A program made the translations under genes and the position numbers. The notes under the pieces are model-generated. The model searched no databases, was not told the DNA's origin, and saw only the letters and a program-made list of their open reading frames with translations. Shown one piece after another: positions 1-64,000 of a stretch of 64,000 bases of DNA (positions within the stretch are counted from its first letter, which is position 1; each line of letters starts with the position of its first letter). This stretch comes from Escherichia phage A73: the sequence record OP778609; one strand, given 5' to 3'.

Positions 1-23
1 ATTAAAAAATGGAAGGAGTTTAA

Positions 24-557
24 ATGAAAAAGGTATTGAGTATTGAGCCGTTCACAACAACATACTTTGACGATTTGGAACGTCATGGTGATTATGGGGT
101 ACAAGACGCTGATGGTTGGAAAGAATTCCCTGAAGAAACAAAAGGTGACATTACAAAGCTCGGTTGTAAGATCAATGGATCTGAACCAAAAGGTGTTTAC
201 ACCATGTTTTCTTTCCTTGAAGCTATGAACCCAACGTACAAGGGAGATCGGCAATTTGGTTTTTCTTTTGCATCATTCCTTACTTGTAGCTGTGGTCATG
301 GGGGTTGTGCAGGCTATCATGATAATGTGGTTATTCGACGTAAAAAGAATACCGTGATGGTCATGGGTAAAAAGGAAGATGGTTATGACGAAGGTGTTGT
401 ATTGACAGGTGAATCTGTTGTATACTTCGATAAAAAGCAGTGGGACGGTGTTCTAGAACACTACCTTAAACTCTTCAAAGAAAATCCTGATGGTGTTTTT
501 GAAGATGCGGGTTTTATGTTTACTGGTCGTTGGGGGACTAAAAATTTTTCAAAATAA
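24..557 (+). CDS. hypothetical protein (177 aa)
   Basis: ATG at 24 with GGAAGGAG RBS; Cys cluster CSCGHGGCAGYH; no family recognised. Confidence 0.6.
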   Translation: MKKVLSIEPFTTTYFDDLERHGDYGVQDADGWKEFPEETKGDITKLGCKINGSEPKGVYTMFSFLEAMNPTYKGDRQFGFSFASFLTCSCGHGGCAGYHDNVVIRRKKNTVMVMGKKEDGYDEGVVLTGESVVYFDKKQWDGVLEHYLKLFKENPDGVFEDAGFMFTGRWGTKNFSK

Positions 558-569
558 TTTAAAAACTTG

Positions 570-597
570 TTGACTTAAGAAATAGAAAAGATATACT
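570..597 (+). promoter_or_regulatory. sigma70-type promoter TTGACT-16-TATACT
   Basis: -35/-10 hexamers with AT-rich upstream tract; transcript would start at CACATCA just before RBS GAGGAG of ORF 628. Confidence 0.6.
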
Positions 598-627
598 TAT
601 CACATCAAAAACAAGAGGAGATATAAA

Positions 628-1857
628 ATGCAAGCAACTTATCAACGTATGGACCAAACCATGTTCAAAAAACGTATCAGTATCCGTGATATGGAACCAC
701 TGATCCGTCTGGGCGCTTCCATCGGTAAGACCGTGTTCTTTTTTGGTGGTGCAGGTCTTGGTAAGTCTGAAAAAGTAAAACAGATCGCGGACTCTATGTT
801 CCCACATCGTGTAGGAAATAACCTGTGTGATGTTCGTCTGTCCGATAAAGAGCCGCAAGATATTGCAGGTATTCCGATTCCGATCTCTTATCCAGATCCA
901 AAGACTGGTGAAGAAGTTACCCGTACTGTATATGCTGTTCCAAACTTCTGGCCTACCGATCCTGATTGGGAAGGTATCGTGTTCCTGGATGAACTGCCGA
1001 ACGCACCATTGGGTACTCAGCACTCTGCATATCAGGTTATTCTTGATCACGTTGCAGGTGAACATAAGTTCCCGAAAGGTACTGTGTTTGTAGGTGCAGG
1101 TAACCGTGATACTGATGGCGCTGGGACAACATCTATGCCTGGTCCACTGGTTAACCGTATGATCATTGCAGAGGTCGATTATAATCTGGATGTGTGGATC
1201 GAAGATTATGCGATTCCGTTCCGTCTGCATCCGAACATTATTGGTTTCTTGAAGCAGTTTCCAGAGCATTTCTATACTGGTGACGTAGAAAACCGAAGCA
1301 CTCCGGTTTATTCATCTCCTCGCCAATGGAAAACCGCGTCTGACATTCTGTATAAGTACGATGCTGGCGAGATTAATGAATTTATCGCAGAGGTTGCCCT
1401 GGCAGGTACAGTTGGTGAAGGCTTGGAAGTGCAGATCCTTGCTTACCATTTACGTGCTAAAGAACTTCCTCCGATTGAAGATATCTTTAGTGGTGCAGTT
1501 AAAGAGCATAAACTTGATCGCAGCAAGAACGACCTTGTTTACGTACTGGCACAAACTGGTCTGCGTCGTATGGAAGATGAAGTTATGGATAACGATATGA
1601 CTGATGATAAGTTCCTTGAACGTGCAGGTAACTTCCTTACGTTCATGTACAATAACTATTATGCAAACAACAAGGATACGATGATTGCTTTGATCTTGGG
1701 CGTGTTCCGTGGTCCAAACGATAAGCCATCTATCCTGACTGTTAACCCGAAACGTCAGAAAATGATTCCGCTCATGCGTAAAAGTTGCCCGACTGTTTCT
1801 GCCGCAGTTATGGAATACATGACTCGCTATGGTCAACTGATTAAAGAATTCGAATAA
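628..1857 (+). CDS. AAA+ ATPase, MoxR/CbbQ-like
   Basis: Walker A GGAGLGKSE, Walker B IVFLDELP; 409 aa; ATG verified. Confidence 0.8.
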   Translation: MQATYQRMDQTMFKKRISIRDMEPLIRLGASIGKTVFFFGGAGLGKSEKVKQIADSMFPHRVGNNLCDVRLSDKEPQDIAGIPIPISYPDPKTGEEVTRTVYAVPNFWPTDPDWEGIVFLDELPNAPLGTQHSAYQVILDHVAGEHKFPKGTVFVGAGNRDTDGAGTTSMPGPLVNRMIIAEVDYNLDVWIEDYAIPFRLHPNIIGFLKQFPEHFYTGDVENRSTPVYSSPRQWKTASDILYKYDAGEINEFIAEVALAGTVGEGLEVQILAYHLRAKELPPIEDIFSGAVKEHKLDRSKNDLVYVLAQTGLRRMEDEVMDNDMTDDKFLERAGNFLTFMYNNYYANNKDTMIALILGVFRGPNDKPSILTVNPKRQKMIPLMRKSCPTVSAAVMEYMTRYGQLIKEFE

Positions 1858-1861
1858 TCTC

Positions 1862-1890
1862 TTGACAACGAAAAACAGTTAACTTAATAT
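1862..1890 (+). promoter_or_regulatory. sigma70-type promoter TTGACA-17-TAATAT
   Basis: consensus -35 and near-consensus -10, 5 nt after stop of ATPase gene. Confidence 0.6.
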
Positions 1891-1892
1891 AA

Positions 1893-1920
1893 GGGCATCT
1901 CGAAAGAGGTGTCCTTTTTT
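1893..1920 (+). terminator. GNRA-loop hairpin plus T6 tract (terminator/attenuator)
   Basis: GGCATCTC-GAAA-GAGGTGTCC stem (with G-U pairs) followed by TTTTTT; sits between promoter -10 and next RBS. Confidence 0.5.
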
Positions 1921-1937
1921 AATTTGGAGAAAATGAA

Positions 1938-3476
1938 ATGGCAAAACTTACGATTGAAGAAAGCAATATGATTGAAATGCAAGTCTCTGAAGCAGAGCGT
2001 ATCATCGAGGCTGCTAGTCTACAACTGATGCGGTTTAAGCCCTTCTACGGGGTAATGCTTTCGTCTATGCCTGTTAAAAAGGCGACGGAGTGGTGTAGTA
2101 CAATGGCGACTGATGGACGTAACCTGTATTACCATCCAGAGTTCGTTGCAGGTATGACAGAAGAACGTAAAAAATTGGTACTTGATCGACTTTCCAAAAC
2201 TGAGAAAGATCCTAAAAAGCTGAAAGAGTCCACTGAGTTTATTAATGTCTTCTATCGTCGCAAGACTGCCCGTGAGCTTGCTCTTATTCTTGAGCACGAA
2301 TGCGATCATGTGATCTCTGATCATGCCTCTCGCGGTAAAGGATTTAATCATGAACTTTACAACATTGCAGCGGATCATCGTATCAATACAACGGCGGTTC
2401 TTATTCACCAAAAGGGGGATGAGTTAGGTAAGGCATGGTTCCCTGCCGGAGAAAGAACAGTATTCGATAAGAATGCAGAATTTGGATTTATGGCCTGGTC
2501 TTACTGTGATTTCCGATTCAAAGATATGTATACTGAGCAGATCTATGAAATCCTGAATAAAGAGCAAGATGATAAAGAAAAATCCAAAGGGAAAGGTTCT
2601 GGTTCTGGAAGTGAAGAGGGTGATGGTGAAGAAGGTGGTCAAGGTCGTAAAGGTGTTGATCAGCACATGGATCAGAATGGTGATCCAGAAGATTCAGAAG
2701 GTGATGGTATCGAAGATGCACTAGGAATCGACCGTAAAGCGAAGCCTAAGCAAACAGCAGAGGAACGCCAGTATAACGATGGGGTTATGCGTCGAGCCAT
2801 TGAGAATGCCGTACAGGCAGCAGGAAGCGGTGCACCGGAAGATGCTCGTCGTTTTGTAGAAGCGGCGGGTAAACCAAAGATTAATTATCTTCGTTTGTTG
2901 CGTAAAACTATTGAACGTCTGTTCAAAGATGATGTATCATATCGTCGTTTGTCACGCCGTAGTCACTCGTTAACTCGGACTCTTCGTGGCTCGGGTTACT
3001 TATCTGGACGACAGACGATTGGTTTACCCTCAAAGAATAAACAGAAGACTATTCGTGCAGGTGTCTTCTTCGACGTATCGGGATCATTTAACGATGATCT
3101 ATTGCGTCCAACAATGCGTGAGATTCGTGGATTATGTAATCTTTACGACGAATTTGAGGTCACGATGGCTTGCTGGTCAACAAAGGTTGGTAACATCGAG
3201 ACGTATACGAAAAGAAACGTTGGTGAGATTGCTGACTATAAGATCAAAACGACATTTGGTACGGATGTTTCTTGTGTGTTTGAAGCATTAGATGAAATGA
3301 AAGACCCTATGGATCAGATCATCATCTATACTGACGGTTACTTTGCTGATGTATCCCAAAAGAAAGATTGGGCCAAAAAGTATGGTAAGAATGTTCTTTG
3401 GATCATCCTGGGTCGTGGGTCTTCGTTCACCCCACCTTTCGGTAAGGCAATTGATTTTGACAAGTATCTTAAATAA
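1938..3476 (+). CDS. VWA-domain protein with N-terminal HExxH metallopeptidase-like region
   Basis: MIDAS-type DxSxS (FFDVSGSF); HECDH motif; Gly/acidic low-complexity linker; directly follows AAA ATPase. Confidence 0.75.
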   Translation: MAKLTIEESNMIEMQVSEAERIIEAASLQLMRFKPFYGVMLSSMPVKKATEWCSTMATDGRNLYYHPEFVAGMTEERKKLVLDRLSKTEKDPKKLKESTEFINVFYRRKTARELALILEHECDHVISDHASRGKGFNHELYNIAADHRINTTAVLIHQKGDELGKAWFPAGERTVFDKNAEFGFMAWSYCDFRFKDMYTEQIYEILNKEQDDKEKSKGKGSGSGSEEGDGEEGGQGRKGVDQHMDQNGDPEDSEGDGIEDALGIDRKAKPKQTAEERQYNDGVMRRAIENAVQAAGSGAPEDARRFVEAAGKPKINYLRLLRKTIERLFKDDVSYRRLSRRSHSLTRTLRGSGYLSGRQTIGLPSKNKQKTIRAGVFFDVSGSFNDDLLRPTMREIRGLCNLYDEFEVTMACWSTKVGNIETYTKRNVGEIADYKIKTTFGTDVSCVFEALDEMKDPMDQIIIYTDGYFADVSQKKDWAKKYGKNVLWIILGRGSSFTPPFGKAIDFDKYLK

Positions 3477-3485
3477 GGAGGGTCT

Positions 3486-3857
3486 TTGAGCGAGTATACT
3501 TACAAGTTGTCAGTTGGTAGGCGTGGTGTGGTTATGACTATCAACATGATTAATGAGAGTGCGGAGGCTGTGAAGTGGTGGGCCTCCACCTTCAACGGGA
3601 AAGGTTTTACTTTATCGCGTCATAAGATTGAATCAGGAAAGCCGATAGATCTTGTCAAGGAGGACACTTTCTTGTATCCTGATCGTATCAGTGATGAAGA
3701 TATTGATTTCCTGTCCGCTACGGTTGGTAGTCTGTTAGATGAGGAGCCAGATATTGTAAGGTTGCTCTCTTTGCTTTCCGCAATGTGGTCAGCAGGTCAT
3801 GATGAGGAAAGTATGCATACGATGGTAAGGAATACGTTGAGACGTTGGTCTAAGTAA
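3486..3857 (+). CDS. hypothetical protein (123 aa)
   Basis: TTG start 6 nt after strong RBS AAGGAGG; no motif. Confidence 0.5.
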   Translation: MSEYTYKLSVGRRGVVMTINMINESAEAVKWWASTFNGKGFTLSRHKIESGKPIDLVKEDTFLYPDRISDEDIDFLSATVGSLLDEEPDIVRLLSLLSAMWSAGHDEESMHTMVRNTLRRWSK

Positions 3858-3910
3858 CAACATTTCCTTTATGCCCATTTAGGCATACAATACTATATTA
3901 GATGATAAAC

Positions 3911-3946
3911 CCCTCAACCTGCTCGGTTGCTTCGACGGGGTTTATA
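3911..3946 (+). terminator. imperfect hairpin followed by T-rich run
   Basis: CCCC..CAACC-loop-GGTTG..GGGG then TTTATAT. Confidence 0.35.
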
Positions 3947-4016
3947 TATCTATTAAAAAATTAACCACACTCACATTCGTTCGGTACTTAATTTTTTAAG
4001 TCACCACAAAATTGTG

Positions 4017-4045
4017 TTGACACCACAATGAAACAGATGTAGAGT
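4017..4045 (+). promoter_or_regulatory. sigma70-type promoter TTGACA-17-TAGAGT
   Basis: consensus -35; weaker -10; 130 nt leader before ORF 4178. Confidence 0.45.
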
Positions 4046-4177
4046 TAACAAGAGAAGGAAAGTCAATTGGATAAGTTTTACATATACTGTCTAACATTGG
4101 GATTGATCTTCATGATTGTTGGATCAGTGGGTAAAGTTTTACTCAATAGTTTTGGAATTTATTAAGAGGAGATCGTA

Positions 4178-4420
4178 ATGAGAGTACGTCAACATCGTGG
4201 TACATTGATCGAAAGTTTGAAAACTGTTAAACAGATTGAAAGTACAAAACAAGCTCTTGTGGATCATATCAACAAAGAGTTAGGTAAACCGTTTAACTTC
4301 TCTGTTGATTCGATCAGTATTGTGGAAAAAGGAGTTGATGAGCGTATCAACTGGAACAATCATCTCATCCTGATTGATGGATTTGGTGTATTTGGTTATT
4401 GTGATCAACATCCTGTTTAA
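4178..4420 (+). CDS. hypothetical protein (80 aa)
   Basis: ATG with AGAGGAG RBS. Confidence 0.55.
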   Translation: MRVRQHRGTLIESLKTVKQIESTKQALVDHINKELGKPFNFSVDSISIVEKGVDERINWNNHLILIDGFGVFGYCDQHPV

Positions 4421-4540
4421 GAGGTGGTTATGGGTATTAAATGGTGGTTGTTTGTAGTTCCTGCAAATGATAATGCAGGTGGTGATGATAAACGTGCAGT
4501 CGCACAAACCTATGTCTATGGTCGTCGTTAAGGGGTTATT

Positions 4541-4948
4541 ATGGATGCTTTTTTGAGTATAGTCTTTGCACTAACAGTGGTTGATTGGGTATTTATCGGT
4601 ATCTATTTACTGTGTATTCCTTTTGTGATCTGGTTTTACATTGACCTTTTGGCAGGTACTGGCAAAGTAAGTGGGATGGACTACTTCATGTTTATTGTTG
4701 TGATCCTGATGGGACCTTTAGCTTTGTTGTCTTTCCTTATTGCAAACATTGTGGTAAGAGGGGGCGCTATCAAACAAGCCATTCTTTTAAAGGTGAGTGG
4801 AACTGATATCGGTAAGAAGATCATTGTCTGGAACATTACACGTAAGCTTAAGAAGACTGATACCAAATGGGTTAATCCTTTAGAGCGAGCCGTTCAGAAA
4901 CGTCACAAAGTCTTAATAGGGAGAAAACATGGGAAATACAATCCGTAA
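4541..4948 (+). CDS. membrane protein (135 aa, 2 predicted TM, basic C-terminus)
   Basis: hydrophobic segments LTVVDWVFIGIYLLCIPFVIWFYI and FMFIVVILMGPLALLSFLIANIVV; RBS AAGGGG. Confidence 0.6.
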   Translation: MDAFLSIVFALTVVDWVFIGIYLLCIPFVIWFYIDLLAGTGKVSGMDYFMFIVVILMGPLALLSFLIANIVVRGGAIKQAILLKVSGTDIGKKIIVWNITRKLKKTDTKWVNPLERAVQKRHKVLIGRKHGKYNP

Positions 4949-5093
4949 AATCAAGTGGAAGTTTTGGGAATACGCGTTGGTTGTTGCTGGATATCTTTTC
5001 GGATACGGTCATGAAGTGTACTATGGTGTGAAGCATAATCGAAACATGGCGTACTTCGCGTGGAAGTTTCCAGAGCGTAAGGAAAAGAAATGA
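4929..5093 (+). CDS. small hydrophobic protein (54 aa)
   Basis: ATG at 4929, stop overlaps next start as ATGA; below size cut-off of the ORF track. Confidence 0.35.
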   Translation: MGNTIRKIKWKFWEYALVVAGYLFGYGHEVYYGVKHNRNMAYFAWKFPERKEKK

Positions 5094-5611
5094 AAGTCAC
5101 AGAAAGCTTAGTTAAAAAGGTTCGAATAGAAGAACTCCAGGAAGAAAGGCTCGATCCTATCGAGGTTATCATTGAGAACTACGAGAATGGAAGAGGTAAG
5201 CTTATAGTCACCTCAAGTGGCAAGTCTTGGGTAGGCCAATGGAATGCAATGGGAGGTAGTGTAGAGTCCTTCATCCAACGTGTAGATAATGACTACCTTA
5301 TCGGATGTATGGGGCGAGCGCCTAAATTTATTGAAGATAAGGATGAAGATCCTGTTTTCATTAAGAAGATGATCTTGAAGCAACGCCGGACCGATTCAAT
5401 AACTAAAGGGCAGGCGAAATGGGCTTGGGATTATACGGAGACGTTTGCCCCTGACCGTGATCATATCTTTCATGGGGTTCCTTTTGCGCTTCAACCCTTG
5501 AGGGAGTTAGAAGAGCCTTGGCATCTTGACTGGCCTACAAAAATCAATACTGAATATACGCATCAAAGTGAGATTTTGGATGTTGTTCGTAAAGTTATAA
5601 AGCCAAATTAA
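5090..5611 (+). CDS. hypothetical protein (173 aa)
   Basis: ORF in gene-dense + block; ATGA coupling with upstream ORF. Confidence 0.6.
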   Translation: MKVTESLVKKVRIEELQEERLDPIEVIIENYENGRGKLIVTSSGKSWVGQWNAMGGSVESFIQRVDNDYLIGCMGRAPKFIEDKDEDPVFIKKMILKQRRTDSITKGQAKWAWDYTETFAPDRDHIFHGVPFALQPLRELEEPWHLDWPTKINTEYTHQSEILDVVRKVIKPN

Positions 5612-5623
5612 TCACAAAAGGGG

Positions 5624-5652
5624 TTGACGAGAGTCACCCCCTGAGCTAAACT
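5624..5652 (+). promoter_or_regulatory. sigma70-type promoter TTGACG-17-TAAACT overlapping a hairpin
   Basis: -35 lies in stem GGGGTTGAC/GTCACCCC. Confidence 0.45.
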
Positions 5653-5681
5653 TCAGTTATCAAAACAAAGAGGAGAAAGAA

Positions 5682-6302
5682 ATGGCTATATATGCAAAAC
5701 TGAAAGAAAGTAAGAAAAGTTATTTTATTTCAATGGACCCATCTAACCGACGTATGATTGAAAATCATGGTGATCGATTCATTGTTCGACCTTCTGAGAA
5801 TAACGATTCTTACTTACGTCCGGTGGGTCCACGTATTGAGGGTCAGTTCTTAACATCCAGAGATATCGAAGAGTATTTCACATTCTTCCCTCAATGGTCA
5901 GCGGAGTCGGCAGAATACATCGTTAACCTAGCGATCCCAAGGGGTGAAGTGGCTATTGATGATCAGTATCTGCTGGGGGATAAATGGGGTGACTACAAGA
6001 TCAAAACAAGTCATCCAAATATGTGGCGACTGTATAACTCCGATAATCCTGACGATTATGTTATGCTTAAGCAAAGTAATTTGGAAAAATACTTCACCTT
6101 GCAGGAAGATAGCTTAAAAAAAGCATTGGCTAAGTTTGATAATTACACTCCTGCACCTGTAGAAAAAGAACAGGAAGTTGTAGATACGGATGTTTTTGAA
6201 GTGAACATTAAGCGCACAGTCAGAGTTAAGGATGCGGAAGTCACAGAGGACAATCTGGATCAATTCATTGCACAGCTTACTAAACTGGTTAAAGGAGAAT
6301 AA
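5682..6302 (+). CDS. hypothetical protein (206 aa)
   Basis: ATG with GAGGAG RBS. Confidence 0.65.
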   Translation: MAIYAKLKESKKSYFISMDPSNRRMIENHGDRFIVRPSENNDSYLRPVGPRIEGQFLTSRDIEEYFTFFPQWSAESAEYIVNLAIPRGEVAIDDQYLLGDKWGDYKIKTSHPNMWRLYNSDNPDDYVMLKQSNLEKYFTLQEDSLKKALAKFDNYTPAPVEKEQEVVDTDVFEVNIKRTVRVKDAEVTEDNLDQFIAQLTKLVKGE

Positions 6303-6305
6303 AAG

Positions 6306-6620
6306 ATGATTATTGATGAAAGAACACAAGCAGTTATTGACAAGACTTTCAGTGTACGTAAAAGTATTGTTGCAGACATTAGTCTTGAGCGTATAACCGA
6401 AGAGGGTATCGATACTTCTGTAAACTACCCATTGGTGGAAGAAGACTTCTTACGTAAAATTATGAAGCAAAGTTTTACCGATCATGTGCAGGTAGAAACT
6501 AACGAAGAGATGTGGTTAGTCTTTAAACTATCTGCCGATACTGATCACGAACAAGAATTCAATGCGGCATTGGCATGGATTCTTAAATACTGTAATGACA
6601 ATGATCTGGAGGTGATGTAA
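6306..6620 (+). CDS. hypothetical acidic protein (104 aa)
   Basis: ATG 4 nt after upstream stop; RBS AAAGGAG. Confidence 0.6.
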   Translation: MIIDERTQAVIDKTFSVRKSIVADISLERITEEGIDTSVNYPLVEEDFLRKIMKQSFTDHVQVETNEEMWLVFKLSADTDHEQEFNAALAWILKYCNDNDLEVM

Positions 6621-6847
6621 TGCACAAGCTTCCAAAGAACTTTCGATTCTATCGTGATCTGAAATTAAAGTCTGTACTGTTTGTCGAGAATTTAGAGTTA
6701 GAGGAGTTTTATGGTTTTGAATGGTACAAAGGGGATATGGGAGAGATGAACTTAGAGAATGTTCTCAAATTTTGGGGCAATGATGATGGGGAAGGATACA
6801 GCCCCACACCAAAACACGAGCTTTCCCTTGTTGAGATTAGACAGTAA
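6620..6847 (+). CDS. hypothetical protein (75 aa)
   Basis: start overlaps upstream stop (GTAATG); RBS GGAGGTG. Confidence 0.5.
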   Translation: MHKLPKNFRFYRDLKLKSVLFVENLELEEFYGFEWYKGDMGEMNLENVLKFWGNDDGEGYSPTPKHELSLVEIRQ

Positions 6848-6855
6848 CAAAAGAA

Positions 6856-6873
6856 GGGGCCTAAACAGGCCCC
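6856..6873 (+). other. GC hairpin GGGGCC-loop-GGCCCC (weak terminator)
   Basis: perfect 6-bp stem after stop of ORF 6620-6847; no strong U tract. Confidence 0.35.
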
Positions 6874-6952
6874 TATAAGCATAAACAAGCACAAGACGAT
6901 AAATGACCTTACCAAAGATAAAAGGTCCTCACAAACGCATACAGGAGCTTAC

Positions 6953-7771
6953 ATGGCCTATCGTAAATTTGACCCACTAATCATTTATGAAGTTGTCCCA
7001 ATGAGTGTCTCCAATCCTCATGGTTTGCAATCACCTACTCCACTTGACCATAAGACAATGATCAGGAATGCAGAGTACACCTTAAGAGATCTTGAGAACG
7101 AAGAGATTGAAAGTGCTGTGCATGGATTGAAAGACCTGATCCGTGAACTTGATACGGATGATTCTGTTCAAGAATATATTGAAAAGTCAGAGGCGCTAAT
7201 CACGAAGTTTCATGAGTACCGCACTAAGGTATCGCGTATTCTTGATGAAGCTTTTGATCCTTCATCAAAAGACCCGATAAATGATGACAAGGCAATAGCC
7301 TTACTCAGCCAAATAGCTGACGCTACTGACAGCATGGACCCTGGTTTTGTAAGGGCTGATCATACCTGTGTAGATCAGTTTCCTTTAGCCTATCTTAAAT
7401 CCAAAAAAGCATTTGGTAGTCTGGCTTTTGTCTGGGAGTATGAGAAAGATTCCCTTACTCGTTACATCAATCGGGTAGGTAAGAAAGATACTTCAGTTAC
7501 GTTAAATATCTTTTGTGATGGTTCCTTGATGGTCCATAACAACTGGACAAAAGAGAGCATCCTCTTTGGTAAAGAAAGAGATCAGAAATTTAAACTGGTA
7601 AACTATATCCGTTTCGCAACAGAGGATAGTAAAATGGGTAAGTCATTTAAAGAGGAGGACTTTAAAACTTTCTTTGAGGATTGGCTTTCCCCAACAGAAG
7701 AAGAGATCCAACTCTTCAAGGCTGTAAATGGGGATGTTTCATTTGACCTGTACACACTCTTTAACGAGTGA
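6953..7771 (+). CDS. hypothetical protein (272 aa)
   Basis: ATG with CAGGAG RBS. Confidence 0.6.
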   Translation: MAYRKFDPLIIYEVVPMSVSNPHGLQSPTPLDHKTMIRNAEYTLRDLENEEIESAVHGLKDLIRELDTDDSVQEYIEKSEALITKFHEYRTKVSRILDEAFDPSSKDPINDDKAIALLSQIADATDSMDPGFVRADHTCVDQFPLAYLKSKKAFGSLAFVWEYEKDSLTRYINRVGKKDTSVTLNIFCDGSLMVHNNWTKESILFGKERDQKFKLVNYIRFATEDSKMGKSFKEEDFKTFFEDWLSPTEEEIQLFKAVNGDVSFDLYTLFNE

Positions 7772-7887
7772 TATTTGTTTGCTAAAACAAATTCAGATTT
7801 CAGATTCAAAATCTATTTGAGATATTTCCCTGTGATATTTGTTTCATGGGGAATTTTCAGATTTCAATTTGAAATTCTATTTGAGAT
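7768..7887. repeat. two imperfect ~57-bp direct repeats
   Basis: GTGATATTTGTTT..ATTCAGATTTCA..CTATTTGAGATA at 7768-7825 and 7832-7887. Confidence 0.7.
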
Positions 7888-8067
7888 AAATTTAAGACTC
7901 TTGCCACCGTGTTACATCCATACTGTTTCATTCCTACATACCCCGCACCACTAGAACAACTAAGCTGATGCCTCGCTTACAGACACATCCTCCAGATTCA
8001 ATACGTTACTGTTCCAGTGTACATACGACACAAAGCAAACATACGACACCAGTGACCAAAATAATTT

Positions 8068-8235
8068 GAGAACTTGAGGGGTTTTTCATTTTTTAGATCG
8101 TAACCTGAAAGTTGTGAACGAGAACTTGAGAGGTTTTTCGATAGAGAAATTAGGAACTTGAGAGGTTTTTCATTTTTAAGTTTGCATTTGAAATTGAGAA
8201 CTTGAGCTACAGGCCAGATACTTGAGGGGTTTTTC
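8068..8235. repeat. five copies of 18-20 bp motif GAGAACTTGAGRGGTTTTTC
   Basis: copies at about 8068, 8120, 8153, 8196 (half copy), 8217. Confidence 0.7.
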
Positions 8236-8568
8236 AAATTTCAGTTTCATTTCAAAATTTAAAAATTTTTTATATGCACAAAAATATAGGGGTTGTCAAG
8301 GTCTTTGATAAGAAATTTTTCAGGGGGTGAGAATTATTCTCATTTTCAGAATAGCAGGCAGGGGTGGTGATTGCTTCGTGAAACCGTCCTCATCACCATG
8401 AATACATAATATCACCATTCTTGATCCGAAAGCAAGAACATTTTAAAAATATTTTTCGGTAAATTTTGGGCGAGCTACCGGCGATCCACCTTACAACCTG
8501 GCGGCGATGCCTGGTATGTTAGCCCCGCCTTTACGCCGTGGGGATGGCGATTGTTTTCCTATGCAGGT

Positions 8569-8597
8569 AGTATGGCCCCTGGCGGGGCCGTTGTCAA
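8569..8597 (-). promoter_or_regulatory. candidate promoter TTGACA-17-CATACT reading leftward into ORF-free GC-rich region
   Basis: hexamers on minus strand immediately after stop of ORF 8600-8884; spacer also forms GGCCCC/GGGGCC hairpin, so may instead be a terminator-like structure. Confidence 0.3.
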
Positions 8598-8599
8598 CA

Positions 8600-8884
8600 T
8601 TATTTTTTATTTTCTTGCCAGGAAAGAACGCCTAACCAAAAATGCACGTTGCCCCGAGCGTCCTGCGGTATCTTGCTTTCTTTACCGCCACCACACGCCC
8701 AAAGATAACCATCGGTAAACGTATCAAGGTAGTCCATATCTTCCACCTTTCGATCCGCCAGGTTAAGGATAGTATTAACGTCTAAGCCTGTTGCGCTTGC
8801 TAACTGGTAGACCGTGCCGCCTTGCCAGCCTAACGAGTGCATAAGATGCAAAGTAGTAGTAGTAGCAGTAGTGATGGTAGTCAT
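8600..8884 (-). CDS. hypothetical protein (94 aa), GC-rich moron-like gene
   Basis: only minus-strand ORF inside the + block; Thr-rich N-terminus; visibly higher GC than neighbours; own promoter. Confidence 0.5.
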   Translation of the reverse strand: MTTITTATTTTLHLMHSLGWQGGTVYQLASATGLDVNTILNLADRKVEDMDYLDTFTDGYLWACGGGKESKIPQDARGNVHFWLGVLSWQENKK

Positions 8885-8935
8885 GGTGTCGCCCTTTCTT
8901 CTGTTGTTGTGCGCCCTGGTTGGCGCGGTAAAAAG

Positions 8936-8964
8936 ACTATAAATGATCTTCCTTTATATGGCAA
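8936..8964 (-). promoter_or_regulatory. sigma70-type promoter TTGCCA-17-TATAGT for ORF 8600-8884
   Basis: minus-strand hexamers, divergent from + promoter at 8999. Confidence 0.5.
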
Positions 8965-8998
8965 GGAAAAAGAAAATTAAAAAAGATTGAAAATAATG

Positions 8999-9027
8999 TT
9001 GACGTGGTGAATCTGGTAGCGTAGTAT
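8999..9027 (+). promoter_or_regulatory. sigma70-type promoter TTGACG-17-TAGTAT
   Basis: drives ORF 9085. Confidence 0.55.
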
Positions 9028-9084
9028 TCATCTCATCGAACGGCGACATGCCAACAAGTAAACAAATAAAAGGGCAACAACAAA

Positions 9085-9270
9085 ATGAATAAAAGAATTA
9101 CAAACGTAAATCCTGGCGAACGTTTCCAACATGAGGGGCATTTGCACACTGTAGTAAGCAACAAAGAGCATACTGTAAGAGTAAATAGAAATATCTTGCA
9201 ACTTCGCGATCGTTTTGGTATCGTACAGACTTACACTTTCGAAGCAAATAAAACAGTTAAAACTTTCTGA
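9085..9270 (+). CDS. hypothetical small protein (61 aa)
   Basis: ATG with AAAGGG RBS. Confidence 0.5.
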   Translation: MNKRITNVNPGERFQHEGHLHTVVSNKEHTVRVNRNILQLRDRFGIVQTYTFEANKTVKTF

Positions 9271-9281
9271 GGATTTTTAAA

Positions 9282-9617
9282 ATGGCACTAGTCACTAAGT
9301 ATTTCATTGAAGGCCAGCAAGCGGCGCAACAAGGTTACAGCCGTGTTACTCGTTATAAGAAAGAAGAAAACAAGATTGAATTTTTCAAGGGTTACGATAG
9401 TGTAAACCGTGATGCAATGGTCCTACGCTTCGAATCCGATCCAGTGGGCAAGCCTGTTACCTCTTACCAGGCATCACCGCAGATTGTTTATGTTGGTACT
9501 GTTAAAGAATGTAACGACAAGTTAATCACTTTGAAGCAGGCCGATCGTGCGGGTTACTTTGTTGTTTACACTGCTGACGGTAAGCCTTACCAGTACGAAA
9601 GCAAATATTTTAAATAA
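9282..9617 (+). CDS. hypothetical protein (111 aa)
   Basis: ATG with GAGGA RBS. Confidence 0.6.
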   Translation: MALVTKYFIEGQQAAQQGYSRVTRYKKEENKIEFFKGYDSVNRDAMVLRFESDPVGKPVTSYQASPQIVYVGTVKECNDKLITLKQADRAGYFVVYTADGKPYQYESKYFK

Positions 9618-9623
9618 AAAGTA

Positions 9624-9652
9624 TTGACAGAAAGAAAGAAGTAAATTAAATT
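9624..9652 (+). promoter_or_regulatory. sigma70-type promoter TTGACA-17-TAAATT with leader hairpin
   Basis: followed by CACGTAA start motif and hairpin GCCGCAATCGTGCGGC (about 9665-9680). Confidence 0.55.
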
Positions 9653-9707
9653 ATACCACGTAACGCCGCAATCGTGCGGCAATAAAAACTGATAGGAATT
9701 GAACAAA

Positions 9708-9920
9708 ATGGCTAAAATCATCATTAAAAAATCCCGTGTATCTTCTGTTGCTCGCGTCGAAATGGTAAACACTATGCCAGGTTACCGGACTCGCGAGGAA
9801 GCCCGAAGCGTTGCAAAACAGATTAAAGCCCGTGGCTTAACTGTAAGTGCACCGACCAAAACACAAGAAGGATGGAAGGTATCTATTAAATCCGGTACAC
9901 TGTCAATCAATAAACACTAA
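9708..9920 (+). CDS. hypothetical basic protein (70 aa)
   Basis: ATG at 9708 preceded by AGGAA; track ORF begins at in-frame TTG 9699. Confidence 0.5.
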   Translation: MAKIIIKKSRVSSVARVEMVNTMPGYRTREEARSVAKQIKARGLTVSAPTKTQEGWKVSIKSGTLSINKH

Positions 9921-9936
9921 TAGCCAAAACATTAAC

Positions 9937-9952
9937 GGGGCAACTTTGCCCC
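9937..9952 (+). other. GC hairpin GGGGCA-loop-TGCCCC after stop (weak terminator)
   Basis: inverted repeat seen directly. Confidence 0.35.
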
Positions 9953-9983
9953 TCATTAAATAACATTATCCAGGAGTATTAAC

Positions 9984-10142
9984 ATGACTAGCCAAAACAC
10001 TAACATTGAAAAAATCAACATTACTAAAGAGCGTAAAGCATGGAATGAAACATTAAATCTCAAAGGTAAGAAGCTAAATAAAACTAAACGCGATCGCAGT
10101 ACAAAGCGGGCCTTTTGTGAATTTACAGCGGATCAAGAATGA
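9984..10142 (+). CDS. small basic protein (52 aa)
   Basis: ATG with CAGGAG RBS; ATGA coupling to next ORF; below track cut-off. Confidence 0.4.
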   Translation: MTSQNTNIEKINITKERKAWNETLNLKGKKLNKTKRDRSTKRAFCEFTADQE

Positions 10143-10438
10143 TGATTAAAGTTATTGCACTTACTACTTTATTGTGTATACCATTTTTGGCGCACGGTAC
10201 TAAGTTTTACGGTGCTAACTTGATAGATTGTAAAGCTCATATGCTGGACCATGAAACAGGCAACAAATTTGTTAAGCCTTTCCAGATCAATCCAGCGGCA
10301 TTTAGTGACGGTGTTTTGTATCAGGAAGGTAAAGCCAGTACGCTGATAATCCATTACGATCCAGCGACAAAGAAAGGTAGCTTATCAATCCAGATTGAAG
10401 GCGCGGAAGAGTTTTCAGGTAAAATAATCTGCAATTAA
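10139..10438 (+). CDS. putative secreted/periplasmic protein (99 aa)
   Basis: N-terminal signal-peptide-like segment MMIKVIALTTLLCIPFLAHG. Confidence 0.6.
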   Translation: MMIKVIALTTLLCIPFLAHGTKFYGANLIDCKAHMLDHETGNKFVKPFQINPAAFSDGVLYQEGKASTLIIHYDPATKKGSLSIQIEGAEEFSGKIICN

Positions 10439-10446
10439 TATGTTAA

Positions 10447-10476
10447 GGCCCGCCATTGTGCGGGCCTTTCTTTTAT
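10447..10476 (+). terminator. rho-independent terminator
   Basis: GGCCCGC-CATTGT-GCGGGCC stem followed by TTTCTTTT. Confidence 0.7.
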
Positions 10477-10498
10477 GAAAATAATTTTGAAAATGTTG

Positions 10499-10526
10499 TT
10501 GACAGCACCGATTAAAAGCGTATAAT
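10499..10526 (+). promoter_or_regulatory. sigma70 promoter TTGACA-16-TATAAT with no ORF downstream
   Basis: consensus hexamers; downstream hairpin CGGGGA..TCCCCG and RBS-like CCAGGAG but no start codon before the next promoter. Confidence 0.6.
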
Positions 10527-10616
10527 GTATTACATCAGGACGGGGAACCAAACAAGTAACTCCCCGTTAAGTAGTCCAGGAGTAAGACATACGAAAACCT
10601 CCCCTGATAAAATAGT

Positions 10617-10644
10617 TTGACAATAGTTTTTAGTACTGTATAAT
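10617..10644 (+). promoter_or_regulatory. sigma70 promoter TTGACA-16-TATAAT with leader hairpin
   Basis: followed by hairpin GGGGAGAATAGTTCTCCCC (about 10657-10675) then RBS AAAGGA. Confidence 0.65.
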
Positions 10645-10695
10645 ACATTACATCAAGGGGAGAATAGTTCTCCCCACATCAAAGGAATCAAAACA

Positions 10696-10923
10696 ATGGC
10701 TATCGTAATCACTCGCGTATCTGGTACAGTTGGCAATGCGGCAGTAGTAGCGGTTATCACTAACAAGAAAGGTGCGGAACTACATTTTGCAATGTATAAC
10801 TGGTCAGTTGATGAGTTTGGTCAGTACGCTAGTGTAGAATACATTGAAACCTATCAAGTGCCGTCGATTAGTTTAACTGATTTGGGCGTTGAGCGTATCC
10901 TTTGCCTGGATGAATTAAATTAA
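10696..10923 (+). CDS. hypothetical protein (75 aa)
   Basis: ATG with AAAGGAA RBS. Confidence 0.55.
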   Translation: MAIVITRVSGTVGNAAVVAVITNKKGAELHFAMYNWSVDEFGQYASVEYIETYQVPSISLTDLGVERILCLDELN

Positions 10924-10931
10924 AAAAGTAC

Positions 10932-10959
10932 TTGCAAAGTAAGTCGGATAAAGTATAAT
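10932..10959 (+). promoter_or_regulatory. sigma70 promoter TTGCAA-16-TATAAT with leader hairpin
   Basis: hairpin GGGGAGAAATGATTCTCCCC (about 10972-10991). Confidence 0.6.
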
Positions 10960-11008
10960 ACATTACATCAAGGGGAGAAATGATTCTCCCCACTAAAAGG
11001 AAACTAAA

Positions 11009-11152
11009 ATGAAAACTTGTCAGTGTGGTAAAAAGTCTATTACTGGTCTGCGTCGCGGTGTTGCTTTATGCCAGTATCATTACAATAGTCAAGTATGGGG
11101 TAAAACGTGGGCTGACCAGGTTGAAGCAGCAAATAAAGCAAAAAGTAATTGA
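11009..11152 (+). CDS. small Cys-rich protein (47 aa)
   Basis: ATG with AAGGAAA RBS; CQCG..CQYH motif; below track cut-off. Confidence 0.4.
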   Translation: MKTCQCGKKSITGLRRGVALCQYHYNSQVWGKTWADQVEAANKAKSN

Positions 11153-11176
11153 CAGTAAGAAGAAAAAGAGTAAACT
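11149..11176 (+). promoter_or_regulatory. sigma70 promoter TTGACA-16-TAAACT with leader hairpin
   Basis: followed by TACGTAG and hairpin GCGGCAATAGCGCCGC (about 11189-11204). Confidence 0.6.
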
Positions 11177-11227
11177 GTATTACGTAGAGCGGCAATAGCG
11201 CCGCCACATCAAAGAGAGAGAATCAAA

Positions 11228-11440
11228 ATGGCTAATATCCGCACTGCACTGAAAAATGCAAAACAAGTTTTATTCTCTGACGAGGAAGTATTTAATAAAG
11301 ATATTACAGGCGTTCGAAATCTTAAAGATATCTATGACATTTTCAGTATACGCATGAATATGAAACGTGTTGGAACGTTCGGGAATAAAGTACTGTATCA
11401 GAACGGTGATTATAATTTTACACTGACTATTATTAGTTGA
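11228..11440 (+). CDS. hypothetical protein (70 aa)
   Basis: ATG with AGAGAGAG RBS. Confidence 0.55.
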   Translation: MANIRTALKNAKQVLFSDEEVFNKDITGVRNLKDIYDIFSIRMNMKRVGTFGNKVLYQNGDYNFTLTIIS

Positions 11441-11459
11441 AAGTTTTAGTCTAGCGCTA

Positions 11460-11488
11460 TTGACTTAAACCGATAGTGCTGGCATAAT
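11460..11488 (+). promoter_or_regulatory. sigma70 promoter TTGACT-17-CATAAT
   Basis: hexamers; no leader hairpin. Confidence 0.55.
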
Positions 11489-11533
11489 AACTTTTATCAA
11501 GTAGTACAAATCAAACAAAGAGAGAATACAATC

Positions 11534-11773
11534 ATGGCTAATAACAAAACTTTCAACGGTCACAAAAACAAAACTCATTGGAATGTTTCCTTGTGGATTA
11601 ATAACGATGCATCACTGTATCGACTGGCTAATGATTTCATCGCCGCTAACACTAATCGTAACGATGCGGCCCGTCATATGATGTTATTTTTAGAACAAAC
11701 CGGACAACATAAAACACCGGACGGATTCAAGTATAGTACTACTGCAATCCGTGCCGCGATGGTTGGAATGTAA
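11534..11773 (+). CDS. hypothetical protein (79 aa)
   Basis: ATG with AGAGAGA RBS. Confidence 0.55.
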   Translation: MANNKTFNGHKNKTHWNVSLWINNDASLYRLANDFIAANTNRNDAARHMMLFLEQTGQHKTPDGFKYSTTAIRAAMVGM

Positions 11774-11787
11774 AAAGAAAAAAGTAG

Positions 11788-11816
11788 TTGACACAAACAA
11801 GCAAAACAAGTAAATT
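11788..11816 (+). promoter_or_regulatory. sigma70 promoter TTGACA-17-TAAATT with leader hairpin
   Basis: AAAAAGTAGTTGAC upstream block; CACATCA start; hairpin GCGGGGAATGGCCCCGC (about 11829-11845). Confidence 0.6.
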
Positions 11817-11866
11817 AATCACATCAGGCGGGGAATGGCCCCGCTAAAAGAGAAGAGAGAAATCAA

Positions 11867-12196
11867 ATGGGCTTTTTATCTATCGTACAGACTAACTTCG
11901 AAAATGATTTTATTGCTCAAGCTATCAACATTGACAAAGGTATCCCAAATATCAATTTTGGTTTCAATAGTGGTGGTTATGAGAGATACCAGTATTTTGT
12001 AACTGACGATGGAAGTGTTTTAGGTATCAATACGGTGATGGCTAATATCCAAAACATTAATTTCAATGATCCCGATGAGCGCTCATTCTATATCGTCGGT
12101 GTCCAGGTGAACTACAATGATGACTCTTTAATCGATGATTACACTGGCGAGACGTTAGAAAGTGCTTACAGTGATGAATCAGAAGAAGAAAACTAA
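11867..12196 (+). CDS. hypothetical acidic protein (109 aa)
   Basis: ATG with AGAGAGA RBS. Confidence 0.6.
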   Translation: MGFLSIVQTNFENDFIAQAINIDKGIPNINFGFNSGGYERYQYFVTDDGSVLGINTVMANIQNINFNDPDERSFYIVGVQVNYNDDSLIDDYTGETLESAYSDESEEEN

Positions 12197-12210
12197 TATT
12201 AAAAAAGTAG

Positions 12211-12239
12211 TTGACTGAAAGAGTATAAAGAAGTAAGAT
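12211..12239 (+). promoter_or_regulatory. sigma70 promoter TTGACT-17-TAAGAT with leader hairpin
   Basis: hairpin GGGGGAACATTTCCCCC (about 12253-12269). Confidence 0.55.
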
Positions 12240-12294
12240 AATTAACGAATAGGGGGAACATTTCCCCCGTAAACAAAAGAAAGAGAGATTAAAA

Positions 12295-12477
12295 ATGACA
12301 GAACTGATTGCAACTACAAAGATCGAAGGCGTTAACGATGTTACTTTGTCCTATGATCCTTCTACTCTGGTTTATGTTGTGAAATATGGCAGAATGATCG
12401 CAGAACTTGATTGCATTGATGAGGCTTTCGAAAAATATTTCGAACTTATCAATATTGCTTATGATGACTACCGTTAA
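12295..12477 (+). CDS. hypothetical protein (60 aa)
   Basis: ATG with AGAGAGA RBS. Confidence 0.5.
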   Translation: MTELIATTKIEGVNDVTLSYDPSTLVYVVKYGRMIAELDCIDEAFEKYFELINIAYDDYR

Positions 12478-12507
12478 TATACAACGCAAAAATAGGAAGG
12501 TGATAAA

Positions 12508-12717
12508 ATGATCAATGAAAAAACAATCAATGACGTTCGAGAGGAAGTTTTAGCCGTTGCCGTAGAATCTGGCGCACGTCAGGCATTTTGGAAAGCTACT
12601 GATCTTTACCCTGAGCAAGCCGAAAATATTCTCAATCAGGTCAGCGTTAAACTTGAACAAATGGGAAAACTGAAAACAAGTGAGCGCCTCGACCAAATCA
12701 TTAAAGAAAGTTTTTGA
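12508..12717 (+). CDS. hypothetical protein (69 aa)
   Basis: ATG with AGGAAGG RBS. Confidence 0.5.
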   Translation: MINEKTINDVREEVLAVAVESGARQAFWKATDLYPEQAENILNQVSVKLEQMGKLKTSERLDQIIKESF

Positions 12718-12781
12718 TTGACTTTTAACATTGCCCCTATTAGTATTCAGGGGCAAGATTAAAAGAAACAAGGACACAAAG

Positions 12782-13093
12782 ATGAACGATATTGTTAGCA
12801 TCATAGGTTTACTGGGCATAGGTTACATCGCCACATCAATTACAATGAGTTACTTCAATAAAAGGCGTGATAAAATGTTTTGTTACTTTGAGTATCGTTA
12901 CCGTGGTAAGGTTGGATCATCCCGTGACTATGGTCCGATGTTAGAGATTGATGCGGTTGGCGCTATGCAGTATCGCCAGTCACTAGGGGCTGAAATAATT
13001 TTTGAAGTGTACCGCAGTACAGAAGAAGAGATCCACGACATTATTGACGAGCGTCAATATTACCACGAACAACAAACTAAACGCAGGGCTTAA
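12782..13093 (+). CDS. membrane protein (103 aa, 1 predicted TM)
   Basis: internal ATG of track ORF 12731 preceded by AAGGACAC; hydrophobic IVSIIGLLGIGYIATSITM. Confidence 0.5.
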   Translation: MNDIVSIIGLLGIGYIATSITMSYFNKRRDKMFCYFEYRYRGKVGSSRDYGPMLEIDAVGAMQYRQSLGAEIIFEVYRSTEEEIHDIIDERQYYHEQQTKRRA

Positions 13094-13096
13094 CAT

Positions 13097-13237
13097 ATGA
13101 CTAATACAAACCGACAAAAAATCATCAAAACTAAAAAACTTGATTTCGATACTTATCAAGAATGTAAGAAGAAGAAAGTAAAAGATAAGCGAGAGAACAA
13201 GCGGCACGAATGGATCACTAATACAATCGATCTTTAA
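13097..13237 (+). CDS. small Lys-rich protein (46 aa)
   Basis: ATG 3 nt after upstream stop; below track cut-off. Confidence 0.35.
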   Translation: MTNTNRQKIIKTKKLDFDTYQECKKKKVKDKRENKRHEWITNTIDL

Positions 13238-13244
13238 CAATCAA

Positions 13245-13271
13245 GGCCCGCTATAATGTGGGCCTTTCTTT
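13245..13271 (+). terminator. rho-independent terminator
   Basis: GGCCCGC-TATAAT-GTGGGCC stem followed by TTTCTTT. Confidence 0.7.
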
Positions 13272-13284
13272 ATGGAGAACAGAC

Positions 13285-13512
13285 ATGATTAATATTCTTT
13301 CACTTACAGAAGTGATCCGCTTCCTCAAAAACAACGCCCTGGGAACGTCTATAACGTATCTAATCCCTCAAGGTAAGGATTATGCCAGTGTTACACGTTC
13401 AATCACTGCTACGGCCTCCAGAGAAGAAATAAAGGTCAGTGTAAGCCAATTGCTCATCGTTGATCCTTCCTCCTGTGAAACAATCCAGGCTGTAAAGATA
13501 ATTAGAAAATAA
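13285..13512 (+). CDS. hypothetical protein (75 aa)
   Basis: internal ATG of track ORF 13258 preceded by GGAGAA; avoids overlap with terminator stem. Confidence 0.45.
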   Translation: MINILSLTEVIRFLKNNALGTSITYLIPQGKDYASVTRSITATASREEIKVSVSQLLIVDPSSCETIQAVKIIRK

Positions 13513-13525
13513 TTTAAAAAACTTA

Positions 13526-13554
13526 TTGCATCCATTATCGAGAAGATGTACATT
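13526..13554 (+). promoter_or_regulatory. sigma70 promoter TTGCAT-17-TACATT
   Basis: hexamers preceded by A-tract. Confidence 0.45.
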
Positions 13555-13597
13555 AGTTTCATCAAGACGAGATGAAGATAACCCAAAGGTGATTGCT

Positions 13598-13891
13598 ATG
13601 TTATACGAAGTTTTTGCAGGTTTCTGTTTTTATGGTGCTGCCGCCGTTCGCCAGTGTGATGACTATGTAGTTGAGTCATTCGATGATCCTTTGGCGTGTG
13701 AGATTGTTACTACAGCTTATGAGCAAGATCGCCGTTGGATTAATCCAGCCTGTATCGCATCGCCTGAGGTTGAACCTATGCCGGAAGGTGAGGAATTAAC
13801 AGAGGAAGACTTGCAAGAAGTAAAAGAAGTTATGAGCTACATGATTGATAATCTGGACGCTGAAAACTTACAACGTGCATTGCAAAAATAA
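13598..13891 (+). CDS. hypothetical acidic protein (97 aa)
   Basis: internal ATG of track ORF 13526 preceded by AAAGGTG. Confidence 0.5.
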   Translation: MLYEVFAGFCFYGAAAVRQCDDYVVESFDDPLACEIVTTAYEQDRRWINPACIASPEVEPMPEGEELTEEDLQEVKEVMSYMIDNLDAENLQRALQK

Positions 13892-13905
13892 TTTTAAAAA
13901 AGTAG

Positions 13906-13934
13906 TTGACTCGAAGAAACAAAACAATTAAATT
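13906..13934 (+). promoter_or_regulatory. sigma70 promoter TTGACT-17-TAAATT with leader hairpin
   Basis: near-duplicate of promoter cassette at 11788; hairpin GCGGGGAATGGCCCCGC (about 13947-13963). Confidence 0.6.
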
Positions 13935-13978
13935 AATCACATGAGGCGGGGAATGGCCCCGCTGAACAAAAAGAGATT

Positions 13979-14359
13979 ATGAAAATGGCTAAAAATACTA
14001 ACGTTTGTGATTACGCTGATCTGGTTACTCTGAATGCAGATTCTAAAATCAACCTGTCAAACGTGGAAGCGGTGCACGTCCTGGCCCGCCGCTGGTTCCA
14101 AAAGTTATATGGTAATACTTATTTCTCTTTAAGTGTAGATGTGGAGATCGCTGGTAAATTGGTAGAAGTAGTTAACGTCCCGTTTAAATATGGTTATGGT
14201 GATCATTTCGATACCGTGGCACTGGAAGAATTTAGCAAGGTTATCAACATGGAAGGAAAAGAGTTTTCAGAGTATAGTTACCTTTCCCGTTTTTGCCGTG
14301 ACAATAACATCCCTGTTTATTCGAACGCTGTTGATGTTAAACGCAAAAAAGATATGTAA
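13979..14359 (+). CDS. hypothetical protein (126 aa)
   Basis: ATG downstream of promoter and hairpin. Confidence 0.6.
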   Translation: MKMAKNTNVCDYADLVTLNADSKINLSNVEAVHVLARRWFQKLYGNTYFSLSVDVEIAGKLVEVVNVPFKYGYGDHFDTVALEEFSKVINMEGKEFSEYSYLSRFCRDNNIPVYSNAVDVKRKKDM

Positions 14360-14365
14360 TTATTA

Positions 14366-14392
14366 TTGACAGTACATAGAAAACAAGTAAAC
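14366..14392 (+). promoter_or_regulatory. sigma70 promoter TTGACA-15-TAAACT with leader hairpin
   Basis: hairpin GCGGGAACACTTCCCGC (about 14408-14424). Confidence 0.5.
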
Positions 14393-14446
14393 TGTATTAC
14401 ATAGAAAGCGGGAACACTTCCCGCTTATATTCCAGGAGTAAGAGAA

Positions 14447-14698
14447 ATGATCGAACAAATCAAAACTACGACGGCTAATGTAACGGGTACAGTATCGCAC
14501 TTCATTAGTGATGAATCACGGGGCGTTCCTTATTGTGCAGTACATATAAACAAAAATGGCGACTACTGGTTAACGGCGTATGGATCTTATTCTTTCGGAC
14601 GTAGTGCACACCAAAAGATCCTAGATAAAGTACAGCCAACGGGTAAAAATATTACCGCTGAGATGTTTAATAAATCACTTGCAAAGTTAAAAGCGTAA
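14447..14698 (+). CDS. hypothetical protein (83 aa)
   Basis: ATG with CAGGAG RBS. Confidence 0.55.
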   Translation: MIEQIKTTTANVTGTVSHFISDESRGVPYCAVHINKNGDYWLTAYGSYSFGRSAHQKILDKVQPTGKNITAEMFNKSLAKLKA

Positions 14699-14706
14699 AG
14701 TATAAT
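14679..14706 (+). promoter_or_regulatory. sigma70 promoter TTGCAA-16-TATAAT with leader hairpin
   Basis: overlaps 3' end of ORF 14447; hairpin GGCGGGGAGTGTTTCCCCGCC (about 14718-14738). Confidence 0.55.
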
Positions 14707-14759
14707 ACATCACATCAGGCGGGGAGTGTTTCCCCGCCACAAAACGAAAGGCCAACAAA

Positions 14760-14930
14760 ATGAAAGCAAGCATGATGGTAGCGACTGTAAACATTATCAT
14801 TGGTAACGGAACTGGACACCACGAAATCATAAAAAACAAGGCTTACTCTATTAGCTCCCTCAAAAACGACATGCGTTTATCTTTGGGCCAAATCCGCGCT
14901 TACTTTCGTGAAGGCTATCAGAAAAAGTAG
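14760..14930 (+). CDS. small protein (56 aa)
   Basis: ATG with GAAAGG RBS downstream of promoter and hairpin; below track cut-off. Confidence 0.4.
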   Translation: MKASMMVATVNIIIGNGTGHHEIIKNKAYSISSLKNDMRLSLGQIRAYFREGYQKK

Positions 14931-14941
14931 CAAATTAATAG

Positions 14942-14970
14942 TTGACGCAAAGGTCATTTTAATTTAATCT
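14942..14970 (+). promoter_or_regulatory. sigma70 promoter TTGACG with weak -10
   Basis: consensus -35; -10 ambiguous (TAATCT or TTTAAT). Confidence 0.4.
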
Positions 14971-14998
14971 ATAACAAATCGACAAATGAGGCATAATC

Positions 14999-15301
14999 AT
15001 GTTTACCAAAGCAAATGAGTATTTCTTTTTAGATTTACTTGATGAAAGTATCTTTGTAGCTATGGGCAAAAAGTCAATGGTCTTTAAACGCAAAAAAGAT
15101 AATGGTGAATTTGAAGATAGCGAAGCCGTGCTAACAGTCAAGGAAGGTAAAGAACCTGCAACGTCTGTTTTAATCTACACCTTGACCAACGGCGGTGAAG
15201 TTATCGCATCAGGTAGTAGCCATCCGATCCCAAAATCGGAAGTGAACACTGTAATTATTGGTTTTGTTGCAGCTTGTTTCTACGAGGAAAAAAGCAAATG
15301 A
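14999..15301 (+). CDS. hypothetical protein (100 aa)
   Basis: ATG with GAGG RBS. Confidence 0.55.
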   Translation: MFTKANEYFFLDLLDESIFVAMGKKSMVFKRKKDNGEFEDSEAVLTVKEGKEPATSVLIYTLTNGGEVIASGSSHPIPKSEVNTVIIGFVAACFYEEKSK

Positions 15302-15462
15302 ATCCGCAAAATTTATCTTATGTAAACTGGCCCAATAAGGCTGAGAAGAAAGAAAACTTGAAACGTCTGGTTAACTTTTATCGTGAAGCTGGTCATAGTA
15401 AAGTAACAGCGGTTAAAATGGCAAAGCGCCACCTTAACAAGCCAAGTACTAAACTAATTTAA
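15298..15462 (+). CDS. hypothetical basic protein (54 aa)
   Basis: ATG overlapping upstream stop (ATGA). Confidence 0.45.
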   Translation: MNPQNLSYVNWPNKAEKKENLKRLVNFYREAGHSKVTAVKMAKRHLNKPSTKLI

Positions 15463-15470
15463 AAAACTTG

Positions 15471-15500
15471 TTGACGTTGGCTTGTGCCGTACCTATAATG
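15471..15500 (+). promoter_or_regulatory. sigma70 promoter TTGACG-18-TATAAT with inverted repeat spanning -10
   Basis: TGCCGTAC-CTATAATG-GACGGCA palindrome encloses the -10 hexamer. Confidence 0.55.
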
Positions 15501-15534
15501 GACGGCATAGGCAAACGAAATAGGATTTATAGAA

Positions 15535-15741
15535 ATGAAAAAGAAAATTGTATATAATATTATTAGCTTTATCGCAACTATCCTCCTGGCTATTGCTGGT
15601 CTATCTTTGATTGTTGCAGTAGGATCTCTGTTTCCTGGGGCAATAAGTATTAGCATAGCTTTCGCCGCATTGTCTGTTTTTACAGGGTATGCAGGGATTA
15701 AAGTTACTTACTGGTCAGAAGATTACAAATATTCAAACTAA
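15535..15741 (+). CDS. small membrane protein (68 aa, 2 TM)
   Basis: hydrophobic IISFIATILLAIAGLSLIVAV and ISIAFAALSVFTGYAGI. Confidence 0.55.
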   Translation: MKKKIVYNIISFIATILLAIAGLSLIVAVGSLFPGAISISIAFAALSVFTGYAGIKVTYWSEDYKYSN

Positions 15742-15754
15742 ATTGAGGTGTAAG

Positions 15755-15904
15755 ATGTACAAGCTATTAACCTGGGAAACAGAATCATCGTCACCGATCA
15801 GCCGGACCTTTTTTGATTTGTGCACGGCTTACAGGCTGGCAAAGGGAGGATATCATAAGGCCCAAATCATTGATGAATTTAATGTTATCCTTTATGAATT
15901 TTAA
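15755..15904 (+). CDS. hypothetical protein (49 aa)
   Basis: internal ATG of track ORF 15689 preceded by GAGGTG. Confidence 0.35.
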   Translation: MYKLLTWETESSSPISRTFFDLCTAYRLAKGGYHKAQIIDEFNVILYEF

Positions 15905-15951
15905 TCAATTCATACACTTAAAAGAAAGTTAGAAAAAGTTTTAAAAAGTGG

Positions 15952-15980
15952 TTGCAACAGGTATTGGATAGTAGTATAGT
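15952..15980 (+). promoter_or_regulatory. sigma70 promoter TTGCAA-17-TATAGT
   Basis: hexamers preceded by A-rich tract. Confidence 0.5.
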
Positions 15981-16033
15981 ACTTTCAACGGGGCGAGATG
16001 GCCCAAAACGAAAAAACTTGAAAGGTGATTATC

Positions 16034-16126
16034 ATGATGGCAATTTTCTTAGTTTCTCTTCTGGTTGCTGTATGTTCTGCCACTGCTGCCGCTGTACTTT
16101 ATGACACTCGCTACAATGAGGAATAA
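16034..16126 (+). CDS. tiny hydrophobic peptide (30 aa)
   Basis: ATG with AAAGGTG RBS; single TM-like segment; speculative. Confidence 0.3.
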   Translation: MMAIFLVSLLVAVCSATAAAVLYDTRYNEE

Positions 16127-16131
16127 TAAAA

Positions 16132-16350
16132 ATGAATATTGTCAACATTACAGGTAAGACCGAGATCCTTAAGAATCTTGCACCAGGTGAGTCCACCGTA
16201 TGGATCTGCAAAGATGGAGAAGTAGAAAAACAAATGAGATTGTTTACCGCTATTTGTTGTCGGTTAAACATGAAAGTTACACAAATCCGGTCGATGATTG
16301 TTAGTGTGGGAAACATTCCGACTGAATGCATAATTCTTACAAAGATTTAA
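16132..16350 (+). CDS. hypothetical protein (72 aa)
   Basis: ATG; RBS-like GAGGAA 12 nt upstream. Confidence 0.5.
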   Translation: MNIVNITGKTEILKNLAPGESTVWICKDGEVEKQMRLFTAICCRLNMKVTQIRSMIVSVGNIPTECIILTKI

Positions 16351-16357
16351 AAATAGC

Positions 16358-16385
16358 TTTACAACAACGATAAAATCAGTACAAT
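16358..16385 (+). promoter_or_regulatory. sigma70 promoter TTTACA-16-TACAAT
   Basis: hexamers upstream of ORF 16427. Confidence 0.45.
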
Positions 16386-16426
16386 ACAAATCAGGCAATA
16401 AAGCCGACTAAAGAAAGGTAAAGACC

Positions 16427-16666
16427 ATGCAAACTATTATCACTAAATTTCTTCCTCCTACTAATACCCGTGGCGCTCGCATCAAAGCAAAATGTTGGTT
16501 GACAGATATCACTATCGCCTATCCGGTAGCCGAGATCAACGAAGCCCATAAACTGGCGGCAGAAGTGTTAATTACAAAATTGAAGATGACAACAGATATT
16601 GATTGGAATATCGTTGCAAGCGGTGAAACACCGGACGGCAGCGGCTACGCTTTCATTATCAAATAA
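16427..16666 (+). CDS. hypothetical protein (79 aa)
   Basis: ATG with GAAAGG RBS. Confidence 0.55.
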   Translation: MQTIITKFLPPTNTRGARIKAKCWLTDITIAYPVAEINEAHKLAAEVLITKLKMTTDIDWNIVASGETPDGSGYAFIIK

Positions 16667-16683
16667 TCATAAAGCGGCGGGAA

Positions 16684-16702
16684 TAGTTCCCGCCTTATTA
16701 AA
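16684..16702 (+). other. orphan leader-type hairpin GGCGGGAATAGTTCCCGCC without promoter
   Basis: same stem-loop class as promoter-proximal hairpins, located between stop of ORF 16427 and RBS of ORF 16721. Confidence 0.6.
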
Positions 16703-16720
16703 GAGAAAAGAGAAGATATC

Positions 16721-16999
16721 ATGACTATTACTAAATTATCCACCGAAGAGATCACCAACATTCTGACTACTAATCTTGAAGATTGGAAGCGTGAAGCTGA
16801 TTTGCAAGCAACCTGTAAGCTGAATACAGAGCTAACATCAGACGATATTGAAACGATCGTCCATGCTGATTTCTATGATGCTTTGCATGATGATTCTATC
16901 ATCCTTGAAACGATGCTAGATAATGCCTGGATTAATCCCGATTTGGCGGCGTATGGTCGTAGCACCTTTATCACTATCCACAATATTTATAACCGTTAA
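16721..16999 (+). CDS. hypothetical protein, paralog A (92 aa)
   Basis: about 50% identical to ORF 17671 (MTIxKLSTEEI..LTTNLExWKREAD..ITIHxIYN). Confidence 0.6.
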   Translation: MTITKLSTEEITNILTTNLEDWKREADLQATCKLNTELTSDDIETIVHADFYDALHDDSIILETMLDNAWINPDLAAYGRSTFITIHNIYNR

Positions 17000-17126
17000 G
17001 AGGCGATAAATGGTCCTGTAACAGCCTAAAACGGCGAAAGTATGCAATCACCTTACTTGACGATATTCTACGCACTGGCTTACACTGGGGCTTTTAAAAG
17101 GGCACAAAATAATTCGAAAAAAGTAG

Positions 17127-17154
17127 TTGACGGCAATTAATAATCTGGTAAAGT
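17127..17154 (+). promoter_or_regulatory. sigma70 promoter TTGACG-16-TAAAGT with leader hairpin
   Basis: CACGTAAG start; hairpin GGCGGCAATAGCGCCGCC (about 17167-17184). Confidence 0.6.
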
Positions 17155-17201
17155 GTACCACGTAAGGCGGCAATAGCGCCGCCATTAAAGAGATAAACGA
17201 A

Positions 17202-17588
17202 ATGAAACAAGAAATCATCAATGAAATTATTAGCGGTTACAAAGAAGCCTTTATTTTCGCTGAATCAGCAACAGATCAGCACGGGGAGTATATCGATAAC
17301 CTTGATCCTTATGACTTCTCCCAGGATGCAAACGACCGGATCGCCCAGGATGTGACAGCCTTTATCAATGCTAATGTTGCCGCTATCTCTGAAGCGATGA
17401 GCGACGGCGCTACAGCCAACCAGATCGGGAATGATTTACATTTTACCCGTAACGGTCACGGTGTAGGCTTTTGGGATCGCCCTGAAATATACACCACTAA
17501 CACGGCTAACCGTTTGAGCAATGCCGCTAAATTAATGCCTAACGTGTCAGCTTACATTGGGAAAGATAATCTGATTTATATTGAATAA
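17202..17588 (+). CDS. hypothetical protein (128 aa)
   Basis: ATG with AGAGA RBS. Confidence 0.6.
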   Translation: MKQEIINEIISGYKEAFIFAESATDQHGEYIDNLDPYDFSQDANDRIAQDVTAFINANVAAISEAMSDGATANQIGNDLHFTRNGHGVGFWDRPEIYTTNTANRLSNAAKLMPNVSAYIGKDNLIYIE

Positions 17589-17594
17589 AAAGTA

Positions 17595-17622
17595 TTGACA
17601 AGCTGAATCAACCTGATAAGAT
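17595..17622 (+). promoter_or_regulatory. sigma70 promoter TTGACA-16-TAAGAT with leader hairpin
   Basis: CACATAG start; hairpin GGGGCGACAAGCGCCCC (about 17633-17649). Confidence 0.55.
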
Positions 17623-17670
17623 GTATCACATAGGGGCGACAAGCGCCCCGCCTAACAGAGAGATAGAATC

Positions 17671-17949
17671 ATGACCATCGCCAAATTATCCACCGAAGAA
17701 ATCGAACAAGTGTTAACTACTAACCTGGAACAATGGAAACGTGAGGCAGATATACAATCAGCAAAATGGCTTAACGAGAAGTTAACACCGGATGATCTGA
17801 GTAAGATTATAGATCCTCAATTCTATGAAGATATTCACGACACGGCGTTATCCGTTGAGGATGTACTCGATAAGCATTACATTGCTACTGATTTGCAGGT
17901 TTACGGGCGTAAAAACTTTATTACTATTCACGACATTTACAATAACTAA
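17671..17949 (+). CDS. hypothetical protein, paralog B (92 aa)
   Basis: paralog of ORF 16721. Confidence 0.6.
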   Translation: MTIAKLSTEEIEQVLTTNLEQWKREADIQSAKWLNEKLTPDDLSKIIDPQFYEDIHDTALSVEDVLDKHYIATDLQVYGRKNFITIHDIYNN

Positions 17950-17984
17950 GGGCGGCAACGCCCTACAACTAAAAGGGTAATATT

Positions 17985-18179
17985 ATGACGTTAGCAACAT
18001 GCACCGGATCAAAAATTGCTTGCTTTGAGTTTATGGAAGACTATGAAACGACAGCTATCACCGATCAATATATCACCGTGATCACGCGTGACGGTATCGC
18101 CTGGCATGTTCCGGTTTATGATGGGGATACCTATGAAGTCACCGACAGCGGCGGCAATACAGCTATCTTTGTTGTCTAA
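17985..18179 (+). CDS. hypothetical protein (64 aa)
   Basis: ATG with AAAGGG RBS; preceded by hairpin GGGCGGCAACGCCC. Confidence 0.5.
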   Translation: MTLATCTGSKIACFEFMEDYETTAITDQYITVITRDGIAWHVPVYDGDTYEVTDSGGNTAIFVV

Positions 18180-18192
18180 GGGGGGAAACACT

Positions 18193-18420
18193 ATGCACAA
18201 TAACATCATTACCGATCGTGCCGCTACTATGCGCCCTGGCGATCGGGCACGTTTACAGATCGGCGCTTATCCGTTCCCTACCTATGACTTTTGCAAAGTA
18301 ACCGCTATCGAAAACAATCCCTTTGATCCTGATACCGTGATCATCTGGTACGAAGGAAAGGGAAATAAATTTGAAGACATTTTGGGGCGGGATGAGCATA
18401 TCAATATTATTCGTTACTAA
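18193..18420 (+). CDS. hypothetical protein (75 aa)
   Basis: internal ATG of track ORF 18088 preceded by GGGGGG. Confidence 0.5.
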   Translation: MHNNIITDRAATMRPGDRARLQIGAYPFPTYDFCKVTAIENNPFDPDTVIIWYEGKGNKFEDILGRDEHINIIRY

Positions 18421-18538
18421 TCGCCACCTAACAGCCTAAATAGTAGGAGGCAATGCAATCCCCTACTCAATGAGAATGGAGCGCCCTGGCTTATGCTGGG
18501 GCGTTCTACGTTACAGCAAAATAATTTTAAAAATACAC

Positions 18539-18567
18539 TTGACGTTCGCCAGGTGAGCGGGTATATT
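18539..18567 (+). promoter_or_regulatory. sigma70 promoter TTGACG-17-TATATT with leader hairpin
   Basis: CACGTAGG start; hairpin GCGGCAATAGTGCCGC (about 18580-18595). Confidence 0.6.
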
Positions 18568-18616
18568 TTATCACGTAGGGCGGCAATAGTGCCGCTCACT
18601 GACTGGAGCTATCATT

Positions 18617-19018
18617 ATGGCCTTTACAATCACCTCTTACACTGACGTTGCCAACATTGCTAAAACTTTCGGCCCTGAAGCCCTTAAGTATGCGGTATCC
18701 AATGGTAAACTAACGAAAGAGCAATGTTACCTGATTGGAAGCTGTAAACGTTGGGCGGCATCTCGTAACATCGAGATTGAAAACGTAAATGATGGTAACA
18801 TCGAGTATAGCGTTGATGCAGTATTCAAGGCCGTGTATTTGGGCGGTATCTACAATACCAATCTTAATGATGTTCGTATCGTTCGCACTGGTTTTGGGGC
18901 TTATGATGTTCCAGTCCGCGAAGCTATGGAAAAAGGTTATATTAATCCAGCTATTTTAAGTATGATCATGACTGAGGCCAAAGAACGTAACGAAGTACGG
19001 GCCATCCTGGGCCTGTAA
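18617..19018 (+). CDS. hypothetical protein (133 aa)
   Basis: ATG with GGAG RBS. Confidence 0.6.
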   Translation: MAFTITSYTDVANIAKTFGPEALKYAVSNGKLTKEQCYLIGSCKRWAASRNIEIENVNDGNIEYSVDAVFKAVYLGGIYNTNLNDVRIVRTGFGAYDVPVREAMEKGYINPAILSMIMTEAKERNEVRAILGL

Positions 19019-19039
19019 TGAAATATTAATCGAAAACTA

Positions 19040-19067
19040 TTGACACGGATCGTCAATATGCTAATAT
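19040..19067 (+). promoter_or_regulatory. sigma70 promoter TTGACA-16-TAATAT with leader hairpin
   Basis: CACGTAGG start; hairpin GCGGCAATATCGCCGC (about 19080-19095). Confidence 0.6.
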
Positions 19068-19122
19068 TTATCACGTAGGGCGGCAATATCGCCGCTCACC
19101 CCTTAAAAGAGCGAGATCTAAA

Positions 19123-19338
19123 ATGGCGTTAACAAAACAAGAAATCATCGACCGCATCAAAGAGTCAACTGGCGAGAATATTGGTAATGGTTTAATTGTT
19201 AAAGTTCTTGATTATTCAAATAATCCCCTGGCACCGGAACCAGTGGCTTACAAATTATCCTGGATATCCGTATTTAGTGGTAAGCGTACAAGATGCGTAT
19301 ACTATCCGAACACCGTGGGGCGTCAGTACTGTAAATAA
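19123..19338 (+). CDS. hypothetical protein (71 aa)
   Basis: ATG downstream of promoter and hairpin. Confidence 0.5.
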   Translation: MALTKQEIIDRIKESTGENIGNGLIVKVLDYSNNPLAPEPVAYKLSWISVFSGKRTRCVYYPNTVGRQYCK

Positions 19339-19398
19339 AGGGCACTTTAATATTAATAAGGGGCGGCAACGCCCCAGGTCAACCAAAGGGAAACAACA

Positions 19399-19605
19399 AT
19401 GAGTATTGCAATGATTAGCTCATCCGACATTAAAAAGGCTTTATCTGTATTGCGCTATCACCATAGAAGGAAGGTAATCAATGACGAGAGCTATCTAGAT
19501 TCATCGTTAGAAAGCGATACGTTGGAAGCCATTTCAAAATTATCTGATTTGCATAAACGCATGACCGAAAGCAACCGATCCGACTTCATAGGGGGCGAAA
19601 TATGA
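19399..19605 (+). CDS. hypothetical protein (68 aa)
   Basis: ATG with AAAGGG RBS; starts MSIAM like next ORF. Confidence 0.5.
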   Translation: MSIAMISSSDIKKALSVLRYHHRRKVINDESYLDSSLESDTLEAISKLSDLHKRMTESNRSDFIGGEI

Positions 19606-19862
19606 GTATTGCAATGTTAATCAATACCGTAGAAGAGGCGAAAGCATTAAAGTTACGTGTTGAACTGATTGATCAACCAGGTGGAGATCTCCTTGTACAA
19701 ATCTATCCCCCAAAGGATGATTCTGGCGCTTATGATTGGTGCTACTCTGACACGTTCGAACAAGTAGACATTAAAGCAATAACATCATTTATCAACAGGG
19801 CTATACTTGAGCAAACGATAGAACTTAACGGGATGTTAAAAACACCCTGGCACATTTACTGA
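19602..19862 (+). CDS. hypothetical protein (86 aa)
   Basis: ATGA overlap with upstream ORF. Confidence 0.5.
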   Translation: MSIAMLINTVEEAKALKLRVELIDQPGGDLLVQIYPPKDDSGAYDWCYSDTFEQVDIKAITSFINRAILEQTIELNGMLKTPWHIY

Positions 19863-19873
19863 GTTCGACAAAA

Positions 19874-19900
19874 GGGCTTGACTTGTTCAGCCCTTTTTTG
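19874..19900 (+). terminator. rho-independent terminator
   Basis: GGGCT..AGCCC stem followed by TTTTTT. Confidence 0.7.
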
Positions 19901-20026
19901 CTATTCTTATCAAACGGGCGGCACCTGGGAACAGGGGGAGGTAATCACTGGACGACTCCGCTATACAGTGATAGTAAATAGCTATCAATAATCTCCAAAA
20001 ATAAAATAAAACCTATCGAGTCTTTA

Positions 20027-20055
20027 CAATTCTTTCTGTTGACACAACAACCGCA
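20027..20055 (+). promoter_or_regulatory. sigma70 promoter TTGACA-17-TATTAT driving an ORF-free transcript
   Basis: no ORF longer than about 10 codons between 20062 and 20340. Confidence 0.5.
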
Positions 20056-20341
20056 TTACAGTATTATTTATCTCGTAGGGCAGCGAAGCAGTGATGTAAA
20101 GTAGTTACTCTATGATGTAAGTTCTGAGAAGTCGAATCCGATAAAGTATCAGAAAGTTTCTAAGTTTTCGAATCGTCCAGATGAAAAAGGCTGGCAAGTG
20201 TTGAGAAAGGGCACGTTGAGTAAGTCCTGAACAGGGGCGCTCCTAGACACCTTCTACTGAGATTGCGATCGAAGTGTTAAACTGTGAGAAACAAAAGAGC
20301 GCTAGGAAAGAAAGAAACAAGAAAAGAAGTTAAAAAGATTG

Positions 20342-20370
20342 TTGACACAAAAGTAAGTTGTATACTATTA
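20342..20370 (+). promoter_or_regulatory. sigma70 promoter TTGACA-17-TATTAT
   Basis: followed by CTCGTAGGGCA start and ORF 20416. Confidence 0.5.
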
Positions 20371-20415
20371 TATCTCTCGTAGGGCAAACATTCAAAACAT
20401 CAAAAAGGGTACAAA

Positions 20416-20691
20416 ATGTTACAACTTAACGCTAAATTAGACAAAGAAATCACTGAATTTTGGGATATGGTAGTAGCTACTGATGTGGACGGTGTAGCAA
20501 GTCCTTACCTCAATAACATCGAGTATCACAATGTTGCCGCTATCAATGCAGAACACAAAGAGAAAGGCGGTGCTGATAAATTTGCTAAAAGCAATGGCTT
20601 CACTGATGCTAATCACATGATGCAATCAGTATTGTGGCAAGCTCAAGAAGATTTCGAAGAAAAAACTCTTGAATTTGCCAGACGCTCATAA
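20416..20691 (+). CDS. hypothetical protein (91 aa)
   Basis: ATG with AAAGGG RBS. Confidence 0.55.
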   Translation: MLQLNAKLDKEITEFWDMVVATDVDGVASPYLNNIEYHNVAAINAEHKEKGGADKFAKSNGFTDANHMMQSVLWQAQEDFEEKTLEFARRS

Positions 20692-20746
20692 TAGAATAAT
20701 CAAACGGGCCGAAAGGCCCACTAACTGACCTAACAGGATTAACATC

Positions 20747-21016
20747 ATGAATCGCATCGACCAGCTTAAAGTAGTTCAGCATATGGCTTACCGTATCCTT
20801 GAAGTTCAGAAAGGGAGCAAAAAAGAAGTATGTGAGAAGGCTTATAAGGTATTCAGCCACAAAGCTGATGATTGGAAGTTGCAGAAAGTCAAAAAGGCCG
20901 ATATCCTGGGCTACCTTGAGGATGAGATCCGCCTTGCGGAGCAAAAACAGATTCGTCGTGATGAGGCAGAACATAACCAGGCCTGGCAGGAGTGGTTTAA
21001 AGGGTATACTAAGTAA
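20747..21016 (+). CDS. hypothetical protein (89 aa)
   Basis: ATG with AGGAT RBS; charged coiled-coil-like. Confidence 0.5.
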   Translation: MNRIDQLKVVQHMAYRILEVQKGSKKEVCEKAYKVFSHKADDWKLQKVKKADILGYLEDEIRLAEQKQIRRDEAEHNQAWQEWFKGYTK

Positions 21017-21025
21017 TATCGAAAA

Positions 21026-21055
21026 CGGGGGGTTATATGCCCCCTTTGTAAATAT
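21026..21055 (+). terminator. hairpin GGGGGG-loop-CCCCC plus T-rich run
   Basis: inverted repeat then TTTGTAAATATT. Confidence 0.45.
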
Positions 21056-21079
21056 TCCATTAATTTACAATTCCCTCTA

Positions 21080-21109
21080 TTGACAAGAAAGTCAATTTTG
21101 CAGTATAGT
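21080..21109 (+). promoter_or_regulatory. sigma70 promoter TTGACA-18-TATAGT
   Basis: hexamers upstream of ORF 21150. Confidence 0.5.
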
Positions 21110-21149
21110 TATATCTCTAGCAGCAAACAACAAAACAAAGGACAACGAC

Positions 21150-21569
21150 ATGAACATCAAATCAACTAATCCGGCTTACTCTTTCGATAACGCTTTTTGT
21201 CACGGTAGTGCCGCCAAAGGTTTTGAAATTGATGGTAAACTGGTTATCGTCAATGTTGATGGGGAAGAGGTTGCAGTTTATCCAGTGGCAGACGTTAAAA
21301 GCCGTTTACAATGCCGCATGGATGTTAACGAATACCGCCTTGATCCGGTTCGTGTCGTTGCCCTGGTACTGGAAGAAGAAATTAAAGCAATGCAGCACAG
21401 CAACAAATTTATCGGCGATGCACAGGACAACATGAAAGTAAGCCGCCACAAAGTTAATGAAGCACTGAAAGATTTTGGCTTTAAAGATCTAGTTATCAAA
21501 CGTGATGAAAAATTTCGCTTTCGTAATGATCTGGCAAATCGCTACTATGAAATCTATGAAGCACTTTAA
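21150..21569 (+). CDS. hypothetical protein (139 aa)
   Basis: ATG with AAAGGA RBS. Confidence 0.6.
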   Translation: MNIKSTNPAYSFDNAFCHGSAAKGFEIDGKLVIVNVDGEEVAVYPVADVKSRLQCRMDVNEYRLDPVRVVALVLEEEIKAMQHSNKFIGDAQDNMKVSRHKVNEALKDFGFKDLVIKRDEKFRFRNDLANRYYEIYEAL

Positions 21570-21585
21570 GAGGTAAGACAACAAG

Positions 21586-21608
21586 GGGCCGCAATAGCGG
21601 CCTTTTCT
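21586..21608 (+). terminator. rho-independent terminator (GGCCGC-AATA-GCGGCC + TTTTCT)
   Basis: same GCAATAG-loop hairpin class as leader hairpins, here with a U tract; T tract abuts next -35. Confidence 0.55.
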
Positions 21609-21609
21609 A

Positions 21610-21638
21610 TTGACACCTGCTAATCATTCCTTTAATAT
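21610..21638 (+). promoter_or_regulatory. sigma70 promoter TTGACA-17-TAATAT
   Basis: followed by CTTGTAGGGCA start. Confidence 0.55.
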
Positions 21639-21689
21639 GTACCTTGTAGGGCAAGCAATAACGCAAGCCCATAAATAGGACAAACTATC

Positions 21690-21887
21690 ATGACCATCGC
21701 TAATGAACTGATCGCTGTATTGAATGAAGCCAAATCTAATCAGATCGATGTACAGATCAAAGAATTGCCCAATGGCCTGATCGGTTGCACTTGCACCTGC
21801 TTCGGAAGTGACTACACAGAGGTAAGCTCTCTAGAATCTCTCATTCGTCACTTGAAATCAATAGTTGAAGATTGGAGAATCATCTAA
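21690..21887 (+). CDS. hypothetical protein (65 aa)
   Basis: ATG with AGGAC RBS; last gene of + block; followed by hairpin GGGGCCGCAATAGTGGCCC. Confidence 0.5.
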   Translation: MTIANELIAVLNEAKSNQIDVQIKELPNGLIGCTCTCFGSDYTEVSSLESLIRHLKSIVEDWRII

Positions 21888-22503
21888 TCAACCAGGGGCC
21901 GCAATAGTGGCCCTTGTCATATCCATCGGCGTGACTCTCCCAACTCTATTAATCCCTTCCCCATTTGGATCATCATAACTTACCTCATCTAATCATTAAT
22001 CTAATCCCCTTTGGAATCTCTCCCCCACAAATCTAAACTAATCTGATAGCTTACCATAACATAATCCACAAAGAAAGAACTATTTTGCCCACAATGAAAG
22101 GCAGTTTTAAAGAGATACCATTGCCAGAGTATGGAGGTGGCGCGACCGTAGGGAGCGACACTATAAAACGAGTATACCCCTCCTACCGCTATGCGGTCAT
22201 CGGTGATAACCGATATCGTTACACGCTATCTGTTCTCTTCGTTTCCTCGTTTTATAGTGTCTATATGTAGTAATCTTTTATTCTTTGTCAATACATTATC
22301 GAAGATAATATTGAATTATTTAATGCTTTGTTATTCATATAAAGTGAATAGCTAGTCAATAGGAAGGCCGTTAGTGTGACCACACAAAGAGGCTATGCAC
22401 CACAAAGAGAGGCCGTACTTGCCCACAAAAGGAGCAAACAAGCAAGGCGGTACGCCAGTTTGCTAATGAGCGTAGCTCTTTTGCTAGACAAAACTCTCTT
22501 CTC

Positions 22504-22661
22504 TCTTCTTTCCCAAAATAAATTTTTTCTTGCTTTTATTGCCAGAGTATGGCGGGGGGAATGTTGAAAAAATAGATCTTGACTGGTCAACATACGATAC
22601 ATCCTATCTTCTTTCCCAAAATAAATTTTTTCTTGCTTTTATTGCCAGAGTATGGCGGGGG
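22504..22661. repeat. two perfect 55-bp direct repeats spaced 103 bp apart
   Basis: TCTTCTTTCCCAAAATAAATTTTTTCTTGCTTTTATTGCCAGAGTATGGCGGGGG at 22504-22558 and 22607-22661; related partial copy TTGCCAGAGTATGGAGGTGG near 22120. Confidence 0.85.
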
Positions 22662-23022
22662 CGCTCAGGCTATTGATGGCCCTGATGGAGTCGCTCCTGT
22701 ACAGTTGGAATAGTTCACAGTTGGATAGTAACAAGTTGGTATTATTCTTCCCACAAGTTGGAGCAGGCCAGAACTGGCGGGGCTTAGAGTCGCCTCACTT
22801 GTTGGACTGGAAGGAGGGCGCTTGCGGTGCGTATAAGTTGTATTATGTTAAATGCAGATCGAAATCGGTATTCTAAACCAGATTCAGAAGTCAATAGAAA
22901 TCTTTAACTTTATTGTTGGGGCAGCACAACATTTTTCTTGACAAGTCGAATCAAAGATGTATTGTGGATTGAAAATAAATGAAGATAATGCTTGACTTCT
23001 TGGATATTTTGAAAACATCGGA

Positions 23023-23039
23023 CCCCCTCCCCCTCCCCC
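23023..23039. repeat. poly-C tract CCCCCTCCCCCTCCCCC
   Basis: 17-nt C-rich run in an otherwise AT-rich non-coding region. Confidence 0.8.
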
Positions 23040-23346
23040 ACGGTCGCCGTGCCTGGCAGCAGTGCCAACGCACTAGACAAAAAAGATGCTTTCTTGCTGA
23101 CGAAGAACAAGGTCAACAGACAACAGACAAGGCTGGTTAGACTGGTTAGCCTCTTCAGGCCAGTACCCTTTGGATATATTTGGGCAGGTACAGAAAAGGA
23201 CCCACCCCGTCATTAGTGACTCAAAATTTTGGCGGGAGGGTAAAATAACTAAAAAGTGGTCGTTTAAAATTCAGGCTGGAGGTCCACTCAGAGTAGACGT
23301 ATACTGGAAATTATAAACTACAAGACGAGTGGATGTATGGACGTGA

Positions 23347-23504
23347 CTCCGTGGCATGAATGCCACTCTGTGGACAATAGGCATTACTCTGTGGCAAGAG
23401 AGGAGCCTCTGTGGACAATCGGAGTGCCTCGATAGGCAGAATGGACTTGACTCTGTGGGCAAAGTAGTGTGTCTCAGTAGGCCAACAGTGGTTACTCTTT
23501 AGGC
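23347..23504. repeat. array of 8 degenerate CTCYGTGGRCAA repeats at about 21-bp periodicity
   Basis: copies start near 23347, 23366, 23387, 23407, 23428, 23451, 23473, 23496; core TGTGGACAA is 8/9 match to complement of DnaA box (TGTGNATAA). Confidence 0.7.
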
Positions 23505-23515
23505 AAACTACCTAA

Positions 23516-23684
23516 TTTTGGGATGAACTGATATTTGTGGGAATCATTGTACGATATTTGGGCATTATTGTAGGTGGAGTACAACAGTTTGGAAGGACGA
23601 TATAGTTTGGTGGGCACAACATTTTGGGATGAGCAGATGAGTTTGGTTGCAATCCAGATGCAAAAAGCACCCACTTTTGGGGTG
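23516..23684. repeat. array of about 9 degenerate TTTGGGR-type repeats at about 20-bp spacing
   Basis: TTTTGGGA, TTTGTGGGA, TTTGGGCA, TTGTAGGTGG, TTTGGAAGG, TTTGGTGGG, TTTTGGGAT, TTTGGTTGC, TTTTGGGGTG; contiguous with the previous array. Confidence 0.6.
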
Positions 23685-23701
23685 CTCTCTGTAGTTCAGG
23701 A

Positions 23702-24100
23702 TCATACAGCCAGTCGTCTGAGGGCATACGTTGGATTGTCAATGTCAAATAGATTGACAAGCTTAACAATTCTGTAGCTCTGGGCTTTTACTGACTTGTA
23801 TTGAGATTTATCTTTATCTTCTTGAAGGATGATAGATTCAATTCCGTTATCATAGGCGTACTCAAGGTAGCTCTGAGTAAACCCAAGGGCATCTGCATCC
23901 TTCTTGGCTATTTGGTAGATAAATTGTTGCTCTGTGCCGTCATAAATTACCTTCTTGTCTTTCGGTTCTATATAGATTCTACGTGCAGAGCCAGAACCAA
24001 TCTTCTGTTCTTGTTCTTTACGTTTTTCGGCCTCTTCTGCCAAAGATTTCCGTGTACCATTCCAACGATGCGCGATTTTATTTACCATTCCGGCCTCCAA
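23702..24100 (-). CDS. hypothetical protein (132 aa)
   Basis: first gene of minus block; charged; start codon not verified. Confidence 0.5.
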   Translation of the reverse strand: MEAGMVNKIAHRWNGTRKSLAEEAEKRKEQEQKIGSGSARRIYIEPKDKKVIYDGTEQQFIYQIAKKDADALGFTQSYLEYAYDNGIESIILQEDKDKSQYKSVKAQSYRIVKLVNLFDIDNPTYALRRLAV

Positions 24101-24324
24101 GTGATATCAACTTTAATTTCTACCTGTGCCAACACGAAAGGACGTTCATCACCACTGAAGTTATGTCGCCAATCCGTCTCCCGAATGTCCAGACAGTCTT
24201 TACTCTTAACATCGTAGAACGTAAACGTCCCCGACTTCCTGAACACTTCGTCATTAGGGCCGTCCACATGACCGAAGTAGGCCCCTCTTTTAATTTCCTG
24301 AAAGTTATAGTGTGCCATGTTCAT
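24082..24324 (-). CDS. hypothetical protein (80 aa)
   Basis: ORF in contiguous minus-strand operon. Confidence 0.5.
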   Translation of the reverse strand: MNMAHYNFQEIKRGAYFGHVDGPNDEVFRKSGTFTFYDVKSKDCLDIRETDWRHNFSGDERPFVLAQVEIKVDITWRPEW

Positions 24325-24329
24325 CCTTA

Positions 24330-24524
24330 TCAGTAGTATTCATATTCATCACCCTTGTACCATGAATCGTAACCTTCATTGTGGGTGTATAATTTAGTTG
24401 GTGTTTTCTTTGTCTGATCTTTAGAGAACAATGCCGTGCCGTCCTTAAGGAATCCAGCAGCTTCCTCTCCTTTTACGACGACACGACCTTTCTTTTTCCA
24501 CTCTTCAAATGTACGGTATACCAT
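24330..24524 (-). CDS. hypothetical protein (64 aa)
   Basis: internal ATG (MVYRTF..) of track ORF 24330-24578, chosen to abut upstream stop. Confidence 0.4.
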   Translation of the reverse strand: MVYRTFEEWKKKGRVVVKGEEAAGFLKDGTALFSKDQTKKTPTKLYTHNEGYDSWYKGDEYEYY

Positions 24525-24525
24525 A

Positions 24526-24735
24526 TCACTTCTCTCCCTTCTCCGCTTCGTCTGCTGCGGCGATAAGTGCTGCCGCAAGCTTACGTGCTGCCTCTGGTGT
24601 ATAGTACATTAATGTATTTCCTTCTTCATATTCATCGGGATTGAAGTCTACAGAGACGAGGTTACCGACCCCAGACTTCTTGATGCTAACCTCGGTTTCG
24701 TCGAAATCAACGTCTTCAATGCGTACAGTTTTCAT
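24526..24735 (-). CDS. hypothetical acidic protein (69 aa)
   Basis: ORF; Ala-rich C-terminal helix. Confidence 0.5.
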   Translation of the reverse strand: MKTVRIEDVDFDETEVSIKKSGVGNLVSVDFNPDEYEEGNTLMYYTPEAARKLAAALIAAADEAEKGEK

Positions 24736-25054
24736 AGTAATTTCCTCTTTATTGTCGATAGGGTAATTATGATTTAAACCCTGATGTTAAGTGCTCACCA
24801 AGTGCCCCACTGACCCTTCTTTGTGTCAGTGTGATTCATCGTCCTTTCTCCATAATGTCCACCATAATCATGGAGAACGCCAGTATCAGTAATGGTAGCG
24901 CGATCACTACCCCAGCAGTCATCATAGTTGCTCCAGAGCCGACAGCACGGCGACGGATGCGAGTAACACCAAGATAATGCCCCAGGTCAAGTAATGATAC
25001 CAATTAGGCCATAAAAGGTAGTCACAATTCTCCCAACGGGCGTTCGGGTTATCG

Positions 25055-34413: not shown

Positions 34414-34851
34414 TCATACCCCCTCTTGAATTTTTATCTCTGCCTCGTCCAAAGCTTCACCCATTGCAAGGATATACCTTGAAATTTCAGGAAACAACGC
34501 TTCAAACATCTCTATCTCTTCTTCAAGTATATCCGTTGGATCGAGGAAATACTCTTCAAGGACTATCCGCTTTGTCCCACTCTTGTTGCCATAAGTAACA
34601 AAAACGAAACGATCAGGTTTGCCAATAGAATCTTTGGAGGTTCTCCATTGGAAAAGATGCCTGTTTGAACTTATGTTTATCCTTTTGTCAGCCTTGTCCA
34701 GCGGGATTCTAAAACTTACGGATGTTGACATTCCTTCGGATTGAGTCCATTTTTCACTCTTCTTAAAAATATTGTTCCGGTATCTGTTTTTACCTAAGGC
34801 ATTAAAAGTCCACTGCCTGCTCAATCTCTCGATTATCTCTTTAGTTTTCAA
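34414..34851 (-). CDS. hypothetical protein, same motif family (145 aa)
   Basis: EYFLDPTDILEEEIEMFEALFPE; TTG start. Confidence 0.5.
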   Translation of the reverse strand: MKTKEIIERLSRQWTFNALGKNRYRNNIFKKSEKWTQSEGMSTSVSFRIPLDKADKRINISSNRHLFQWRTSKDSIGKPDRFVFVTYGNKSGTKRIVLEEYFLDPTDILEEEIEMFEALFPEISRYILAMGEALDEAEIKIQEGV

Positions 34852-35369
34852 AACGGTATGTCCTCGTCAACAATAAATTTTATAGCATTCTTTACAGCCG
34901 CTTTATTCAGATGTTGAACACGCTGGAAGAACATTAGGTTCAAGTCAAGAAGAATATCATCATCTCCGTACAACGCCGTGAAAAGATCAAGCTCTTCATC
35001 TGTCGGATGCGTGGGATTCTCAAATAAGCCCTCAAACACCACCTGGGCCTCATTTCTTTTAGCCAGCGTGGTTGAGTCTCGATAGATATTTAATACCGTG
35101 TGTACATCATCTACGCTTAGGATTTTGACACATTCCAGATCTCCTGTGTCACCATCGAGATAAAGAGTGATCGCAGGAGTTGACCAATTTGATTCACTTA
35201 TTGCATAAACGTAGATGCTTTTGCGATTACCAACTGCAATAGACTCTTCAATTTTCTTTTCTGCCGCCTTAAAGAAAGGTTGGTGTTTGATCCAATGCTC
35301 CCAACCAATCCAACGAGCACCCTTACCATACGCATTCAGCACATGATTCTCAATGTTACGTTTACTCAT
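34848..35369 (-). CDS. hypothetical protein, same motif family (173 aa)
   Basis: GLFENPTHPTDEELDLFTALYGDD. Confidence 0.55.
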   Translation of the reverse strand: MSKRNIENHVLNAYGKGARWIGWEHWIKHQPFFKAAEKKIEESIAVGNRKSIYVYAISESNWSTPAITLYLDGDTGDLECVKILSVDDVHTVLNIYRDSTTLAKRNEAQVVFEGLFENPTHPTDEELDLFTALYGDDDILLDLNLMFFQRVQHLNKAAVKNAIKFIVDEDIPF

Positions 35370-35381
35370 TTAAAACCCCCA

Positions 35382-35415
35382 TAAAAGAAAAGCCAGCCAC
35401 CTTTCGGTGACTGGC
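35382..35415 (-). terminator. rho-independent terminator
   Basis: minus-strand GCCAGTCACC-GAAA-GGTGGCTGGC followed by TTTTCTTTT. Confidence 0.7.
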
Positions 35416-35421
35416 CTAGAG

Positions 35422-35880
35422 TTAGCTACTAATCACCACGAATGCAGTAACTATAGCATACAGAAATCCAATTGCAACAAAAATTATCATAATGGGGTCA
35501 GAGGTTACTCGCTTAAGTTTTCCTAAGAAAGTTGATCGGTATTTGTGTTCCTTCTCCATTTTGTTTATCAAAATGATGAAAGAGTTGATATGAATATCTT
35601 CAGCACTCTCTGCAAAAGGTGTGTACTTGAACGTACCTTCTGTATTTGCAACAAAGCTGCGATGATACTTTTTACCGTCATAACTTTCTATAAGAAGACC
35701 ATCCTTTGTCACCCGATAACTGACTGAACGGAACTTGTCATAAAAAACGTATGCCCTGAATCCATCTTGATCGGGAACAGCCTTTCTGACGTAGCCGTCA
35801 AAAAACTCCAATCTCTTTCCAGAATTCAGTTCCAAGTTGTCAGCTAACATAGGGAGTTGACTTACGTATGTAAAGTACAT
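35422..35880 (-). CDS. tail-anchored membrane protein (152 aa)
   Basis: C-terminal TM PIMIIFVAIGFLYAIVTAFVVI; ATG at 35880 preceded by GGAAGGA (track start 35889). Confidence 0.5.
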   Translation of the reverse strand: MYFTYVSQLPMLADNLELNSGKRLEFFDGYVRKAVPDQDGFRAYVFYDKFRSVSYRVTKDGLLIESYDGKKYHRSFVANTEGTFKYTPFAESAEDIHINSFIILINKMEKEHKYRSTFLGKLKRVTSDPIMIIFVAIGFLYAIVTAFVVISS

Positions 35881-36025
35881 AATGATCATCCTTCCACTAA
35901 GCTGAAATCATTTTATCATATTATGAAAAAATACAACAGCGAAGATCGGTCATGAACACTATGTTGTTAATTTTTACAACAGGACTCCAAAAAAGTATTT
36001 AAATCACTTAAATCGATTTTAATAC

Positions 36026-36061
36026 ATAGAAAATACCTATGGACCAGATCTGACCCATAGG
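36026..36061 (-). terminator. terminator: 26-bp near-palindrome plus T-rich run
   Basis: CCTATGG..CAGATCTG..CCATAGG then TATTTTCT on minus strand, downstream of ORF 36082. Confidence 0.55.
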
Positions 36062-36081
36062 CTATACCTTAATGTGAAATT

Positions 36082-36660
36082 TTATTCATTTCCCCGATAT
36101 TTTTGAATTGCGATCGAAGTCCTTGGTTCAGCCAGTCCAGTTCCATATGCATACCATTTGCCAGTGAGTGTTTTTCGAGCACCGTAGGACCCAATCTCCA
36201 TGTCGTCACAATAAACATCGTAACCGATCGGGGTCTTAACTAAAAAGAGTACATTACGAGGAATCCCTAAGAGGGTAAACATCGATATGGCATCTTTTGC
36301 GATCTCGTGAGAAATCTTCTCTGCATTCTTTTTACTGGTTGCACTTCTAAACAGTTCCATCTTTAAGAAGATATTGAAATGAATATCATCAAGAACCATC
36401 TCATCACGGAAGCATGGGGTCACAGCCATCCAACTGCCATCTTCCAACTTCCCTTCTTTGTCGAGTTGGAGGAATGATTGCTCTGCGGAAGCCACTGCAT
36501 ATTTCCCGTTCTGGACAATTCGAAGATCAGTAACATCTTCGGGGCATGTATGGTCCATAGCATCATCATCCACATAGCTTGGGACAACCTTATCATTGAA
36601 ACCTTTACATTTCCACCAACTGTGGGCATCAATAAACAATGTGAAGTCGATGTTTGACAT
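36082..36660 (-). CDS. hypothetical protein (192 aa)
   Basis: ATG (MSNIDF..) preceded by GCGAGG; track ORF starts at GTG 36690. Confidence 0.5.
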   Translation of the reverse strand: MSNIDFTLFIDAHSWWKCKGFNDKVVPSYVDDDAMDHTCPEDVTDLRIVQNGKYAVASAEQSFLQLDKEGKLEDGSWMAVTPCFRDEMVLDDIHFNIFLKMELFRSATSKKNAEKISHEIAKDAISMFTLLGIPRNVLFLVKTPIGYDVYCDDMEIGSYGARKTLTGKWYAYGTGLAEPRTSIAIQKYRGNE

Positions 36661-36661
36661 T

Positions 36662-37165
36662 TTAGCCTCGCTTACCATTCTGGAATGCACGTTTAGTAAT
36701 TTTTGACATAACCATCAGGTCTTCTATTGAAGTGCTTGGATGATACTTATTCAGGTAGGCTTCCATAGCACCGACCAGATCAGAAAGCTCTACCAACTCC
36801 ATGATCTTACATTTTTGTTTAGCTGCATCCTTGAGTTCATCAAGTTCTTCTTGAATCTTAGTGATCTCTCCAAGCTCTCCGCGAGGGAAAGTATCCAGAT
36901 GATAACCAGGTTTTTGTTCTTCAATACCCTCATGTCCGACAACACGAAATTTTCCGGCAGCGAAACGCCAAACACCTTCAAAATACACAATGTAATGTTC
37001 CGACTCTACAATGAAGATAGTGTCGAAATTTTTAAATTTAAAAAATCCTTCGACAAGATTATCTTCTGTACTGAAACTTCCTAAGAAGTTGAGTTCTTGC
37101 TCCGTATGAAATTCCATAACCATATTTTCGTTCTGGAGTTTCGTCAGCAATTTTAAAATTTTCAT
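36662..37165 (-). CDS. putative MazG-like nucleotide pyrophosphohydrolase-domain protein (167 aa)
   Basis: C-terminal helix pair with EELDELKDA..ELVELSDLVGA resembles MazG/HisE-type metal-binding helices; ATG 37165 preceded by GAGGAG. Confidence 0.35.
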   Translation of the reverse strand: MKILKLLTKLQNENMVMEFHTEQELNFLGSFSTEDNLVEGFFKFKNFDTIFIVESEHYIVYFEGVWRFAAGKFRVVGHEGIEEQKPGYHLDTFPRGELGEITKIQEELDELKDAAKQKCKIMELVELSDLVGAMEAYLNKYHPSTSIEDLMVMSKITKRAFQNGKRG

Positions 37166-37176
37166 TTTCTCTCCTC

Positions 37177-37665
37177 TTATGGGCAACACCGTGGAGATCT
37201 TCCACAGAAGAATTGCCAATTGGTTTCTGAGTCTTTGTAATTTACAAACCCTATCCTTCCGCACCCTTGTCCACTACAAACAGCCTCACGAGGATGATAG
37301 TCTATACTACAAGAGTGTGGATGGTCAAATGCTTCTCGTATTTCAACACATAGTCGGCTTAACCAGGCGAACATTTTTGGCATAGAAGCCTCAAGAAGTT
37401 TAAGTTCGTCGATCGTAGGTTTGTCTTTCTCAAGGAAGAAGTCATCTATCTCGGAAAACAAAATAACGTTTTGAACTATCCCGTCAGTTACCTTGTAAGA
37501 GAACTCCTCAGTAAGCCTCACGGTAACTTCCTCTATCAGTTCTTTTTCATTATCTTGATCTTTTGCCAGTCTTTCCTCAATCCATCGGATAATGAAGAAT
37601 CTTTCTCTCTGAACATCCATGTTCAAAGTGTTGATTATTTTTTCATAGATTAGGTTTCCTTCCAT
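37177..37665 (-). CDS. hypothetical protein with C-terminal Cys-rich zinc-finger-like tail (162 aa)
   Basis: HPHSCSIDYH..CSGQGCGR..CGRSPRCC; also carries FLEKDKPTIDELKLLEASMP family motif. Confidence 0.5.
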   Translation of the reverse strand: MEGNLIYEKIINTLNMDVQRERFFIIRWIEERLAKDQDNEKELIEEVTVRLTEEFSYKVTDGIVQNVILFSEIDDFFLEKDKPTIDELKLLEASMPKMFAWLSRLCVEIREAFDHPHSCSIDYHPREAVCSGQGCGRIGFVNYKDSETNWQFFCGRSPRCCP

Positions 37666-38777
37666 ACCTTGTCTTGTGCCTCCAGGATAAGTTTTTCAAC
37701 AATCTTCAGATCTGTTTTCTTTGGTAAGCTCGATTGCTTATAAAGAACATCTGTGATCATTTTATCTTTTTCTTCAGCCCAGTCAACAATTTCTTCATAG
37801 CGGTATTCACCATTTCGGATTGCGAGGAGTTCTTCAGCGTCTGGTCGATTCACTAAAACTTTACCTTCTGTGAGGATTTCTTCACCCATCCGAAGAAGCC
37901 GGACCAAATGCATAGCATGTTTAGTGTCGTAACCGAACTTCTCTTCCAGTTCATGACGCTTCTCGTTACGATTCTTAACCCATTCCCAATAGTTGTGGTG
38001 TTTCTCCTTGGCCCATTTATGATCGTCAGCACAATACTTAACAATCATCAGTGTCTTACCTCTTTTAACTTCATCTGGGATTTCTTCATAGTCCAGCTTA
38101 CGGATAGAACCATCTTTGTTAAACATAGGTTCAACATTTTCACGACGATCCTCTACAACGCCGTAAATGTTACTGCCGTAATGAACCAAAGTACAGAAGC
38201 CTTCCATGTTTTTAAATTTACGAACAAAGTCTTCGTACTTCAACTCACCTTCTCCGAGATAGCTCTGCACCAGACGGAAATAGTCAAATTGAGTTGGTGG
38301 CTCTTTTGGTTGCGGATTATTAATGTGTTTGTTGTGACCCTTGATCCGCTTTAACTGAGACATTGCATAACCACTGAAGCGAAATGCAACTTCACGAGAC
38401 AGTAAGGAGTAGAAATGTTCTTTCATCTCTTTCCAAGCTTCGTGCTCGTACAATGTGGCTTTCGGATCAGTAAAACCCAGTTCAATGATATTTGGGTTCA
38501 TCTTCGAAAACAGTTGAAGGAAAGTTCCCAATTCGTAGATCTTAGCATCCTCTTCACCAGGGATGTTTAATTCAGTAACCTCTTTGAATGGGGTACGAAC
38601 CACATTTGGGGTTGCAACAAAAACCCCACGGATATCAATATCACTACCTTCGTTATTCGTACCATACGCATGAGATCCTGCCAGACTCAACATCAGTACC
38701 TTCGCCACGTCTGGATGATTTTCCATCTTCTCTACGATACTTTTTACCTTTCCAGCACTCACAACTGAATTTTCCAT
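37650..38777 (-). CDS. Pol-beta-superfamily nucleotidyltransferase (375 aa)
   Basis: GS-x10-DIDI motif (AGSHAYGTNNEGSDIDIRGVF); ATG 38777 preceded by GGAGGA. Confidence 0.6.
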   Translation of the reverse strand: MENSVVSAGKVKSIVEKMENHPDVAKVLMLSLAGSHAYGTNNEGSDIDIRGVFVATPNVVRTPFKEVTELNIPGEEDAKIYELGTFLQLFSKMNPNIIELGFTDPKATLYEHEAWKEMKEHFYSLLSREVAFRFSGYAMSQLKRIKGHNKHINNPQPKEPPTQFDYFRLVQSYLGEGELKYEDFVRKFKNMEGFCTLVHYGSNIYGVVEDRRENVEPMFNKDGSIRKLDYEEIPDEVKRGKTLMIVKYCADDHKWAKEKHHNYWEWVKNRNEKRHELEEKFGYDTKHAMHLVRLLRMGEEILTEGKVLVNRPDAEELLAIRNGEYRYEEIVDWAEEKDKMITDVLYKQSSLPKKTDLKIVEKLILEAQDKVWKET

Positions 38778-38867
38778 TTATCCTCCAATCATGTAAGTCA
38801 CACAAGCCAACCCAGTTGGCCTGTTTAATCTTTATAAAGTTTACGCAGCTTGTGCAGTCTTTTTTAT

Positions 38868-39263
38868 TTATAGGCATTTCACACCATAAATGATCATCAA
38901 TACAACAAGTGTCAGTGTATAGATCAAACTCCCATAAAGTCCATGACTGGTGATTTTAAGCTTTTTCTTAAAGCACATCATTGTACTATAAATTACACCA
39001 GTCCAGTGAATCACTAAAATCGCGGTGGCAATATCTGAAACATTACCCGCCCAAAGCATCAGAGAGTATGAGAGGTACATTGCAAAACCTGATAGCAGGA
39101 ATGTAAACAAATAACCAATTACACTTTTCTTTTTCTGATATACGATTTTATTTTTCATGGTATCGATGTTCAGATTGTAATAGGCAACTGCCACTATCTG
39201 GATAATCAGCCCCAAGATAAAGAAAGAGATCAGTGTAACGTATTCAAAAATTGGTGCAGTCAT
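38868..39263 (-). CDS. integral membrane protein (131 aa, about 4 TM)
   Basis: four hydrophobic segments. Confidence 0.55.
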   Translation of the reverse strand: MTAPIFEYVTLISFFILGLIIQIVAVAYYNLNIDTMKNKIVYQKKKSVIGYLFTFLLSGFAMYLSYSLMLWAGNVSDIATAILVIHWTGVIYSTMMCFKKKLKITSHGLYGSLIYTLTLVVLMIIYGVKCL

Positions 39264-39661
39264 TATAATTTCTCCTCAATAATTTCAGAAATGAGATTCG
39301 AGATCTCGAAAGTTTCTAACTCTTCGACGTGTGACAAGCGCTGGAGGCGCTCGATAACAAAGTCTTTCTTCACAAATACATCCGACAAATGCTCAATGTC
39401 CTGCTTACCACGCATTCCGCTAACCAACTGCTTGTATCGGATGAGTTCAATATACTCCTCTTTAGACATTACTGTCAAGCGTTCATCTGCACAAATATGC
39501 AAAAATACTTGCTTGCTGTCCCAGTCAAATCCTCTGTACACTGCCTCTACTTCACGGCGTGGTGTCCCGCCCAGTGTTACATGACCAACCTCAACAGGGA
39601 TAGATACCTGATCATCAGGTCGGCACTGCTGCAACTCCTCAATCAATTCAGAAACTTTCAT
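39263..39661 (-). CDS. hypothetical protein (132 aa)
   Basis: ATG verified. Confidence 0.5.
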   Translation of the reverse strand: MKVSELIEELQQCRPDDQVSIPVEVGHVTLGGTPRREVEAVYRGFDWDSKQVFLHICADERLTVMSKEEYIELIRYKQLVSGMRGKQDIEHLSDVFVKKDFVIERLQRLSHVEELETFEISNLISEIIEEKL

Positions 39662-39663
39662 AG

Positions 39664-40119
39664 TTACCCCTGCTTAAGCTTGAAAGATTTAAATGCTTCG
39701 ATAAAGTCCATTTCTTTTTGCGTATACTTATGATCGATTGTATCAGCGAAAAGAGGGCAACGACCATCAACCAACTTCACATCCCACAGATGTTGAGGGA
39801 GAATAAATGCAATGGCTGTAAGTGCACCATTCAAAGAATCATTCTCCTCGCAGAAAAATGCGTAAGGAATCTTCTCTATGTTTGGAGCTAAAAATCCTTC
39901 TGCAAAATTAAGCATCTTAGATTGATAGCCTCCGTTCAACAAGATCATTGTTTGGTCTTTGCTTTGCCACTGATCTACAAGGTTGTATCTGTCATCATAT
40001 CGATCGGCATAGGCAAAGCCATAATGACCTACAAGGTTTGCTGCTGCATGTGCTGCTTGGATACCTGCTTGGATTCCCATCATATAGCTGTTTACCAATA
40101 CGTACATCCGAGTTTTCAA
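39664..40119 (-). CDS. hypothetical protein, possible PTH2-like peptidyl-tRNA hydrolase fold (151 aa)
   Basis: N-terminal VLVNSYMMGIQAGIQAAHAA loosely resembles PTH2 motif (..MGKGKIAAQCSHAA); TTG start; weak call. Confidence 0.25.
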   Translation of the reverse strand: MKTRMYVLVNSYMMGIQAGIQAAHAAANLVGHYGFAYADRYDDRYNLVDQWQSKDQTMILLNGGYQSKMLNFAEGFLAPNIEKIPYAFFCEENDSLNGALTAIAFILPQHLWDVKLVDGRCPLFADTIDHKYTQKEMDFIEAFKSFKLKQG

Positions 40120-40436
40120 TTCTTACCTCCGAAAATTCTTTTTGCAAATTTTTCATTACCTAACGTCATGTTGTAGAAAACTATAATTGAATAGACAATC
40201 CACGCAAGGACATAAAATAAAATCAAGAAAGGCCAGCCCACAAACCAAAACACTGTCATTATTAACCAGCCCGTCATAAGGAGTTTATAATTAACATTCC
40301 CGTGATTTAAAGGGTCAAGTAAGTTACTGTTCTCTGGCAGGGTGATACGAAACCCACCTTGACGAAGCTTGATCAAAAAGAACCAAGCAGCAGAACTTAT
40401 AATGCAACATAAAATATATATCAGTAATCCTGTCAT
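40116..40436 (-). CDS. small membrane protein, paralog (106 aa)
   Basis: shares AWFFLIKLRQGGF and WFVGWPFLILF with next ORF. Confidence 0.5.
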   Translation of the reverse strand: MTGLLIYILCCIISSAAWFFLIKLRQGGFRITLPENSNLLDPLNHGNVNYKLLMTGWLIMTVFWFVGWPFLILFYVLAWIVYSIIVFYNMTLGNEKFAKRIFGGKN

Positions 40437-40762
40437 TTTTTAACTCCGAAGATCTTAGATAGTAATTTATCATTCCCGATAGTTACACCACAAAAACTTT
40501 TTACTCCGTATACTAGATACGACCCGATTGTAACACAGATAATGATCGGATAAACAAGATACCAAAAGAATGTTGCAAGTATCCACCCTGCCATCACCAT
40601 ACGTAAATTTACATTTTCGTTATTCAGTGGCTCCAGGATATAAATATCCTCACAATCTTTTGGGAAGGGGATGTTGAACCCCTTCTGCCGTAATTTGATC
40701 AGTAAGAACCAAAGTGGGCAACTAATAAGACAACCTATTAAATAACCTTCAACCATTTTCAC
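40433..40762 (-). CDS. small membrane protein, paralog (109 aa)
   Basis: tandem duplicate of ORF 40116. Confidence 0.5.
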   Translation of the reverse strand: MKMVEGYLIGCLISCPLWFLLIKLRQKGFNIPFPKDCEDIYILEPLNNENVNLRMVMAGWILATFFWYLVYPIIICVTIGSYLVYGVKSFCGVTIGNDKLLSKIFGVKK

Positions 40763-41999
40763 TCTCCTTCAACTTGTCAAGATATTGTGTAACGTATCTT
40801 ACTTTTACATTTCGGATTCTGCTCTTGATCTCATCTGGACGTCCCGCGAATTTTTCAGAAATCTCTTTACTTTCTTTTGAGATTGCAACACTGTTCTGAA
40901 TAATCCCCGCCAGTGCTGAGAATAATACCAGTGGTTGACTGTAGTTGTCAAACATTTTTTCAGGTCCACGCCCACGAGCATCACAGATGCAAGCGTCAAT
41001 AAATTCAGAGAGGAATGCTTGGTCCTTTTCACCACGTAAGGCTACTAACAAGTCATAAACTTTCTTTGGCTTCATTTCTTTGATACGGTGAAGTCGTGTA
41101 TGATGCTCAGTTACAGCTAAAGCCAACTTCTTCCAATTATTGGGGACACCAAAGCGATCACAAACTTGTTCAGTTAACTTGATACCATGTTCTTCGTGAC
41201 CGTGCAGTTTACCCGTTAGCCAATAAATACATTTACCTAAGTCGTGACAAAGGACTGCCCACTTCACAGCCTCACTTGCACGAGTCGCCTGGGCATAATC
41301 CATGCAAAGTAAAGTGTGAACAAATGCATCACCTTCAGGATGGTGCTCCTTGGGTTGAACAACATCGTATAAATCCACAAGCTCAGGAAATTCTCCCAGT
41401 TGAGTCAACATACGGATCATTACCGAAGGTTTATTCATTTCTGACTGATCACTGAAGCATTTCTTAATCTCTGCAAATTTACGCTCTTTTGGCAATGCAC
41501 TTAAATCCACACTCCGACACATTAGCCAAGTGTCAGGATCAATTGTAAACTCACCGCCGTATCTGGCATGTAATCTGGCTAGTCGGTACACACGTAAAGG
41601 GTCTTCGATAAATGCTTTAGTGGATACACAACGTAACCGACGAAGTTCAATATCCATTGCACCATTACAAGGGTCGATAATTTCGCCCGTGGAAATATCC
41701 TTGGCGATCGCATTAATGGTTAAATCTCTTCGCATCAGGTCTTGTTCAATTGTAACGTCTGGAGAGAACACAACTTCGAAATCGTGATAACCAGGGCCTG
41801 TTGATCTTTCCGTTCGAGCAAGAGCATACTCTTCTTTAGTGTTCGGTTCAAGGTACACAGGGAAAGCTGCACCAACCTTAGTAAATCCCTTCTCAATCAT
41901 TTCTTCATGGGTCGCTCCAACTACAACGTAGTCACGATCCTTGCTTTCAACACTCATTAGTTCATCGCGAACTGCACCACCTACCAAGTAAACTTTCAT
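40749..41999 (-). CDS. cca: tRNA nucleotidyltransferase (CCA-adding enzyme) with HD domain
   Basis: head-domain motif YLVGGAVRDEL; HD motif LCHDLGK; ATG 41999 (MKVYLVGG) preceded by GGAGAAGAAGGA; track start 42047. Confidence 0.75.
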   Translation of the reverse strand: MKVYLVGGAVRDELMSVESKDRDYVVVGATHEEMIEKGFTKVGAAFPVYLEPNTKEEYALARTERSTGPGYHDFEVVFSPDVTIEQDLMRRDLTINAIAKDISTGEIIDPCNGAMDIELRRLRCVSTKAFIEDPLRVYRLARLHARYGGEFTIDPDTWLMCRSVDLSALPKERKFAEIKKCFSDQSEMNKPSVMIRMLTQLGEFPELVDLYDVVQPKEHHPEGDAFVHTLLCMDYAQATRASEAVKWAVLCHDLGKCIYWLTGKLHGHEEHGIKLTEQVCDRFGVPNNWKKLALAVTEHHTRLHRIKEMKPKKVYDLLVALRGEKDQAFLSEFIDACICDARGRGPEKMFDNYSQPLVLFSALAGIIQNSVAISKESKEISEKFAGRPDEIKSRIRNVKVRYVTQYLDKLKESENG

Positions 42000-42037
42000 T
42001 CCTTCTTCTCCCATTCTTTCCAATTCTGCATGTCCGC

Positions 42038-42202
42038 TCATAGCCATCCCCTTTCTTTATACCCTTTTGTAAATCCTGATTCCCAATCTTGAAATTGCTC
42101 CGGCATGGTGTTTGGATTATACGGGTTGTTTCTCTTGAACATCCCAAACTTGAATCCAGCGGCTCGGCCCTTCTCGTATGCTGAACTGCTTTTTCTTGTC
42201 AT
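42038..42202 (-). CDS. small basic protein (54 aa)
   Basis: ATG 42202 preceded by GAGGAG; track start 42232. Confidence 0.45.
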   Translation of the reverse strand: MTRKSSSAYEKGRAAGFKFGMFKRNNPYNPNTMPEQFQDWESGFTKGYKERGWL

Positions 42203-42528
42203 ACTCTTTCTCCTCTTAAATTTAAAGACCAATCTTTTATTTCTTCTTTCCAGTTCGTATTTCTCTTAATGTCTTGCTTTTGACCGCGAAGATAGTTAAT
42301 GATCTCAAGCGGGTCTTGCTTAACAAAAGAAATATTGTCGATCGGGCACTCAACTAACTTAAGCATCCTTTCAAAACGATTATACTCATCTTCTGATTTC
42401 GGTGCAACAGGAATAACATCATAATCTTCAAGATTGTCGAGAGTTTCAAGGGTAACCCTCATCTCGTAGCCTTCTAATCTCTTTGTCTTGATACCAAACA
42501 CTCTTCGAAAGTAAATGTAATATTTCAT
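42199..42528 (-). CDS. hypothetical protein (109 aa)
   Basis: ATG verified. Confidence 0.5.
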   Translation of the reverse strand: MKYYIYFRRVFGIKTKRLEGYEMRVTLETLDNLEDYDVIPVAPKSEDEYNRFERMLKLVECPIDNISFVKQDPLEIINYLRGQKQDIKRNTNWKEEIKDWSLNLRGERV

Positions 42529-42554
42529 TATGTTCTCCTACTTAATGATCATCA

Positions 42555-42582
42555 TTATACACATCCCTGAATTCAAGTCAAC
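42555..42582 (-). promoter_or_regulatory. sigma70 promoter TTGACT-16-TATAAT (minus strand)
   Basis: consensus hexamers; -35 overlaps U tract of terminator 42582-42607. Confidence 0.6.
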
Positions 42583-42607
42583 AAAAAAGGCCACCCGAAG
42601 GTGACCT
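42582..42607 (-). terminator. rho-independent terminator AGGTCACC-TTCG-GGTGGCCT + T6
   Basis: seen directly on minus strand after stop of methyltransferase gene. Confidence 0.8.
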
Positions 42608-42613
42608 TTAAAT

Positions 42614-43123
42614 TTAAGGGTGAATCCAGTAAAAAGGTTTTGTTAAACCAAGTTTACCTTTCGGGTCCCAAATGAAGTAGGCATACGCCGCACCATCTGT
42701 TTTCCCATCCTCAGTAAAAGAGGGTCGCTTGGATAGAGTAACCAAGTGATCAACAGGATATTCCTTCCAGAACTCCACACGTTTGGTACTCTCAAGGAAA
42801 CCTAAACGAAGCAGCATTATCACCACATCAGCATCCTTGTGAGCCTTCTCTACAAACTCTTGAGCTAAATTATAAGGTGGGTTAGTTAACACACAATCTA
42901 CCTTATTGTATTTAGTTGCAAGATAATCAACACCTTCTTGAATCTCTCCCCAAGCTGAACCAATTGGCATTTCATTATAAAAACGTCCAGAGGCTCTGCA
43001 AGGTTCCAGATAAGTCCAATCCTGACGGATTGGAACTAAATTCAAGAAAGCATCTACTGCCCATTTCGGAGTTTCATAGCGATCATTTTCACGGCGCTCT
43101 GCTTTAGGTTTCAATGCTGCCAC
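42614..43123 (-). CDS. DNA N6-adenine methyltransferase
   Basis: motif IV TNPPY (CVLTNPPYNL); 169 aa; GTG start preceded by AAGGGGG. Confidence 0.7.
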   Translation of the reverse strand: MAALKPKAERRENDRYETPKWAVDAFLNLVPIRQDWTYLEPCRASGRFYNEMPIGSAWGEIQEGVDYLATKYNKVDCVLTNPPYNLAQEFVEKAHKDADVVIMLLRLGFLESTKRVEFWKEYPVDHLVTLSKRPSFTEDGKTDGAAYAYFIWDPKGKLGLTKPFYWIHP

Positions 43124-43125
43124 TC

Positions 43126-43971
43126 TTATTTGCCCCCTTCTTTCGCCGCAGTGATGATCTGTTCAATTAACTCATCACGATAATAAACGTACTGTTCAAC
43201 ACCGAAACATTCCGCAATCTCGTCTAGTTCGTCGAGGTTGTACTCGTCAAAGTCTCGTGGGTTAAGAGTAAAGATGTTGAATTTTTTGGCGTAGCCTTCG
43301 TCGAGGACGATTTCAAATTCTCCCTCTCCGATTTCCTTCGCATCATCAACATCACTCGATTCGATTGACCCTTCAACCTTAATCCCCCCTGTATTTTGTT
43401 GATCGGCTTCCATTTGCTTTTTAATTGCTTCATCTTCAGCGGTCAAACGGGCTTGCATCTGAGAGGAAGTGAAGTAAATTTCGCCAGCACGATCAAACAG
43501 TTCAACGAGTTCATCTTCTGTCATAACACCCTTGTACAGATCGTAGTATTTCTCTTTGAACAGGTCTTTGTAGAAATCGCTACGTTTAAATACCAGTGCT
43601 GAATCACCACCCATACTCATCTGAACGTTGTGGAACATGTAATGAGAACCTGGACGACAAATTCGAACATGACCAGACAAGAAGATCATTGTTGCAGCAC
43701 TTGCCACTTCACCAATACCGTGTGTTACAACAGTCGCCTTTGTTTCAGAGATCGCTGTCATGTACATATCTGCGATATCACAATAACCACCACAAGAAGT
43801 AATGTACAGATTTACAATATCACCTTCAGGTGCTGAACGAATCAGGTCAACAGCCTCGATATGTGCTTCAGGTGAATTGTGCAGATCCGTAACATAAATA
43901 CGCCAATCGTTAGAAGTTACTGGAGACACCCAAATGTTTTTTGCCGGACCATTCATTACGATTTCTTCCAT
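43126..43971 (-). CDS. ClpP-family serine protease-like protein (281 aa)
   Basis: YITSCGGY..GEVASAATMIFLSG..MFHN matches ClpP core; acidic C-terminal extension. Confidence 0.6.
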   Translation of the reverse strand: MEEIVMNGPAKNIWVSPVTSNDWRIYVTDLHNSPEAHIEAVDLIRSAPEGDIVNLYITSCGGYCDIADMYMTAISETKATVVTHGIGEVASAATMIFLSGHVRICRPGSHYMFHNVQMSMGGDSALVFKRSDFYKDLFKEKYYDLYKGVMTEDELVELFDRAGEIYFTSSQMQARLTAEDEAIKKQMEADQQNTGGIKVEGSIESSDVDDAKEIGEGEFEIVLDEGYAKKFNIFTLNPRDFDEYNLDELDEIAECFGVEQYVYYRDELIEQIITAAKEGGK

Positions 43972-43983
43972 ATTAATTCCCCC

Positions 43984-44454
43984 TTAGCTAATTAAAGTAC
44001 GGATGCGGGTAGCGTTTTGCAGAACCCAGTCTACTACGACAGAATGATCAGAGTCAACAATTACTTCATGATGACGTTTGAACATATCAAGAATCTTTGC
44101 TGCTTCGGCAGTATAAAGTGCCGCACGATCTAAAAAGATAATCTGCTCTTTAAGTTCTTCTGTAATCGGACATAACTTACTTGGGACCTTGATGGCTGAC
44201 AAATGTTCTACCAACTCTTTTCGAGTAGAGAACATAATATCAACTTCCTGATCGATACTAAGAGAGCCTAAGAATAAGCGAGAAAACCATCCACGATACT
44301 CATCGTTGTTTTTACGCAAAGTCTTAATTCCAAATATTAACTCTTCGAACAGGGCTGTTGCAATTTCTTCAATACGATCAGGAACAATAGCCCCACAATT
44401 TTTCAATTCCATCAGTTTACGATGATCAACTGTTGCGTACATACCCTTATCCAT
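43984..44454 (-). CDS. hypothetical protein (156 aa)
   Basis: ATG verified. Confidence 0.5.
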   Translation of the reverse strand: MDKGMYATVDHRKLMELKNCGAIVPDRIEEIATALFEELIFGIKTLRKNNDEYRGWFSRLFLGSLSIDQEVDIMFSTRKELVEHLSAIKVPSKLCPITEELKEQIIFLDRAALYTAEAAKILDMFKRHHEVIVDSDHSVVVDWVLQNATRIRTLIS

Positions 44455-44462
44455 ATCACCCC

Positions 44463-44780
44463 TTAAATTCCGATTAAATATTTAAACTTCCCGTCGTTCT
44501 CTGCGATCTTGTGGATTACATAGAACCAATTTTCAATTCCGTCTTCATCTTCCTCTTTCACACGATCACCAGTTTTTAACTCAACCTCGGAAACGTACTC
44601 CTTACTTTCAAGGAAATACTTCCACTGAACCATGTCTTTAAAATTACAGATTAGTTTATTTTTGCCATCTGTCGTCCAAAGGTCCTGATTGACCCACATA
44701 CCAACAACGAAATTCTTTTCTTTCTTAGGACGACCAAGTGCATAAGTGTTGTTTAACATCTTTGCTTTATCTAAGACCAC
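44463..44780 (-). CDS. hypothetical protein (105 aa)
   Basis: GTG start preceded by GGAG. Confidence 0.45.
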   Translation of the reverse strand: MVLDKAKMLNNTYALGRPKKEKNFVVGMWVNQDLWTTDGKNKLICNFKDMVQWKYFLESKEYVSEVELKTGDRVKEEDEDGIENWFYVIHKIAENDGKFKYLIGI

Positions 44781-45384
44781 GTTTTGACTCCAAGTTAACT
44801 AAGAAACTCTCAAGCACTGCGATGTTGTCTTCTTTCCAAAGATTAAGTGTTCTTACACCATTCTTCTTTGCCAGATTGACTGCTGTTGCAGTGCCGCCTT
44901 TAGGATTACCCGTCTTTGTTTCCTTTGCGTAGTATATCACAAATTTACTTTGCATCAAGTAGGCATTTGAAAGATTTTTACCAAAAATTTGGTGTACGTT
45001 TCTTTCGTGTAATTTCCTTGCCCCTTGACTCAACTTGTCCCATCCACCATGAACTTCCTTTATCCATTCCCATCGCATTTCTGTATGTTCTGGAAATTCT
45101 TTATCAATCGTGTTCAGGGAGATATTATACAGATCTTTAAGTCCTTGTCCACCTTTAAAGTTGTCCCAAGGAACATATATCTCTGCAAGTTTGCTCGGTG
45201 ATTGAGTCATATTGCAATCTTCATGAAACTTCTGCATACCTCTTTGGAAAGCTGCATCTGCACCATCTGCACCGCCAGATCGTAATGTATATCCGACCCT
45301 TGCTAATCTCCAACCCGCATCTTCCATAATTTTTAATACTTCTTCAGGGGCCTCCCTTGAACCTATTCCTGTATAAGCTGGCAC
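44767..45384 (-). CDS. DprA/Smf-like Rossmann-fold (SLOG-type) protein (about 206 aa)
   Basis: GIGSREAP..LRSGGADGADAAF motif; GTG 45384 preceded by AAGGAGG; track ORF extends to 45498, overlapping nrdG. Confidence 0.45.
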   Translation of the reverse strand: MPAYTGIGSREAPEEVLKIMEDAGWRLARVGYTLRSGGADGADAAFQRGMQKFHEDCNMTQSPSKLAEIYVPWDNFKGGQGLKDLYNISLNTIDKEFPEHTEMRWEWIKEVHGGWDKLSQGARKLHERNVHQIFGKNLSNAYLMQSKFVIYYAKETKTGNPKGGTATAVNLAKKNGVRTLNLWKEDNIAVLESFLVNLESKRGLR

Positions 45385-45385
45385 T

Positions 45386-45868
45386 TTAACCTCCTTCATC
45401 TTCAGTTGACCAGTACCCATTAACTTTTTTCCAAAGTCTTTGGTTATCTGATCCCCTGAATCTTTTAGTTGTAGGTTTGTTTTCATCATACTTGCCATCC
45501 ATGATTAAGTCAACGTATTTCTTTATTTCCTCATCTAAGTCTTGAAAAAGATACCCTGTCCACACCATGATATCTTTACTCTCACCAAAGCACGACTTTA
45601 CTTCCTTGATAATTCTTTTTACAACATCAATATTCTCAGGGTCAAGAGGTTCTCCACCCATAATTGACAATCCACTGATAAAATTTCGAGAAAGATCTTT
45701 TTTCAAACTCTCCATATCTTCATCTGTGAATTCTTTCCCATACCTGTATGACCAAGCCTTTTGGTTAAAACAACCCTTACACTTATGACTGCATCCACTA
45801 ACCCAGAGAGAGGTTCTTACCCCCTCTCCATTGATGAAGTCTGTTCTTTCATATCCGCAAATGTTCAA
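45386..45868 (-). CDS. nrdG: anaerobic ribonucleotide reductase activating enzyme (radical SAM)
   Basis: CxxxCxxC (CSHKCKGC); immediately downstream of nrdD; TTG start. Confidence 0.75.
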   Translation of the reverse strand: MNICGYERTDFINGEGVRTSLWVSGCSHKCKGCFNQKAWSYRYGKEFTDEDMESLKKDLSRNFISGLSIMGGEPLDPENIDVVKRIIKEVKSCFGESKDIMVWTGYLFQDLDEEIKKYVDLIMDGKYDENKPTTKRFRGSDNQRLWKKVNGYWSTEDEGG

Positions 45869-47943
45869 ACGTGTTTTTCCCTTTGTAAGACCTCCTGCAT
45901 CTTACCTTTGTTATAAGGTCTTGCATTTGGTGCAGATAAATAACCAGAAACCCTTCGGATTACTGAAATTGTTCCCTCTTCTTTGTTACCGCAACAAGGG
46001 CATTCAAAACCTTTAGCCGTTGCATCGAACTCCCCGCTAAAGTTACATTTAAAGCACTGGTCTACAGGTTGATTAACACCGAAGTAAGGTATGGTTTTAT
46101 AACCGTAATCGATCAACGTTTCAAGTGCCTTCATATTATTTTTCAAGTTTGGCGTTTCAACATAACCAATATTACCGCCTGAACTTATTGTTGCGAAACC
46201 GGATTCATACTTCCACTTAGCGAAAGGATCTGAATGTTCCCAAACAGGTGCATGAAAAGAGTTTGTAAGATAGTCTCGCTTAATGGCTTCTGGATATTTT
46301 TCCTTAAGCTTGGTGGCGAAACGATAACATAAACTCTCAGCGGGTGTTCCGTAGAGGCTAAAGGAAATACGTGAACGCTCTTTAAATTCATCACATTTGA
46401 TTTTCATGTGATTGAGGATCATTACCGCTAAAGCCTTATGCTTTTGCCCCACCATAATATCAACTGCTTCCGATAAGCCTACATATCCAATACTGATCGA
46501 TGCGTACCCGTCATAGAATAACTTACTAATCTTTTCATCAGCACCCAATCTTGCTAAAGCACCCTCCATAAACAGGGTTGGGTTTTGAGATGCTTTCACA
46601 TTCTTGAGTCTATTGACACGAACCATATGCGATTCATATGCGTTTTCCATGTGCTGGTCAAGAAGTGCATAAAAATTACCACCTTTGGCTTTATACTCTG
46701 CCGCAATCAATGGGAGGTTGATCGACACAACACCAAGGTTGAACCTTCCATCATACTTCTCTCCATGTTCTGTCGTAAATTTGGAAAGGAAGCTCCTACA
46801 ACCCATACTTGTAACTTTCCCATCTGAAGATCCAGTAACCTCTTTATTTAATGGCACAGAGATGAAGTCAGGATAGATCCTTTCAACACAGCACTGCATT
46901 GCTATTTGTTTAAGGTCATAATTAACATCACCAGGTTTCAGGTTTACACCATCTTGCAAAAAGAAGACAACCTTCGGAAAAACTGGAGTTACCTTATCCT
47001 TGCCAAGCCCCTCAGTATGGACCTTTAGATAGTTTTTGGTAATCATCCTACCAAACTCTGAAGTTTCAAGACCCATACTGATCGTAATGAAAGGCGATTG
47101 ACCGTTAACACTCATTAAAGTATTAACCTGATAAACCAGAGTCTGCATTGCATCATACACATCTCGGTCTGTCATTTCCATTGCTAAAGATTCATTAGGT
47201 TTTCCGATCTTTTCTAAAAACTCGATATTCTTTTTGTGACTCATCTCAACATATGTTTTCAAACCCTCATCGATATGAGCACATGTTTGTCCTCCGTATT
47301 GACTGGATGCTACAGCCTGAATGATTTGAGTCAGAACTGTTGTTGCAACACCAATCGACTTAGGTTTTTCGATCTTCGCATTTCCAATCTTAAAACCATT
47401 TTCAAGCATGTCCCGATAGTTAACAAGACAACAGTTAGTTAATGGACTAACCAAATAATCCAAGTCGTGAATGTGACCATAACCTTCATTGTGCCAAGCA
47501 GCGAGGTCTTTTGGCAAGATCTGATTAATACTGACATGCTTGCTTAAAATACCTGCCAGCAAGTCCCGATGAGTATTTACCAAATTGCTAGGTTTGTTTG
47601 CATTCTCACGAGTAAATTCTTCAGCCGTTTGATCCAAAAATCCGCTAATATCTGAATAAAGTTTACCTTTGCCTTCACGAACTGAATCCCGATCATGACG
47701 GTATTCAATATAGCATCTGGCAACATCTTGAAGATTTTTCTGACTCATTAAGGTATTCTCAACAACCTTATGAATCTCTTCTACAGATATACGATCTTTA
47801 TCTTCAATCTGACTAACGACTTCAGTAATGAGTTTATCAACATCGGCTTTAGTGCCTGCGGATAAAAGAGCGCCCCGAAGGGCTGCTCCGATCTTATCCG
47901 TGCACAAGGTTTCTTCACGCCCGTCACGTTTTGCAATAATCAA
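45865..47943 (-). CDS. nrdD: anaerobic ribonucleoside-triphosphate reductase (class III)
   Basis: 692 aa; ATP-cone-like N-terminus IAKRDGREE..KI; C-terminal glycyl-radical motif RVSGYL; Cys cluster CFKCN..CPCCG; TTG start after AAGGAGG. Confidence 0.8.
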   Translation of the reverse strand: MIIAKRDGREETLCTDKIGAALRGALLSAGTKADVDKLITEVVSQIEDKDRISVEEIHKVVENTLMSQKNLQDVARCYIEYRHDRDSVREGKGKLYSDISGFLDQTAEEFTRENANKPSNLVNTHRDLLAGILSKHVSINQILPKDLAAWHNEGYGHIHDLDYLVSPLTNCCLVNYRDMLENGFKIGNAKIEKPKSIGVATTVLTQIIQAVASSQYGGQTCAHIDEGLKTYVEMSHKKNIEFLEKIGKPNESLAMEMTDRDVYDAMQTLVYQVNTLMSVNGQSPFITISMGLETSEFGRMITKNYLKVHTEGLGKDKVTPVFPKVVFFLQDGVNLKPGDVNYDLKQIAMQCCVERIYPDFISVPLNKEVTGSSDGKVTSMGCRSFLSKFTTEHGEKYDGRFNLGVVSINLPLIAAEYKAKGGNFYALLDQHMENAYESHMVRVNRLKNVKASQNPTLFMEGALARLGADEKISKLFYDGYASISIGYVGLSEAVDIMVGQKHKALAVMILNHMKIKCDEFKERSRISFSLYGTPAESLCYRFATKLKEKYPEAIKRDYLTNSFHAPVWEHSDPFAKWKYESGFATISSGGNIGYVETPNLKNNMKALETLIDYGYKTIPYFGVNQPVDQCFKCNFSGEFDATAKGFECPCCGNKEEGTISVIRRVSGYLSAPNARPYNKGKMQEVLQREKHV

Positions 47944-47945
47944 CC

Positions 47946-48692
47946 TTAATTACCTCCTTTAAGATCCTTTTCACGAGCCTTGACAACTGCCTTACAGAAT
48001 GGACTACGAACGATTTCTTCACTAGTCGCTTCAACATAATCGGCAAAGTCGTAAAGTTCATGACGATCAATGAATTCGATTGCCCATTCTAATCCAGTTT
48101 CACGATTACGCATATCGTTCTGTGTGATATCGCCTAAGCAGAACAGCTTAGAACTTTCACCTTTACGAGTCATGATCGTGTAAGCCGTATCTTCATCTGT
48201 GTTCTGAAACTCATCGACAATAACAACCGCATTATCGAAAGAACGCCCACGGATATATTCCAGAGGAACAAATTCAATGTTACCACAACCCAACTGAGTT
48301 TCAAAGAAACCGTGACCGTAGCGTTGCTGAATAACCTGAATAAGTGCCTGAAGGAAAGGCTCGAATTTCTCACGGATAGTCCCAGGTAGTAACCCGAGGC
48401 TGTTCCCCATTCCCAATGTTGGTCGAGTAAGGACGATCTTTTCAATCTTACCTTGCTTCAGCCAATCAATAACGGTACTCATAATGACAAATGTCTTACC
48501 TGTACCCGCCGGAGCGTTAACGAAAACAACTTCCTTCTCGTTAACCAGAGATAACAATTCCTTTTGGAATCGGTTCTTTGGAGTAATAGGTTTTTTCAAC
48601 TCTTCATAGGCTTTAGGTGTTACCTGACGGCCTTTTGAACGCTTCTCTTCACGACGATCCTGACGAGATTTACGATTAGTATGACGTTGCAT
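47946..48692 (-). CDS. phoH: PhoH-like ATPase
   Basis: Walker A NAPAGTGKT; 248 aa. Confidence 0.8.
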   Translation of the reverse strand: MQRHTNRKSRQDRREEKRSKGRQVTPKAYEELKKPITPKNRFQKELLSLVNEKEVVFVNAPAGTGKTFVIMSTVIDWLKQGKIEKIVLTRPTLGMGNSLGLLPGTIREKFEPFLQALIQVIQQRYGHGFFETQLGCGNIEFVPLEYIRGRSFDNAVVIVDEFQNTDEDTAYTIMTRKGESSKLFCLGDITQNDMRNRETGLEWAIEFIDRHELYDFADYVEATSEEIVRSPFCKAVVKAREKDLKGGN

Positions 48693-48707
48693 AGAGTACC
48701 TCGCTTC

Positions 48708-49091
48708 TTAAGGGTAGAGTTTATGAGGGAGTTGGAAATGAGGACCATCTTTAAATGAAGTCCAATCACCGCCCCACTCAATCGGGATGTTTAATTCTTT
48801 TGCTGCATCCTTAACAGCTTCTGCCATCGGGTAATAATATTTCCAGTCCCAAGTAACCGATCCGTTAACCAAAGGCCACAAATCTACAGCATGTCCGGTC
48901 AGATGACGACTATTCATCGTTTTACTCTTACCTTCTGCAACATACTTACGTTGGGTTTCTATTGTACGTAGACCTTCACCAACAGTAAAGTCAATCGTAC
49001 TCTTTTTGATTGCCAGTTTCACAACTTCAACCAAGTCGGGATGAACGCCCTTAAGACGTTCAATACTCCGTTTACCTAATACAAATCCCAT
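48708..49091 (-). CDS. endolysin, L-alanyl-D-glutamate peptidase (M15/VanY-like)
   Basis: 127 aa; resembles the T5 endolysin (from memory) with SRHLTGHAVDL and GGDW motifs. Confidence 0.75.
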   Translation of the reverse strand: MGFVLGKRSIERLKGVHPDLVEVVKLAIKKSTIDFTVGEGLRTIETQRKYVAEGKSKTMNSRHLTGHAVDLWPLVNGSVTWDWKYYYPMAEAVKDAAKELNIPIEWGGDWTSFKDGPHFQLPHKLYP

Positions 49092-49099
49092 TAAGTCTC

Positions 49100-49510
49100 C
49101 TAGTGAGTAACTTCAGTTTTTACATACCCCAAGATCAAATCATCTTGGATCTCTTTCATCGCCACAGACATTTTCAACTGAACTTCAGCGATAGCTTCTG
49201 AATATTCAATTTCGTCTACAAAGCGTTGAAGATGTTCAGTGGATAACGAATCCATATTTTCCACGATCGCATTCTGCATTACCTTTTCGTAATTTTCAGA
49301 AGTCATCGCTTCAACGATCTTCTGTTGATTTCGGACCTTAATGATATCTTCTTCTGTCTTATCTTCAATACCTTTCAGGAAGTCCAGCGTCATCACTGCC
49401 ACTTCAAGGTTTGCGTCAATTGCCTTACCAACAACGTACTTTGCAATTTTATGAAGCAGACGCTCACGATCAGTCAGTTCTTTTTCAATTTTATCAACGG
49501 TATTAGTCAT
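49100..49510 (-). CDS. hypothetical protein (136 aa)
   Basis: helical, charged; no TM. Confidence 0.5.
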   Translation of the reverse strand: MTNTVDKIEKELTDRERLLHKIAKYVVGKAIDANLEVAVMTLDFLKGIEDKTEEDIIKVRNQQKIVEAMTSENYEKVMQNAIVENMDSLSTEHLQRFVDEIEYSEAIAEVQLKMSVAMKEIQDDLILGYVKTEVTH

Positions 49511-49797
49511 TACAGATCTCCCAGGTCATCGTTATTGAAGTCAAGTTCTACTTTGCTCGGCAAATTCTTTGCTACCAGTTCAGTGTAGCCACCAACGTAC
49601 TCACTGTCAATAAAAATCTGAGGAACTGTACGTGGAACATAACCAACAGCATCGCTTACCTTTTTAACCATCTCTTGCAGATTGCCAGAGTTTGCACCCA
49701 CGTCAATATACTCATACTCATAACCTTTCTGATCAAGGAGGGTTTTTGCATTGTCACAGAATGGGCAGTTTACTTTACCAAAAATCACATTACTCAT
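49510..49797 (-). CDS. glutaredoxin/NrdH-like redoxin
   Basis: CPFC active site (GKVNCPFCDNAK); ATG 49797 preceded by AAGGAGA. Confidence 0.75.
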   Translation of the reverse strand: MSNVIFGKVNCPFCDNAKTLLDQKGYEYEYIDVGANSGNLQEMVKKVSDAVGYVPRTVPQIFIDSEYVGGYTELVAKNLPSKVELDFNNDDLGDL

Positions 49798-49834
49798 TAT
49801 CAATCTCCTTTATCCAGAAAACAAAACTATTTAA

Positions 49835-50029
49835 TCACACTTCTTTGAACGTTGCAAGCACTGTTGATTCAATTTCGTAATAATTTTCACGAACTTTGAT
49901 ATCTTCATTCAATGCCCAAGGTACACCAAGGTCAGTGCTTACATATTGGAGATCATCTGATCCATCATAAACAGAATTCTGTTCAAACACAAAACCTTCC
50001 ACTGCAAAAGTACAAATAAGTTTTTTCAC
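49835..50029 (-). CDS. hypothetical protein (about 64 aa)
   Basis: GTG start preceded by GGAGA; track ORF extends into nrdB. Confidence 0.35.
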   Translation of the reverse strand: MKKLICTFAVEGFVFEQNSVYDGSDDLQYVSTDLGVPWALNEDIKVRENYYEIESTVLATFKEV

Positions 50030-50049
50030 TTTTAGAATCTCCAGGTTAA

Positions 50050-50063
50050 GGGCCTTTCGGCCC
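50050..50063 (-). other. GC hairpin GGGCC-GAAA-GGCCC without U tract
   Basis: between nrdB stop and next start. Confidence 0.45.
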
Positions 50064-50069
50064 AGCTTA

Positions 50070-51167
50070 TTAAAGTTCGAAATCGAAGTCAGATGCACTT
50101 ACTGAAGAGTCAACCTGACCAGACAGATATTGACCATTTTCTAGTTCCTGTGGAGTCACCTGGACGTTTTTAGTATTCAGGTGGCTATTGATCCAAGGGA
50201 TCGGATTCTTCAGTGGCTTACTGATGAAACTATCTAAACCAACTGCTCGCATACGTTGGTCAGCCATATAATCTACGTATTGCCACAGGATCTCTTTATT
50301 CAGTCCAACCATCGAACCATCTTTGAACAGGTATTCTGCCCAATCACGTTCTTGCTGTCGTGCCTGTAAGAACAACTCACGGGCTTCATCTTTACAATCT
50401 TCTGCAACTCGTGCAATAAGGTCACCTTCACGACCACTCTGCATTTCGTTCAGAATATACTGAGTACCCGACAAATGCAAGGCTTCATCACGAGCGATCA
50501 GTTCAATAATGTTGGTGTTACCAGTCATGATACTACGCTCACCAAATGCAAACGAACATGCAAAGCTCACATAGAAACGGATTGCTTCCAGAGCATTAAT
50601 GCTGTGCATACACAGATACAGTGCTCGTGCATGTGCATAACGATCAACTGACAAGTTCAAAGCGTAACGACTGTTCAACTGGAATAAATCGTCATACAGC
50701 CTCGTAACCGCATCTGCACGTTCCAGAATTTCTGGAGTTTTCATGATCTCATCAAGAATTGCAGAAGGATCACTAAATACATTTCGAATAATGTGTGTAT
50801 ATGAACGGCTGTGGATTGTTTCACTGAAACCCCAAGTCTCAATCCAAGTTTCCAAAGCTGGATCAGAAACAATTGGAAGTAATACTGCATTCGGGCCACG
50901 CCCTTGAACTGAATCAAGCAATGTTTGATACTTAAGGTTACTAATGAAAATATGTTTTTCATGATCAGGTAATCCCATAAAGTCAATTCGGTCGCGGGTC
51001 ACATCGATCTCTTCCGGCCGCCAGAAGAATGCCAACTGCTTTTCTGTCAGCTTTTCAAATTTGTTGTGTTTTTGCTTGTCGTAACGAGAAACGTTAACAG
51101 ACTCGCCAAAGAACATCGGTTGTTCCATAAAATCAAACTGGTTTTTGTTAAAAGTTGTGTAACTCAC
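50070..51167 (-). CDS. nrdB: ribonucleotide reductase class Ia beta subunit
   Basis: 365 aa; di-iron ligand helices (..HSRSYTHI.., EALHLSG); GTG start after GAGGAG. Confidence 0.8.
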
Positions 51168-51222
51168 TTATTATCTCCTCTTCGCTAATCTGAAAACCAT
51201 TATACCTAAACTTACCAGGAAA

Positions 51223-51564
51223 TCAATAGTTATTTCTTAAAATTTCAATCCCATACCGCTTAAAGACTTCCTTTGCTGCCATAAACTTTTGTGCTGCACT
51301 TGGATTTGAAGTGTGAACAAACAGAACAGCAGGATACAGGATCGGTTTGCCAAACACAAGTTTTTCTTCTAACATTTCTAAGCAACGGTAACCTTCTTTT
51401 GAATCTTCACCAAGATCATTGTCGAAATGCCATTCTGTTACCCGACGATACATTTTATTAGGGTCCTCAAGGAACTCTATAAACTGGTCAGAATTTTTAA
51501 ACCAGATGGCATCATCATGCCCGTAATCTTTCGGATCTCTCAAATCATCAAGCCAAATCTTCAT
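51223..51564 (-). CDS. hypothetical protein (113 aa), possible receiver-like fold
   Basis: MKIWLDDLRDP..WHFDNDLGED..VHTSNP pattern; family not securely identified. Confidence 0.45.
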   Translation of the reverse strand: MKIWLDDLRDPKDYGHDDAIWFKNSDQFIEFLEDPNKMYRRVTEWHFDNDLGEDSKEGYRCLEMLEEKLVFGKPILYPAVLFVHTSNPSAAQKFMAAKEVFKRYGIEILRNNY

Positions 51565-51593
51565 CCTTTCCTCCTGTCTCGTTTATGTGATTT

Positions 51594-51621
51594 ATTATAC
51601 GGATTACTTTACCAAAGTCAA
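51594..51621 (-). promoter_or_regulatory. sigma70 promoter TTGACT-16-TATAAT (minus strand)
   Basis: consensus hexamers; -35 overlaps U tract of terminator 51620-51646. Confidence 0.6.
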
Positions 51622-51646
51622 TAAAAAACCGCCCCAAAGGGCGGTT
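51620..51646 (-). terminator. rho-independent terminator AACCGCCC-TTTG-GGGCGGTT + T6
   Basis: seen directly on minus strand after ORF 51651. Confidence 0.8.
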
Positions 51647-51650
51647 AATT

Positions 51651-51839
51651 TCAATTGTACTTGTTGAGAATCTTAAACATATCTTTTGCAATATATTTAT
51701 TGTCTCGACAACCAGCAAGGTTGTTACGAAGTGCAGCCATATAGATCTCTGTACCACAACCTGGGTATTTCGTTCCGAATCTTTTTGCCTGCCGTTTAAA
51801 TGTCCAACGATCAATAAAGAACCACGAGATAAACTTCAT
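51651..51839 (-). CDS. hypothetical protein (62 aa)
   Basis: ATG 51839 preceded by GAGGAGG; track start 51857. Confidence 0.5.
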   Translation of the reverse strand: MKFISWFFIDRWTFKRQAKRFGTKYPGCGTEIYMAALRNNLAGCRDNKYIAKDMFKILNKYN

Positions 51840-51850
51840 ATTCCTCCTCA

Positions 51851-51866
51851 GAACCACCCCAAAGGG
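51851..51866 (-). other. GC hairpin CCACCC-TTTG-GGGTGG without U tract
   Basis: between nrdA stop and RBS of next gene. Confidence 0.45.
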
Positions 51867-51879
51867 TGGCTATTCATTG

Positions 51880-54138
51880 TCACAATTTGCAAGCACCTGA
51901 TTCGCAACCATCATCCTCTTCATCTTCACCATCGCGAGTTTCTTGATAGTAAACAGTTTTCAAGCCAATCTTGTAAGCATACATCAGGTCACGCAGTACA
52001 ATCTTAATTGGCAGTTTGCCACCTGGATAATCCCAAGGTTTGTAGAAGGTATTGGTCGAGATCGACTGGTCAATAAACTTCTGGATGATAGCCATCAGGT
52101 TAAGATAAGCTGTCGGTCCGTTCATATCCCATTTGTACTCGTACACCACACCTTCCTCACCAACACCAGGAACCAGCGTCGGAAGCATACCCGCAGGTGA
52201 CTTCTTAAACGTCACCGGACCACGAGGAGGTTCAATCCCGTTGGTAGAGTTGGTGATCTGGCTTGATGTTTCACAAGGCATCATTGTGGACAACGTTGAG
52301 TTACGTAATCCGTGCAATGCGATATCCAGACGCAAACTTTCCCAATCTTGTTGCAATTCTGCGGTATGCAACTGATCAACTTCTTTCTTGTAGCGATCGA
52401 TAGGTAAGATGCCACGAGAATAAGATGTTTGATCGTACCACTCACAAGAACCACGCTCTTTTGCCAACTGAACAGAAGCTTTCAGCAGGTAGAACTGGAA
52501 TGCTTCCGCGAGTTTATGAACTTCATTGGCAGCTTCTGGCGAACTATATTTGAGTCCACGTTTAGCTAAGTAATACGCCAAGTTAGTCCAGCCAATACCC
52601 AAAGTACGACGCAGTAACGTTTTCTCTGCTGCAAGAACAGGGTAGTTCTGATAATCAAGCAGGTTATCAAGAGCACGTACCGTGATCATAACAGGTTCTT
52701 CTAAATCTTCAAGCTTCTCGATCTTCCCGAGGTTGATTGCTGATAAAGTACACAGTGCAACTTCACCAGAATCTTTCGGGTCCTTAATGTTATTGATCGG
52801 GGCCGTAGGTAATGCAATTTCCATACACAGATTAGACTGCTTAATCGGAGCCACATCAGGAAGGAACGGACTGTTGCTATTGCAGTGGTCAACGTTCTGA
52901 ATATAAATACGACCTGTCTGGCTACGTTCTTGAGCTAAACGAGTGAAAGCATCCGTCGCTTCAAGCTCTTTGCGAGGAATGGAAGGGTCTGCTTCCAATT
53001 TCTCATACAGTTCTGCAAATGCTTCTTGATCCGAGAAGAAGTGTTTATACAGATCGCCGTTTGCTACGTTTGGATGGAAGAAACTGATCTTGCCACCTTT
53101 CTGTAAACGAGTATAGAAGAACTTGTTGATCTGAACACCATAGTCAACATGTCGTGCACGGGTGCTTTCAGTACCACGGTTGTTCTTCATTACGATCAGA
53201 TTTTCAAAGTCCCAGTGCCAAATCGGGTAGAAGTAGTTAGCTGAAGCTTTACGCAGACCACCTTGAGATGCCCAACCTAAAGATTCTTGATACATTCGAA
53301 CAATGCCGACCGTACCTGCATGTTTAACTTCCCCGCCGCGAATAGGAGCGTCCTGTCCACGAATAGCACCAAAGTTCAAACCGATACCTGCTCGCTGTGC
53401 TGCATACTTACCTTGTGCTTCAACTGCGGCAAAGATCTGGTTAATATCATCACCAGATTCAATCAGTACACAAGAACTGAATTGGCGAGTCGGAGTTCGT
53501 ACACCACCCATAATCGGAGTAGGCAGAGAAACCTTCATGGTAGAAACCATATTGTACAGATCAATCACTTTTTGTAGACGCTTCTTAGGATCTTCTTTAC
53601 TCATCAAGCACATTGCGATCAGCATCAGTGCTGTCTGAGGAGATTCAAAGATTTCACCTGTTACACGATCCTTGACCAGATATTTATCTTCGTACTGACG
53701 CATAGCTGCGTAAGTGTAATCAAAATCACGGTCATGATCGATAACTGTATCTAAAAATTCAATCTCTTCTTTCGTGTAATCTGAAATCAGATGTTCATCG
53801 TATTTACCGCGAGCCACAGTCATAAGAATGTGAGCGTACAGTGGACGAGGTTCAAAACCACCATAAGCCTGCTTACGCAGTTTAAACAGAAGCAGACGTG
53901 CTGCTGGATACTGATAGTTTGGACTTTCTACACTAATTAGGTCCGCTGCGGACTTGATCAGGGTATCGTGGATCGCGTCTGTTTCTACACCATCATACAT
54001 CTGAATCTGAGATTTCATCAGGATATCAGAAGGACTTACATCATTAACCCCTTCACAAGACCAAACTACAACACGGTTGATTTTCTCAGCTTCGAATTTC
54101 TCTACAGAACCATTACGCTTACGAACAGTAATACCCAA
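51880..54138 (-). CDS. nrdA: ribonucleotide reductase class Ia alpha subunit
   Basis: 752 aa; ATP-cone N-terminus VRKRNGSVEKFEAEKI; C-terminal Cys pair CESGACKL; TTG start after AAGGAGA. Confidence 0.85.
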   Translation of the reverse strand: MGITVRKRNGSVEKFEAEKINRVVVWSCEGVNDVSPSDILMKSQIQMYDGVETDAIHDTLIKSAADLISVESPNYQYPAARLLLFKLRKQAYGGFEPRPLYAHILMTVARGKYDEHLISDYTKEEIEFLDTVIDHDRDFDYTYAAMRQYEDKYLVKDRVTGEIFESPQTALMLIAMCLMSKEDPKKRLQKVIDLYNMVSTMKVSLPTPIMGGVRTPTRQFSSCVLIESGDDINQIFAAVEAQGKYAAQRAGIGLNFGAIRGQDAPIRGGEVKHAGTVGIVRMYQESLGWASQGGLRKASANYFYPIWHWDFENLIVMKNNRGTESTRARHVDYGVQINKFFYTRLQKGGKISFFHPNVANGDLYKHFFSDQEAFAELYEKLEADPSIPRKELEATDAFTRLAQERSQTGRIYIQNVDHCNSNSPFLPDVAPIKQSNLCMEIALPTAPINNIKDPKDSGEVALCTLSAINLGKIEKLEDLEEPVMITVRALDNLLDYQNYPVLAAEKTLLRRTLGIGWTNLAYYLAKRGLKYSSPEAANEVHKLAEAFQFYLLKASVQLAKERGSCEWYDQTSYSRGILPIDRYKKEVDQLHTAELQQDWESLRLDIALHGLRNSTLSTMMPCETSSQITNSTNGIEPPRGPVTFKKSPAGMLPTLVPGVGEEGVVYEYKWDMNGPTAYLNLMAIIQKFIDQSISTNTFYKPWDYPGGKLPIKIVLRDLMYAYKIGLKTVYYQETRDGEDEEDDGCESGACKL

Positions 54139-54149
54139 TTTATTTCTCC

Positions 54150-54398
54150 TTATTTAGTTTCAGTTTTAGTTGCAGACTTGTTGATCAGGGTATCATATTT
54201 ATCGACATTTTCAAGTGTCGGTTCACCTAATCGAACAGTTAATCCAGAATATTGATCGTGGTAAGTGTCGTCATAACCAAACGAGTCATCAACCAGATCA
54301 TTAAACTGCAACCAACCTAAGTATTCATGCTTGCTTGCAAAACCACGCTGGAACCATTTAGTTTGTTCAACCGGAACTGTTAATTTAGATTTACCCAT
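54150..54398 (-). CDS. hypothetical protein (82 aa)
   Basis: ATG verified. Confidence 0.5.
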   Translation of the reverse strand: MGKSKLTVPVEQTKWFQRGFASKHEYLGWLQFNDLVDDSFGYDDTYHDQYSGLTVRLGEPTLENVDKYDTLINKSATKTETK

Positions 54399-54412
54399 AA
54401 TATCTCTCCTTA

Positions 54413-54886
54413 TTATTTAATCAGTGTTTCAGAAAACTCAGGAAGATCCATAACGATTGTTTCGGAACGATCTTCTTTTCGTGTGTACTTACGGGTATTC
54501 ACCTTTTCAACAACCGGAATATCAAAATCTAAAGAGTTAACAAAAGCTGTTGCTTTTGAACTTCTAACATCCAGAATGTCCATCTTTTCATAGATATCTA
54601 CCAGCGGGAATTCTGATTTGTCACGTAGACGTCCAGAAAACACTGTTGTTTCACGGCAAAGGTACGGCTTGTCGATACAACGCACATTCACTCGGTTAAT
54701 TCGGTCAATCTGGCAAGGTTTATATTCACCAGTCTCTTCATTCAGAATTGAAACTTGGAAACCGATCAGGTGAAGGACTTTACGAAGAGTTTTGTCATCC
54801 TTCGGGTCGAAGTTCATGATTTTTGCACATTCCAAAATGAAATCCAGAGTTACTGCACCGTATTTAACTTCTTTCTTAAAACCCAT
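54413..54886 (-). CDS. hypothetical protein (157 aa)
   Basis: ATG 54886 preceded by GAGGAG; track start 54907. Confidence 0.5.
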   Translation of the reverse strand: MGFKKEVKYGAVTLDFILECAKIMNFDPKDDKTLRKVLHLIGFQVSILNEETGEYKPCQIDRINRVNVRCIDKPYLCRETTVFSGRLRDKSEFPLVDIYEKMDILDVRSSKATAFVNSLDFDIPVVEKVNTRKYTRKEDRSETIVMDLPEFSETLIK

Positions 54887-54973
54887 TTTAATCTCCTCGT
54901 ACAACATTTTAAAAGTGGGGCAACATGCCCCAGCGCCGATAATGATATAAAATTAACTAACCAATGTCAATAA

Positions 54974-55996
54974 TTATTTTGCAACATGTCCAGGAATTAA
55001 CTGACGATGTTGAACAAACCCTTTCAGGTTACCACTCCAGAAGTTACCGTCGCGATCTACGTGAGTAATGCCTTCTTCCCAAGATTCTGGACACCACGGC
55101 ACGTTCACCATGCTCTGCCCTTCTTCAACATCCTCACACGTTTCCTGGATCTCCTTCGCCTGATGCTCGAATGGAGAAGCGTGAACCTTTTTACCCGATA
55201 CAAGCTTGGCATAAATATCCAGAGCCTTATCTTTCGTATTGTTAAGACGACGATAACTTACCTGCCCACAACAAGAGGAAGAGATAGACAAAGCTTCTTC
55301 TTCAGACAGCATAATATGATTACCATCTTCATCCTGTACACAATACCCTGCGAAAATATGTCCATCGCCCAAAGGTCCAGAGTCGAAGCAATGATCTACG
55401 TAAGGAGTATGCCACACCCCAGGCTGTAACCATTCTGGAGTAGAAGCTTTATAAGCTTCGTGCATTTTCTTAGCCAATACTTCGATCGTTGGATCTGCAT
55501 CTGCATCAACACGTAGCCAGAAGAAGTTTTCAAATTCCGTTGCTGTAACGATAGTCTTCATCATCTGGAACGGTTCGATCAATCGGTTAGCAATCTGCTT
55601 ATGGAACCCTGCCGTCTCGAAACGTTCTGCCCATTCACAGGCATTTTCCGCAGCCTTGGCCCAAGCTTCTCGTCCGGTACAGTACAGTTCATGACACACG
55701 CCACTTGTATCTTCCACCCAATCATACCATACTTTACCATCATGTTCTGTTCCTTTATCCTGCATACCAGGTTGGTTAGCACCAAATCGAACAGGCATTG
55801 CCATATTTTCACGGATCAGTTTAACCATTGTCTTGATCGGCACTGCACGAGAAGACATTGCATTTCGGCTAAACAGTCGGTGCGTCATAAGTTCTGAGTG
55901 AATGAATCGAGGATAGGTCAATTCAAACGTGGTGATACGAGCTTTACTACGGTAGCCAACAGAATCTGCAATAATACGGGCTTCAATCATGGACAT
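54974..55996 (-). CDS. thyX: flavin-dependent thymidylate synthase
   Basis: ThyX signature region FIHSELMTHRLFSRNAMSSRAV (variant of RHR-x7-S); 340 aa. Confidence 0.7.
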   Translation of the reverse strand: MSMIEARIIADSVGYRSKARITTFELTYPRFIHSELMTHRLFSRNAMSSRAVPIKTMVKLIRENMAMPVRFGANQPGMQDKGTEHDGKVWYDWVEDTSGVCHELYCTGREAWAKAAENACEWAERFETAGFHKQIANRLIEPFQMMKTIVTATEFENFFWLRVDADADPTIEVLAKKMHEAYKASTPEWLQPGVWHTPYVDHCFDSGPLGDGHIFAGYCVQDEDGNHIMLSEEEALSISSSCCGQVSYRRLNNTKDKALDIYAKLVSGKKVHASPFEHQAKEIQETCEDVEEGQSMVNVPWCPESWEEGITHVDRDGNFWSGNLKGFVQHRQLIPGHVAK

Positions 55997-56012
55997 TCAA
56001 ATCTCCTCTCTA

Positions 56013-56219
56013 TTAATTTAAATCTTCAACAAATTGTGGCAAGTAATCTTCAATTGGGCGACTCAAATCATTTTCTCTTACAATTTCCAAGTTAGCAAGT
56101 CTTTTCTTTGCCAAGTAAGAAATAAATTCCTTAGTATCTACCCTGTGCCCTTCTAGTGCCAACTTACCGTCAATATAAACACCTTCCCAATCTTCACCTT
56201 CGAAAAATACTATTTTCAT
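56013..56219 (-). CDS. hypothetical protein (68 aa)
   Basis: ATG verified. Confidence 0.5.
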   Translation of the reverse strand: MKIVFFEGEDWEGVYIDGKLALEGHRVDTKEFISYLAKKRLANLEIVRENDLSRPIEDYLPQFVEDLN

Positions 56220-56401
56220 TTTATTTTCCTGATTTTGTAATCAACACGAACATCATACATAACGTGAAGATACATGTCAAACATTTCTTTGCACATATCG
56301 CTTTTTACTTTGAAGGAAGCCAAAAGGCTTCCATTTTCTTTAGAAAGGATCTCTACATAATCCCCTTCCCTAACTACCCACCTTCCTTTACCACATCTCA
56401 A
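56216..56401 (-). CDS. hypothetical protein (61 aa)
   Basis: TTG start; overlaps neighbours by 4 nt. Confidence 0.4.
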   Translation of the reverse strand: MRCGKGRWVVREGDYVEILSKENGSLLASFKVKSDMCKEMFDMYLHVMYDVRVDYKIRKIK

Positions 56402-57003
56402 GATTCTCTCTCCAAAATAAATTCAGCAATCGATGCCCAATCGCTAGTTACCAAGTCGTAACATCCGATCTCTTCTTCATCTTGACTGAAGGGTGTATCA
56501 TACTTGATTTTTACTACCTTGTCACTAAATTGATTCAAAAATTTATTACGATCATCAATGATGTAATCACCCGAAACTCCAGCCTTGTACTTTGTAGCAT
56601 AAAATCCACACCCGTCTGTTCCATTTTCAAGGTCCAGGTTAGGGAAGTGTCTCTTCAAGAAACGAACCTTACTGCTAAAATGACCTTTCTTGCAATAAGA
56701 AACAAACCGAATAGGGAATCCTGCGGCATGTAACTTGTTGATTGCATCTACCGCCCCCGCAATAGGGAACATCTTATCATACAAGAAAGGATCTTCCCAA
56801 TAATCATAAGGAGGGATAGCCTTCTTACAGCGATCAGGGAAGTACCGAGAAAGATTGTAATCAAAATACCCATTCTCGCTAATGTCCTTGTCCATAAGGT
56901 CAGAATCAGCCTCCATATTATAGATGCTTTCCATCCAGTGCAACCAAGGCCATCCAGAATCAACGATAGTTAAGTCAACATCCACAATGATCGCTTTTTT
57001 CAT
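56398..57003 (-). CDS. HAD-superfamily phosphatase (putative 5'-nucleotidase)
   Basis: N-terminal DxD motif (IIVDVDLTIVD); 201 aa; sits next to dNMP kinase. Confidence 0.55.
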   Translation of the reverse strand: MKKAIIVDVDLTIVDSGWPWLHWMESIYNMEADSDLMDKDISENGYFDYNLSRYFPDRCKKAIPPYDYWEDPFLYDKMFPIAGAVDAINKLHAAGFPIRFVSYCKKGHFSSKVRFLKRHFPNLDLENGTDGCGFYATKYKAGVSGDYIIDDRNKFLNQFSDKVVKIKYDTPFSQDEEEIGCYDLVTSDWASIAEFILERES

Positions 57004-57642
57004 TTACTCTTTCCCCTCTGAGAGTTTGATAATTAATTTTGCAGTTTCAGTTAGCTTACCATTAACGTTTTCAACGTCGAAATCTCTAGGTCGTGCACTT
57101 TCAGGGAAATTCTCAGAGTAAATATAATTACGAGAATCACCTTCAAAAGTTAATTTATTACCTGTTCGTGGATCAGTACGATGTAAACGGATCAGGGTGT
57201 AATCACCATTTACCGCTTTAACTACCGGAACACTTTCATGAATAAATCCACCATCAGAGCTAATAAATGTACAAGTATAACCATCCATTTCCATACTTTT
57301 CGCAATATCTTTAACACGCTTGGCAAGAGCAACACCGAAGTATTCTTCCCCGAAGAGAGGCTTCGCAACATTCTCCGAGATGTGGATCAGCCAGTTACGT
57401 GGGGACACTTGTTTACCTGCAACATTAAAATATGGTTGAGGTACTTCTTTATAATCACGGTGGTAAAGTGCATCCCACAGTTCACGATTAATACCTGCAA
57501 TACGAATAGCTAGATCGATAAGGGAACCTTTAAACTCCACATGAATACCCACGTTGTTGCCTACGGTAACTAACTGAGCGATCTCACCAGCAAGAGCATC
57601 TTTACCAGAAAAAGCAGGACCATTCAAATTGATAAATTTCAT
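57004..57642 (-). CDS. P-loop nucleotide kinase (putative dNMP kinase)
   Basis: Walker A GPAFSGKD at N-terminus; 212 aa. Confidence 0.5.
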   Translation of the reverse strand: MKFINLNGPAFSGKDALAGEIAQLVTVGNNVGIHVEFKGSLIDLAIRIAGINRELWDALYHRDYKEVPQPYFNVAGKQVSPRNWLIHISENVAKPLFGEEYFGVALAKRVKDIAKSMEMDGYTCTFISSDGGFIHESVPVVKAVNGDYTLIRLHRTDPRTGNKLTFEGDSRNYIYSENFPESARPRDFDVENVNGKLTETAKLIIKLSEGKE

Positions 57643-57664
57643 ATTAATCTCCTCTCAGTTTCAC

Positions 57665-57690
57665 AATAAAAAACCGCCCCGAAGGGCGGT
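57665..57690 (-). terminator. rho-independent terminator AACCGCCC-TTCG-GGGCGGTT + T6
   Basis: third copy of the AACCGCC..GGCGGTT terminator type. Confidence 0.8.
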
Positions 57691-57700
57691 TAAATCAAAA

Positions 57701-58795
57701 TTACAGAATGTTTGCCAGCGTTTTCTTCATCGCTGCCTTCTCGCGAACATTCTGACGATCTCGTGCACAAGAACCACATTCTTGACAACGATAAATCTTG
57801 AACTTAGACAAGAACGTTACTGCTGACTTACCTTCCTCAATAACCAGGTCGTCACTACCACAACGAACACAACGCATTGCCGTCTGATCTTTGTGGAACA
57901 ATGCAATGTTCGGATGTTTACGCATGAAAGGTCGTACAGTCAGATACAGTTCTTCCAGCGTTGGAATATCACCAATGTTATATTCTTCCATCTCTTCAAA
58001 TGCGGTTGGGTCACCTTCAACACAACGTCGCCACAGACTGAAACCTTCGTGCGACAGCTTACGACTATCAAGTTCAAAATAGTTACATGCTGCTTCAAGT
58101 GCATTTGAAGGAAGAGAGAAAGCTTCTTTCAGTGCAGCCAATGTATCGATCGTAATGTAAGGACTTGGTGGTTGCATACCGTAGTATGCGAAACGCTGAT
58201 TTGCCCAACCACGGTCAAAGCGAGCATTATGTGCGATGAAGATATCACATTCATCCAGAACTTTCCACAGGTCTTCGATCAACTTACGATCTGACTGGTG
58301 ATCTCGTGCAAACTCTTCTGGATAATCCGTCAGCTTACGGCTGAAGATCGACGGGTTGTGCAACCACTTACCAGCGAATGTCAGCATGTACGGTTCCATA
58401 ATTACCTGCTTCGGTGCAATGAACTGTTTAAATCGTCCAAACGAATATGCAACAGAAGGAGATGTTTCAACGTCACCAAGGAAAACTTTAGCACCTGGGT
58501 TCTGCTCTTTGATCTTTTCAATGAAATCTTTTTGAATCTTAGCAACAGGTTCACCACTCGACTCTTTCTGCTGCATATATTCCGCATAGTTTTCGTAATC
58601 TTCATAGGCCGGAGTAATTTCAAGGAGTTCCTTAACACTTGAAACATCATTCTTTTCAATTTCACGACGGATCATATTACGAACCGTGGATTCCTGAGAC
58701 TCTTTACCCAATTGGCGAGCTACTTCACGCTGAGACAGACCGTGTTTCATCAGTTGCAGAACTTGTTCAACAGTAAAAGTTACTTTATTAGTCAC
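57701..58795 (-). CDS. DEDDh 3'-5' exonuclease with N-terminal HTH and C-terminal zinc ribbon
   Basis: HTH-like LSQREVARQLG; Exo I FLGDVETS; Exo III FIAHNARFD; C-terminal CVRCG..CQECGSC; GTG start after AAGGAG. Confidence 0.6.
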   Translation of the reverse strand: MTNKVTFTVEQVLQLMKHGLSQREVARQLGKESQESTVRNMIRREIEKNDVSSVKELLEITPAYEDYENYAEYMQQKESSGEPVAKIQKDFIEKIKEQNPGAKVFLGDVETSPSVAYSFGRFKQFIAPKQVIMEPYMLTFAGKWLHNPSIFSRKLTDYPEEFARDHQSDRKLIEDLWKVLDECDIFIAHNARFDRGWANQRFAYYGMQPPSPYITIDTLAALKEAFSLPSNALEAACNYFELDSRKLSHEGFSLWRRCVEGDPTAFEEMEEYNIGDIPTLEELYLTVRPFMRKHPNIALFHKDQTAMRCVRCGSDDLVIEEGKSAVTFLSKFKIYRCQECGSCARDRQNVREKAAMKKTLANIL

Positions 58796-58805
58796 TAAAA
58801 ACTCC

Positions 58806-59033
58806 TTATTTAAAAAATTCGATTACATCGGCAACAGCAAAGTCACGGATATCTTGTTTATCTACATCATACGCTTTCATAAACCACTGTTCGCCACGAT
58901 GATAGGGCGATTCACCATACCACATCACTGGCGTTCCAGTTACAGTACGATAACCACACTCACCTTTCCAATTGCGATAATAAAACCGCAGGGTTGGTAA
59001 ACCGTAGGTGTTATGGTCAACTTCTTGACTCAT
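58806..59033 (-). CDS. hypothetical protein (75 aa)
   Basis: ATG 59033 preceded by GAGGAGG; track start 59051 is TTG. Confidence 0.45.
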   Translation of the reverse strand: MSQEVDHNTYGLPTLRFYYRNWKGECGYRTVTGTPVMWYGESPYHRGEQWFMKAYDVDKQDIRDFAVADVIEFFK

Positions 59034-59595
59034 ACAAATAACCCTCCTCAAGTTTATCGATAAACGCTTTTACATAAAGAGTTATCATCTCTCCTTTATC
59101 CAAGCTCTCATCGATAACTACATTGTATCTCAATAAAGCGTTCGTTGCAATTGTTTCTTTCTTTAATCTCTTCAAATATTTTTTCAGGTCAGCAACAATC
59201 TCACCATGAAATTTCCTTGAAGAGTAATCCCTTTCGAGATAGTCAGCCATTCTACGCAGAACTTCACTCATTGTCAAGTCTGTTTTATCTTCCATATGTT
59301 TAGACCAAAGTTTTTGTACACCACCTTCGAAAAGGTTAAGAGTGCTTCCAATAACGCCCCTTACCTTTCCGTCGAAGTGGTCATGGTCCAAACAAGGCTT
59401 CTCCATAACTTCACCCAGTATAGCACAAACTCCTTGTTGGTCAAGCAATATTTCATCACGATATTTTGCTATTTCTTTTGACCCACTTACCCAAAGATCC
59501 TTATTTAGTTTCACACGGATAGGTGTAGTCGCCTTATCCTTTGCTGTGAATAGAGGCTTCTTTGACCGCCGCTTCCTCACTCTCGGTACTCGCAT
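59017..59595 (-). CDS. endonuclease VII-like (His-Me finger) junction-resolving nuclease
   Basis: CAILGEVMEKPCLDHDHFDGKVRGVIGSTLN matches the C..C..LDHDH..G.VRG core. Confidence 0.55.
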   Translation of the reverse strand: MRVPRVRKRRSKKPLFTAKDKATTPIRVKLNKDLWVSGSKEIAKYRDEILLDQQGVCAILGEVMEKPCLDHDHFDGKVRGVIGSTLNLFEGGVQKLWSKHMEDKTDLTMSEVLRRMADYLERDYSSRKFHGEIVADLKKYLKRLKKETIATNALLRYNVVIDESLDKGEMITLYVKAFIDKLEEGYLYESRS

Positions 59596-60202
59596 GTACT
59601 CCCTCCAAGGCTAAAGCCATTAATAACTCACCATGTGTTGGTTCAAGAGGGTTTTCAAAATACTCTTCCATTCCGAAACGATAAAGTGACATTGGGAAGT
59701 TTATACTACTAAACAAGCTGTTGTCAACATTATTTTTAAATTCCGGTGGAACGTTCGTATCAAATTCCCTAAAGAATTCAGATCGACTAGAGTTTATAAA
59801 AACCCTTAGAGCATTATCAAAAATTGGATTACCTTTTTGCTTAGTCAGATAAAGCAATTCTTTTAGCGAAGCCTTATCAGAAACAGACTTAAAAGAATAT
59901 CCACTGATGATGATCTCGTCAAAACACATACCCCTGACTTTTTGCCAGAAAGACCACTGTGCAGAACTGATCGTCTGAATGTGCATGTTCAGCTTAGATC
60001 GTTCATTAAACAGGTTTATATCGTAACCACTACGATCTTTCTGATAAGAACCAAACCCCAAGCTATTTGCAGTGTGCTTCAGTTTAGCAATGAAATCCCC
60101 CCTTTCGAGGGTATTCCAACAGATCACTAATTTCTTACTCTGGTAAAACTCTTCAGATTCATAGCGTTCAATAACCGTTTCGTTCAAGGTAGCATCTCCC
60201 AA
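59534..60202 (-). CDS. hypothetical protein (222 aa)
   Basis: TTG start; overlaps neighbours; start uncertain. Confidence 0.4.
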   Translation of the reverse strand: MGDATLNETVIERYESEEFYQSKKLVICWNTLERGDFIAKLKHTANSLGFGSYQKDRSGYDINLFNERSKLNMHIQTISSAQWSFWQKVRGMCFDEIIISGYSFKSVSDKASLKELLYLTKQKGNPIFDNALRVFINSSRSEFFREFDTNVPPEFKNNVDNSLFSSINFPMSLYRFGMEEYFENPLEPTHGELLMALALEGVHASTESEEAAVKEASIHSKG

Positions 60203-60746
60203 TTAAGTAGGCATCTGCAAGATCTGTAGACCCGCCGTTCTTACCCGTCTTTGAATATCCAGCTAAAAACCCAGGTTCCATCAACTCGCAAACCTTCATC
60301 ATTTGATCTTTATCCATTTTAATTTTTTCCATCTTCGTACCTTTTGCATTCATCACTTCTTGTTCTTCACCAGGTAACTTACCTCGTGCCCAAGATTTAA
60401 CGGATGTTGGTGCAATTGTGTGTATGTTGTCCATACTATACCCATCTCGAAGCAGTGTCAACTGAATACAGAAAAATAATCCTGCAAGATCCCTTGTCGC
60501 ATTACCAGCAGAGCCGAAACTCAAAGACTCCAATACGATCTTCTCAACCTTAAAAGATTCACAAATATCTGCAATGTGTCTAGAGATGTATGCCATCTGC
60601 TCGACAGGGTTGTCAAATCGAATCTGCCAGTCCTTGGCATTTGCAGATCCAGTGGTTTTTAATACCTCTTTAAAGATCGGTTCATTACCGTCAAAAACTA
60701 CACATGCACAAGAAGCCATACTCTGATCGATGGATAAAATTTTCAC
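60168..60746 (-). CDS. RuvC-like (RNase H-fold) resolvase
   Basis: N-terminal KILSIDQSMASCACVVF and ESLSFGSAGNATRDLAG resemble RuvC catalytic strands; GTG start. Confidence 0.45.
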   Translation of the reverse strand: MKILSIDQSMASCACVVFDGNEPIFKEVLKTTGSANAKDWQIRFDNPVEQMAYISRHIADICESFKVEKIVLESLSFGSAGNATRDLAGLFFCIQLTLLRDGYSMDNIHTIAPTSVKSWARGKLPGEEQEVMNAKGTKMEKIKMDKDQMMKVCELMEPGFLAGYSKTGKNGGSTDLADAYLIGRCYLERNGY

Positions 60747-61054
60747 GCTGATTCCCCTTCTTCGGTATTATCAAGATAATGATACTGGTCGATTAAGAAC
60801 ACATAGTTCTTTACTTCTCCGTCCATGTAAACCATAAAAGTTACATATTTCTCATCATAGAACGGATCACCAACAACATAGATCTGGCAGATAGAATCAA
60901 CACGTTTGTCAAACCACTGGATTCGCCAAGGCTCCTCAAGCATAGTCCAAGGTTCTTCAATCTTGTAGACCTGGCGCTTTGCGCCAGGAACGAGTGCTGC
61001 ACGAATTTCGTCAGCGATCATAACATCATCAAAACTCTCAGAAAAACCCGACAT
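60743..61054 (-). CDS. hypothetical protein (103 aa)
   Basis: ATG verified. Confidence 0.5.
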   Translation of the reverse strand: MSGFSESFDDVMIADEIRAALVPGAKRQVYKIEEPWTMLEEPWRIQWFDKRVDSICQIYVVGDPFYDEKYVTFMVYMDGEVKNYVFLIDQYHYLDNTEEGESA

Positions 61055-62163
61055 TAAATACCTACCCGTTTTAAAGTTGAGGCTAATGTTGTCTTATCAT
61101 TTTCTGTACGCTTCATATAAACACACTGGAAAATGACAGAAGCCCACTGACCCGCCGAAAACTTACGATGATTACCTAAATGATCTGTGTATTCAACACC
61201 ATCAGGAAACCACTTCTTATATTGATCAATAATAGCCAACCACATACTCTTCTCGTCTGCACAAGGGGAGATGACCTGGAAAGCCGATGTTTCACCAAAG
61301 CGAAGACCCTCGAAGGTTTGATATGGTTTAACGTTATCCGCTGCATCACCAAATAGCATTTGGTAACCGAAGAATTTCTTACCCCAACCTTTTACCTTAC
61401 CAGACTCCATCCAGATCTCACCCATAGAATCATCGATCAACCAAAGTTCAGGATGTTTCCATGTACGCTCTGTTGAGTCACGCATTGTGTTAAACAACAA
61501 AGAAGGAACCTGAACCTGATCCTTATCGAATGATGCCACAATATGACTAAACTTTCCAGTCTTCCGATAATTTAAATATCCTTTATATCCAAGGATCGAT
61601 AAATAATCATCTGCCTCAATACCATCCACAATGATCGCACCATACTTCTGCTGAACATATCGACGAGTCTCCCCAAGCAACAGAGGACGTAAAGTATCTT
61701 CACGGTTACCCTTATAGATCTCAGGGGTCGGGAGTGCAAGACGGAAGTTACCACTCCCACCTAAAACACCAAGCCCGTTTGCTGATCCTACGTGTTCAAG
61801 AATAGCATTGATCTTAATCTTCAATAAGTGAAGACAGTTCTCCACTGGTTCTGGAGTTTGCTTTTCAATGATCTCGAAATCATCACGGGTCCACGGAGTA
61901 AATTCTTTTCCGCGAGCAACCGCTTTTGCTTCCATATTAATGTTTTGGTCTTTTAACCATCCACCAACAACATTCTTTTGGCGACCCCAGAATTCTGTTC
62001 GATTTTTAAACTCTTTCTCTCGGCCTGTTTCTTTGTGCCGAGCAATGATCGTTCGCTTCTCTGCACCTGCCGCAGCCACGTATGCTGTCTGGTCCAGATC
62101 CAATGCCACGACAACATTATCTTCGACAATACCTGACCAATCTTTAATTACCGGATAACCCAT
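61054..62163 (-). CDS. possible FEN/5'-3' exonuclease-like protein (369 aa)
   Basis: motif VDGIEADDYLSILG resembles FEN E-A-D-D acidic cluster; weak call. Confidence 0.3.
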   Translation of the reverse strand: MGYPVIKDWSGIVEDNVVVALDLDQTAYVAAAGAEKRTIIARHKETGREKEFKNRTEFWGRQKNVVGGWLKDQNINMEAKAVARGKEFTPWTRDDFEIIEKQTPEPVENCLHLLKIKINAILEHVGSANGLGVLGGSGNFRLALPTPEIYKGNREDTLRPLLLGETRRYVQQKYGAIIVDGIEADDYLSILGYKGYLNYRKTGKFSHIVASFDKDQVQVPSLLFNTMRDSTERTWKHPELWLIDDSMGEIWMESGKVKGWGKKFFGYQMLFGDAADNVKPYQTFEGLRFGETSAFQVISPCADEKSMWLAIIDQYKKWFPDGVEYTDHLGNHRKFSAGQWASVIFQCVYMKRTENDKTTLASTLKRVGI

Positions 62164-62177
62164 GAAATCTCCCCTTA

Positions 62178-62696
62178 TTAAAATGCTTCGCCGTAATCTT
62201 CGTCTTCTTTAACTTCTTTTACTGGTCGCTTAAATTTGAAATCTTGACCCATGTATTCATACAGATAATCAATATTCAAAGACCATTCTTGCTTACTTCT
62301 TTGTCGCCATAAACTAAATTCTTCTTTCAAATAATCAATCGCCTGATCACGAGTGATGTTGTTAACCTTCATGAATTGACGAATTGCCCTTTCAAGGTGT
62401 CCATTCTTTTGTGCTAACCCAGGATGCATGAATTCATGACAAGGTGGGCAAAGACACATAAGGCCGACAAGTTTAACCTCTCCATTTTCAAAAGTCCACT
62501 CTTCATGACATTCTACCGCATGTTTTCTTCCATTACCTCCCTGACCGTTACATATCTGACAATGCCAGTTGTGCTCTGCATAACTTTTCTTGCGGATCTT
62601 ATCCCATTGGGACTGAGTAAGATATGAACGTAAATTGTTATTCCATGCTGTCTGTGGGATTATGCAAATTTTATGTTTTATATCTACCATTTTCAT
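62178..62696 (-). CDS. HNH-like zinc-finger nuclease (172 aa)
   Basis: CQICNG..HAVECHEEW..CLCPPCHEF. Confidence 0.45.
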   Translation of the reverse strand: MKMVDIKHKICIIPQTAWNNNLRSYLTQSQWDKIRKKSYAEHNWHCQICNGQGGNGRKHAVECHEEWTFENGEVKLVGLMCLCPPCHEFMHPGLAQKNGHLERAIRQFMKVNNITRDQAIDYLKEEFSLWRQRSKQEWSLNIDYLYEYMGQDFKFKRPVKEVKEDEDYGEAF

Positions 62697-63202
62697 TTTC
62701 CTCTAAAGTTGCCTTCCAGTTCAGGGTATTTTTCATTTTTTAGATCGAGGTAAGCTTGTTTTGCTTCCTCTTCTGTTTTGCAATACTTCACGTACTCTCG
62801 ACCACCCCTGTTAAGTCTTGCTTGCCAGCAATTACTCTTTTTATGCCAACGATAACCTTTACTCAGTGACCTGTTTACGTTGTTTGCAGATCTATCGACT
62901 TCTCGCAGATTCCAACCTGCATTATTTTGTCTATTCCCGTCTATGTGATCAATATCTCCAAGAGGCCAATACCCATTAAGAATGAAAAACACAACTCTAT
63001 GCGCCCTATAAGTTTTGTCATTAAGATTCCCGTAAAAATAATTACGATCTCCTTTCTTACATGTTGTGAAGGCGGGATCTCCTATCTCAGACCTTATTCT
63101 CTTTATCTTCCAACGAAGACCTGTATAACTTGACTCATCAACCCCCAGCGATAACTTTATATTTTCAAGTTCCTCCTCGGTTGGGACTCTAACTTTTGTC
63201 AT
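62693..63202 (-). CDS. HNH homing endonuclease with AP2-like DNA-binding domain
   Basis: HNH core LGDIDHIDGNRQNNAGWNLR; AP2-like GYRWHKKSNCWQARL. Confidence 0.75.
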   Translation of the reverse strand: MTKVRVPTEEELENIKLSLGVDESSYTGLRWKIKRIRSEIGDPAFTTCKKGDRNYFYGNLNDKTYRAHRVVFFILNGYWPLGDIDHIDGNRQNNAGWNLREVDRSANNVNRSLSKGYRWHKKSNCWQARLNRGGREYVKYCKTEEEAKQAYLDLKNEKYPELEGNFRGK

Positions 63203-63754
63203 TTAATATGCCTCACATTTACCAATCATATTCATAGCTTCAGAAACATCGATAATCATATCGGTTGCTTCGTCCCAAGCTTTCCCCAAGAGATTCTCAC
63301 CATACCAGAAACTTTCATCATCTACCATAGGGTGATTCTCATCCATACCGATCCCCCATATACGATCTCTCGGAGAAGCCTCTACAAACTTTAAACCCTT
63401 TTTACGGTAACCTACCGCAAGTTCACGGAGATTACCATTATCACACATACGACTATACACTAAACGGGTTACAATGTTAAATTTATTTTCATCCCAAACT
63501 GCCTGATCAAAATCCTTAACTTTACGACCTAGCCTTTTAGCACCTTGTGGAGTTACAGATTTAAGGATTCTTTCCGCTGAAGCTTTGTCACCGAAAAGCA
63601 TAGCCTTTTCATACATCATGTAATGCTCACCTGTGTGGAAATAAACCCCTTTCATCTTCTGGTCGAAGTTTGAAAACGGAGAGATCTCCTGGTAATGATT
63701 ACTAAAAACATCACGAAAAGAATAAAAGAACACATGTTTATCAGTGACTCGCAT
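63203..63754 (-). CDS. NADAR-domain (YbiA-like) protein
   Basis: HVFFYSFRDVFSNHYQ..FHTGEHYMMYEKAMLFGD..RIWGIGMDENH; ATG 63754 preceded by TAGGAG; track ORF extends to GTG 63847. Confidence 0.6.
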   Translation of the reverse strand: MRVTDKHVFFYSFRDVFSNHYQEISPFSNFDQKMKGVYFHTGEHYMMYEKAMLFGDKASAERILKSVTPQGAKRLGRKVKDFDQAVWDENKFNIVTRLVYSRMCDNGNLRELAVGYRKKGLKFVEASPRDRIWGIGMDENHPMVDDESFWYGENLLGKAWDEATDMIIDVSEAMNMIGKCEAY

Positions 63755-63894
63755 AAAAACTCCTATAGATCTAATGCAGATATTGAAATCAAGAATAGCA
63801 CTACCGAAAGTAATCCGTCCGGCGTACTGAAAAATCCAATCCAGCACGCTCTTGTGAACAGGTAGAATGCCAGTATTAAAACGATAACCCCTAA

Positions 63895-63999
63895 GAATGT
63901 TTCGATTTTTCTAACTCCCGAGCCATAATCTTCGTAATGTCAGCAAACGCAACATAAGCATGTTTGTAACAACCTACATCAACATTGAGAGACTTGATC
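63895..63999 (-). CDS. 3' end of an upstream gene (partial, continues beyond window)
   Basis: open frame entering from window edge; about 35 codons to TAG stop. Confidence 0.3.
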
Positions 64000-64000
64000 T

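Follow-up and report, generated by a model that had tools for sequence, protein, structure and literature searches.

Near the end of a 64,000-nucleotide stretch of DNA from Escherichia phage A73 (record OP778609; the whole stretch is hereafter the window), a gene for a NADAR-domain protein lies beside two genes of HNH type, and this arrangement raises the questions of what the NADAR protein does for the phage and whether it arrived with its neighbours. The original prediction answered that the protein counters DarT-type ADP-ribosylating toxins and that its gene was acquired horizontally in the company of mobile HNH endonucleases. In the analysis reported here, the NADAR protein is read, with a probability of roughly 0.7, as a stand-alone glycohydrolase of the AdfN kind, which would act on guanine-linked ADP-ribose in DNA and have an anti-DarTG1 role; both substrate and role are extrapolated from AdfN-Bas60, AdfN-Bas32, AdfN-T4, and other tested NADARs.

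Positions 61000-64000 of the window showed 100% identity to the DNA of Escherichia phage W70 (OP778610.1; Septuagintavirus, Vequintavirinae). Over its first ~23 kb the window shared only 93-97% identity with W70 and was shifted relative to it, and the coordinates of the W70 GenBank record are therefore not transferable to the whole window. The interval 62178-63754 consists of three co-oriented ORFs on the minus strand, the first of which is the NADAR gene (63203-63754, minus strand, 183 aa, equivalent to W70_174), whose product is predicted to be a guanine-ADP-ribose DNA glycohydrolase of AdfN type. The ATG at 63754 is preceded by an AGGAG ribosome-binding site and is the start annotated for NADAR in phages UPEC06 and LTH01, and the N-terminus that it gives, M-R/K-V-T-D-K, is kept across four genera; the W70 GenBank record instead begins the gene at a GTG (63847), a start that probably lies 31 codons too far upstream. 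Upstream lies an untranslated spacer of 136 nt (63755-63890, minus strand), in which a promoter and terminator scan found no promoter-like site and the predicted RNA fold was not significant (z=-0.83). No Rfam match was obtained in 61000-64000. None of the seven small genes upstream of NADAR matched Pfam, and one of them matched a PHROG annotated 'anti-restriction nuclease'. Among Septuagintavirus genomes the dN/dS of NADAR was 0.02-0.05, and the gene is under strong purifying selection. The copy in the sister phage A7_1 is putatively frameshifted, and the gene would therefore be dispensable on K-12.

The 183-aa protein was matched by the Pfam NADAR family PF08719 (DUF1768) with E=6.3e-37 and 127.8 bits (curated gathering cut-off, 35.1 bits) over profile positions 11-158 of 163. 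The signature on which the original prediction was built was found in full, as SFRDVFSNHYQ (residues 12-22), EHYMMYEKA (43-51), and WGIGMDENH (133-141). Used as a single sequence, the protein matched the Phytophthora nicotianae NADAR (PnNADAR, PDB 8bau) with E=4e-13, scoring 53 bits versus 29 bits for E. coli YbiA. A family profile compared with PDB sequences gave E=7e-37 for PnNADAR and 1e-19 for YbiA, and the Geobacter lovleyi NADAR structures of Schuller et al. were not among the matches of that profile. The AF2 model was obtained with a pLDDT of 97 and a pTM of 0.91. Foldseek placed 8bau (PnNADAR with ADP-ribose) as its best PDB match (E=7e-10, TM 0.74) and 2b3w (YbiA) as its second (E=8e-6, TM 0.69-0.75), with nothing significant beyond these two. 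As modelled, the protein has the NADAR (YbiA-like) alpha+beta fold.

In PnNADAR, ADP-ribose is contacted by E43, K50, K75, G78, R79, W89, E125, D130, and W133, which align to E43, K50, K73, G76, R77, W87, E125, D130, and W133 of the window protein. The first eight of these positions are invariant in 73 homologues, and W133 is conserved in at least 90% of them. By phmmer and MAFFT, the catalytic Glu/Lys pair E43/K50 corresponds to E43/K50 of PnNADAR, E88/K95 of the E. coli C7 (EcC7) protein, and E36/K43 of T4 AdfN, and it is invariant in every characterised NADAR that was aligned. A third acidic residue, at the distal-ribose site, is known to vary by subtype, being Glu in the YbiA type, Asp in BC4488/DarG1, and His in the T4 type; in the window protein it is E125, within FVEASPRD, as in YbiA, PnNADAR, and AdfN-Bas60. 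Alignment with characterised NADARs, proposed as a check alongside the original prediction, thus found all catalytic and ADP-ribose-binding residues kept, and by this measure the NADAR is complete.

Among experimentally tested proteins, the closest relative is AdfN-Bas60, which was identified via its locus tag as bas60_0111 of Escherichia phage PaulScherrer (Justusliebigvirus), a phage of the related rV5-like group. AdfN-Bas60 alone neutralises DarT1 and restores plaquing of RB69, T5, and Bas25 on DarTG1 hosts; none of the phage NADARs tested in the same study was effective against DarTG2, which is thymidine-specific (Johannesman et al. 2025, PMC11825919). It was aligned to the window protein at 39% identity over 170 aa (E=7e-32) and branched as the sister of the NADARs of Vequintavirinae in a rough neighbour-joining tree (BLOSUM62 distances, without support values, AdfN-Bas32 and DarG1 left out). 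The resemblance extends to being phage-borne and stand-alone, at 183 aa, with no toxin gene adjoining, and to the catalytic Glu and Lys, the YbiA-type Glu, and a lysine equivalent to K73. The differences are the identity of only 39%, the setting of the gene, which in phi92 and Bas60 sits after a large Zn-ribbon 'endonuclease' gene, unlike in the window, and the fact that AdfN-Bas60 has been tested by experiment, whereas the W70-type protein of the window is known from sequence.

Other characterised NADARs resemble the window protein in part. PnNADAR was the top PDB match by both sequence and structure, and its ADP-ribose-contacting residues are near-identical to those of the window protein even in numbering; it differs in being eukaryotic and in carrying an insertion of ~16 residues after the WGIG motif. 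AdfN-T4 (gp30.3) is likewise a phage orphan NADAR with the catalytic Glu and Lys, encoded downstream of the DNA ligase gene, among genes of DNA metabolism, but it shares only 20% identity and has His for Glu125 and Gln for K73; its full activity depends on the T-even infection context. The Glu/Lys pair and the lysine equivalent to K115 also link the window protein to DarG1 (BC4488 subfamily; E. coli C7, Geobacter lovleyi), and hydrolysis of the guanine-ADP-ribose bond that DarT1 makes, the reaction of DarG1, is predicted for the window protein. In contrast to DarG1, the window NADAR has no adjoining darT1, has Glu where DarG1 has Asp (D171 in EcC7), and lacks the basic N-terminal extension of ~45 residues (catalytic Glu at 43 versus 88 in EcC7). 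E. coli YbiA (2B3W) resembles the window protein in fold (TM 0.69-0.75), in the Glu at position 125, and in matching the NCBIfam model TIGR02464, but differs in sequence (29% identity) and in having Ala in place of K73; its gene belongs to a LexA-controlled chromosomal operon with dinG.

The lysine at position 73 may bear on activity in the cell. NADARs of E. coli and phages, representing all four subtypes tested, hydrolyse guanine-ADP-ribose in vitro and do not hydrolyse thymidine-ADP-ribose, and some NADARs remove cytidine-ADP-ribose as well. Despite their in-vitro hydrolysis of guanine-ADP-ribose, YbiA and T4 gp30.3 did not rescue cells from DarT1. In the EcC7 NADAR, K115 is required for rescue in vivo and dispensable for catalysis. 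Position 73 of the window protein is the K115 position of EcC7, and it is occupied by lysine in W70 and AdfN-Bas60, by Ala in YbiA, and by Gln in T4 AdfN.

On this basis the following course of events is proposed. In a host with DarTG1, DarT1 would place ADP-ribose on guanines of single-stranded phage DNA and replication would be blocked. The NADAR protein would bind the ADP-ribose, with the diphosphate held by K50, R77, W87, and W133, F82 stacked on the adenine, and the distal ribose held by E43 and E125. It would then cleave the N-glycosidic bond to guanine, by which the DNA would become normal again and replication could proceed. The two neighbouring HNH genes would play no part in this function. 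No ADP-ribosyltransferase gene was found near NADAR, either in the 15 kb annotated W70 locus or by Pfam and PHROGs searches of the genes up to ~5 kb downstream of it and 2 kb upstream of it, and the NADAR gene is therefore an orphan. The counter-DarT claim is thus retained in narrower form: it is supported for DarT1 and DarTG1, by the tested phage NADARs including AdfN-Bas60, and not for the thymidine-specific DarTG2. Counterpoints to the AdfN assignment include that the nearest tested AdfN shares only 39% identity and that hydrolysis of guanine-ADP-ribose in vitro is no guarantee of protection in vivo, as YbiA and T4 gp30.3 illustrate. AdfN function and the counter-DarT1 activity of phage NADARs are already known, and the window protein is most likely a further, predicted member of this class.

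The second question, whether the NADAR gene travelled with its neighbours, was addressed through the two HNH genes separately. The proximal one (62693-63202, minus strand, 169 aa, equivalent to W70_175) encodes a product matched by Pfam HNH_3 (E=2.2e-11, 43.6 bits, cut-off 24.8) and by phrog_99 'HNH endonuclease' (E=3e-42), and from its domain and context it is a putative free-standing homing endonuclease. The HNH_3 gene is placed precisely between the stop codon of NADAR and the gene that follows, with the junction TAAATG, and is absent from four of five Septuagintavirus genomes (A5-4, UPEC06, LTH01, and A7_1). Its closest homologues (66%) occupy the same slot between NADAR and the HNH-like gene in the Pectobacterium phages phiTE, CB7, and PcCB7V; homologues at 40% identity were found in DU_PP_I and DU_PP_IV. 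Comparison by blastn delimited a replaced tract at 62313-63198 (minus strand; breakpoints 63198/63199 and 62312/62313), which comprises the HNH_3 gene and two-thirds of the HNH-like gene, from the 5' side of the latter. This tract had no DNA match in the four sister phages and was nearest to Certrevirus DNA, at 69-72% identity. The W70_176 protein shares 80% identity with the CR3 protein versus 65-67% within its own genus, and the replacement of the flanking 62313-62692 is compatible with co-conversion. The HNH_3 gene is mobile and arrived beside a pre-existing NADAR gene, and its arrival overwrote part of the neighbouring HNH-like gene. The HNH_3 domain, the presence or absence of the gene among near-identical genomes, the intergenic slot shared with distant genera, and a replaced tract reaching into the flanking gene are features in common with free-standing HNH homing endonucleases of large lytic phages.

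The distal gene (62178-62696, minus strand, 172 aa, equivalent to W70_176) encodes an HNH-like zinc-finger nuclease, which is mosaic here. Its product was matched by phrog_5200 'HNH endonuclease' (E=2.8e-70) and by four weaker HNH-annotated PHROGs, and 51 homologues share the motif CxxC...H-E...CxxCH...H without variation. Pfam HNH was not found above threshold for this family, the best match being E=0.026, obtained in 4 of 11 family members. The HNH-type assignment is accordingly firm for 62693-63202 and likely, though weaker, for 62178-62696. In each of the five Septuagintavirus genomes, as well as in Certrevirus, Seunavirus, Mydovirus, and Vequintavirus, the exonuclease gene is preceded by the distal gene, either directly or with inserted genes between the two. 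The distal gene is a resident of the whole subfamily and not mobile, so that the earlier description of mobile HNH endonucleases applies to the proximal HNH_3 gene only. When the profiles of the two HNH families were compared with each other, no relationship was detected, and the two genes are therefore not recent paralogues.

The exonuclease gene (61054-62163, minus strand; phrog_107, E=7e-66) serves as a conserved downstream anchor of gene order. NADAR, the HNH-like gene, and the exonuclease follow one another in this order in Certrevirus (CR3, phiTE), Seunavirus (PVP-SE1), Mydovirus (Mydo), and Septuagintavirus. The identity of the exonuclease was 77, 68, and 67% to CR3, Mydo, and PVP-SE1, respectively, and that of NADAR was 56, 53, and 50% across Certrevirus, Mydovirus, and Seunavirus, which is the same ranking. 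No compositional sign of horizontal transfer was found (NADAR GC 0.391, local 0.41). With the gene order conserved in four genera and the GC content unremarkable, horizontal acquisition of NADAR together with the HNH genes is not upheld. Nor is the reading of NADAR as HNH-linked cargo supported, the distal HNH gene being resident and the HNH_3 gene having come to an existing NADAR. Mobile genes next door are by themselves no proof of cargo status. The NADAR gene, which heads a replication/recombination block containing the HNH-like nuclease, the exonuclease, a RuvC-like protein, endonuclease VII, and a polymerase exonuclease subunit, would instead have been inherited vertically in most Vequintavirinae genera.

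Several other functions were weighed against the AdfN assignment. Since some NADARs remove cytidine-ADP-ribose, the natural substrate range may be wider than guanine. A bolder proposal, which is judged unlikely, is that the Vequintavirinae NADAR erases base-linked ADP-ribose broadly, from guanine and cytidine alike, in DNA and perhaps in RNA, or that it acts on soluble ADP-ribose-derived immune signals. In a weaker variant, its conserved place in front of the HNH-like nuclease and the exonuclease would reflect a dedicated repair pathway for ADP-ribosylated DNA; broad erasure or action on soluble signals would confer resistance to several ADP-ribose-based defences at once.

Rather improbable is an action on small molecules, that is, on soluble ADP-ribose-derived signals or toxins (cyclic ADP-ribose variants, TIR/Thoeris-type) or on ADP-ribose by-products of RNA repair. 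Such soluble derivatives were proposed as targets of most phage NADARs by Iyer, Burroughs, Anantharaman, and Aravind (2022), who argue from how viral NADAR, Macro, SLOG, and Nudix domains are distributed and in which contexts they occur. The window does encode an RlaP-like nucleotidyltransferase of RNA-repair type (37650-38777) and an ORF (40749-42047) whose position corresponds to an annotated CCA-adding enzyme in the collinear record of W70, but these RNA-repair genes are more than 20 kb from NADAR, and NAD-salvage, SLOG, Macro, and Nudix genes were not found adjoining it. Moreover, degradation of such signals has not been demonstrated for any NADAR, all NADARs tested so far take base-linked ADP-ribose off nucleic acid, and the nearest tested relative acts on DarT1-modified DNA. 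Nine large ORFs of the window were compared, and the matches were to RCC1-like repeats, DUF2201 metallopeptidase/VWA, RlaP, and ClpP-like families. Nothing NAD-related was found among them, and a metabolic role through neighbours in NAD salvage or ADP-ribose metabolism was rejected.

A low probability is likewise given to the NADAR protein countering some other ADP-ribose-based defence, by removing ADP-ribose from RNA or cytidine or by binding an ADP-ribosylated defence protein non-enzymatically. In the Retron-Eco1 study, a phage NADAR is said to inhibit the retron by non-enzymatic binding to an ADP-ribosylated defence protein. That work, in which a phage NADAR acts without enzymatic activity, is cited by Johannesman et al. 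(PMC11825919), and the cytidine activity of some NADARs, together with known RNA ADP-ribosylation reversal enzymes and a known mRNA-ADP-ribosylating defence, points the same way. The fully conserved catalytic residues and the strong purifying selection favour an enzyme over a mere binder. Roles of this kind could coexist with anti-DarT1 activity and need not replace it.

Automated annotation suggests yet another function, a YbiA-type N-glycosidase for reactive early riboflavin-biosynthesis intermediates. The NCBIfam model TIGR02464 'riboflavin biosynthesis intermediates N-glycosidase' matched the protein at 128.1 bits (cut-off 73.7), position 125 carries the YbiA-type Glu, and many homologues in phages carry the annotation 'GTP cyclohydrolase II' or 'N-glycosidase YbiA'. 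However, AdfN-Bas60, of proven anti-DarT1 activity, passes TIGR02464 too (109.4 bits), and the model therefore does not separate the two functions. No rib gene was found in the annotated W70 neighbourhood, among the genes scanned within ~5 kb, or among nine large window ORFs, and the 183-aa protein is single-domain, with no RibA or RibD fusion. The far better match to PnNADAR than to E. coli YbiA (53 versus 29 bits), the placement by Johannesman et al. (PMC11825919) of phage NADARs of Bas60 type apart from the YbiA housekeeping group, and the lack of an evident need for riboflavin damage control in a lytic phage also make this function very improbable.

Finally, NADAR, the HNH-like nuclease, and the exonuclease adjoin one another, co-oriented, in four genera and head a recombination/repair block with RuvC-like, endonuclease VII, and polymerase exonuclease subunit genes, but that they form one repair module, for adduct removal or for excision of ADP-ribosylated DNA stretches, is scarcely credible, since Vequintavirus retains both the HNH-like gene and the exonuclease but has no NADAR, Justusliebigvirus (phi92, Bas60) has no phrog_5200-type gene or exonuclease annotated within 3-4 kb of NADAR, plasmid-expressed AdfN-Bas60 works alone, and homing endonuclease genes insert among the three without apparent harm.

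The locus is a clean case of a homing endonuclease entering one slot and overwriting part of the adjoining gene. For the NADAR protein, the automated names in use for the family ('hypothetical', 'swarming motility protein', 'GTP cyclohydrolase II', and 'riboflavin N-glycosidase') include metabolic ones, and the curated NCBIfam model puts a metabolic name even on the validated AdfN-Bas60. If the AdfN assignment is true, the validated class would gain a further clade of roughly 60 or more sequenced phages, and the putatively frameshifted NADAR of A7_1 would offer a natural comparison for plating. Septuagintavirus and most other Vequintavirinae would then have a built-in counter to DarTG1, and, as Certrevirus, Seunavirus, and Mydovirus include candidates for therapy and biocontrol, the anti-DarTG1 trait would bear on the prediction of host range.

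Three co-oriented minus-strand ORFs are present at 62178-63754. The NADAR gene (63203-63754, -, 183 aa), the product of which is referred to here as the W70-type protein, matched Pfam NADAR (127.8 bits, gathering score 35.1; E=6.3e-37) and unnamed PHROG 1017, and all three motifs quoted in the original prediction as a clear NADAR signature were found in it. The adjoining HNH_3 gene (62693-63202, -, 169 aa) matched Pfam HNH_3 (E=2e-11) and phrog_99, and the distal HNH-like gene (62178-62696, -, 172 aa), unrecognised by Pfam, matched phrog_5200 'HNH endonuclease' with E=3e-70. The NADAR CDS in the GenBank records of W70 and A5-4 begins at a GTG 31 codons upstream (window 63755-63847) and encodes 214 aa. 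Since the ATG at 63754 is preceded by an AGGAG ribosome-binding site and gives the N-terminus MRVTDK, which is common to NADAR orthologues of other genera, it is probably the true start and the GTG version too long; this ATG is the annotated start in UPEC06 and LTH01. In the CR3 record the NADAR protein is cut to 140 aa by an internal Met start, and the open frame extends to 185 aa.

Positions 61000-64000 are 100% identical to Escherichia phage W70 (OP778610.1, Vequintavirinae) and, across aligned parts, ~95-98% identical to A5-4, UPEC06, vB_EcoM-LTH01, and A7_1; these five phages make up the proposed genus Septuagintavirus, in the description of which the NADAR gene is undiscussed (PMC11370258). 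Because 23458-50000 is 99.85% identical to W70 and 1-23457 only 93-97%, non-collinear, and offset by ~5.7 kb, the window comes either from a different assembly or from a W70 relative of mosaic make-up. On the NADAR strand of the W70 record (10913-10977 of the analysed part, ~1.9 kb past the window end), a strong terminator hairpin is followed immediately by a perfect sigma-70 consensus promoter (TTGACA-16-TATAAT), the best candidate start for a transcript through seven small ORFs into the NADAR and nuclease genes. One of the seven is assigned to a PHROG that bears the name 'anti-restriction nuclease'.

Several other genes were noted in the window. A capacity for tRNA/RNA repair is suggested by two of them: an RlaP-like 'RNA repair pathway' nucleotidyltransferase (37650-38777, -; Pfam E=7e-19) and an ORF (40749-42047, -) whose position corresponds to an annotated CCA tRNA nucleotidyltransferase in the collinear W70 record. 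Genomic context has linked NADARs to RNA repair, but both genes lie >20 kb from the NADAR gene. Three tandem genes at 26228-29726 (-; 380, 377, and 399 aa) form a paralogous array; each product carries RCC1-like beta-propeller repeats, with Pfam WD40_RLD/RCC1 E-values as low as 2e-25 and scores under the curated cut-off for the whole protein. A DUF2201 metallopeptidase and VWA-like protein (1938-3476, +, 512 aa), a ClpP-like protease homologue (43126-43971, -, 281 aa), and an 81-aa ORF (58806-59051, -) were also seen; the last, flanked by the genes for endonuclease VII and the polymerase exonuclease subunit, gave a strong phrog_3715 match and a sub-threshold WYL-domain match (E=0.001).

Comparison of the W70-type protein with PDB sequences using phmmer retrieved Phytophthora nicotianae NADAR (PnNADAR; 8bau, E=4e-13) and E. 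coli YbiA (2b3w, E=1e-5), and a profile of 73 homologues improved these values to 7e-37 and 1e-19. The AlphaFold2 model (pLDDT 97, pTM 0.91) was searched with Foldseek, and the only significant PDB structure matches were 8bau, with ADP-ribose bound (TM 0.74), and YbiA. PnNADAR contacts ADP-ribose through E43, K50, K75, G78, R79, Y84, D86, W89, R93, E125, D130, and W133; among the equivalents in EcC7, E88, K95, and D171 are required for catalysis, and K115 is needed for in vivo rescue and not for catalysis (Schuller et al. 2023). The residues aligned with these contacts by phmmer are E43, K50, K73, G76, R77, F82, Q84, W87, K91, E125, D130, and W133, of which E43, K50, K73, G76, R77, W87, E125, and D130 are invariant among the 73 homologues and E43, K50, G76, and R77 also in AdfN-Bas60, AdfN-T4, YbiA, and PnNADAR. 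Alignment with characterised NADARs, proposed as a check, bore the assignment out, the catalytic Glu/Lys equivalents E43 and K50 being retained along with E125; position 125 is Glu in AdfN-Bas60, YbiA, and PnNADAR and His in T4, in agreement with published work. The gene is an orphan, and the protein is intact and under selection, with dS of ~0.22-0.31, dN of ~0.005-0.016, and dN/dS of 0.02-0.05 among Septuagintavirus genomes. In A7_1 (OP795442.1; 5845-6488 of the analysed part) the loss of 1 nt from a CCC run divides the NADAR gene into two annotated ORFs, and an L75P change adjoins the invariant G76-R77. This copy may be a true pseudogene or may reflect a sequencing error; should the frameshift be real, A7_1 would provide a naturally NADAR-defective phage for comparing sensitivity to DarTG1, the guanine-specific toxin-antitoxin defence.

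Horizontal acquisition of the NADAR gene, with which its HNH neighbours had been held consistent, was not upheld. The order NADAR, phrog_5200 HNH-like gene, exonuclease (61054-62163) recurs in Cronobacter phage CR3 (Certrevirus), Proteus phage Mydo (Mydovirus), and Salmonella phage PVP-SE1 (Seunavirus), and also, interrupted by additional HNH genes, in Pectobacterium phage phiTE. Identities to W70 for CR3, Mydo, and PVP-SE1 share one rank order (NADAR 56, 53, and 50%; exonuclease 77, 68, and 67%), and the NADAR GC content is 0.391 against 0.41 locally; gene order, ranking, and composition together are in keeping with vertical inheritance in the subfamily. NADAR is missing from Vequintavirus JES2013, which retains the other two genes, HNH-like and exonuclease. 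Of the two neighbours taken to be mobile, only the HNH_3 gene is so. The HNH-like gene, found in 242 phage records that include all genera compared, is a resident of the subfamily rather than a mobile gene; its Cys/His motif is invariant among homologues, and its model resembles HNH nucleases weakly. The HNH_3 gene behaves like a homing endonuclease: it has no counterpart in four of four sister phages, where the NADAR stop meets the HNH-like start at the same TAAATG, and its closest homologues (66%) occupy exactly this slot in phiTE, CB7, and PcCB7V. Tract 62313-63198, which covers the HNH_3 gene and two-thirds of the HNH-like gene from its 5' end, matches none of the sister phages at the DNA level and is 69-72% identical to Certrevirus DNA; as a result the W70 HNH-like protein is closer to its CR3 counterpart (80%) than to those of its own genus (65-67%). 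We read this as replacement by co-conversion accompanying HNH_3 invasion. The NADAR gene is untouched, the sequence from 63199 onward being 99.75% identical to A5-4. The mobility argument thus runs the wrong way round: the endonuclease moved in beside a NADAR gene already present rather than bringing it. A second slot, in the gap between the HNH-like and exonuclease genes, holds a different HNH_3/AP2-like family shared by one Septuagintavirus (A5-4, 5164-5658 of the analysed part) and one Certrevirus (phiTE, likewise 3500-4015), two 'transposase' ORFs in JES2013, and a 59-aa ORF in A7_1.

Fold, active-site residues, selection, and orphan status were shown directly, whereas the substrate and biological role of the W70-type protein were inferred from experiments on its relatives. 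T4 gp30.3 (AdfN-T4) is a DNA ADP-ribosylglycohydrolase that allows T-even phages to replicate in DarTG1 hosts, and the two unrelated phage NADARs AdfN-Bas32 and AdfN-Bas60 each neutralise DarT1 alone (Johannesman et al. 2025, PMC11825919) and each restored RB69, T5, and Bas25 on DarTG1 hosts (PMC11825919). AdfN-Bas60, identified as bas60_0111 of phage PaulScherrer (Justusliebigvirus; 3001-3549 of the analysed part), has 183 aa, shares 39% identity with the W70-type protein across 170 residues, and in a rough neighbour-joining tree is sister to the clade of W70, Certrevirus, Mydovirus, and Seunavirus NADARs. A lysine corresponding to EcC7 K115 occurs in the W70-type protein (K73), AdfN-Bas60, and PnNADAR, whereas YbiA has Ala and AdfN-T4 has Gln; both of the latter reportedly fail to protect cells against DarT1 by themselves (Cihlova et al. 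2024; PMC11825919). This lysine may mark autonomous anti-DarT1 activity, the cases being few and the sample small. The suggested counter-DarT role has family-level support and a validated member in a related phage group, but for DarT1 only: none of AdfN-T4, AdfN-Bas32, and AdfN-Bas60 was effective against thymidine-specific DarTG2 (0/3; PMC11825919); all four E. coli/phage NADAR subtypes tested hydrolysed guanine-ADP-ribose and not thymidine-ADP-ribose (Cihlova et al. 2024). From the relatives' experiments, the kinship with AdfN-Bas60, and the K73 pattern, the W70-type protein is predicted, with a probability of roughly 0.7, to be an autonomous guanine-ADP-ribose DNA glycohydrolase countering DarTG1-type defence.

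A wider substrate range or a non-enzymatic binding role is improbable; some NADARs remove cytidine-ADP-ribose, and a passage in Johannesman et al. (PMC11825919) cites non-enzymatic action of a phage NADAR against Retron-Eco1, but the invariant active site counts against a purely binding role. Iyer et al. (2022) proposed soluble signals derived from ADP-ribose as the main targets of degradation by phage NADARs, a role considered similarly unlikely here. Riboflavin N-glycosidase activity is very improbable: the W70-type protein passes NCBIfam TIGR02464 'riboflavin biosynthesis intermediates N-glycosidase' (128 bits, cut-off 73.7), but so does the validated anti-DarT1 AdfN-Bas60 (109 bits), so that passing it does not distinguish one function from the other, and neither riboflavin nor NAD-salvage genes were found among the neighbouring annotations or the genes scanned. 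Since this equivalog-domain model passes AdfN-Bas60, automated naming of phage NADARs is systematically misleading. The NCBIfam model 'NADAR family anti-phage protein' (DS32_2, bacterial) gave YbiA 102 bits, below the model cut-off. Anti-DarT function was already established for the NADAR family in 2023-2025, and the W70-type protein, as a predicted anti-DarTG1 glycohydrolase, would be a further member.
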